The translations under genes were made by a program, and so were the position numbers. From contig CAZLEV010000024.1 in NCBI GenBank assembly GCA_964558645.1, forward strand, positions 1-39,522: a stretch of 39,522 bases of DNA, in the 5' to 3' direction. A model generated the notes under the pieces. That model was not told the origin of the DNA. It searched no databases and was given only the letters and a program-made list of their open reading frames with translations. Shown in pieces: positions 1 through 39,522 of the stretch; position 1 is the stretch's first letter; each line of letters starts with the position of its first letter. The stretch comes from an uncultured archaeon. GTDB taxonomy: Archaea > Asgardarchaeota > Thorarchaeia > Thorarchaeales > Thorarchaeaceae.

Positions 1-108
1 GATTCACCGGTGTTCCCATAGTCCTTGGAGGCTGAGAGCCGTGTATTCAGGCCGATCTCCAGCTGGGCTTATATCAACCGGTGAGGAACACAGGTGTGTG
101 ATGATGAG

Positions 109-861
109 ATGAGAACTCTCTCAAAGAAACAGGCTGCAGTACTTGTCAGTGTTCTCGTGATAGTGGCGGGAGTGGGCGTGTACTGGGTCTACGAGTCCAC
201 TCGCACCGAGTTCCATTTCGAGGAGGCCTACCCAGCGGGTGACACGCGCAAGGTCATCCTGGTCATCGCCGAGCCCCGGGATGCCAACCTCACCATCTCC
301 TTTGAGAACGACACGTCCCTGCTCTATCGTGTTGATGCTGAGCTGTACGATGCGCAGAGCGGGTCGGTGAGGATGCAGTATGATGAGGTCAACGTGCACA
401 GCCTGCATCTGTACTGTGAGGGCCGACAGCGGCGCATCGATATCGTGCTGGGCACTGCCACCTGGTACGACGTCACCATCTGGAGGGGCGAGAACCTGAA
501 CACGACCATCCGCTTCGGAAACGGGGCCGTGCTGAATGAGACATGGTTTGATGTTGGCCAGACCGGCATCCTCAGGATTGCTGTGGACGAGCATGATGGT
601 CTGGTCACGCATGGCGGCATGCTTATCAGTGCCAGAATACCTCGGGGAAGTGATGGCCCACTCTACGTTCTACTGGACATCGACCTTCCAGAGGGCTACG
701 AGGGCAGGCTTCGCACCAACTACGCACCTATTTCCTTCATCGAGCGCGTGGGGTGGGGCTACTATGGCAAAGGGATCTATGCCACAGCCGAGACCATGAA
801 GGACCCGTGGATTGCCTTCGGGTTTACCTGTACGTCCATCGTCGCCCGTCTTATCGACTGA
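109..861 (+). CDS. Membrane-anchored beta-rich exported protein, tandem paralog 1 (unknown function)
   Basis: N-terminal basic residues plus one TM helix (LSKKQAAVLVSVLVIVAGVGVYWVY), then a beta-rich domain. Colinear with 916..1659. ATG 109 chosen by alignment with the paralog start (ORF open from GTG 94); TTATAT at ~69-74. Confidence 0.8.
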   Translation: MRTLSKKQAAVLVSVLVIVAGVGVYWVYESTRTEFHFEEAYPAGDTRKVILVIAEPRDANLTISFENDTSLLYRVDAELYDAQSGSVRMQYDEVNVHSLHLYCEGRQRRIDIVLGTATWYDVTIWRGENLNTTIRFGNGAVLNETWFDVGQTGILRIAVDEHDGLVTHGGMLISARIPRGSDGPLYVLLDIDLPEGYEGRLRTNYAPISFIERVGWGYYGKGIYATAETMKDPWIAFGFTCTSIVARLID

Positions 862-915
862 GTCTGTAGCTGCACTTTTATCTCCCGATAAACACACTTC
901 TCATGGAGTGTTCGT

Positions 916-1659
916 ATGAGGCCGTTGTCCAGGAAGCGCGGGGCGCTGACCATCAGCATGCTGGTGATAGTGGCGGGAGTGGGCGTGTACTGGGTGTACG
1001 AGTCTACCCGCACCCAGTTCCGGTTCGAGGAGTGGAACCCCGAGCCCAACCGCCGCATCCTGATGTACATCCGTGACCTGACGGATGCTAACCTCACCAT
1101 CTCCTTCGAGAATGACACATCGCTGATGTGCAGGGTGGCTGTGGATCTGTACGATGCGCAGTCAGGCTCGGTGGTCCTAGTGCGTGAGGTGGGGAATCAG
1201 GTGAATCTGGAGTCCACCGGTCGCCAGCGGCGTGTTGAGGTGGTGCTGGGCACAGCTGCGAAGTACGACCTCTACATCCAACGGGGCGATAATCTGAACA
1301 CCACGGTGCGATTCGGGAACGGGGCCGTGCTCAACAGGACTGACTTTGATGCGTACCAGACTGGCATCATCAGGATTGCTGTGGACGAGCACGACGGTCT
1401 TGCAACGTATGACAGTCTGTTTGTGTATGCCGGGCATCCCTACGGCATTGCTGGTTCTCTTCTTGTCCTCCTGGACATCGACCTGCCAAAGGGGTATGAC
1501 GGCCGGCTCCACACCAATGGTGCGCCAATCTCCTTCGTGGAGCGTGTCGGCTGGGGGTACTTGGGTCATCATGACTACGGGACTCCCGGAGACTGGAAGG
1601 AGCCCCTGGTGTCCATCAGCTGTGAATGTGACGCCATCATTGCCCGGCTCATCGACTGA
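916..1659 (+). CDS. Membrane-anchored beta-rich exported protein, tandem paralog 2
   Basis: Shares VIVAGVGVYWVYESTRT, DANLTISFENDTSL, LYDAQSGSV, NLNTTxRFGNGAVLN, LLDIDLP, PISFxERVGWGY and ARLID* with 109..861. Confidence 0.85.
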   Translation: MRPLSRKRGALTISMLVIVAGVGVYWVYESTRTQFRFEEWNPEPNRRILMYIRDLTDANLTISFENDTSLMCRVAVDLYDAQSGSVVLVREVGNQVNLESTGRQRRVEVVLGTAAKYDLYIQRGDNLNTTVRFGNGAVLNRTDFDAYQTGIIRIAVDEHDGLATYDSLFVYAGHPYGIAGSLLVLLDIDLPKGYDGRLHTNGAPISFVERVGWGYLGHHDYGTPGDWKEPLVSISCECDAIIARLID

Positions 1660-1712
1660 CCACCTACTTGAGGAGCGCACTTATAGATATCAATTTCAGG
1701 TCTTTCGAGAAT

Positions 1713-3647
1713 TCAAAACTCTAGAAATGGTTTTCCAAGTACGATTCTGTCCAAGAAGTTGTTCTTCTCTGCGTTCTTAACTAGCTCTTCGAAGCGACTC
1801 TTGAGCCTGCTCTTGTCAACATATTCAGGTTCTTTGATCCCCGTGGCTTTCAAGATCTCGACTATTACGTGATCGAAGTCGTATTCTATGAACCAGGTCT
1901 TTCTCCCCTTGTACTCACCCCTCGTGCGCTTCGCGAGACCATGCTTAATGGCTGCCTTGGTTTCTTTCAGGTAGAATGACAGCGCTTTCTCATAGAGCAA
2001 GGTTTCCCGTTTCACCAGTTCCTTCAGGAACGGTAGACCGAACGTAGTCCGCGCCACAGCCTCAATCCTCGCAATGAAGGCATTGATGATATCCTCGTAT
2101 GAAACCTTCCCCGTTTTCCCCTTTGTTTCGAAGACCTTGGCGTCGGCATCAACAGAACTGAACCTCTCCCTCTCGGCAGCTAGCACTGCCTCTCGCTGCT
2201 TCCTCGCTGCCTTCTCCTTCTTTAGGCGTTCCTCTTGTTCCGTCTTTCTCTTCCGCTCTTCTGCGAGTCTTCGACGTGCGTTCTCTTCCTCCCTTTCGTG
2301 CTCGATTCGCTGCTTCTCCATCCGCCTCAGGACCTTTTCTTGTTCCGTCTTGAGCTCGGCCATGTGCTTCTGAACGTCCCGCTCGGTTAGAGTGATATGT
2401 TTGGTGAGAAGCCATCTAACGCCAACATGATTCACCCTCGGCATCATATCTGCTGACGCGATGATGAAAGAAGCAGTTGGTTGTGCAGGAAGCTGTGTGA
2501 TAATCTCCTCGGCCCCGTTTTCCCCTGCTATCGGCTCTAGAACTCTTTCAAGCACCTTCAAGGACTGATGACTGCTGATGCGCCCACTAGCAATAAGCGA
2601 GGTCTGCTCAAATGCTTTGTAGTCAACATCTTTGGGGGACTGCGTTGCAACTAGGCATTCCACACCGTATTTTCTTGCCTGTCGAAAGAGCAGGAGAAAG
2701 GTCTCTTTGGGGCCTGGGGATTTCATGCCTGCTGGAATGAACGGTGCTGCCTCATCCTGAAAGAGAACAAGTCTGGGGTGTTCTGTGAATCCCTGTCGGA
2801 GCATCCATGAGTAGAGCTGGTTCAGGACTATTGCGATGAAGAAGTGTTTCTCCTCTTCGCTTCTCAGTGTCTTCAGGAAGAGAACGTTGATCGGTGTCTT
2901 GCCGTCGACAGGTCTGATGAGTTCATCGAAGTCGATCTGACCTTCTTCTCTGAAAAGCAGCTGGGAAGATCCCACGGTCAAACTTCTTATGGATGTTGCA
3001 AGTTTCTCGCGTTCTGATTGCTTCATGTATGGTTCAAGGTCCACTCCGACTTCGTCAAGCGGGGCTACAAGAAGATTGGCCAGCTCAGCCAGGTCCTTGA
3101 CCTTCACGTCATTTTCCCAAGTGGTTCTCAACAACTCGTAGAGAACTGCAAACGACTTGCTCTCCCATGATCTAGATAGGCCTGCCACCTTCGAGAGAAC
3201 CTTCACCAAGGTCCTGGCGGAGTTGTCCATGAGGCGGACCATATCGTCTGGGTCCGCGTTCTTGTCTGGTAGTTTTAGCGGATTGATTGAGACTGCAAGT
3301 CCCTTGCTGCTCGCAGGAGTATAGACTCTCACAATCACTTTATCGAGATACTCTTTGAGTCTGGCGGGGTCCACTCCTTTTGCTTCGAGCTCCTTTGGGT
3401 CACCGGGGATCATGAGAGATGCGATATCACCCTGTGGGTCCATTGCAATCACAGGTATGCCCTGCAGCGCAGCCTCTTCCAGAATGGCCTTACTCAAGAC
3501 TGTCTTGCCTGAACCAGTAGACCCGAAGACTCCTCCGTGTCTTCTAAGCAGATCGACACTTATTTCGAACTTCTTGTCCGTTCTTCTACCTTCTTCGTCC
3601 AGATAAAGGCCGAGCCAGAGCTTCCCTTTTGTCACTTTGAGCACCAT
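1713..3647 (-). CDS. HerA/FtsK-superfamily ATPase (DUF87/DUF853-like) with E/K/R-rich helical linker and C-terminal domain
   Basis: Walker A GSTGSGKT, MDPQGD, Walker B LVLFQDEA, RKYGVECLVATQSP (HerA-family RK.G...TQ.P motif); charged helix at ~aa 430-500. Confidence 0.85.
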   Translation of the reverse strand: MVLKVTKGKLWLGLYLDEEGRRTDKKFEISVDLLRRHGGVFGSTGSGKTVLSKAILEEAALQGIPVIAMDPQGDIASLMIPGDPKELEAKGVDPARLKEYLDKVIVRVYTPASSKGLAVSINPLKLPDKNADPDDMVRLMDNSARTLVKVLSKVAGLSRSWESKSFAVLYELLRTTWENDVKVKDLAELANLLVAPLDEVGVDLEPYMKQSEREKLATSIRSLTVGSSQLLFREEGQIDFDELIRPVDGKTPINVLFLKTLRSEEEKHFFIAIVLNQLYSWMLRQGFTEHPRLVLFQDEAAPFIPAGMKSPGPKETFLLLFRQARKYGVECLVATQSPKDVDYKAFEQTSLIASGRISSHQSLKVLERVLEPIAGENGAEEIITQLPAQPTASFIIASADMMPRVNHVGVRWLLTKHITLTERDVQKHMAELKTEQEKVLRRMEKQRIEHEREEENARRRLAEERKRKTEQEERLKKEKAARKQREAVLAAERERFSSVDADAKVFETKGKTGKVSYEDIINAFIARIEAVARTTFGLPFLKELVKRETLLYEKALSFYLKETKAAIKHGLAKRTRGEYKGRKTWFIEYDFDHVIVEILKATGIKEPEYVDKSRLKSRFEELVKNAEKNNFLDRIVLGKPFLEF

Positions 3648-3757
3648 TCAACAGGATTTGTTTGATCAGCATGCGAGAACACGATGATGAGTCATTCTCT
3701 CTCGGGAGGTTCTGACTTCAGCACTTAATTGATTTTCTCAAATGTCTTAGGTGGACG

Positions 3758-3794
3758 AAAAAAGAAGAAGCAACTCCTCCTGTGGGAGGAGCTG
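3758..3794 (-). terminator. Hairpin plus U-tract terminator of the 205-aa membrane protein gene
   Basis: Minus strand reads CAGCTCCTCC-CACA-GGAGGAGTTG then CTTCTTCTTTTTT, 30 nt after the stop at 3824. The outer G-U pair forms only on the minus strand. Confidence 0.7.
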
Positions 3795-3823
3795 ACGCCT
3801 TTATGCAACTGGATCTGAAGCAA

Positions 3824-4441
3824 TCACTCGCCGACAGGTTCGTACCTTCGTCCTAAGGCAAAGACAACAACCACTACCAACGCCACTGCAAATATGCCCA
3901 GTGTAGCCGCTGCGATCTCGTAGGAGGCGAATGCCGTCTGAATTGCATCCAGAACGAACAATATTCCAGCCATAATTCCCCCGAGTAAGAGCGCGACGAG
4001 CATGAATCTCGCTGTCATCTCCTTGACTTGCCCCACTTCGCCGCCTTCAGTGATTGTCCTCATGAAGAAGACGAAGATGAACAGGAACACGTAGGCGATG
4101 ACCATCATTGATGCCATGTCGAAGAGCTGGTTCTGGTACGATTGCCCCTCGTCCAGTATGCCAAACATCAGAACAGCTCCTATGGTCATCAAGAACACGA
4201 ACATGTTGCCTACGAGCTTATCTTCCGGGTGGACATACCCAGCAGCCTCAGTAAACGTGATGAGCACACTCATGACGACTACTACTGCCAACAGCCCCAC
4301 TGCTATGAGCCATGAGTACAGCGGAATCTGTGAGTCCGTGACACCCACGCTTTCAAGCACGTACTTGAATACAGCTGCGACGCCTAGAATTGCCAGGCCT
4401 ATGCCTGCCAGGATATTGCTAAATGTTGTGAGCCTAACCAT
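3824..4441 (-). CDS. Integral membrane protein (~6 TM), unknown function
   Basis: Six hydrophobic segments; SD-like GGGGAG and TATA-like TATATAAC (~4486-4493, minus strand) upstream. Confidence 0.8.
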   Translation of the reverse strand: MVRLTTFSNILAGIGLAILGVAAVFKYVLESVGVTDSQIPLYSWLIAVGLLAVVVVMSVLITFTEAAGYVHPEDKLVGNMFVFLMTIGAVLMFGILDEGQSYQNQLFDMASMMVIAYVFLFIFVFFMRTITEGGEVGQVKEMTARFMLVALLLGGIMAGILFVLDAIQTAFASYEIAAATLGIFAVALVVVVVFALGRRYEPVGE

Positions 4442-4649
4442 CTTTTGTCTCCCCTTATGGGTTGTCTATCAGAACACCACGCTTTGTTATATAGTCTTGC
4501 CGAATGACTGTCTGCTCATGGTTCCCTATTTCGGTACTATCAGCATATGCTCTTCTCATGAAATGCTTGAATCCATCTTCATCATCAGTCAATTGGAGCT
4601 AGAAACTTCTTCATTATCATTATAAGTGTGAGTCCTGATAAACCGAGGT

Positions 4650-5012
4650 ATGTCCAGCAGCAGACTACCACGGGATGTTGGAGCATCAGATTTTGTTTTC
4701 TTGGTCCTGTATAGACTTCGTACTCTATCGGATGAGGAGAAACGCGCGTGGTTCAAGGAGTGGGCCGTAATACGTAGCCAACTTCCATCCGGGCTAAGGA
4801 TTGTTACTGAGGGATATGGTGCTTTTGGAACACCATATACTGGGTTTACTGTATATGAAGGTCCTGTCGAGAAGTTTGATGAGCTAGTTGACATTCTTGA
4901 AGAGAGGACATCTGCGTTCATCGAGAAGAGCCTTACCATCATCGGAACCAAGGGCTACACACTTCCAACATCCAAATTCCAGTCAATTCTCGATGCACGG
5001 CCTATAGATTGA
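4650..5012 (+). CDS. Small dimeric alpha+beta barrel (chlorite dismutase/darcynin-like half domain) protein
   Basis: Colinear similarity to 35463..35762; TTATAA at ~4620 and GAGG before ATG. The fold call is inference. Confidence 0.7.
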   Translation: MSSSRLPRDVGASDFVFLVLYRLRTLSDEEKRAWFKEWAVIRSQLPSGLRIVTEGYGAFGTPYTGFTVYEGPVEKFDELVDILEERTSAFIEKSLTIIGTKGYTLPTSKFQSILDARPID

Positions 5013-5095
5013 ACAGCATTCGGATTGCCGTAGGGATTCGCTTTTTAGTGGAAACAGTTCCGTTCTGCTTAGTATTTCGGAAGGAAGTAGAGAAA

Positions 5096-6859
5096 TTGCC
5101 TCAAGAGGTCTCGAAGAAGACTGTAGTTGTCATAATCATCTCAGTCATTGCAGGGTTCGTTCTCCATAACATTGCACCTAGACCGCTTGAGCCCGGCGTT
5201 TATCAGGCTGAACTCATCATCGACTCACCTGGTCTTGAGCTCTCGGAGCCCTTCAATATATCATTCAAAGAGGCTGGAGAGAAGATTGAATCCACTTTCG
5301 TATTCAATGGATCATCAACAGATGTTGTGGTCACCCTCACAAACGAAGTGCCGTTAGCCACAAGCACTCAGATGGTGTTCGTTATCGAGGCTTCAGGGAG
5401 CAGCCTTCATGCAGAACAGATAATCGTTCAACTCTACAAGACAGGTGTCCTTAACCTGACCCTTCGACCCACTCGACAGGACGGCCAAGACTTCTATGTC
5501 GAGTATCAACCCCTCGTTAACTCTCAGAATGCTGCAGTGATCCTTGGAGTGGTAGGAATTCTCTGGTTCACTGAGGGAATCAGTCTCGTAGCAACCTCCA
5601 TTCTGATTCCTGTGTTGATAGTATTGTCAAACATCCAGAGCCCACAAGCTGCACTTGCACCATTTTTCGATCCTGCTGTTGCTCTCATTTTCGGTGGATT
5701 CCTCATCGGACGCGCACTAAGCAAGTACGACTTGGACAAGCGGCTGGCGCTGATGATTCTCTCAAGAAGCGCCGGTTCTGGTTCAAGCCTCATATTGACA
5801 GTTATGGCTGTCAGTGCTTTTCTCTCCATGTGGATATCCAACACTGCATCTGCTGCAATCATGATTCCCATTGCCCTCGCTGTCATTTCTAGGATACAGA
5901 GTGAGGAGGTTCGCAGCAAATATGGAAAGGTTCTGGTTCTTGGGGTTGCTTACGCGGCAACAGTGGGCGGAGTTGCCACTCTGGTTGGCTCACCCCCCAA
6001 CCCCTTGGCGGCTACCTATATCAAGTCGTTCTTAGGAAGAGAGATTTCTTTCATCAGCTGGATTCCGTACGGACTGCCAGTGGTACTCATCATGATTCCC
6101 ATCATCTGGCAATGGTTGATGTTTCGATTTAAGTTGCCCAAAGATATCGAAGAGATTCGAGATTTGAAGGAGGTTTCAGAGAACGAGTATCTCAAGCTTG
6201 GGTCAATGTCCACGAATCAGAAGCTGGTTGTGTTGATATTTGCCAGTGTCGTTGGGTTGTGGTTAACTGAACGAGTTCCCGATGTTGTTGCCAATCTCAT
6301 CGGGTGGAGTGGACATGGTATTTCTAGCTCAATTGTCGCCCTCTTGGGAGGTCTTGCCCTTCTTATCCTTCGATTGCTTGATGAGAAGGATGTGTCCTCA
6401 GAGATCAGCTGGTCATCATTGCTGATATTGGGCAGCGGTATCGTTCTAGGGGGTGCGATAATCGATACCGGTCTGTCAACATATATTGCTCACCAATTAG
6501 GAGGCCTTGGTACACTGCCGGGAATAGCAGTCATTGTGATCATTGGAATTGTTGCTGTTCTTGTGACAATGGTCGCATCGAATACAGGCGCTGCAGTCAT
6601 TCTGATTCCAATTGCGATTCCCTTAGCGACAGAACTCGGCATCGATCCTCTCCTCATAACGATGGTGATTGCCATTGCTGTGTCTATGGACTTCGCTCTA
6701 CCTACGGGGACTCCACCATCTACTATAGCATACAGCACCGGAAAAGTTGAGATGCGGGAGATGGTTTCGACGGGCCTAGTCGTAGATTTGATTGCTATTC
6801 TAGTCGTCACCTTACTGGTTGTCTATCTTTGGGCATTCCTGGGTCTAGTGGTGCTCTAG
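5096..6859 (+). CDS. SLC13/DASS family sodium:dicarboxylate/sulfate symporter with an extra soluble domain
   Basis: SMWISNTASA and ASNTGAA (SNT motifs), GSPPN and GTPPS hairpin motifs, many TM helices. TTG 5096 is the likely start (ORF open from 5009). Confidence 0.9.
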   Translation: MPQEVSKKTVVVIIISVIAGFVLHNIAPRPLEPGVYQAELIIDSPGLELSEPFNISFKEAGEKIESTFVFNGSSTDVVVTLTNEVPLATSTQMVFVIEASGSSLHAEQIIVQLYKTGVLNLTLRPTRQDGQDFYVEYQPLVNSQNAAVILGVVGILWFTEGISLVATSILIPVLIVLSNIQSPQAALAPFFDPAVALIFGGFLIGRALSKYDLDKRLALMILSRSAGSGSSLILTVMAVSAFLSMWISNTASAAIMIPIALAVISRIQSEEVRSKYGKVLVLGVAYAATVGGVATLVGSPPNPLAATYIKSFLGREISFISWIPYGLPVVLIMIPIIWQWLMFRFKLPKDIEEIRDLKEVSENEYLKLGSMSTNQKLVVLIFASVVGLWLTERVPDVVANLIGWSGHGISSSIVALLGGLALLILRLLDEKDVSSEISWSSLLILGSGIVLGGAIIDTGLSTYIAHQLGGLGTLPGIAVIVIIGIVAVLVTMVASNTGAAVILIPIAIPLATELGIDPLLITMVIAIAVSMDFALPTGTPPSTIAYSTGKVEMREMVSTGLVVDLIAILVVTLLVVYLWAFLGLVVL

Positions 6860-7049
6860 CCATGCTGTTACAGGCTACGGTCTGTGTGAGAGGCATTCTC
6901 TTGTTGTTAGGCTTCCAGAGTATGTTGCGATGCGGTGCCTCTAGCGTAACTCCAGTGTTCTATTGAGCCATAAACCTGACTGGTATCTAAGCTTCAATGT
7001 CTTACAACGAACGGTAACGTTCATATTGCAGAGAACCTGCGGACTTCGC

Positions 7050-7958
7050 ATGAAGGACCATAAAGAAGATACTCAAACGGACGCCGAAATCGATGAGCCG
7101 ATCACCGCTAGAGAGGCACTCTTGGTGTTTCTGAAAGGGCTGGCAATGGGTTTGGGGAACATCGTTCCAGGTGTTTCCGGTGGATCTATCGCGCTGATTA
7201 CAGGGATTTATCCGAGGCTCATTCGCAAAATCAGCAATATCCGCTTGTCGCTGAGGAGTATTGACTTTTCGTTCCTTATGCCTCTTGGTCTTGGTAATGT
7301 GGCCGCTATGTTTATGCTCGCTAATGTGATAGCCTATGTACTAGACATCATCCCGGGGCCTACCTATGCGTTCTTCTTTGGCCTGATTCTGGCATCTGCG
7401 GTCTTCATCTACCAATCAGAAGAGAGCTTCTCGATTGGTAATCTGGTGTTTGCTGCAGTTGGGTTTCTAATCGCTTTTCTCTTATCGGGCGAAACAGCCG
7501 CTGTTGTGATCCACAGTCCTCTCATGACCTTCCTCTCTGGTGCACTATCGATCATCGCGCTTATCCTTCCAGGAATTTCAGGAGCCTTCATCCTGCTGTT
7601 GCTTGGGCAATATGAGTTTATCATTACTATAATCAAGGACATAATGTTGCTCGACCTAGTAGTCTTCGGCATTGGAGGTCTCATAGGTGTCGTCAGTTTT
7701 TCACACCTGCTCAAGAAACTACTGGCAAGCTATAGAGGACAGACACTTGCGTTCTTGATTGGCCTCATGATTGGAGCCCTGCGTCTGCCCCTGATCATAA
7801 TGGTTCAGAGCGGCACCGAGCTTCTACTCCTTATCTTACCAGCCTTAGCAGGTTTCGTCATTGTTTACGCAGCAGAAAGGCAATCATCAAAGAGGAAGCG
7901 TTCCTACGAGCTGGAAAGAAGCAAGACCACATCTGAGAACAACACCAGCATTCCTTGA
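7050..7958 (+). CDS. DUF368 family polyprenyl-phosphate translocase
   Basis: KGLAMGLGNIVPGVSGGSIALITGIYPRLI and ALILPGISGAFILLLLGQY, the duplicated PGxSG motifs of DUF368. Confidence 0.9.
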   Translation: MKDHKEDTQTDAEIDEPITAREALLVFLKGLAMGLGNIVPGVSGGSIALITGIYPRLIRKISNIRLSLRSIDFSFLMPLGLGNVAAMFMLANVIAYVLDIIPGPTYAFFFGLILASAVFIYQSEESFSIGNLVFAAVGFLIAFLLSGETAAVVIHSPLMTFLSGALSIIALILPGISGAFILLLLGQYEFIITIIKDIMLLDLVVFGIGGLIGVVSFSHLLKKLLASYRGQTLAFLIGLMIGALRLPLIIMVQSGTELLLLILPALAGFVIVYAAERQSSKRKRSYELERSKTTSENNTSIP

Positions 7959-8021
7959 ATTGTAGATTCCCGAAGAGCTTAAATCCTCCGCAGAGTGCGG
8001 CACTAAAAGAGGCATGCACTC

Positions 8022-8786
8022 ATGAACTGGATTCAAAAAATCATCGAAGACAAAGCTGACGAATTCTGCCATGCGAGATTCCTGAAGTACGGAATAGGAA
8101 AACACCCCGGTCCTAGAGTCAAACTCAGGTTTACTTCAAACAGAGTATCATTCTACGCTGATCTGGGCTTCGAAGAGATATTTCTTCGAGGCTATCTTGA
8201 AGGCACACCGGAGGGCAATCACAAGGTGTCGGGAAAGGTTGTGACCTACGAAGACCGTCGGAATGAGTACGAAGAAATTCAGATGCCTCTGACTTGGAAG
8301 AAATCCGGCGGTAAACGTGCGACCACCTACAATGCTGACGTGAAGGGTAGTATCCCAGGTGAGGATCTGCGCGAGCTCATTGAGATTAGAAGTCCTACAA
8401 CATTCTTCTTGCTCAGCATGAGTCCAAAATCTGCCGGCAAACCTTGGAAGCTGACGATAAAGAAGTCCTTTCCGAAAGCACGCACTTCAGACGACGAGGA
8501 AGATGAGAAGAATCCCAGTTTTGTGAAGGGGGCAATGGATCGAAATGACCAGACCATGGAGTTTGTTGTGTCCGAGATTCTCCCTGATTTCAGAGAACTC
8601 ATCACTGAAGATGTGAAGAATGTCTATCTCCATCAAGATATCGTCATCGAAGACATAGAGATTCCAAAGGAAAAGGGCCTGTCGTTCACTGAACTGCGCA
8701 AGAGAGCAAAGAAGAAGGGTAGACTCGTTCGACGACTGGATGTTGATGGAAACGAGTACCAGAAGGAGTACTCATTCTTTGTCTGA
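8022..8786 (+). CDS. Soluble archaeal hypothetical protein
   Basis: 254-aa ORF with natural charged composition; ends KRAKKKGRLVRRLDVDG..EYSFFV. Confidence 0.75.
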   Translation: MNWIQKIIEDKADEFCHARFLKYGIGKHPGPRVKLRFTSNRVSFYADLGFEEIFLRGYLEGTPEGNHKVSGKVVTYEDRRNEYEEIQMPLTWKKSGGKRATTYNADVKGSIPGEDLRELIEIRSPTTFFLLSMSPKSAGKPWKLTIKKSFPKARTSDDEEDEKNPSFVKGAMDRNDQTMEFVVSEILPDFRELITEDVKNVYLHQDIVIEDIEIPKEKGLSFTELRKRAKKKGRLVRRLDVDGNEYQKEYSFFV

Positions 8787-8854
8787 AACATCTGTTGGAT
8801 GACCGTGACCTTTAAATTCCCTGCAAGAGCGAGTCTTTCGAAGACACCAAAGAG

Positions 8855-9067
8855 ATGAGACCGATGCTCCAGATATACTTCGAATCATTATTCCTCCCTC
8901 TTTCAGTAGTATTCATTGTGCTTGCACTTATGGCATTTGGGTGGTTGGTCGTACATGTGGAGCACAGTCGTCACTACTCCACACCGAGAATCGCTCTGTC
9001 TCTCTTTCTGGGTGCATTTCTCTTGGGTTTTGGAGTTCATTTCCTGCTACTAGCCTTCGGTATCTAA
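8855..9067 (+). CDS. Small 2-TM membrane protein
   Basis: Two hydrophobic helices around a His-rich loop (HVEHSRHY); TTTAAA promoter-like box at ~8811. Confidence 0.7.
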   Translation: MRPMLQIYFESLFLPLSVVFIVLALMAFGWLVVHVEHSRHYSTPRIALSLFLGAFLLGFGVHFLLLAFGI

Positions 9068-9230
9068 TTCTTGAACAGGTCTTTCTCTAGACAAACATAC
9101 TCAGGAAGTCTGTCCTCTGGGATAGATGGGTAGACGGGCCTATACGAATATCATTCATATCCAGAATCCCCTCTATCGGTTCGTGGACGAGGCCGCCCCA
9201 TATACTCTATAGATACGAGAGGAACTCACT

Positions 9231-10406
9231 GTGCAACGCGACTCTGAACTCAACAAGATGGCTGTCAACAGCAGGCAGCAGTTGACTCGCGAGTTTGCAG
9301 AGAACTACACAGACCTGAAGATACGATCTGATAGAATCGACATTGAACAGGCCCGAAATCTTGCGACAGAGCTATCATGTCCTCTTCAAATCGCAATCAT
9401 TGCAGAGGTTCTCGATATGGAAGGCATTCTTGGGCGGAAAGAGGCTGTTCAGAGGATATCCAGAGAGCTTCAGAGGCGTGCAAGTGTGGGCGAGGATGTT
9501 CCTAATCTCCCAGGTAATATCATGGAGTTTGCCCTCAAAGAAGGGCAATGGGTTGAATACATCGAGGGGCGATTCGTTGGTGACTTAGAGCGAAAAACCC
9601 GCGACTTGGCCAATCTAGAAGAGGCATTAGACAAAGAGAAAATGACGGTAGAATCTGCCATCACCGTGTTGCGCAGTAGGAGACAACTGGCGGAGGCATA
9701 CATCCTTCCGATTCTCGAGACGTGGATGCGCGAGCATCCGAAGGCCAACACGTTTGATGCCATGTTGACCTTTTGTCTGCCGATTACAGACTGGGGTCCG
9801 AGTACTCTGAAGGGGAAGATAAACAGGAAGAAGCGAAGAATCCAGGCGTTCTTCAGGCTGCTGGTTCAGCGACTATCTGAAGCTGAAGATTCCGCCACAA
9901 TCGATTCTTATATCCAGCAAGTGAACGATTTAATGCAAGCTTTCGATTTAGATGTTGAAAGAATGGGGTTGCGCCCCCTCTCTCATTTAATTCTACATGT
10001 TGCACCTCGGCCCACGGGGAGAGGTGACAAGTCTCCCTATGTTCAATTCACCGGTCAATCATCCCGGGGAAACAAGACCGAGCCAGACATGGAATCCCCG
10101 TTTGACTTCTTGGAGAGAGACATCTACTTGGCGGCCAGGCGTCATGAGCGCGATCAGGACTCATTCTTGCGTGAGAAGATAGCTCGAGTAATCAGAGTAT
10201 TGAGATACAAGAACCATGAGATTGACAAGATTGTTCAAGACAGTCTTCACGAGATAGCTGAACGCTTCAAGATTGAGAATCTTGATTTTGAACGTCTGGC
10301 TGATATGTTCGAAGAGAATGTTTCAGTTGTTCCATTGGAGAACCGAGAGAACAGCGCAGCAGAGTTCATCCATGAGTTCATCAAAGAACACTGCTATAAC
10401 AGGTGA
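9231..10406 (+). CDS. Hypothetical alpha-helical protein
   Basis: 391-aa ORF with GAGAGGA SD-like motif; overlaps the next gene at GTGA. Confidence 0.75.
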   Translation: MQRDSELNKMAVNSRQQLTREFAENYTDLKIRSDRIDIEQARNLATELSCPLQIAIIAEVLDMEGILGRKEAVQRISRELQRRASVGEDVPNLPGNIMEFALKEGQWVEYIEGRFVGDLERKTRDLANLEEALDKEKMTVESAITVLRSRRQLAEAYILPILETWMREHPKANTFDAMLTFCLPITDWGPSTLKGKINRKKRRIQAFFRLLVQRLSEAEDSATIDSYIQQVNDLMQAFDLDVERMGLRPLSHLILHVAPRPTGRGDKSPYVQFTGQSSRGNKTEPDMESPFDFLERDIYLAARRHERDQDSFLREKIARVIRVLRYKNHEIDKIVQDSLHEIAERFKIENLDFERLADMFEENVSVVPLENRENSAAEFIHEFIKEHCYNR

Positions 10407-11185
10407 GTATGTTGATGCGAAGCAGCCCCCTTTATTGGTTGTTGGACGTGGAAACCTATGATTTTGATACAGGGGTTCTCAAGCACACAGACCTGACAGG
10501 CAAGGCTCTCATACTCTCCTCACAGTTATGGTCTCTGATTAGAGAGGACAAAGTGGTATCTGTCCTGATTGGTCCAGGCGTATTCAAGGGCGTTGCCGAA
10601 AGCGAAAACAGGCGTGTCGACATCTTGGAATTCATGGGCGCACTGATGTTTGACCCGACTGTTCTCCGAATGGAGGAGCCTGTTCCGCTTGTTGATGTAA
10701 TAAACCCCGAGGTCATCGATCCTCTTGCTATCAGAAACTCCGAGGACATCGTGACCATGGTCCGAGAGTTCTATGTCGAGAAGGGCAACGTGCTCAGCGG
10801 CGAACTCGAAATAAGAATTCAGCAGCGAGGCGGTCTTCCTACGGTGGCTCATGGTATCGATCTTCTAAAGAAGATCAGGGTCAATCACATATCGGGACAG
10901 CAGCGTGCGAAGTTCATTCTGGCGGGAACAAACAGCCCTCTCTACAAACCTTTCGTGCACCACTACAACAACCACGGGTTCATGAATGCAGAGAAGATGA
11001 AGGTATTTGCGCTGCCATTCGACAAGTTCACGAGCTTCGCGGATATCGAAGTCATGTCTGACTGGATGATTGTGGAGAAAGCCGGGATGGAATCTCAGTC
11101 AGGTATCGAAGCGATGAGGAATGAATATGACCTCACTCTTGAAGATGTGATGGAGAATGAGGATTCATTCATCTATCAGCTCTGA
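10403..11185 (+). CDS. Hypothetical protein, possibly a degenerate PIN-like fold
   Basis: Translationally coupled to the upstream gene. WLLDVET ... VLIGPGVF ... FILAGTNSPL loosely follows PIN strand spacing (weak). Confidence 0.65.
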   Translation: MSMLMRSSPLYWLLDVETYDFDTGVLKHTDLTGKALILSSQLWSLIREDKVVSVLIGPGVFKGVAESENRRVDILEFMGALMFDPTVLRMEEPVPLVDVINPEVIDPLAIRNSEDIVTMVREFYVEKGNVLSGELEIRIQQRGGLPTVAHGIDLLKKIRVNHISGQQRAKFILAGTNSPLYKPFVHHYNNHGFMNAEKMKVFALPFDKFTSFADIEVMSDWMIVEKAGMESQSGIEAMRNEYDLTLEDVMENEDSFIYQL

Positions 11186-11240
11186 TGATACCACAAGAGT
11201 CTTTGCCACTTGTTGTTGGAGAGCATCTGAGGACTGAGTA

Positions 11241-13883
11241 TTGGAAGTCGCTGACGCAGATGTCAAGAGAATACTTGCCAAGCCATACTCACTGGTGATA
11301 AGACAGAGCCGCCAAGAGATGGCGACTCGTATAGAAGTGTTCTCCGATGTCTTGCGCGACCGGCAGAGGTCGAAGCTATCGGGAATGGTCGAATGGGGCC
11401 ACCGTCAGGACGGCCTTCTCGAGATTCGTCGCTCATGGTTTGTGAAGTACAACAAGCCTGTATACTATCAACCGAAGGAGTTCCATGATATGCTGAGGAA
11501 CTCGAAGCACATTCTGATTCCTCGACAGGAGAAACCTCCCTTTGTGGATGACTTGGAGAGCTTCTTGGAGAGGATACAGGCTCCCAGTCCTCGAGTTGTT
11601 CCGTTCTGTATGAATTGCCTCAGAGCAGATAGACTCACGGTACTGACCCGCAGGAATGCAGTGAAGGTATCGAAGAATCAGGTCTTGTGCTCAACCTGTG
11701 CTCAGGCCGATCTGAAGACGGAGCTCAAGTCTCTTGGAATAAAGATGTCCCCGGGAATGATCCGTCAACTAGAACATCAGGTCTCCAGGGTGAAATCTGT
11801 GCCCCGACTGATAGAGATGTTGACTCCTGGTTTCGATCCTACCACAGAGCCCGATCTCACCCTTTTCGATGTCATCGAGGCCGGCGATATCGAGTCGACC
11901 ATGGATGTTGATGATCTTGCCATTCCTGATAAACTCAAGCATGTTCTTGGCAAGGCTGGTTTGAAGGGCCTGCTTCCCGTGCAAGAGCTGGCTGTGAAAG
12001 CAGGGCTTCTCGGTGGTGAAGATCTTCTGATAGTGTCTTCCACATCTTCAGGCAAGACGCTCCTTGGCGAGTTTGCTGGAGTTCCAAAGGCGATAGAGGG
12101 TAAGAAGATGATATACATGTCACCTCTGGTCGCGCTGACGAATGAGAAGTATGAGCAGTTCCGGAGAAGATACAGAGAGATTGGCCTCCGAACGGGCATC
12201 AAAGTAGGCATGTCACGTCTGGACGTGGGTAAAGAAGGTCGTCCGATCGTTGATACTGATTTGAGGAGGGCAGACCTCGTCTGTGCAACCTATGAGGCCC
12301 TCGACCTCATCTTCCGCTCGGGCAGTACTGAAGAACTCGGCAAGGTAGGAACGATAATCATCGACGAGATACAGAATCTCGCAGAACCAGAAAGGGGCCC
12401 CGAATTGGATGGGATAATATCCAGGATGAGGTTTCATGCTCCTGACGCCCAAGTCATTGCACTCTCCGCAACAGTTGGTTCTCCCGACAAACTTGCAGAA
12501 GAGCTCGAGATGGAACTTGTAAACTACACAGGAAGACCGATTCCACTTGAGCGTCATCTGGTATTCGCTAGAAATGAGGAAGAGAAGAGACATCTCATTC
12601 GACGGTTGGTGTTGAGCGAGTTTCATCATGTGAGCAGCAGCGGTAACAAAGGCCAGTCCATTGTTTTCACCTATTCTCGGCGCAGAGCTCATGCCCTAAC
12701 CGATTGGCTTCGAGAACATGGAGTATGGGCCACCGTCTACCATGGTGGACTATCATACAACCGACGTCGGAGTGTTGAATCGCGTTATGCAAGACAGAAG
12801 TATGCCTGTGTGGTGACGACCGCTGCTCTGGGAGCAGGAGTTGATCTCCCTGCATCGCAGGTGGTTTTCGAGTCTCTCGCAATGGGTGCGAACTGGCTCT
12901 CGACAGCAGAATTTGAACAGATGCTGGGCCGTGCAGGTAGACTGGGCAAGCACGACAGAGGCAGGGTCTATCTCCTTGTTGAGCCCGATAGAAAATACCA
13001 CTCTGGTCAAGACCGAACAGAAGATGAGATCGCCGTAGATATCCTGAATGGTGTCATCGAAGATGTTGAGCCGTTTGCAGACACAGAGCAGTCGGCAGAG
13101 CAAATACTCGCAACAATCTGCGGCACCGGCCTCGTCAATCTGAAGGATGTTGCAAGAGTCTACCTCAAGATGCTCTCAACCTCGGTATCCCCCTCTGATG
13201 CACTCAAGTTCTTGCTGAAGCGTCGTATGATTCGTGTGAAAGGGGGCAGTGTCTATCCAACCGAATTGGGGCGAGCTACCTCTCTGTCGTTCTTGACCCC
13301 CACTGAGGGATTCGAGGTTCTGAAGCTCACCGCTGAGATGGATGTACTCGACATCGCTGTCAAGCTTGAACCCTTCGAGAACGTGTATTTGAGCTCTCGT
13401 CTGCAAGGTGAGATCAACACTGCTTTCAGGACGCACATGCCTACTCGACTATTCTCCGGAGTGTTTCTTGATTTGGGTGATTTATCTCAGAAACCCGGAG
13501 GAGCTGCACGGCTCCCTAAGTGGGTGTTCGAGCTTTTTTCGAAGTGGACTGACGCATTCTTCGGTTGTGGTTGCAAGCTCTTCCCTGAGTGCGACCACGG
13601 AAAGATTGAGCTTGGAAAATGGCTCATAAAGAGAAGAAAGGAGGGTCTGAATCCCTCGGGACTGTCCCAAGAGATGCTAAAGAAGTTCGAGCTGTGGGCA
13701 TATCCTGGGGATATCTATTCGTGGCTGGATTCTGTCATTCATAACCTCAAAGCCGTGCAGAGGATTGCAGCCGTTGCAGGTAAGACCGACCTTGGAGAGG
13801 AGATAGAGGGGCAGATAGCAAAGATTGAGCGCCCCCTTGAGGGCATAGAGAAAGAGGCCAGAGAAAGGACCTCAGAGGACTAG
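11241..13883 (+). CDS. Archaeal Ski2-like SF2 helicase (DUF5814 / ASH-Ski2 type)
   Basis: Q motif LLPVQ, SSTSSGKTL, IIIDEIQ, LSAT, YHGGL, TTAALGAGVDLPA, QMLGRAGR; N-terminal CxxC pair; C-terminal CGC..PECDH and AYPGDIYSWL. Confidence 0.92.
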   Translation: MEVADADVKRILAKPYSLVIRQSRQEMATRIEVFSDVLRDRQRSKLSGMVEWGHRQDGLLEIRRSWFVKYNKPVYYQPKEFHDMLRNSKHILIPRQEKPPFVDDLESFLERIQAPSPRVVPFCMNCLRADRLTVLTRRNAVKVSKNQVLCSTCAQADLKTELKSLGIKMSPGMIRQLEHQVSRVKSVPRLIEMLTPGFDPTTEPDLTLFDVIEAGDIESTMDVDDLAIPDKLKHVLGKAGLKGLLPVQELAVKAGLLGGEDLLIVSSTSSGKTLLGEFAGVPKAIEGKKMIYMSPLVALTNEKYEQFRRRYREIGLRTGIKVGMSRLDVGKEGRPIVDTDLRRADLVCATYEALDLIFRSGSTEELGKVGTIIIDEIQNLAEPERGPELDGIISRMRFHAPDAQVIALSATVGSPDKLAEELEMELVNYTGRPIPLERHLVFARNEEEKRHLIRRLVLSEFHHVSSSGNKGQSIVFTYSRRRAHALTDWLREHGVWATVYHGGLSYNRRRSVESRYARQKYACVVTTAALGAGVDLPASQVVFESLAMGANWLSTAEFEQMLGRAGRLGKHDRGRVYLLVEPDRKYHSGQDRTEDEIAVDILNGVIEDVEPFADTEQSAEQILATICGTGLVNLKDVARVYLKMLSTSVSPSDALKFLLKRRMIRVKGGSVYPTELGRATSLSFLTPTEGFEVLKLTAEMDVLDIAVKLEPFENVYLSSRLQGEINTAFRTHMPTRLFSGVFLDLGDLSQKPGGAARLPKWVFELFSKWTDAFFGCGCKLFPECDHGKIELGKWLIKRRKEGLNPSGLSQEMLKKFELWAYPGDIYSWLDSVIHNLKAVQRIAAVAGKTDLGEEIEGQIAKIERPLEGIEKEARERTSED

Positions 13884-14146
13884 CCCTGCAGGCCGGCCTT
13901 CCCTTCATCAAACTCGAATCGGACTCTCATATTGTGCAGGCTTTCGACATCCATCGAGTCGATATTCAAGTCGAGCCAGAGGTGTAGGTCTCTGCGTAAC
14001 GCTTCTTTCGGAGATACTGCTTCTCCGGTCACGAAGGGCTTCTCTGACATTAGTTCGAAGTGAGCACAACCGCATTCACAGGTACCGTCGAGTACCATGT
14101 CAATGTCGCTGGAGGTCTTACCACAGTTCCGACACTTGAATATCAT
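13880..14146 (-). CDS. Zn-ribbon protein (DUF2072 / OapC-like N-terminus)
   Basis: FKCRNCG...LDGTCECGCAHF pattern. Confidence 0.65.
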   Translation of the reverse strand: MIFKCRNCGKTSSDIDMVLDGTCECGCAHFELMSEKPFVTGEAVSPKEALRRDLHLWLDLNIDSMDVESLHNMRVRFEFDEGKAGLQG

Positions 14147-14273
14147 GATTTCATATCCTCATACTTCTTGATACGAATTCACTCTATTAGGATTGGTAAT
14201 CTGCTTGTAATACTCGCTCAAGGCTAAGTTTATGTATCACACAAGCTGGATTTGACCCACAGGGGCGAGCAAG

Positions 14274-14534
14274 ATGGGAAGAACCTGTCCATTGTGCAGA
14301 GAGAAGCCCAAGATACGGTGCGATAAGTGTGGCAATGAGTTCTGTATGGACCACTCCATCAGGTGTGAGGGATGTGGAACTGTTACTTGCATCCGCGACT
14401 TGGGGAGGAAGGTGAAATGTCCGGTCTGTGGAAAGCCATTTGTGATCTGTCCCGAGTGTCTTGTCAATGGTCGAATTGTTCGTCTGATACCTGAGGGTAT
14501 GATTTGTGCCGAATGTGGCTGGAGTTACAAGTAG
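14274..14534 (+). CDS. Cys-rich multi zinc-finger protein
   Basis: CPLC, CDKC..FCMDH, CEGC..TC, CPVC, CPEC and CAEC in 86 aa; TTTATG promoter-like box at ~14229. Confidence 0.75.
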   Translation: MGRTCPLCREKPKIRCDKCGNEFCMDHSIRCEGCGTVTCIRDLGRKVKCPVCGKPFVICPECLVNGRIVRLIPEGMICAECGWSYK

Positions 14535-14776
14535 TATAGGAGCAGCCAGACCACCAGACACAGAGCGATGGCCAGAATAGCGATTACTCTACCCTTGGAG
14601 CCAAAGCCCCAAACTATAGGGATTGGCCCTATCAGGATAATGCCTCTGCTCTTGGTCTTCTGTTTGTTGCTTCCTTCGGCCTCGCGTGTCCTCAGAAAGA
14701 GTCCTAACACTATGAGGAGTAGTCCCGCTACTAGGATGAGGATTCCAATGATGGCGAGGGGATCAGCAGTCTGCAT
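14525..14776 (-). CDS. DUF131 / TIGR00304 family membrane protein
   Basis: GIILIGPIPIVWG signature; ATG 14776 directly follows the upstream stop. Confidence 0.85.
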   Translation of the reverse strand: MQTADPLAIIGILILVAGLLLIVLGLFLRTREAEGSNKQKTKSRGIILIGPIPIVWGFGSKGRVIAILAIALCLVVWLLLYYL

Positions 14777-14777
14777 G

Positions 14778-15347
14778 CTAGTCACCCACGATGCTTCTTG
14801 TATCGAGAACCTTCTCGGGAAACTCAAAGACCATCTTTTCGTATCCTCCGACTTTGTCGCCCTCAAGAGCCCATAGGACTATGAAATCGCTATAGATCTC
14901 ATACTCGAGTTCCGTATCTATCTTCTCGATCTTCGTGCCTGCAGGGAACCTCCAGATGATTTCGAAGTCATATGGGGCGGTCTCTCGCTCGAGCCATGTT
15001 TCAATGATGTTCTTTGTGGGTGCAAATCTGCCAGCAAAATCGATCAGGTACAGAACGGCCACGAAGTTGGTGACTCCCTTCATGACGATGTCCGTGTAAC
15101 GAACGATGGACTTGACTTCCTCTCCATTGAACTCAACTCTCTCTTGGTCAAGATAGTACTGAAGATTTGTGCTGAGTTTCCCAATTTCCTCGCCGAAGGC
15201 CTCGTTATCTTTCAGGAGGTCCGCATAGTAGCCGTCATAGTCACGGTATTCGAAGTAGAGCCTTTCATGAACCTCTCCTGAACGTGCGACAGAAAAGAAG
15301 GACTCTGCATGAACTGGTTCAACATCTGCTAGTTCGAATTCTACCAT
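14778..15347 (-). CDS. Hypothetical acidic beta-sandwich-like protein
   Basis: ATG 15347 lies 5 nt after the MBL-gene stop, with GGAGTG upstream; operon context. Confidence 0.75.
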   Translation of the reverse strand: MVEFELADVEPVHAESFFSVARSGEVHERLYFEYRDYDGYYADLLKDNEAFGEEIGKLSTNLQYYLDQERVEFNGEEVKSIVRYTDIVMKGVTNFVAVLYLIDFAGRFAPTKNIIETWLERETAPYDFEIIWRFPAGTKIEKIDTELEYEIYSDFIVLWALEGDKVGGYEKMVFEFPEKVLDTRSIVGD

Positions 15348-15352
15348 ATCGT

Positions 15353-16357
15353 TCACTCCAAGGGGACTGCGTTGATTCCCTCGTTTGAGAGATGTTTCGC
15401 TAGCGAACTGGCATTGGCGGTGAAGCAATATGCGATTTTCGGGTCCACCTCTTTGGCGAAATCAATGAGGCCCGGAAAATCCGCATGAGCGCTAAGAGGA
15501 AATCCTTGTCGTCCCATTTCAGTTAGTGTCCAGCCTGAGAGATCGAACTCCACGATTCTGGTCTCAAGATCTCGCGTTATCATGCTACCCAATAGTTTCA
15601 CGAGTTGTCTTCTCATATGGCCTGGCGAAGACGATATAATGACAACGTCCTCCTCTACCAGTCTCCGTACCGTTTCTCGATTCGTGGGGATGTAGTCGAG
15701 TCTACATCCATGCTTTCTATATGCCATGGAAACAGAATCTATCGCACTATTCCCTGTCATGACTGTGAAGCCCTCTCTCTGGAGTAGTCCAATGGCTTCT
15801 TGTGCCTTTCCCAGGGAGTAGGCTTTGAATAGAGGAACTCTACCTTCAGAAAAGACTTCTTCTGCCTTGGCCAGTACTTGAGAGTGAGTCAGTTCTCTCT
15901 CCGGAAATACCCATTCCGGCGTTCCGTATGTTGATTCCATTACCAAGACGTCGGCATCTACAGCTGATGCCGCCTTGTGGACGATGCTGTCTACGTTGTT
16001 AAAATCGCCAGTGTACAGAAGTCTCATGTCATCATTGAACTCGATCAGGAACATCGCAGACCCTAACACATGACCAGCATCGATGGGAGTGATCAATACC
16101 TCCTCATGGAACATTGTCTTGTCGTATTCTCCCACCGTGTACTTCCACTTAACACGTCCTCCTCGAGCTCTGAACACATCCAGTGTTCCCTGCGTTGTTA
16201 TAACCTCGCGAGCCAACTTTATCCGACCTAGATGGTCGAAGTGAGCATGTGACAAGAGTGTAGTGAGATCGGGATGTCCAACATCAAGACCTAGGCTGGC
16301 ATCTCCATATTCTATGAAGACACCAGTTCCTTCCTTGACAACGCTGAGACCCGACAA
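15353..16357 (-). CDS. MBL-fold beta-CASP nuclease (COG1236-like)
   Basis: SHAHFDH, AGHVLGS, YTGDF, ESTYG, YSLGKAQE, SAHAD. Confidence 0.9.
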   Translation of the reverse strand: MSGLSVVKEGTGVFIEYGDASLGLDVGHPDLTTLLSHAHFDHLGRIKLAREVITTQGTLDVFRARGGRVKWKYTVGEYDKTMFHEEVLITPIDAGHVLGSAMFLIEFNDDMRLLYTGDFNNVDSIVHKAASAVDADVLVMESTYGTPEWVFPERELTHSQVLAKAEEVFSEGRVPLFKAYSLGKAQEAIGLLQREGFTVMTGNSAIDSVSMAYRKHGCRLDYIPTNRETVRRLVEEDVVIISSSPGHMRRQLVKLLGSMITRDLETRIVEFDLSGWTLTEMGRQGFPLSAHADFPGLIDFAKEVDPKIAYCFTANASSLAKHLSNEGINAVPLE

Positions 16358-16424
16358 GACGTTTCAAGCTAGGAGTTTTCGAGGCTCTGAAAAGGGTTTC
16401 TGAAATTGTCAGATTGTGGTACTC

Positions 16425-17333
16425 TTACAGTCTTCTTCTCATCAAGCTATGCTTTGTTATAAGGGCATCCGCGGATAGCATCTTCTCAAGAACAGCAATC
16501 ACTGGATTGTCGTGTTGTGCAAGGAGCCGAATATCAATCCACTGGGCCCCTCGCTTGGCAGCCTCGTATCCGATGGCGGATGCAAGAGTCGAGGGATCTA
16601 CTACATTAGAATCATAGCCGATAACGGGGATAACCAGCCGTTTCCCGTACTCCATAAATCCAAGAACCGCAGCCACACCCGCTGAACGATAGACAAACAG
16701 GCTACCAGTCGAAGCCAATTGGAGAATACTCAACCAGGTGTGAGAACAATCAGTCATTGTCTTGTCTATCTGCTTCCACACAAAACTCCTTACATCCTCT
16801 GTGAACCCGCTTCTCTCGATCTTTTGCTGCCTACAGTCTGGACCTATGCTGCCTTCAAACCTAGCCGAAAACAGGGTCCCTATATCTTCAAAGCCAACCT
16901 CTCTCAGTACGTCATACAGCCCTCGATTGAGGTATGTGTTCTTAGGGAACGGGAGTAGCCGTTCTGATTCGTTGCTGATGACTGCGTCTACATCTCTGAT
17001 TGCGGCTGTTCTGAAGAATGGTAAGGACGCCTTTATCGTGCTTACCAAGAGATTCTGCACATGTTCCTGCTCCATCCGGACGCTAATGAGTGCCAGACCC
17101 AATCTGTTCCTGTCTCTGAATAAAGCTGTTCCGCCTATTGGCTCTTGATCGAGAACTGTCATATAGAGCAGAATATCATCTGTCATATCCAGCAGATGCT
17201 TGAAGGACTGCCTGTCGGTTGTGATTTGTCCGTCGGGAAGAAGCTCTGGTATATCGAGCCAAGAATCAATATCCGACCGGCCGATTCTCTTGATGAAGAC
17301 TGTGTCCCGTTTATTCATGAGACGTCCTTCCAC
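16425..17333 (-). CDS. Hypothetical protein, probable tandem GNAT-like fold
   Basis: 302-aa ORF; PIGGTAL...LISVRM and LREVGF resemble GNAT elements; starts immediately after the mer-remnant stop. Confidence 0.6.
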   Translation of the reverse strand: MEGRLMNKRDTVFIKRIGRSDIDSWLDIPELLPDGQITTDRQSFKHLLDMTDDILLYMTVLDQEPIGGTALFRDRNRLGLALISVRMEQEHVQNLLVSTIKASLPFFRTAAIRDVDAVISNESERLLPFPKNTYLNRGLYDVLREVGFEDIGTLFSARFEGSIGPDCRQQKIERSGFTEDVRSFVWKQIDKTMTDCSHTWLSILQLASTGSLFVYRSAGVAAVLGFMEYGKRLVIPVIGYDSNVVDPSTLASAIGYEAAKRGAQWIDIRLLAQHDNPVIAVLEKMLSADALITKHSLMRRRL

Positions 17334-17555
17334 TCATTCTTTGAAGTGAGGAATCATCTATTCACCGATCATCTTGATTGCATTTATCTTGTCTGGACCA
17401 AGAGGAGAACCTGTGACAAAATGTGCTACCCGGTCTCCATTAGTTCCTCTATGCGTTGAATGCAGCACTCGGGATTTCCTACAAAGGCAAAAGCCTCAAT
17501 CATCCGTGCAAATCGAAGCTCTTATTGCATCCGCAGCTTTAATACTGAAACCGTG
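17334..17555 (-). pseudogene. mer: Decayed 3' remnant of F420-dependent methylene-H4MPT reductase (Mer / LLM family)
   Basis: Manual translation: HGFSIKAADAIRASI.. / MIEAFAFVGNPECCIQRIEELMETG / VAHFVTGSPLGPDKINAIKMIGE*MIPHFKE*. This matches the Mer C-terminus as I recall it (HG...MIEAF.I.GTP.EC...IEEL...GV..IV.GSP.GPD...AI.LIG...IP.F). Frameshift at ~17430, in-frame TAG at 17358-17360, internal deletion near 17505. Confidence 0.8.
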
Positions 17556-17753
17556 AGGGCTAGAACTTGTCGCTCAGAGAGAGAGTATTGCTAGATCGTC
17601 ATCCCAAAGAATCAGAACCAAATCGGTATAGATCCTTCATAGTTGAACCCTCGGGGACAATACTGCACGGGAGGGCGTTCAGTCTAGCTGTTGGTCTCTT
17701 GAGCTGTTGCACTCGTGCTCAGGTCTATTCAACCGCCAACGAAGGATGATCCA

Positions 17754-18743
17754 ATGAAGTCGCTTGTATTAACAAATGATGGTCTGCAGCTCGCTGACAC
17801 TCCGATTCCCCCAGTCATGCCAGGTGAGGTCAGGATAGAGGTTCGTTCTGTGGGAATCTGCAATACTGACATCTCTATGTGGAATGGTGACCTCGATGCA
17901 CCACTACCACTGGTTCTGGGTCATGAGATAGGGGGGGTGGTTCACGAGAGTAGTATGCCCGACCTGCTTCCGGGAACGCCTGTCACCACCGAGATTGACA
18001 TCAGCTGCGGGAGATGCTGGTACTGCAAACGGAACATGAAGCATCTCTGCCTGGAACGACAAACCATCGGCATGACTGTGGATGGCGGTCTCTCGGAGTT
18101 CGTGAGTGTACCTGTCGACTTGGTTCACATCCTGCCTGAAGATGTTGATACCACAACTGCAACCTTTGTGGAACCTCTGGCATCAGCTATTGAAACATGG
18201 AACAGATCTCCTGTGAGTGATGGTGAGCCGATTGCGGTTCTTGGCACGGGGAAGATAGGCATTCTTGTGGCCCAGGTCTATGATGCATTCGGGGCTGAGG
18301 TACACCTCATCGGTCGCAATAAGTTTCAGCTGGGGTTGGCTCGACAACTAGGCCTGCTGAACACAATTAACACAAGCAGAACCGATTGGCGGGAGGAGAT
18401 TCTGAAGAAGACTAAGAGTATTGGGCCCCGCGTCGTCGTTGAGGCCACAGGCTCTCCCGAGGGTTTGGACATGGCTCTCTCTGTTGTGAGAAGCCGCGGC
18501 ACAATTGCTATCAAGAGCATGCATGGGCAGGATGTCCCGCTCGACACCACCGATGTAGTGAACCGTGAGATAGAGATTGTTGGCACAAGCAGAGGCCCTT
18601 TCGATGCCGCTATTGACATGTTGGCGAAGGGACGCATTGAAGTGAAGCGACTTATCAGTAGAGAGTTTCGACTGGAGCACGGTGCAAAAGCGTACGAATA
18701 CGCATCACAGGAAAATGTTTCGAAAGTTATCATCAATATCTGA
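17754..18743 (+). CDS. Zinc-dependent medium-chain alcohol dehydrogenase (MDR)
   Basis: GICNTD, LGHE, structural Zn CGRCWYC..C, EPLA, GTGKIG, EATGS. Confidence 0.93.
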   Translation: MKSLVLTNDGLQLADTPIPPVMPGEVRIEVRSVGICNTDISMWNGDLDAPLPLVLGHEIGGVVHESSMPDLLPGTPVTTEIDISCGRCWYCKRNMKHLCLERQTIGMTVDGGLSEFVSVPVDLVHILPEDVDTTTATFVEPLASAIETWNRSPVSDGEPIAVLGTGKIGILVAQVYDAFGAEVHLIGRNKFQLGLARQLGLLNTINTSRTDWREEILKKTKSIGPRVVVEATGSPEGLDMALSVVRSRGTIAIKSMHGQDVPLDTTDVVNREIEIVGTSRGPFDAAIDMLAKGRIEVKRLISREFRLEHGAKAYEYASQENVSKVIINI

Positions 18744-18750
18744 GGTCTAA

Positions 18751-20031
18751 TTGATGGACTCCTTCAACGCCGACCTTCATCTGCATTCTCCATACTCCAT
18801 CGGCGTGAGCCCCAGAATGACCATTCCTGAACTTGCAAAAGGTGCAAGAATGAAGGGGCTTGACATCCTCGGCACAGGCGATGCAACTCAACCAGACTGG
18901 TTGGGCCATCTCTCTGCAAATCTAGAAAGGGGCTCGGAATGCTATACTCACAAGGGAATCAATTTCATCATAACAACAGAGATTGAAGATTGTGAGTCAA
19001 TCCATCATCTGATTATTCTGCCAGACATTGATTCTGCAGAAGAGCTAAGAGGATCTCTTCGAAGGCACACTTCAGACATTGATGGTGAGTGGGCAGGACG
19101 TCCTAGAGTTGACATTGATGCTGAGACCCTTGCCGAAGTGGTTCAGGATTTTGGAGGGCTTATAGGTCCCGCACACGCCTTCACGCCCTATAGGTCGATC
19201 TTCAGGGAGGGCAGATACGAATCACTGGTTGACTGTTACCGGTCACAGGCCAAGAACATACACTTCCTTGAGCTCGGTCTCTCTGCTGATTCTTCCATCG
19301 GCGACTATATTAGCGAGCTGCATCGCCTGACTTTCCTCACTTGTAGCGATGCACACTCTCCAACTCCACTCAAGCTCGGCAGAGAGTACGTTCGCTTCAA
19401 CATGGAGGCTCCAAGTTTTCAGGAGCTGTGCCTTGCAATAATCAAGAAAGGAGGTCGGAAACCCACCTTGAACGTTGGATTTGATCCTCGGCTCGGCAAA
19501 TACTTCCTGTCTTTTTGTTCAGGTTGTAGAAGAACACTGATTCTTGATGAGGGTGAGGCCCCTCCTTCTCTTGATGACCTGAATGTCTACTTCCATGTTG
19601 ACTCCCCTGACGAAATAGACCGACTGCTGACCGACATCCATGCTAGGAAAGTGAAGTGTCCTGCATGCGGGAAGAGCTTACGGCTTGGAGTGCGAGATCG
19701 CGCACTGATGATCGGAAGTGCAAAGAGCCATTCGCCCGAGAATCGCCCGCCCTATGTCCACATGCCTCCGCTGTTAGAGTTGATTTCGGTAGCATTTGGC
19801 ATGAAGAGTCGATCTTCGAAGACGGCAAGAGATGCATATTATCGGTTGGTGACCGATTTGGGGACGGAGGCATCCATCCTTACCGAGGTGGATTGTGGGG
19901 AGATTTCTGATCTATACCCCCGAGTCGGGAGAATGGTCGATGCATATCGCCGTGGGGAGGTTGAGTATAGACCAGGTGGTGGCGGAAGGTACGGTCAAGT
20001 TGAGAGGATTCCTGGGTTGGATGAAGAATGA
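18751..20031 (+). CDS. endoQ: Endonuclease Q family (TIGR00375) PHP-domain protein
   Basis: DLHLHSPYS, GTGD, PAHAFTP, ELGLSAD, SDAHS..KLGRE, LGKY, CSGC..CPACG, GVRDR, PGGGGRYG. Confidence 0.88.
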   Translation: MMDSFNADLHLHSPYSIGVSPRMTIPELAKGARMKGLDILGTGDATQPDWLGHLSANLERGSECYTHKGINFIITTEIEDCESIHHLIILPDIDSAEELRGSLRRHTSDIDGEWAGRPRVDIDAETLAEVVQDFGGLIGPAHAFTPYRSIFREGRYESLVDCYRSQAKNIHFLELGLSADSSIGDYISELHRLTFLTCSDAHSPTPLKLGREYVRFNMEAPSFQELCLAIIKKGGRKPTLNVGFDPRLGKYFLSFCSGCRRTLILDEGEAPPSLDDLNVYFHVDSPDEIDRLLTDIHARKVKCPACGKSLRLGVRDRALMIGSAKSHSPENRPPYVHMPPLLELISVAFGMKSRSSKTARDAYYRLVTDLGTEASILTEVDCGEISDLYPRVGRMVDAYRRGEVEYRPGGGGRYGQVERIPGLDEE

Positions 20032-20336
20032 CAGTCATTGAAGGGGTCATACGAGAGGTAGGAAAGAGTACTACCACGAGAATCAGCGCTCAAAGATGGT
20101 ACGGTTCAACAACGATAGTTGTTCAGGACGAAGAGAGCAAGAAGACCTATTCTGTGCGAATCTCCTCCAATACCATGAAGAAGTGCAACTTCTTACCAAG
20201 GGTGGGAATGGAGGTCGTTGTTCATGGCTACGTCGAGGAGGCCGAAAGAGGTCTCTCGGATTATTATGTGACCCGTGTGACTCACGTCAAACACAAGGGG
20301 TCAGGAATAGAGCGAACAATTCGATTCGATGAATGA
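20028..20336 (+). CDS. Small OB-fold protein
   Basis: ATGA overlap with endoQ; IEGVIREV...PRVGMEVVVHGYV beta pattern typical of OB folds. Confidence 0.7.
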   Translation: MTVIEGVIREVGKSTTTRISAQRWYGSTTIVVQDEESKKTYSVRISSNTMKKCNFLPRVGMEVVVHGYVEEAERGLSDYYVTRVTHVKHKGSGIERTIRFDE

Positions 20337-20337
20337 A

Positions 20338-20637
20338 TCACTCTGTGTCCCGGATGATATAGGCTGGGAGTAGAATCCACTCCGAGCGGCACTCCGGGCA
20401 TTTTGTGGGTTTCTTCGGCGTGTCTCTATGCTTGAATATGTACCCACATTTGCCGCAGCTGGCTGGACGCATCAAAAGCTGTTTCCCTTGTGCTCGTACA
20501 GACTTCGCCACATGTTCCAGATCTTCGTACAGCGTGGACCTATTCCTGATATCCAACCATTCGGCAAGATCCTGGACGGTCATGGGGTGCTCGGTTCTCT
20601 CCAAGAGCTCGATTATTCTCTCCCTACGTGTCATCAT
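20338..20637 (-). CDS. HTH + Zn-ribbon transcriptional regulator (COG3357-like)
   Basis: TRRERIIELL...YEDLEHVAKS...PASCGKCGYIF...PTKCPECRSEWI. Confidence 0.9.
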   Translation of the reverse strand: MMTRRERIIELLERTEHPMTVQDLAEWLDIRNRSTLYEDLEHVAKSVRAQGKQLLMRPASCGKCGYIFKHRDTPKKPTKCPECRSEWILLPAYIIRDTE

Positions 20638-20739
20638 CAAAAACCCCTGAATGCATATACGAAGATATACCTTGAGGATTACTACTTTAAGGTGAGAATC
20701 GCAGCTAGTTCCCAGAGAGAACGCGGAGAAGGATATGTG

Positions 20740-21996
20740 ATGTCTCAGAGTCGCCTGCAACCGAAGGGCGGACATGGTCCCTCATTCAATGAGCGACTTT
20801 GTTCTAGGTGTATGGGGCATCGCGCACTATGTGGTGTAAGTCCTTGTCCCTTGCTGATGCGGGCCAAAGCCCTCGCAAACATCGAATCCGCTGTGAGAGG
20901 GATGAACCTCACGGGGTCATCACCGCCCTCCGTCTTCGTTGGCAGTCATGGTTATCCCAAGGTTCTCGCTGGACCACTGGTGCCACCCATCAGGAGTGGA
21001 GAATCAGCGATTATGGAACGGCCCGATCTCTGGTTGACAAAGACCCTCGATGAGATTCTGGCCCTGCGATTCAGCTTAATTCGAACAAAGCGGCCCATTC
21101 CTGTTGATGCAGCGGTGGATCCCCCTCGTCTTCTCCATGAGACCCAGACAATGGCTCTATCTGAGACTCCCGCCTCGTCAGAGGCGACACTAATCAAACG
21201 TCCGAGTTTCACGCGAGTGTTCTCGGGGCGAACGCTTCCCATCGGCCCATCAGCGCCTCTTCGGAGCTTCAGACTGGAAGACAACCCTGCAGTTCCGAAG
21301 GCTGTGGATAAGGTGACCTCTGACACAGACCTAGATGCAACTACAGGTGTCAAGACTCTCTTCGACGAGGGCATCCACCAGCAACAGGTCACGAGGCTCT
21401 TCTCGATTGGAATGCTGGGAGCCAAAAAGAGACGACGTCTTGTTCCCACTGAGTGGAGCATCACGGCAGTTGATGATATCGTCGCGAAGGAGTTGCAGAA
21501 GGAGGTCCTTCGCTTCAGATGGATCAACGACTATCTAGTGTTCACCGATTACGCTCTTGGAAATCGAGTCACCATCTTGATGATGCCCAATTCTTGGCAA
21601 TTCGAAGCCCTAGAGTGTTGGCTGAGTGGCCGTGCGCCTCATGTCATATCTGACCATGAGTTCGCGAAGGGCCGAAAAGAGTATGCTAAGGATGTCACGG
21701 GAGCTTACTATGCAACTCGCCTCCCTGTCTTGGAGCGTCTGGTTGAGATGCGAAGACAGGCGGGTGTCATAGTCTTTATGGAAATTGACCCCAGAAAATG
21801 GGTCCCTCTCGGTGTGTGGCGGTTCAGGGAGATAGCAAGAAGAGGATTGGACATGAAACCCCAGAAGCTCAGTAGCCTTGATGAAGCATTGATGGCTGTG
21901 GGAAGAACGCTCCAGAACTCATTAGACAGCTATCTGGATGTGAGCGAAACTTACAAACACTTTATCACCCAGAGCCGACTGACAGACTTTTTCTAG
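20740..21996 (+). CDS. nreA: Nre family DNA repair protein (DUF650/DUF651)
   Basis: CSRCMG..LCG..CP, GSSPPSVFVGSHGYPKV..GP, RRLVPTEWSITAVD, GAYYA.RL, PLGVW..RE, and a C-terminal PCNA-binding PIP box QSRLTDFF. Confidence 0.93.
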   Translation: MSQSRLQPKGGHGPSFNERLCSRCMGHRALCGVSPCPLLMRAKALANIESAVRGMNLTGSSPPSVFVGSHGYPKVLAGPLVPPIRSGESAIMERPDLWLTKTLDEILALRFSLIRTKRPIPVDAAVDPPRLLHETQTMALSETPASSEATLIKRPSFTRVFSGRTLPIGPSAPLRSFRLEDNPAVPKAVDKVTSDTDLDATTGVKTLFDEGIHQQQVTRLFSIGMLGAKKRRRLVPTEWSITAVDDIVAKELQKEVLRFRWINDYLVFTDYALGNRVTILMMPNSWQFEALECWLSGRAPHVISDHEFAKGRKEYAKDVTGAYYATRLPVLERLVEMRRQAGVIVFMEIDPRKWVPLGVWRFREIARRGLDMKPQKLSSLDEALMAVGRTLQNSLDSYLDVSETYKHFITQSRLTDFF

Positions 21997-22042
21997 CGCG
22001 TGATTTAAGAGAGTCCAGCCAGCATGAGTAGTCGGAATTGCG

Positions 22043-23563
22043 ATGGCTCTGTATGAGAGACTCATAAGACTTGGAGAACGCATCCCTGTGTATTCTCAAC
22101 TCGGGCGTCAAAGGAGCGATTCCGAACTGGAGCAGGCTGTAGTCTTTCTTCGTCCGTTGCTGGATATCAGTACGCGGGGAGTCTTTTCGATCGCCTACTT
22201 CTTCTCGTCCGTCATTATCATACTCAGTGGTCTGACTGCAGTTGTCTTTAGTCTTCAACTGATTGTTGCCATCCCTCTCTCACTAATCATCGGTATCATC
22301 ACCTATTATGTGACAGTGAACTACCCTGTTTCGAAAATGAACAGCTACAGGTTGAGTCTAGCTGAGGAGGCCGATCTTCTTTTCGAGCAGTTCATTCTAG
22401 TCTTTCAATCTGGGGGAACAATCTTCGATGCAATCTCCTTGGTGGCCGAGTCTGATCACCCCTATCTCTCATCTGCCTTTCAGCGCATCTTGAGAGATGC
22501 AGCAGATGGAATCCCCCCTGAGGAGTCGTTGATGGAGTTCGCAAGAAACCAACCCTCTGACGACGTGCGGCGATACATCACTGCAGTGATATCTGCTTTG
22601 GAACAAAAGACCGAGTTGCTTGATGAACTCTCAGGTCATGCCTTCGAAGCGGATATGTCTTTACGCTCTAGGAATCTCGAGCTCGAGAGTCGCCTTCTGG
22701 TTGTAGCGGCTCTTGTAACCTATGTCCCAATCCTGCTCACTCTTTCCCTAGCACTGACTGGAATGGCGACCGACCCTATCATACTCCTCTTTGCACCTCT
22801 TCTTATCGGTCTGAATGCGCTATTCCGTGTTCGTTTCACAAGTGGGTTTGCTGCATACTTCGATAGACCTCAGAAGATGAGTCCAAGTCCACCGTCACAG
22901 AGTGAGATAATGGCAGAATATGATGACTTCCTCAACTTCATGATTCTTCTTGCAGAGCGGCTCAATAATGGTGACACATTAGAAGTCGCGGTTGTTGAGG
23001 TTCGCGATGATGCGTCTCCGCGGATTCAATCACTTTTGGACTCCACGATCAGGTCCATTACTTGGGAGTCTAAAGGGATTGAGGAGGCCATGAACGACTC
23101 AGCGGATGATGCCTTGGGGCAGCGAGTAGCGAACATGTATCGGATGATTCCTCGCATGTGTGAGTTCTCTACAAAGGAAGCAGGCGATAGACTTTCGCGC
23201 ATTGCATCTCGTCTGATAGCGAGATCTACAATCCTCCGTGAGAGAGAGTCAATAATTCAGGCCCAGCGACTGAAAGTATATCTTCTATCAATAACGAGCT
23301 CTGTAGTGCTTGGCCTTCTCTCGTCACTTGCTCCATATCTCTACATAGGGGCATTGTTATCAGAAGGACCTTCATGGACTCCTGGTTCCGTGACTATGAT
23401 TGACATGCTCCCCCTCTCATTGCTTCTCTTCATAACCACAGCGTCTTCAGGTTATCAGAACTCCAGAATGGTCGGAGGCTCGAAGTCCATCTTGTTTGGA
23501 ATCATCTGTGGCTTCCTCTATTGGTTTGCACTCTCTGCATCATCCAATCTTCTGGGTTTCTAG
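22043..23563 (+). CDS. Type II secretion system F (TadC/PilC/ArlJ-like) platform membrane protein, two domains
   Basis: Two repeats of the T2SSF cytoplasmic pattern (QSGGTIFDAI..; NNGDTLEVAV..), each followed by TM clusters. Confidence 0.8.
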   Translation: MALYERLIRLGERIPVYSQLGRQRSDSELEQAVVFLRPLLDISTRGVFSIAYFFSSVIIILSGLTAVVFSLQLIVAIPLSLIIGIITYYVTVNYPVSKMNSYRLSLAEEADLLFEQFILVFQSGGTIFDAISLVAESDHPYLSSAFQRILRDAADGIPPEESLMEFARNQPSDDVRRYITAVISALEQKTELLDELSGHAFEADMSLRSRNLELESRLLVVAALVTYVPILLTLSLALTGMATDPIILLFAPLLIGLNALFRVRFTSGFAAYFDRPQKMSPSPPSQSEIMAEYDDFLNFMILLAERLNNGDTLEVAVVEVRDDASPRIQSLLDSTIRSITWESKGIEEAMNDSADDALGQRVANMYRMIPRMCEFSTKEAGDRLSRIASRLIARSTILRERESIIQAQRLKVYLLSITSSVVLGLLSSLAPYLYIGALLSEGPSWTPGSVTMIDMLPLSLLLFITTASSGYQNSRMVGGSKSILFGIICGFLYWFALSASSNLLGF

Positions 23564-23628
23564 CTGGAGGACATAGGTTTTTTAACGGCTAAGACTATGC
23601 TGCGAGTGGTTAGACTGAGGTGTGATTA

Positions 23629-24279
23629 ATGTTACAATTTGGTGTTTTCGACCTCTCTCTCGACGAAATCATGCTCTTCTTCCAGGACCCGTGGGTCGTG
23701 GGCTGGGTGTTGATTGGCTCAGGGATTCTTGCAGCCGCATGGCTTCTGGAGAACATAACAGATCCCATTCCCCTCCTTGGATGGGTATTCGACGCGATTG
23801 TCAAACTAGGGTCCTTCCTAGGATTCTTTGTAGGTGCGCTGGATATTCTGGTTGGGTATGTCGTCTATACGACTAATCCGGGCGGTGCACTTGTTGCCGC
23901 AGTTCTGGTAATCATAGGGTTCACCCTTGTGATGCGACTGCTAGACAAGTTTCCATTGGCCCTTCTGTTTGCATTGGCAGTAGCAATATTCGGTACGTTC
24001 ACACTTTATGGCTTTCTTGCCCAATACGCTGAGATGGCCGTTATTGGTGAGTACATCCAACAGATCATCTCACTCAAGTGGATGATTGTTATCGGCGTAA
24101 TCATCTTTTGTGTGGTCTACGTACTAGGAGGCCTCGTTATCAAGCTCATCCAGCTGATTGGAAAGGTCTTTGCCAGCACTCCTGTCAGCGTTCTCGTTGG
24201 TCTTGCGGCAATTGCTGTTGGAGTAGTCGTGATACTGAGTCCGGTGACTCTAGGTCTTGCAATTCCCTGGCCTACATGA
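23629..24279 (+). CDS. Integral membrane protein (~6 TM), unknown function
   Basis: Highly hydrophobic; TTTTTAA promoter-like box at ~23578; SD GAGGTG. Confidence 0.8.
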   Translation: MLQFGVFDLSLDEIMLFFQDPWVVGWVLIGSGILAAAWLLENITDPIPLLGWVFDAIVKLGSFLGFFVGALDILVGYVVYTTNPGGALVAAVLVIIGFTLVMRLLDKFPLALLFALAVAIFGTFTLYGFLAQYAEMAVIGEYIQQIISLKWMIVIGVIIFCVVYVLGGLVIKLIQLIGKVFASTPVSVLVGLAAIAVGVVVILSPVTLGLAIPWPT

Positions 24280-24292
24280 AGTGTATCCTGTT

Positions 24293-24330
24293 TGAGGGGT
24301 TTCGCCCCTCATCCTACTTTCTTTCTCCCT
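24293..24330 (+). terminator. Hairpin plus pyrimidine tract between convergent genes
   Basis: TGAGGGG-TTTCG-CCCCTCA followed by TCCTACTTTCTTTCTCCCT. Confidence 0.6.
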
Positions 24331-24334
24331 CGTT

Positions 24335-24673
24335 TTACTCGCACTGTGTCATAGGCCGAATCTCTCGAAAGAACAAGAACTGGATCGAACGGTCATTGTA
24401 GAAAGAGGCGGTGTCATTCATTGTATCTTTCGCTGAGGCAATGCCTGAGAACCATTCCGAAAAATAGAGCTCCTTCTCCGGTAGTTCATTCTGAATTTCA
24501 GATCTGAAGAAACCCTCAGGAATCTCAACTCCCTGAGGAACAAGTAGAGCAACTCGAAACGCTCTTTCTACGCTTCTCATCTCAAGCCAAAGCTCACAAT
24601 ACGCCAAACGTATCATCTTCCCATCAGAATCCACCAGTAATGTGGTTTCGGAATGCAAGACTAGCGAATGCAT
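24335..24673 (-). CDS. Hypothetical protein
   Basis: 112-aa ORF fills the gap; true start may be ~19 codons downstream (MIRLAYC). Confidence 0.6.
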   Translation of the reverse strand: MHSLVLHSETTLLVDSDGKMIRLAYCELWLEMRSVERAFRVALLVPQGVEIPEGFFRSEIQNELPEKELYFSEWFSGIASAKDTMNDTASFYNDRSIQFLFFREIRPMTQCE

Positions 24674-24741
24674 TTGACTCTATTGCTTGTGGAGGCTTCT
24701 TAGCCATTTCCCAAAGAGTTCATATAGTATGTTAGCGTCGA

Positions 24742-24779
24742 TGTTAGTAAGGGTGCGTATCTTTGAATACGCACTAACA
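24742..24779. promoter_or_regulatory. Inverted-repeat operator candidate upstream of the RHH regulator
   Basis: GTGCGTAT-N6-ATACGCAC (24753-24774) flanked by TGTTAG/CTAACA; TTCATATA box at 24719-24726. Confidence 0.6.
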
Positions 24780-24792
24780 GTTTGTCGAGGTA

Positions 24793-25395
24793 ATGCCTGA
24801 GGTTAAGGGGCAGGATGTGAAAACCGGAATGTGTCCTGATTCCAAGAAGAAGTCGAGCAGTTCCCACAGTGATAAGAAGAAGATTATCAGCGTCACTATG
24901 AGTGAGTCACTTGTAGAGCATATAGATGAGCTGGTCCAGGAACGAGTGGCGCGGTCACGCGCTCAGATGATAGAAGATGCGGTCAGGTGGTTCATTGATT
25001 TCACTGCCCACAAATGGGGCGAACGGGGCATATACATAGACTCCTTTCGTGTTGTATTCGAGTCCGACAGCCAATCCTCTCTGTTCTTCTCCAAACTCAC
25101 TCCTTCGGAGCAACATGACCTCGGCGTCACTGCTGGCAGTCAGTCGCCAATAGCTGATATTGTCAAGATCTACCACGATAAGAACCCCTCTGATGAAGAT
25201 GCGCGAGACCTGGTCTTCGAATTGCTTCAAGACCATGGTTGGGGCTCTATCTCTTTACATGACGACAAGATTGTGATTGGCAGTCCATTTTACCCGGCCC
25301 CGTTCATCCATGGGTATCTGACTTCGCTCCTGAAGATTGATCTAGAACTGGTTGAAACCCATGCGAAAGAGAACGTTGCCCTGAGGATTGTATAG
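24793..25395 (+). CDS. Ribbon-helix-helix (CopG/NikR-type) regulator fused to a V4R-like domain
   Basis: KIISVTMSESLVEHIDELV....SRAQMIEDAVR; C-terminal GVTAG...HGWG..FIHGYLTSLL. Start could be 24829. Confidence 0.82.
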   Translation: MPEVKGQDVKTGMCPDSKKKSSSSHSDKKKIISVTMSESLVEHIDELVQERVARSRAQMIEDAVRWFIDFTAHKWGERGIYIDSFRVVFESDSQSSLFFSKLTPSEQHDLGVTAGSQSPIADIVKIYHDKNPSDEDARDLVFELLQDHGWGSISLHDDKIVIGSPFYPAPFIHGYLTSLLKIDLELVETHAKENVALRIV

Positions 25396-25397
25396 CT

Positions 25398-25823
25398 TCA
25401 CCATTCGAGACCTATCTCAAGAATCTCAAACTCGCTCTTGTATAGGCCGGGAATACTGTTGATTGTGTTTCTGATATTTGTCTCTTTCTCTCTAATCGAG
25501 TCTGCTGCAAAATACACTTCGTAGACGCATCTGTTCTGCTCGAAGCAGAAACCAGTTGTAAACAGTACCTTCAAGTCGTGCTGCTTGAAGAGACTCGTCA
25601 TCGTCTGCATGAGTGCTGGATTGACCTTCTCAACTTCGAGCCGTACTCGGGCACCACCCTCCTTCATCATGGGGATGAGTCTTACCTCGCCCGATTTCTC
25701 GAAGTAGATAACCATCGCAGCTTTCATGTCCTTAAGTTCGGGATTCTTGAAGAAATCCTCTGGGAGTTTTATCTCGCCCTTCTTCTTGACGTCCGCAATC
25801 ATGCCTTTTGTCAATCCGGCCAC
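25398..25823 (-). CDS. AbrB-like plus ACT-like domain protein
   Basis: VKKKGEIKLP (AbrB loop), followed by an ACT-like beta-alpha-beta-beta-alpha-beta segment. Confidence 0.65.
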   Translation of the reverse strand: MAGLTKGMIADVKKKGEIKLPEDFFKNPELKDMKAAMVIYFEKSGEVRLIPMMKEGGARVRLEVEKVNPALMQTMTSLFKQHDLKVLFTTGFCFEQNRCVYEVYFAADSIREKETNIRNTINSIPGLYKSEFEILEIGLEW

Positions 25824-25913
25824 ACAAATCGCCTCTCGCTGCTCTGTTATGTCAACACATTTCGTCTATATTTATGTTCGTACACTAGACTCGGATATAC
25901 ATTCTTCGTGTAT

Positions 25914-26792
25914 CTAGTCGGTAACGACCACCGCGGACAGCATCATGCATGCTCCTATGAGCTGTACAGGCGTCAGTGATTCTCCCAGAAAGACGAAACT
26001 GAGGAACATAGCAACTGCAGACTGCAACAGAAGATAGACTGCAGAGGCTGTACCCCCGAGATGCTTCAGCCCCTCGTAGTACAGTAGGAAAGCTATACCG
26101 ATAGAGAATACGCCAAGGTAAATGATTCCTGCCCAAGTCACACTGGAAGCAGTCTGTATTCCTGATTGATTCGAGAAGATGAAGGCTGCAATACCCAGAA
26201 CGATTGCGGTATATGCGGCATTCGGAGCTGCAACCTGGAGAGGTTTCTGTGCCTGTCTCATGGCATTGTACGCAAGAACAATCCAGAGTGCCCAAACGAG
26301 TCCAGCAAACAGTGCCAGCAGCTCTCCGATGAAACCTCCTTCGACTACAGCCCCCAGATCTCCGCCTGTAGTCACAAGAACTGTCCCGAAAATGCCTATC
26401 ACAAGTGCAACGATGTTTCGATGGGACACACTCTCGCGGCCAATCAAGAATGCAAATACGGGAACTAACGCCACACCAAAGTTGACCAAGAGGCTGGCGT
26501 TGATTGCGGTTGTATAGTACAGGGCGATGTAGTTTGAGCCATAGGCCAGCCCATTAAGGATCCCCAAGACAACTAGTGCCCGATGGCCGAAGAACTCGAG
26601 TCCCTTCGAATCTGCCTCTCTGTTCTTCCAAACAAGGGCGGTTATCAGAATCAGCGCCCCTATAGAGTTCTGTAAGAAGGTGATGCCCAGAGGGTCTGCG
26701 TCCTTCACAATAACCCGCCCCACCATGAATGTGGAGCCCCAGATGACAGCCGCCATCACCATCAGTACTCTCGCTGAGTTCCTAGATTGCAT
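25914..26792 (-). CDS. DMT/EamA family transporter
   Basis: AAVIWGSTF, ALYYTTAINASLL, GELLALFAGLVWA, FLGESLT; ~10 TM. Confidence 0.92.
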   Translation of the reverse strand: MQSRNSARVLMVMAAVIWGSTFMVGRVIVKDADPLGITFLQNSIGALILITALVWKNREADSKGLEFFGHRALVVLGILNGLAYGSNYIALYYTTAINASLLVNFGVALVPVFAFLIGRESVSHRNIVALVIGIFGTVLVTTGGDLGAVVEGGFIGELLALFAGLVWALWIVLAYNAMRQAQKPLQVAAPNAAYTAIVLGIAAFIFSNQSGIQTASSVTWAGIIYLGVFSIGIAFLLYYEGLKHLGGTASAVYLLLQSAVAMFLSFVFLGESLTPVQLIGACMMLSAVVVTD

Positions 26793-26911
26793 TGGAGATC
26801 TGCCTGGCCTAGAGGTCACGAGTTCTCTACTTAACTCTGCAGGTCTTACGTTTCTAGCGATAGTGTTAAAGCGAGATTGTATGCTAGTGCGCCAGACAGG
26901 AGCTAAGCAAT

Positions 26912-27031
26912 ATGGCCAAAGAAGGAGCAACATATGTATGCGACATTTGCCAGCAGGTCATTGTCGTCAAAAAGTCAGGCGCAGGTACTCTGGTATGCTG
27001 CAATCAACCAATGCGATTGTATGAGGAGTAG
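26912..27031 (+). CDS. Desulforedoxin-like FeS4 small protein (39 aa; not in ORF track)
   Basis: MAKEGATYVCDICQQVIVVKKSGAGTLVCCNQPMRLYEE*, i.e. YxCxxC-x15-CCxxPM; SD AGGAG at 26898-26902. Confidence 0.9.
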   Translation: MAKEGATYVCDICQQVIVVKKSGAGTLVCCNQPMRLYEE

Positions 27032-27144
27032 CCCCTCCAAGTGCTATCTTCGGACACCCGCTGACATCTTTTCCTTATACAGTTGATAATCTTTATATGC
27101 TCACTAAAAGGCGAACCAATGAGCTTCTTCGAGGAGTCACTGCC

Positions 27145-27705
27145 ATGGTAGAACTTCCAAGTTATGTGGTAAAGACAAGGGAACTACTCAATCTACGCGG
27201 CTACAGAGTAGAAGAATTGAATGAATACGAAGACCGCTACGAGATGATCCCTGACCGCCAGCTAGGCGAGTACACTATCAGGATGCTGGTCTGGATTTTC
27301 AAGGAACAGAAGGTAATCGGCGTCGCTTATGTGAAAGACCTCGTCAGGGATATGGAGGAATACGAGGCATTCCAAGGCATGATTGTGGGCGGCAGTCGAT
27401 TCACTCCGGCGGCGAAGAAGCATGCTCGTGCAAATCGTGTTGAACTGGTAGAGGGCAATTACGCATCTTTTGACCTCTTCGACCATCAGCTGGTTCCAAA
27501 GCATACTGTGGCAAGCCCTGAAGAGGTAGACTTAGTCTTGGAGCACTACGGCATCGATAGGCCACAGCTCCCCCGGATTCTCAGAGATGATCCCGCTGTG
27601 AAAGTGCTGGGCGCGCGACCCGGACAAGTTGTGAGAATTGAGCGAGACAGCCCGACGGCCGGTCGAACCTACTACTATCGTCTTGTTGTTGACGCCAATC
27701 GTTAG
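27145..27705 (+). CDS. rpoH: DNA-directed RNA polymerase subunit H/Rpo5 with an RPB5-like N-terminal domain
   Basis: C-terminal HQLVPKH...QLPRI...DPAV..LGARPGQVVRIERDSPTAG...YYRLVV plus ~110 extra N-terminal aa; TTTATA at ~27092; SD GAGGAG. Confidence 0.93.
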   Translation: MVELPSYVVKTRELLNLRGYRVEELNEYEDRYEMIPDRQLGEYTIRMLVWIFKEQKVIGVAYVKDLVRDMEEYEAFQGMIVGGSRFTPAAKKHARANRVELVEGNYASFDLFDHQLVPKHTVASPEEVDLVLEHYGIDRPQLPRILRDDPAVKVLGARPGQVVRIERDSPTAGRTYYYRLVVDANR

Positions 27706-27708
27706 GCT

Positions 27709-28512
27709 CTATGTCTGGATAACTCCAAGCAAGAGGCCCGTAAGAAACATAATCGCCGTTGCGATCAGTGGCACTGTTATGTTGTCGGTTCCTTTGGGGC
27801 TGACAAGTTCAATGAGAGTGGCCGAACCTGCTCCAATGAGTGCCATTACTATCATCTCCAAGAGAAGTATCTGTCCACCGCTTACGAAGACCCCGTAGTT
27901 CTGGATACCGAAGAACCAGAATGCAATCATCGCACCAAGAAACCCGAATGCGAAGAGTGCTACGCACCCATGAAGCGACCTGTTTGAGCCGCTAATCACG
28001 CGCGTATGGTTTATACCGAATCTCATACCAACTGGTGCAGACATTCCATCTCCGAGCATCATGATGTGGATTCCTGCGGCTCCGAGAAAATACAGGCTCT
28101 CATTTCCAGTCAGCGTGAAGAATCCTGTGAGGATGGTGATGCTCACCGCGTACCAGAAGGGTCCTCTCACGCTGCCGTGTTCGAGATCTTCAGGTCGTGC
28201 CATGGCCGAGAAGAATCTCTCGAATCTCTCCGCACTGGCAAGCCAGAGGAAGACGACAAAAGTCAAGGCAACCAGGGTTGCGACCCAAGCATGGGTATAG
28301 TATGGAGTGGTCCATATAGCTGCTCCCGCAAAAAGGTGGATCACCTTCCTTGTGAAATCGGGACCCAGGTTCAACTTCCTCCGGAGGACATCGCCAGTTG
28401 TGAGGACTATCACCACATAGATCAGCGCGATGAAGTACACAATGATATCATTTAAATCAATCATGAGCTCGATTTGCACCGGAGTACCTCTCCTGGTGTC
28501 ATCCGCACTCAC
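27709..28512 (-). CDS. SEC59/DGK1/VTE5 family CTP-dependent polyprenol/diacylglycerol kinase
   Basis: TRKVIHLFAG, GPFWYA, GDGMSAPVG..FG, RSLHG, E..SPKGTDNITVP. Confidence 0.88.
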   Translation of the reverse strand: MSADDTRRGTPVQIELMIDLNDIIVYFIALIYVVIVLTTGDVLRRKLNLGPDFTRKVIHLFAGAAIWTTPYYTHAWVATLVALTFVVFLWLASAERFERFFSAMARPEDLEHGSVRGPFWYAVSITILTGFFTLTGNESLYFLGAAGIHIMMLGDGMSAPVGMRFGINHTRVISGSNRSLHGCVALFAFGFLGAMIAFWFFGIQNYGVFVSGGQILLLEMIVMALIGAGSATLIELVSPKGTDNITVPLIATAIMFLTGLLLGVIQT

Positions 28513-28606
28513 TACTACTGCATATACTTATCGGCGCTTACGTTTCTTCAGCTCGACAACTAGCTAAGTTCTGAGTCTGGTCTTGTCTTACTACTGGAGG
28601 GACCCT

Positions 28607-29419
28607 CTAGTGTTCGCTCTCGGGTTCTGCATGAAGCCCTGAAACATCCTCCAGTTCAGCAATCGCCTCATCTATTCTTCGTGCAAGCTGGTTCTTGTCT
28701 TCTCCTCTGGCTGAGATCCATACCCTGAGAACATCAGAGGAACCATAGGTCTTGGGCATCGACTTGATGTATATGTGGGGGTGGGTGTCCATCACTGCAT
28801 CAATAAACGGGGCAAAGACTGTTTCATCTTTGATAGGGAATTCTACTACCTGCTCCATGAGCTGTCCACCCAGATGTTCTCGTATCCACGGAGAAACCGA
28901 ATCCTCAAAGATGAACTTCATCTCACTTGGTACTCCGGGTAGAGCGAAAAGCGATATGCTCTCCCTCTTGACGAACACTCCAGGGGCTCCGCCAACTCTA
29001 TTATCTAGTGGACTTGAGCCTTCCGGTATTCTTGCCATCTTTGCCCGCTTCTCTGTATATTCGGGAGAGTCCACTATGCCCTTCTCGTACAGCTCTCGAT
29101 ACTGCCTCTTCACGATTTCAGCGGCAGCTGCATCCTCTTGAGTATTCACGTCGAAGTAGTCCGCAATCGCTTCCAAGGTCTTGTCATCATGGGTTGGGCC
29201 GAGTCCACCTGTTGTTATGACTAGATTGCAGCATGATAGCAAGAAATCCAGCCCTTGTGCAATCTCGGACTTGTCATCTCGTACTGTGGCATGTCGAATT
29301 ATCTCAACGCCCATGATCCTTAGTCGAGATTCTAACCAGTGCGAATTCGTGTCAAGAACTATCCCTTCTAGAACCTCATTGCCAACTGTCAGAATTCCCG
29401 CGTTCATCCTTTCAGCCAT
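28607..29419 (-). CDS. CinA N-terminal / molybdopterin-binding domain protein
   Basis: GNEVLEG..LDTNS, TTGGLGPTHDD.T, GGAPG, LPGVPSEM. Confidence 0.9.
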   Translation of the reverse strand: MAERMNAGILTVGNEVLEGIVLDTNSHWLESRLRIMGVEIIRHATVRDDKSEIAQGLDFLLSCCNLVITTGGLGPTHDDKTLEAIADYFDVNTQEDAAAAEIVKRQYRELYEKGIVDSPEYTEKRAKMARIPEGSSPLDNRVGGAPGVFVKRESISLFALPGVPSEMKFIFEDSVSPWIREHLGGQLMEQVVEFPIKDETVFAPFIDAVMDTHPHIYIKSMPKTYGSSDVLRVWISARGEDKNQLARRIDEAIAELEDVSGLHAEPESEH

Positions 29420-30107
29420 CTTTGTCTCCCTCACCTCTTCCCAGTTCTCGCTGTAAATCATGTATGAATCCTCTCAGTGTTTCGAGTCTCTCAGATGCGA
29501 GCCTTCGGCCAATCTCGGTGTTCATGCTCTCTGCTATTCTCTCTGCCAAAGGAAGAAACTCTTCAAACGCATTGCAGAAATCGTGCGATGACTGACCGGG
29601 TTCAAGGATGAGGCTGTTGAGAGTGTAATGAATAATCCCGATGGCTCCCAGTTTGACCAGTTTGTCAGCATCCCATAGTGCCCTTGCCTCTGCAGTGTCA
29701 AGGGGGCGATCGAGAGTCAGTCCCACGTGCTTTGTGATTGTATCCTGCACAAGCCCAATCTTCTCCATAGGGACTTGGTGTTCGTCCAAGATCTGGGCGG
29801 CAATCTCCGCGCTCTTCTCACCGTGCTTTCCTCTTGAGTTTAGGCCTGGTTTAGAGATATCGTGCAGCCATGCTGAGAGTGTGAGTACTTGAGAGTCCAC
29901 CCCCTCAGACTCCCCAATTCTTCTTGCAAGATCCACTACACGGCGGACGTGGTCCAGCCTGTAGTTGAAGGGAGCTTCCTTGCCGGCTGTCACAGCCATC
30001 TCCCAGTTCTCTCTGGCAGCGTCGGAAGTCTTCTTCTGGACATAGTCTTCTATCGTTCTCTCAAGTTCACTCAATTCGAACACCTTGTTTGTTGAGTGCC
30101 TTGGCAC
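29412..30107 (-). CDS. HD-domain phosphohydrolase
   Basis: DHVRRV, AWLHDI, HGEKSA, TITKH, LWDADKL. Confidence 0.9.
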   Translation of the reverse strand: MPRHSTNKVFELSELERTIEDYVQKKTSDAARENWEMAVTAGKEAPFNYRLDHVRRVVDLARRIGESEGVDSQVLTLSAWLHDISKPGLNSRGKHGEKSAEIAAQILDEHQVPMEKIGLVQDTITKHVGLTLDRPLDTAEARALWDADKLVKLGAIGIIHYTLNSLILEPGQSSHDFCNAFEEFLPLAERIAESMNTEIGRRLASERLETLRGFIHDLQRELGRGEGDKDG

Positions 30108-30203
30108 GTCCTTATGACGAAGACGACACCAATTTGGTGGGCACGGTACTGGTATTGGGCATCAGAGATATGTCTTTCCCGAGGACATTAACAGTAGAGC
30201 GTT

Positions 30204-31775
30204 CTATATGAGACCCGCTTTTTGGGCGAACTTCCGATATCCCTTCATGAGCAGTTTGACTATATTCAGCCTCAGGTTGAACTTGATCCACCTATCATCG
30301 GTTGGCTCCTTGAAGAACTTGCCAAACTGAGCGGCATAATCATCCTCTTTCTCGAAGGTTATCAGGTCTCTAACAGCCCCCTCAGAGAATGTCAGCTCGA
30401 CGTCTGGGTTCTCTGCTCTTCTAGGAACTACATCAACTGACTTCTTTCCCGTCACAAGGACATGGAATCTCTCATCTCCGATGATATAGTCGATGACAGC
30501 CCCTTTCTTGAGACCATCGAAGATCTTCGGATGTTGGGACAGGTATTCCATGAACTGCCGCTTGAGCTCGCTTCCTTCAGCTCTTCTTCCTTTCTTTCCA
30601 GTTACGAGATACGGGAGCACAAATGTCGGTAGGTCAACCACCGGCATATTGCTGCCTCTGTGCTTCGCACCATCCTCAAGGCCTCGATGACAGAACGGAC
30701 AGGCCGTGACCAGAATCTCTGCACCACTCTTTTCAGCCTCCTCAATCCTATTAGCTGCGATCTCATCCGCCATCTCACCGTAGCTGCTCTTCACGCCGCC
30801 ACCCGATCCGCAACAATGAGCATACCGCTTGTTGGTTTCCATCTCTACGAGCTCGACGTTTTCAACGGCCTCAATAACCCTGCGCGGGGCCTCGTAGACC
30901 TCCGCATGTCGTCCAAGATGACAGGGATCATGGTATGTCACCTTAATGGTTTCAGGCGCCTCGAAGGAAGCTCTGTCCTCCTGAATCAGTCGGTCTAGGT
31001 ACTCTGTGATGTGCAGGATTTCGAATGGATACTTGTATCCCTGCTCCGGAACGTCGACCTTCCACGTTCGGAAGCAACCTGCACACGCCGTCACCACCGT
31101 TTTAGCACCTGTCGCTTTAATGGCGTCGATATTATGCTTCGTCAGATCTCCAAAGGTCTTGGTACGCCCGAGTCGCAGAAGGACTGAACCGCAGCATCGC
31201 TCGTCCTTGAGAACCGTATAGTCGGCTCCTATCTTGTCGAGTAGCTCAACGGTTGTCTTTGCTATTTCTTTCTCGCGATAGGCACTGGTACAGCCCACGA
31301 AGTAGACAACTGATGCCTTCTCGGGCCAATCCCGATCACCAAAGAGGTCTAGCCGAGTATCTCTTGATTCCTTGTAGGGGTTGGCCTCATTGATGATGGA
31401 GTCTTCAATCACCACATGCTTTTCCATCCCGAAGCCATTCTGGACGAGATCCTTGCGCAAGGCCTCCGTCATATCGGGAAGATGAATTCCATCTGCTGTT
31501 GCTGTACAGGTTTCTTGACACGACTTGCAGGTGGTGCAGGTATAGAGCCAGTCCACGATGGCGTGATTGACCTCTAGGCTCCCATCTAGCAAATCATTCA
31601 TGACCATGACCCGTCCTCGAGCGGAATATGTCTCAAACCCAAGTACGTTCTTGACGGCACAGGGATGGTATATATTTCGGTCCGAGGCAACTGTCTTGTC
31701 GGCAAGGGCACAATCGCCACATCGTGCACAAAGCCACAAGTCCTCTTCGTACTTCTGCAGATTAACGAACTCCAT
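30204..31775 (-). CDS. (Fe-S)-binding CCG-domain protein (GlcF/GlpC/HdrD-like) with a C-terminal SCP2-like domain
   Basis: CARCGDC, CTTCKSCQETC, ERCCG, TACAGC, YHDPCHLGR, HCCGSGGG, TACPFC; extra ~120-aa C-terminal domain. Confidence 0.88.
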   Translation of the reverse strand: MEFVNLQKYEEDLWLCARCGDCALADKTVASDRNIYHPCAVKNVLGFETYSARGRVMVMNDLLDGSLEVNHAIVDWLYTCTTCKSCQETCTATADGIHLPDMTEALRKDLVQNGFGMEKHVVIEDSIINEANPYKESRDTRLDLFGDRDWPEKASVVYFVGCTSAYREKEIAKTTVELLDKIGADYTVLKDERCCGSVLLRLGRTKTFGDLTKHNIDAIKATGAKTVVTACAGCFRTWKVDVPEQGYKYPFEILHITEYLDRLIQEDRASFEAPETIKVTYHDPCHLGRHAEVYEAPRRVIEAVENVELVEMETNKRYAHCCGSGGGVKSSYGEMADEIAANRIEEAEKSGAEILVTACPFCHRGLEDGAKHRGSNMPVVDLPTFVLPYLVTGKKGRRAEGSELKRQFMEYLSQHPKIFDGLKKGAVIDYIIGDERFHVLVTGKKSVDVVPRRAENPDVELTFSEGAVRDLITFEKEDDYAAQFGKFFKEPTDDRWIKFNLRLNIVKLLMKGYRKFAQKAGLI

Positions 31776-31776
31776 C

Positions 31777-33201
31777 TCATTCAACTCCTTGGAACACATG
31801 AGGACTGAACACGTTGTCAGGATCTAGCGCCTTCTTGATGCTCCTGTACGTAGTCAGGAAGGTTTCATTGGTTCTCTCAAGTGCCCTGTCTTCCCATAAG
31901 AGGCCGTTCCAATATGGGCTCCCGTCAGTTTCAATGATGGCGTCAAGCATTTCGTTCCACATCTTCAGCCCGAGTTCCATCTTCTCTCTATTGGGCGGGA
32001 AGATTGTGATCCATCCGGTCGCATAAGTCCGCTCGGAGCCAAGGCAGCTTGCTATCCACTTGATACCGTTCTTGAGGGCATCGTATTTGTCGAAGATTGC
32101 CCAGAGCTTCTTCATGATCTTGGGAATTGTTGGTATTGGCCGCAGATGGCAGGTATTGAGCCAGAAGCCATTGTTGAATAGCGGTTGCACCAGATTGAAC
32201 ATCTCTCCCCAATGCATCTGTGAGGCGAAGTTTCCCAGGTCCTTTCCTCCGTGTTCCAGTGCCACTTCTCTTATGATTTGCATTTTTCTCTTTGCAAGCT
32301 GCTCATCTGTTTCCTGAACGACCGAGGCAAACATGGACTGAATCTCAGGATGGCTATCCAGGAACCCAGGGAAGAATGTGTCAGTTGACTGCCTGTCCGC
32401 CAACAGGTTAAGCTCCTCCGTAAATCCTAGTTTCTGTACCTCGTGAAATGCTGCTGTAGCGTCCTCGAGGCTCTTGAACCCGAAATCGCCATATGCGAAG
32501 TGTTCTGCTCTTGGGTAGATCTTCAATGTGACCTTTGTCTTCACGCCAAGGGTCCCATGGTCCCCGAGGAAGATACCAGTTAAATCGTTGTAGGTTGAAT
32601 ATCGGCCGAACAGCTTCGCTCCCTCCTTCCAGCCGGTACCTGTCTGCAGAATCTCTCCGTTTGCGAGGACAACCTCGAGAGAAACTACACCCTCGGTTGA
32701 GGGTCCATATTTGGAGGCTGCATATCCGATGCTATTGATGCTAGTTGACCCTCCAACAGTTCCGGCATTTCCTCCATATGGTCCTCGAAAACCCAACTTG
32801 TAGCCCTTCTCGTGGAGCCGATGGATGAGTTCAGCCCATCTCAGACCGGCCTCCACTGTGACTGTCATGACGTCTTCGTCAACCTCAACGACCCTGTCCA
32901 TCTTGACCATGTCGAGCATCACGGCATTCTGAACTCGCGGCAGACAGGCTCCACATATGCCATTTCTGCCCCCTGCAGGCACCAATGCGATACCCCTCTC
33001 TCTGCAGAGGTTCACAATCGCTTGAACCTCCTCAACAGATTCTGGCATCACGACAATGCCGGGCCTCTCAGCAGTGAGATGAGATGCATCCTTGCTATAG
33101 GATGAAATAATCACGGGGTTATCGTTTACTCTCGTATCTCCAACAATCGCGACCAGCTCATTGAAGAGTGGGTGCGTTTCAGTCGATTTCACAGCCGTCA
33201 T
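31777..33201 (-). CDS. FAD-binding oxidoreductase (VAO/PCMH family; GlcD/D-lactate dehydrogenase/alkyl-DHAP synthase-like)
   Basis: VVMPESVEEV, GGRNG, VEAG, TVGG, LEVVLANGE, GDHGTLGV.TKVTLK, IKKALDPDNVFSP. Confidence 0.9.
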   Translation of the reverse strand: MTAVKSTETHPLFNELVAIVGDTRVNDNPVIISSYSKDASHLTAERPGIVVMPESVEEVQAIVNLCRERGIALVPAGGRNGICGACLPRVQNAVMLDMVKMDRVVEVDEDVMTVTVEAGLRWAELIHRLHEKGYKLGFRGPYGGNAGTVGGSTSINSIGYAASKYGPSTEGVVSLEVVLANGEILQTGTGWKEGAKLFGRYSTYNDLTGIFLGDHGTLGVKTKVTLKIYPRAEHFAYGDFGFKSLEDATAAFHEVQKLGFTEELNLLADRQSTDTFFPGFLDSHPEIQSMFASVVQETDEQLAKRKMQIIREVALEHGGKDLGNFASQMHWGEMFNLVQPLFNNGFWLNTCHLRPIPTIPKIMKKLWAIFDKYDALKNGIKWIASCLGSERTYATGWITIFPPNREKMELGLKMWNEMLDAIIETDGSPYWNGLLWEDRALERTNETFLTTYRSIKKALDPDNVFSPHVFQGVE

Positions 33202-33410
33202 CTTGCAGCCTCTATAGTACCTTCTCCCATTCATCTCTGGGGAAACATCGCTGAACTTGTTATGCAACCAGTTCGCTCATCAGAGCCCTTCAATCTCACT
33301 AATGACAGTTACGGAAGGACACCCAAGGTGAAGAAGCTGTTAGAACTTGAAATGCATCCGTTGAGAGAACCCTTTATGTGGCAGACATCATTCTCACACT
33401 CGAGTGCACG

Positions 33411-33893
33411 ATGAGGAAGATCGGAGTCGTCCTGGGTCGAGGCGGCCACACTGCTCAGACGTTTTCTCTAGTTGACTTGCTAGGAGAGAACTTTGCGTAT
33501 ATCTACCTGATTGACCTTCTTGACAGGCTCACTCCGAAGAAGATAAGGATTCCAGGATTAACACTAAGAGTTCTGGCTCCCAGACTTCTTCCAGACGATT
33601 CGAGGATGATGTCAGTCATCCGGACTGTTGCGACCCTTCTGCTCAGTTTCATCTATTTCACGGTGTTTCGTCCGGTTGTCGTGATAAGCTGTGGCACAGG
33701 TCTGACAGTCCCAACTTTCTTTGCTGCACGAGTACTAGGGATAAAGACTGTCTACGTAGAGAGTCTTTCTCGGGTCGAATCACTTTCTATGACGGGCAAG
33801 CTTCTGTTGGGAAAGACGGACCTCTTCTTCGTCCAGTGGCCGGAGCTGGCTTCGGCTATACCTGATGCGCGCTATGGAGGCCAGCTCCTATGA
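33411..33893 (+). CDS. alg14: Alg14-like UDP-GlcNAc transferase subunit
   Basis: VLGRGGHT, SCGTGLTVP, YVESLSRVESLSMTGKLL, FFVQWPEL. Confidence 0.85.
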   Translation: MRKIGVVLGRGGHTAQTFSLVDLLGENFAYIYLIDLLDRLTPKKIRIPGLTLRVLAPRLLPDDSRMMSVIRTVATLLLSFIYFTVFRPVVVISCGTGLTVPTFFAARVLGIKTVYVESLSRVESLSMTGKLLLGKTDLFFVQWPELASAIPDARYGGQLL

Positions 33894-34339
33894 TTTTTGT
33901 AACAGTTGGAACTGCTCACTTCGACCCGCTAATCTCGGAAGTTGATCGATTGGTAGGCTCTGGTGAGATATCTGAGCGCGTCGTGGCCCAGATAGGTCGC
34001 GGGTCGTACATTCCACAATACATTGACTATTTCAGGTTCATTCGCTCACTGGAGCCAGCATACAGCCGAGCATCTGTCATAGTGAGCACTGGTGGTGCAG
34101 GCACCACGATGGAGTGTGTAACTCGAGGACTTCGGCTTGTTGTTGTTGAGAATACTACACTCATGGAGGGTCATCAGGCCCAGCTCATTGGCGAGATGGC
34201 CAGACGTGGTCACCTTCTGTGGTGTAAGGACGTGAAGATGATTGGATCTTGTATTGAGATGGCAATGGCCCGGTCGTTTCGTTCCTTTGAGAGCGATACC
34301 CCCGTCATTCACAAAGATATTCTGCGGCTTCTGTCGTAG
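33890..34339 (+). CDS. alg13: Alg13-like UDP-GlcNAc transferase catalytic subunit (GT28 C-terminal)
   Basis: IFVTVGT..FDPLI, AQIG, GGAGT, VVVENTTLMEGHQ; ATGA overlap with alg14. Confidence 0.85.
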   Translation: MIFVTVGTAHFDPLISEVDRLVGSGEISERVVAQIGRGSYIPQYIDYFRFIRSLEPAYSRASVIVSTGGAGTTMECVTRGLRLVVVENTTLMEGHQAQLIGEMARRGHLLWCKDVKMIGSCIEMAMARSFRSFESDTPVIHKDILRLLS

Positions 34340-34482
34340 GTTCCTTAGTCTAAAACCCATTTCGCGCCAAATGGAACATTCGTTTCGTTGTCTATGCACT
34401 TAATTGCTTCGAATTCATACCCTGACATGCATCCACGTATTATCTTGGTATAGCTGAACTAATGCCTAGGTTTGATGTCTGC

Positions 34483-34488
34483 TTTATA
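34483..34488 (+). promoter_or_regulatory. TATA box upstream of a long structured leader
   Basis: TTTATA about 135 nt before the TTG start at 34624. Confidence 0.5.
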
Positions 34489-34623
34489 TTGGAAGTTTTC
34501 CACTGGAAGTAGAGGTAAGTAATCACCCCGGATGGCATCAGCTTGTCAAACTCACGGCATACTGGTGACAGCACGTCGGGATGGGCCTTGACCTACAAAG
34601 ATAGAAACATGAGATGAGGCAAA

Positions 34624-35382
34624 TTGAGCAAGAGCAAGAAGAAAAAGAGTTCCTCAGCGAGCCGCAAGTTTGTTGAAGGAGTTAGAGGGATTAGTCTGGC
34701 AGTCAAACTCTACAGGATGACTCCACCTGATCTATCAACAACGAAGTTGAAGGCTTTGCTGAAAGAAAACCGCTACACTCCAGGCAAGAAGGATTCTCTC
34801 AATGCGGGCTTTGGCACAGTCAAATCGAAGGGGAAGACGATATCAGCTGAGTTCTTCTCGGATTTCCGGGTACAGGTATTGACGTATAAGTCAGATGGCA
34901 GTCTTGCATCCGAACCCGTCACATCCGTTGACCGTGCTCATGTTCTCATCAAACTTGACAAGAACGTGCTGGAGATTCGAGGTGCTGAAAGGACAGCTCG
35001 GAGGTTCTTGAACAGGTTTGAGGAACTGACTGAAGTCAGCACTGCTCCTCTGAATCTTGATGGCGGTGCGAAGAAGCTCTATGACTCTGCAGCCGAGATA
35101 TCATCTGTTCTTTTCTCAGGACTAGAGAAAGGGAATCTTTCTCAAGTCGAACTGAAAGGCGAAGGTATTCAGACCGAGGACGAGATTGCCCTTTACACTC
35201 GTAGGTACAAGGGCGAGATCAATAGATTCAGGGGAAGTTTCGCTTATCCAAGTGGAGCCTTTCTGACTACCTCGATCAACGCTCAAGCCGGTTCCTTTGT
35301 CGTGTATAAGAGCGGAGATGGTATCCTCGAAAAGGATCTGAGTTGGATTGTAGAGCTCATGGAAGATGCCGCGCTCAAGTAG
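34624..35382 (+). CDS. Hypothetical protein with a Lys/Ser-rich N-terminal tail
   Basis: 252-aa ORF; SD GAGG; MSKSKKKKSSS N-terminus. Confidence 0.75.
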   Translation: MSKSKKKKSSSASRKFVEGVRGISLAVKLYRMTPPDLSTTKLKALLKENRYTPGKKDSLNAGFGTVKSKGKTISAEFFSDFRVQVLTYKSDGSLASEPVTSVDRAHVLIKLDKNVLEIRGAERTARRFLNRFEELTEVSTAPLNLDGGAKKLYDSAAEISSVLFSGLEKGNLSQVELKGEGIQTEDEIALYTRRYKGEINRFRGSFAYPSGAFLTTSINAQAGSFVVYKSGDGILEKDLSWIVELMEDAALK

Positions 35383-35462
35383 GAGAAGTATCCGGAAACG
35401 AGCCCACAGGGCTCTTCCGCTTACTAGGGTCTTGGATGTGATTCCAAGTCCCTTCCTTCTTC

Positions 35463-35762
35463 TTAGTGCATCCAATCCTCCGGTTTCTTCTTCACACCGA
35501 TGATTGTGCGTGTATTGTCGATATACCACCTTGTTTTGTCTCTGAAGAACGGCCAGAACTCAAAGAAGGTTACCGGGTTCTCAGTCTCGACCAACAGCCA
35601 ACCGTTCCATTCAGTTCCCCAAGCATGTGTGTAGTTACCGACAATCTCTAGGTCTTTGGGCCAAGACTCATTCCTGAATTCTGCCCAGAATTCTCTCGCC
35701 TTTTCTGCCTCTTCGGGGGTTAGCAGTTTGAATCTGTAATAAATCACAAAGCCGTATGTCAT
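35463..35762 (-). CDS. Small dimeric alpha+beta barrel protein, paralog of 4650..5012
   Basis: YRFKLLTPEE..WPKDLEIV..AWGTEWNG..IDNTRTIIGVK aligns with YRLRTLSDEE..LPSGLRIV..AFGTPYTG..IEKSLTIIGTK. Confidence 0.75.
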   Translation of the reverse strand: MTYGFVIYYRFKLLTPEEAEKAREFWAEFRNESWPKDLEIVGNYTHAWGTEWNGWLLVETENPVTFFEFWPFFRDKTRWYIDNTRTIIGVKKKPEDWMH

Positions 35763-35835
35763 CGACTGAGCACCTTCAATTACATGCCCGTCGGTGCATT
35801 AAAAAGATTGACTCTCCTGACGATGTGACTGAACG

Positions 35836-36567
35836 ATGAATCCCGACGATTCTGATATTGTTGGAAGAGAGTATCGGCAGGGCAAGGTGGCCTACGAGTT
35901 CCAATGGAATCGGTCGAACCATGAGGCACTGGGAAACGCAGAAGGCGACTTGGCGGCTCTCTGGGCCCATCTTGAATCTGTGGCCAGAGGAAACATTCCT
36001 GAGGCCCCTTTTAGTGATCCGTTCTATTCGCGGGCCTCTTCGTTGAGACCGGCCAAGATGAGTCCAGCATCTCATATCGGACTGCGTCGAAAACTCATGA
36101 AGAGTGGGACCATCCGACCATCTGTTGAAGATGACCTAGTTAAGATGATACGGGACTTCCACAGAGAGATTGATGACTTTTCATACTGTGCAGACCATGG
36201 AATACTGAGAGAATTCCTTTGCAGAGACCCAATGACTGTTGCTCGGGAGGTTCCTGTCTGGTCTGATTACTACCATCTCTCCGGTCACATTGATTTGGTT
36301 CGATACTCAGATGGAATGATCCAAGTCTGCGACTACAAGCCTGGCCCCCTTGAATCTACGAAGAAACGATTCTTCGAATCCCTCCCTCAGGTCTCGGCGT
36401 ACGGGGAGATGATGACTTACCATCTTGCATCCACACTTCGCAGTGCTCTGGATGCCCCCACCCTCCCCAGAGTATCTTGCTGTGTGTTTGACTCCCACTC
36501 AAGCTGGCATTTTGGGGCTGAGTTGTTTGTGACACTTGAGAAGTCGGGGAAGATAAGCGGCCTCTAG
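35836..36567 (+). CDS. PD-(D/E)XK nuclease (RecB/Cas4-like superfamily)
   Basis: REVPV, GHIDLV, VCDYK, PQVSAY (QxxxY) motifs. Confidence 0.82.
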   Translation: MNPDDSDIVGREYRQGKVAYEFQWNRSNHEALGNAEGDLAALWAHLESVARGNIPEAPFSDPFYSRASSLRPAKMSPASHIGLRRKLMKSGTIRPSVEDDLVKMIRDFHREIDDFSYCADHGILREFLCRDPMTVAREVPVWSDYYHLSGHIDLVRYSDGMIQVCDYKPGPLESTKKRFFESLPQVSAYGEMMTYHLASTLRSALDAPTLPRVSCCVFDSHSSWHFGAELFVTLEKSGKISGL

Positions 36568-37401
36568 CTATGAGCCGTTGGGGATGCGTACCATACTGAT
36601 GTCTTCCTCAATCGTGGGAGCTGCAGAGGTATTACGGTTTAGTTTGAGTTGGATAGGTGGGCGTTGCGATACTAGCCCCTCGCGGATGCGTGAGAAGTAA
36701 TTCTCGTTCAGTACTCCAAATCGATTGAGGGCCGGGTCGACCGGAATCCAGCCCAGCCGCTCAAGAAACACCTCACACCATGCATGAGGTTCTGGTTCTG
36801 GAACTCCTTTGTAGTAGTGGCCGAGAACCCGTCTTGCTGGAATCTTCACAGCCCTTGCGAGAGCAATGAGAAGGTCCGCATGTTCATCGCAGTCTCCCTC
36901 TTTCTCTCTTACAGCTCGTGATGCCCCCTTGCGTTCATCGAGATGGGTCTTCAGCTTCAAGCGATCCCGGACGACCTCGTATGCGAGTTTGAGATATGAC
37001 TCGTCGGTGGCTACATTCTCCGCAATGCTCTGGGAAAGCTCTTGGATGACCGGATCCTCGACCTCCCAGTACTTCTTCATCTTGCCAAATGTTCCTCGAA
37101 GTCGTGACTTAATCTGGTCCGGCGTATCTTGTGGTTCCATCATCCAGTCGCGTGTTGTGGTGTCAATTCTCAGGACAACCGTTGGGGTGAAGCTCTCTCC
37201 AGGACTCAGCTCTGGTACTTTTACCACTGCAACCATATTGCGTTCTGCTTTCTCTACAAATCGCGCTGGAGGAAAGACATCAATCATATCCACAAATTGA
37301 TTTGCCATGTCTGTATAGAGATGCCAGAACATCTTTCCATCCTTGATTTTGGACGTTCCCATGTTGTGGATGCTGGCCTGCATCTCTATTTTGAGTCGCA
37401 A
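36568..37401 (-). CDS. Transglutaminase-like cysteine protease domain protein
   Basis: GDCDEHA..ALARAVKIPAR, HAWCEV, WIPVDP catalytic triad; no signal peptide. Confidence 0.9.
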   Translation of the reverse strand: MRLKIEMQASIHNMGTSKIKDGKMFWHLYTDMANQFVDMIDVFPPARFVEKAERNMVAVVKVPELSPGESFTPTVVLRIDTTTRDWMMEPQDTPDQIKSRLRGTFGKMKKYWEVEDPVIQELSQSIAENVATDESYLKLAYEVVRDRLKLKTHLDERKGASRAVREKEGDCDEHADLLIALARAVKIPARRVLGHYYKGVPEPEPHAWCEVFLERLGWIPVDPALNRFGVLNENYFSRIREGLVSQRPPIQLKLNRNTSAAPTIEEDISMVRIPNGS

Positions 37402-37515
37402 ATTGTATCACCCAGACATAGATTTGGTAGTTCGACCCGACTGCGAATAGATTTATGTGTTGTCAACCCCCAAAAGGCCTTTGTCCATTTGTATTGAGGT
37501 TAACGAGGTCCTGTT

Positions 37516-38970
37516 ATGACTAAGGAGAACGACAATGTGAACGGTGAGGATGAGAAAGCTGTGATCGGCAAACTCCTGAGTGATTTGGGAGTCGATGAGG
37601 AGATGAAGCAGGACCTAATAGAGTCTGGTCGCATATCTGGCGACATATTCAAAGTAGAGTCTGCTGAAGAAGTTCGTCGAAGAGTTGAGATTGAGAAGAG
37701 CAACAAGCGACTCCGAGAAAACATCAATATGGTGGAGCGAAATCTTGCTGTCATGGACTCGAGCATCGACAAGATCGAGCGTGAGCTCATTCCTGTGGTT
37801 CTATCTTTTCTTGTCGGCCTCAAGGGGAATCTCGTGAACCTCAAGGAAACAGTGACCTCTCGGAGCAGAAGGCGCGCCAAGACAAACCTACAGCTCACCT
37901 ATGTGGAGAAGGAAGTCAAGCCGATTGTTGAGGAAGAGTTCGCTGACGTTGAAGAGACCCTAACCTCTGAAATCTCAACGCCTATTCTAGACAAAATCCG
38001 AGATTTGACCGACAGTCTGAAAGAGGATTTGAAAGTGACCTCGGAGGAACTCGCAGACCTGAAAGCTAGTACTGATGATTTCTTGCAGCGTACCAGCACA
38101 GAGATTGAGTTTCTGACTAAGGCTCTCAGCATGAAGCCTAAGGTTGAGGTACCAAAGGAAGTCAGTGAAAAACTGAAGACGATGGAACGTAGTCTGGAGG
38201 AGCTTGATCGGGACCTAACACTGACAAAACAGAAACTCGATAATAGAGAGAGTCAGATTCAAGCTCTCCAAGAGAGTCTGGATACGGAGAGGCAGAGGAG
38301 CAAAGGTCTTGAAGAAGCAGTTGCAAAACTCAGATCTTCGCCGTCTGCAGATACCAGCGCCATTGCAGAACTGCGCCAAACTGTCAAGTCACTTGAGGCG
38401 TCTAGAGATCTGCTGAAGGAGAAGGTCGACGAGGCTAATCGGCGAGCTGATGAGTCTGAGGCAAAGACCAAGGAACTGCTTTCTCAGCTTGCAAAGGGAG
38501 AACTCGAGCTCGAGGATGCCAAGGCCAAAGTGTCGAAGATGGAGGTCAACATCGAAAAGACGACTGAACGGTTGGCTGAGATAGACGATTTGAAAGCAAG
38601 AATCCGTTCATACGAGTCAGGTGACAGGGCTCGGGAGCTTGAGCGTGTAAGTGGAGAGTTGGGACGGGTTTCCGCAGCTATGGACCGAACAACACGCGAA
38701 TACGAGTCGATGAAGACCCAGCTTGAGTACACTCAGAATAGACTTCAGGGATATCTCGATTTGATGGAGAGTACTGAGAAGACAAAGGCATTTCTCATGG
38801 TTGAGGAGAACCATGAGATGTCACTCCGCGAGATTCAGCGCTCTCTGGGTATATCGCCTGCACAGGTCCGAAAATGGGCTGAAGAGTTTGAGAGCCTTGG
38901 AATCGCAAGGATTGTAAACGACGACACCCTAGTACTGGCTGACCGGCCCCCCGAAGAAGCATCTAGCTGA
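37516..38970 (+). CDS. Long coiled-coil protein with a C-terminal winged helix-turn-helix
   Basis: Heptad-rich E/K/L segments across most of the length; C-terminal SLREIQRSLGISPAQVRKWAEEFESLGIARI; no Walker motifs. Confidence 0.82.
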   Translation: MTKENDNVNGEDEKAVIGKLLSDLGVDEEMKQDLIESGRISGDIFKVESAEEVRRRVEIEKSNKRLRENINMVERNLAVMDSSIDKIERELIPVVLSFLVGLKGNLVNLKETVTSRSRRRAKTNLQLTYVEKEVKPIVEEEFADVEETLTSEISTPILDKIRDLTDSLKEDLKVTSEELADLKASTDDFLQRTSTEIEFLTKALSMKPKVEVPKEVSEKLKTMERSLEELDRDLTLTKQKLDNRESQIQALQESLDTERQRSKGLEEAVAKLRSSPSADTSAIAELRQTVKSLEASRDLLKEKVDEANRRADESEAKTKELLSQLAKGELELEDAKAKVSKMEVNIEKTTERLAEIDDLKARIRSYESGDRARELERVSGELGRVSAAMDRTTREYESMKTQLEYTQNRLQGYLDLMESTEKTKAFLMVEENHEMSLREIQRSLGISPAQVRKWAEEFESLGIARIVNDDTLVLADRPPEEASS

Positions 38971-38973
38971 GAT

Positions 38974-39420
38974 CTATCTGTGGGAGACTTTTCTCAGGAA
39001 GTTGGCTAGGTCAAGTAGCCCGTCTAGTCTCAGTGCGTTCTCGTAGAGCTGCTCCAGTTCTGCTCTGTGTGTTTGGTTCTCCAAGTAGGCCCCCACTGCG
39101 GGTCTTAAAACCCCATCCAAGAAGCTTGAGCGGAGTTTCTCAAGTGCGTCAACATATGATGCAGTGAGGACTCTTGTTCCCAGGGCCTGTTTCACTGCCT
39201 GATAATAGCTGTTTTTGCTTAGTTCATCAGGCAAATGCACTCCATCACTGTAGAAGGCCTGCTTTGTCAAATTCCAGTATCGCTCCAAAGCAAGATTCAC
39301 ATCTGATATCGCCAGCATCTTGGCATCTGAGCACTGATCAAGGAAAGGTCTGCTACGAAGCGAAATCGTATCGAGCAGTCTGCTCAGCCTGTCAATCTCA
39401 ACAGCCCTTGGCATAAGCAC
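38974..39420 (-). CDS. Hypothetical helical protein
   Basis: 148-aa ORF convergent with the coiled-coil gene; TTAAAA promoter-like box upstream on the minus strand (~39447-39452). Confidence 0.65.
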   Translation of the reverse strand: MLMPRAVEIDRLSRLLDTISLRSRPFLDQCSDAKMLAISDVNLALERYWNLTKQAFYSDGVHLPDELSKNSYYQAVKQALGTRVLTASYVDALEKLRSSFLDGVLRPAVGAYLENQTHRAELEQLYENALRLDGLLDLANFLRKVSHR

Positions 39421-39522
39421 ACATCTTCAGTACTCCACGCATCTCCTTTTAACAATGTCTGAGTTCTCCAGTAGATTTGCATTACACGGATTGAAAGAGT
39501 GGACGGGTCTTCAATCTGGATC

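Follow-up and report, generated by a model that had tools for sequence, protein, structure and literature searches.

The rpoH locus

The window analysed here is a stretch of 39,522 nucleotides from the genome of an uncultured member of the Thorarchaeia, and all positions given below refer to it. It contains an uninterrupted open reading frame, closed by a stop codon at 27703-27705, which encodes an RpoH (Rpo5) protein of 186 amino acid residues (Table 1). An earlier note on this DNA had described a protein of that length, the last ~75 residues of which are classic RpoH. This description held: the C-terminal region matches Pfam family RNA_pol_Rpb5_C (PF01191), and over residues 108-183 it meets the NCBIfam RpoH equivalog NF007129 with 99 bits against a cut-off of 83. 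The reading frame is real and correctly delimited, and the Rpo5 that it encodes possesses two domains.

A second in-frame ATG at position 27097 would add 16 codons and yield a protein of 202 residues; it lies within the TATA-like element. The 186-residue start is favored both by the Shine-Dalgarno-like GAGGAG and by the length of the homologues, 385 of which measure ~185-188 residues, most of them sharing this start position. The last methionine before the C-terminal domain is M79, and an internal start is thus unable to give rise to a short RpoH. The promoter and leader assignments are inferred from sequence alone.

Upstream is found a divergently oriented gene for an EamA transporter, 25914-26933 (-), and downstream a membrane-protein gene in convergent orientation, 27709-28512 (-), from which we surmise that rpoH is monocistronic. 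The latter gene product is a multi-pass protein of 267 residues without any Pfam match at E ≤ 0.001. A MoCF_biosynth-domain protein is also encoded among the neighboring genes. The rpoB gene of this genome sits on a different contig (C26) from that carrying rpoH (C24), which bears out the claim in the earlier note that the gene stands alone, outside the usual rpoH-rpoB-rpoA operon.

Table 1. Features of the long-form rpoH locus (positions within the window).
Feature	Position	Strand	Remarks
TATA-like TTTATAT	27092..27098	+	~50 nt 5′ of the start codon; putative archaeal promoter element, inferred from the sequence only
GAGGAG, Shine-Dalgarno-like	27131..27136	+	8 nt before ATG 27145; read from the sequence
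Long-form rpoH/rpo5 gene	27145..27705	+	186 codons plus stop; sole Rpb5_C-encoding gene of the genome
N-terminal domain, residues 1-107	27145..27465	+	Compact PD-(D/E)XK (Mrr-type) fold without the nuclease triad; very probably homologous to the Rpb5 jaw
Center of the interdomain connection, residues 108-109	27466..27471	+	Lower confidence in the AlphaFold2 model at residues ~101-120 (pLDDT 69-73)
C-terminal RpoH/Rpb5_C assembly domain, residues 110-181	27472..27687	+	PF01191, E 5e-28; match in a search of the own genome at 27469-27687

Domain composition

Five subunits are common to all three eukaryotic nuclear RNA polymerases, Rpb5 among them. The C-terminal assembly domain of Rpb5 is universal in archaea and eukaryotes, and in solved polymerases docks on the largest subunit. 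Archaeal RpoH has been described as consisting of this C-terminal domain only (PMC3906176), while the jaw of Rpb5 is classed as a PD-(D/E)XK fold and the family Rpb5_N is listed as restricted to Eukaryota (PMC3424549). In the present protein, the C-terminal domain is most similar among PDB entries to the Rpo5 chains of Pyrococcus (E 8e-23) and Thermococcus (E 1e-21); the last 75 residues are 55-59% identical to Thermococcales Rpo5 chains, versus ~25-30% identity between the whole protein and Rpb5.

The N-terminal domain matches Pfam Mrr_cat (PF04471) across residues 12-105 with an E value of 8.7e-9 (35.9 bits, gathering score 21), and it also matches PF22722 (NA-iREase1), a model of inactive restriction endonucleases. 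A scan of residues 1-110 with Pfam RNA_pol_Rpb5_N (PF03871) gave no match even at E ≤ 10. The latter model is 89 positions long. On the eukaryote-type proteins that were scanned, its match stops near the strand preceding the VG block and so misses the second, best-conserved half of the jaw. Bona fide Rpb5 proteins, for their part, also match Mrr_cat weakly, in this same second half. The earlier note had proposed a search of residues 1-110 for Rpb5_N versus Mrr_cat; although Mrr_cat matches and Rpb5_N does not, the two are no real alternatives, since the jaw of Rpb5 also belongs to the PD-(D/E)XK fold (PMC3424549) and Rpb5 proteins show the same weak Mrr_cat similarity.

Sequence profile comparison of the N-terminal domain

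To compare the N-terminal domains without any contribution from the C-terminal domain, 33 archaeal long forms were cut at residue 107 and aligned by hhalign with 21 eukaryote-type Rpb5 N-domains. The two profiles match with a probability of 98.5% and an E value of 1.6e-15 over 98 columns, the archaeal profile showing a gap of 17-25 residues opposite an insertion in the eukaryotic jaw. The control consisted of eight stand-alone domains matching Mrr_cat, collected from a few Asgard genomes and including one from the source genome; this is admittedly a small set. Against it, the same 33-sequence profile gave an E value of 2.8e-7 over 46 columns, which means that the match to Rpb5-N is better by approximately eight orders of magnitude and twice as long. 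When six archaeal subgroups were tested singly, every one scored better against Rpb5-N than against the Mrr set, the E values with Rpb5-N being 1.6e-14 for the Heimdall-like sequences, 4.6e-14 for the Borr-type, 1.8e-12 for Bathyarchaeia A, 1.2e-11 for Thor, 1.4e-9 for Jord/Frey, and 3.5e-7 for Bathyarchaeia B. The leading position of the Heimdall-like group is merely suggestive because the groups are unequal in size.

A profile built from 18 Asgard N-domains was compared with 177,635 distinct PDB sequences. Above noise it recovered only Rpb5 chains, namely those of human (1.8e-8), Drosophila (1.9e-7), Arabidopsis (2.4e-7), and yeast (1.6e-3), and across this entire collection not one nuclease was matched. 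As a single sequence, the N-domain produced only noise in a phmmer search of the PDB. The full-length profile scored higher against human Rpb5 (139.7 bits) than against archaeal Rpo5 (127.8 bits), and aligned with Arabidopsis NRPB5A across profile positions 7-183.

The alignment of the N-only profile with human RPABC1 pairs IRKTIMQLCHDRGYLV with the helix-1/RGY block, and MFVFFPEEPKVGIKTIK...RALIV...MTPSAK with the strand/VGV/G-L-V/TPAAK blocks. Three pairs of RPB5 motifs, in the same order, had been proposed in the earlier note, and these align as stated there. Residues conserved with the archaeal relatives include R18 (RGY), G59 (VGV), and T87 and A90 (TPAAK), the blocks matching Rpb5 being RGY, VG, and TPSAK. 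A proline following strand 3 is likewise common to the archaeal jaw and Rpb5.

Structural models

The full-length protein was modeled using AlphaFold2 (pLDDT 89.6, pTM 0.70). A Foldseek search with this model returned Rpb5 chains as the top 30-odd matches, with query TM-scores of 0.77-0.81 and rmsd values of 2.7-4.2 Å over ~200 columns, an extent which requires that both domains superpose on Rpb5 simultaneously. Short archaeal Rpo5 chains align with the C-terminal domain only, and no nuclease ranks above position 50, where the first is encountered. The Rpb5-like arrangement of the two domains relative to one another is therefore a confident prediction of the model.

Modeled alone, the N-terminal domain (pLDDT 93.1) is a plain PD-(D/E)XK domain. 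It aligns with residues 5-136 of human Rpb5 at a Z score of 10.2, with 102 of its 107 residues matched and 21% identity; for the nucleases EndoMS/NucS and the Mrr-like AF1548, the Z scores are 10.9 and 10.5, respectively, with 11-17% identity over ~98 residues. Foldseek and VIA-align did not separate Rpb5 from true nucleases by the fold of this domain, the two being tied at Z 10.2-10.9. The bare fold cannot discriminate between them, and the decision rests instead upon the profile comparisons and upon how the two domains are arranged.

The catalytic positions

The nuclease triad was mapped by means of an alignment between the family and a canonical Mrr-type sequence in which D...ExK is present. 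The corresponding positions in the 186-residue RpoH are E33, I51, and K53; they are approximate, given that the alignment used for the mapping is of low probability. Across 120 Thor homologues these positions hold V/A/E, I/V/M, and K, the acidic position of (D/E)xK being hydrophobic (I/V/M) in all 120, the first Asp not conserved, and K53 kept in 117. The equivalents in 120 Bathyarchaeia sequences are S/G/D, C, and P, and the last two positions in eukaryote-type Rpb5 are F and P. Within the limits of this mapping, none of the three groups (Thor, Bathyarchaeia, eukaryote-type) retains the D...(D/E)xK triad.

Copy number and distribution

The source genome, which is 93% complete, possesses a single Rpb5_C gene, the long rpoH; the second, short rpoH that the earlier note had suggested looking for is absent from it. 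Five further genomes that were checked contain exactly one rpoH each, either long or short, which indicates that the two forms are alternatives and not coexisting paralogues. Within the same family, 40 of 43 genomes carry the N-terminal domain, as do 104 of the 201 genomes (38 of 59 genera) that were sampled across the phylum, mostly within open frames of ~190-240 residues. The long form is the standard one in Thorarchaeia and extends beyond this lineage: exact look-up assigns further examples to records named Jordarchaeales, Borrarchaeum, Heimdallarchaeota, Heimdallarchaeaceae, and Freyarchaeum deiterrae. The short form is carried by Odinarchaeum yellowstonii, Baldrarchaeota, and others, and in a large family recorded as "Promethearchaeota archaeon" the jaw was present in none of 40 genomes. 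Outside the Asgard archaea, the long form occurs in most of the Bathyarchaeia sampled and is the usual one in two of their clades, a few Bathyarchaeia having the short form; the jaw HMM matches 29 loci from named Bathyarchaeota/Bathyarchaeia genomes at 1e-22 to 1e-30. The form is special neither to this organism nor to Asgard archaea, a point on which the reading in the earlier note needs correction.

A number of variants were encountered. Several genera of Thorarchaeia carry two long-form rpoH genes in tandem, each with jaw and C-terminal domain and ~56-63% identical to one another (L046, L044, and L037; G134:C31, G087:C32, and G046:C19, respectively), the source genome having one copy. Acidic C-terminal tails of ~30-45 additional residues, ending in EEL, are present in two Jordarchaeales sequences (L012, L013) and one from Heimdallarchaeaceae (L027), and are lacking in the Thor and Bathyarchaeia long forms. 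One long form (L024; G100, family f17) contains an insertion of ~30 residues in its C-terminal domain and sits on a very long tree branch. In a metagenome representative of 561 residues (P0149) the Rpb5_C domain of a long-form RpoH is split by a segment of the Cpn60/TCP-1 family (residues 401-516, E 1.3e-13). Proteins or open frames of 378-500 residues (P0155, P0156, P0195; G148:C107 and G163:C271, family f14) have two or three jaw-like repeats followed by a partly matched Rpb5_C. Lastly, proteins of 313 residues labeled "CofD," which clustered with RpoH of Heimdallarchaeaceae, are real CofD, and their clustering was treated as an artefact.

Synteny with rpoB

The gene downstream of rpoH differs between the two forms. 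No rpoB was found 3′ of the long forms in seven of seven Asgard genomes or at any of 31 named Bathyarchaeia/Jordarchaeum loci, whereas short forms lie directly 5′ of rpoB (a frame of ~1100 residues or a split one) in four of four Asgard genomes and at about 46-47 of 49 named loci. Of the exceptions among the latter, two fall at contig ends, and the third is a locus with a downstream frame of 232 residues resembling the beginning of rpoB. Acquisition of the jaw hence coincides with departure from the operon.

The locus last mentioned (L117; CP070659.1, Bathyarchaeota bin796) has a stop after this N-terminus-like frame, which may be due to a sequencing error or mean that rpoB is split or interrupted here. 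Two frames holding rpoB are unusually long, at 1624 and 1660 residues (G041:C5:205498-206613 and G012:C1:523469-524587) versus ~1120-1140 elsewhere; a fusion or insertion in Rpo2 is possible.

Annotation, literature, and phylogeny

In NCBI records the RpoH of Freyarchaeum deiterrae is 84 residues long (WXG42409.1; L014, G038) and that of an "Asgardarchaeia" MAG 82 (MEQ9714569.1; L022, G004). Other gene callers, together with a conserved in-frame jaw, give 181-206 residues for these orthologues, so that the jaw has been hidden by annotation, the start apparently being a non-ATG codon. Some of the Thor and Bathyarchaeia long forms are labeled "RPABC1" in JGI records. A 2026 survey of small archaeal polymerase subunits describes forms of Rpo6 and Rpo8 in Asgard archaea and Bathyarchaeota (PMC13257274); a long Rpo5 is not mentioned in the passages of it that were consulted. 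No report of a long archaeal Rpo5 was found in the open-access literature searched, a scope that leaves out subscription journals and supplementary tables. The form may have been overlooked in part because annotation pipelines cut the gene back to fit the model of the short RpoH.

A maximum-likelihood tree was computed by a quick search from 73 long, short, and eukaryote-type sequences, several of the "short" rows being fragments. It left 44 of 70 inner branches unresolved and recovered no sister group for the eukaryotes.

Interpretation

It is likely that this gene encodes the Rpo5 of the organism in a two-domain, Rpb5-like form, and that its N-terminal domain is an inactivated Mrr-type fold which shares ancestry with the Rpb5 jaw; a non-catalytic role in the lower jaw is inferred. 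The firmest component of this reading, and one that we consider well supported and very probably correct, is that the N-terminal domain is homologous to the eukaryotic jaw and stands in the same N-to-C arrangement. The presence of such a jaw was the central claim of the earlier note, and it is supported by the hhalign result, by the N-only profile matching solely Rpb5 in the PDB, and by the TM-scores of ~0.8 obtained on superposing the full-length model. Incorporation into the polymerase, the position in the jaw, and contacts with DNA or factors are reasonable inferences by analogy; they are made without any experiment or model of the complex, the only support being that the genome has no other rpoH. 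Extrapolating from structures of Pol I, II, and III, the domain would lie at the lower jaw, next to the channel for downstream DNA, where it may serve as a non-catalytic scaffold or as a docking surface for DNA or factors, and not as a nuclease. Transcription factors, as well as the hepatitis B virus X protein, target the jaw half of Rpb5 (PMC13257274, PMC3424549).

A bolder reading, toward which we lean only slightly, is that two-domain Rpb5 is an archaeal invention and that eukaryotes inherited the long form from an Asgard-related ancestor. An inactivated Mrr-type domain would have been fused to RpoH and the gene would have left the rpoH-rpoB operon, the fusion predating the divergence of Asgard archaea and Bathyarchaeia or being followed by an early transfer between them. 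Heimdallarchaeaceae carry the long form and theirs may be the jaw profile closest to eukaryotic Rpb5. Were this inheritance correct, Pol I, II, and III would have a lower jaw that is older than eukaryotes. As the sole rpoH of this genome encodes a homologue of the Rpb5 jaw, an element listed as confined to eukaryotes probably arose in archaea. The statement in the earlier note that this is a "precursor" of RPB5 nevertheless remains an inference, the tree leaving the archaeal sister of eukaryotic Rpb5 unresolved.

The strongest rival is convergent fusion, in which archaea and eukaryotes each joined a different Mrr-like domain to RpoH, and the two jaws would not be orthologous. In its favor are the Pfam results (Mrr_cat and NA-iREase1, not Rpb5_N), fold scores tied with those of true nucleases, the patchy distribution among archaea, and the unresolved tree. 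Against it, the N-only profile matches Rpb5 and no nuclease across the PDB, and the hhalign match to Rpb5-N surpasses that to the stand-alone Mrr set by some eight orders of magnitude and is double its length; the order of the domains and the geometry between them are the same; the RGY, VG, and T-P-x-A blocks are held in common, as is the proline after strand 3; and bona fide Rpb5 also matches Mrr_cat weakly. We consider this explanation unlikely.

Less probable still is a transfer of Rpb5 into archaea from eukaryotes or their giant viruses, which would make the long form secondary. The "RPABC1" labels in JGI records and the occurrence of viral and eukaryote-type short-jaw forms of Rpb5 among the representatives could be taken to support it. 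The C-terminal domain is, however, closest to archaeal Rpo5 (Thermococcales), at roughly twice the identity that the protein overall shows to Rpb5; the archaeal jaw lacks the eukaryotic insertion; and the form is conserved over many deep Asgard families and two clades of Bathyarchaeia. We judge transfer very unlikely.

That the N-terminal domain is a working Mrr-type nuclease of defence or repair, merely sharing a polypeptide with RpoH, is suggested by the Mrr_cat score above the Pfam threshold and by the near-invariance of K53 in Thor sequences. It can be all but ruled out: the acidic residue of (D/E)xK is replaced by a hydrophobic one in all 120 Thor sequences and the first Asp is not conserved, the inactive-endonuclease model is matched as well, no DNA-recognition domain is present, and the neighboring genes encode a transporter, a membrane protein without Pfam match, and a MoCF_biosynth-domain protein. 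An artefact of gene calling, with a short rpoH lying behind an unrelated open frame or untranslated leader, as the NCBI orthologues of 82-84 residues in Freyarchaeum deiterrae and the "Asgardarchaeia" MAG might suggest, is practically excluded by the continuous frame, the conservation of the N-terminal part at the protein level in two phyla, the confident model of this domain, the Shine-Dalgarno-like motif before ATG 27145, and the lack of any ATG from codon 79 to the C-terminal domain.

On the reading preferred here, that of a two-domain Rpo5 with a homologue of the Rpb5 jaw, the conserved archaeal long form would move the origin of this jaw into archaea, and adds a character of the polymerase core that is common to eukaryotes, many Asgard lineages, and Bathyarchaeia. 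Structural and genetic work also gains a simpler jaw to examine, and attention is drawn to a systematic error of annotation by which long genes are trimmed to ~84 residues.

Comparison with known systems

Among characterized proteins, three groups invite comparison. Mrr-type nucleases and their relatives (PF04471; AF1548, 1y88; EndoMS/NucS, 5gkj; MspJI, 4f0p) possess the same core fold, with Z scores of 10.5-10.9 and the Mrr_cat match above threshold. The N-terminal domain of RpoH differs in having no conserved D...(D/E)xK and no DNA-recognition domain, in being fused to a polymerase subunit, and in a sequence profile that favors Rpb5 over any solved nuclease. Canonical archaeal RpoH/Rpo5 (78-84 residues, solved chains 77-84; PDB 8cro_H, 4qiw_H, 2waq_H, 1hmj) shares the assembly domain, as seen in the 55-59% identity of the C-terminal 75 residues to the Thermococcales chains and in the equivalog cut-off being met; by comparison the present protein, at 186 residues, has an additional N-terminal domain of 107, and its gene is not the first of an rpoH-rpoB-rpoA cluster.

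The closest counterpart is eukaryotic Rpb5 (RPABC1, POLR2E; PF03871 plus PF01191; PDB 1dzf, 8uhd_E, 7vba_E, 7eu0_E), in which a PD-(D/E)XK jaw is followed by the assembly domain in the same order. Profile comparison indicates that the jaws are homologous, the whole proteins superpose with TM-scores of 0.77-0.81, and the triad has been lost in both. The archaeal jaw is shorter (~107 residues versus ~135) because it is without the eukaryotic insertion of ~17-25 residues after helix 1. The archaeal protein further differs from Rpb5 in that it goes unmatched by Pfam Rpb5_N, its C-terminal domain more closely resembles archaeal Rpo5, and it serves a single polymerase.
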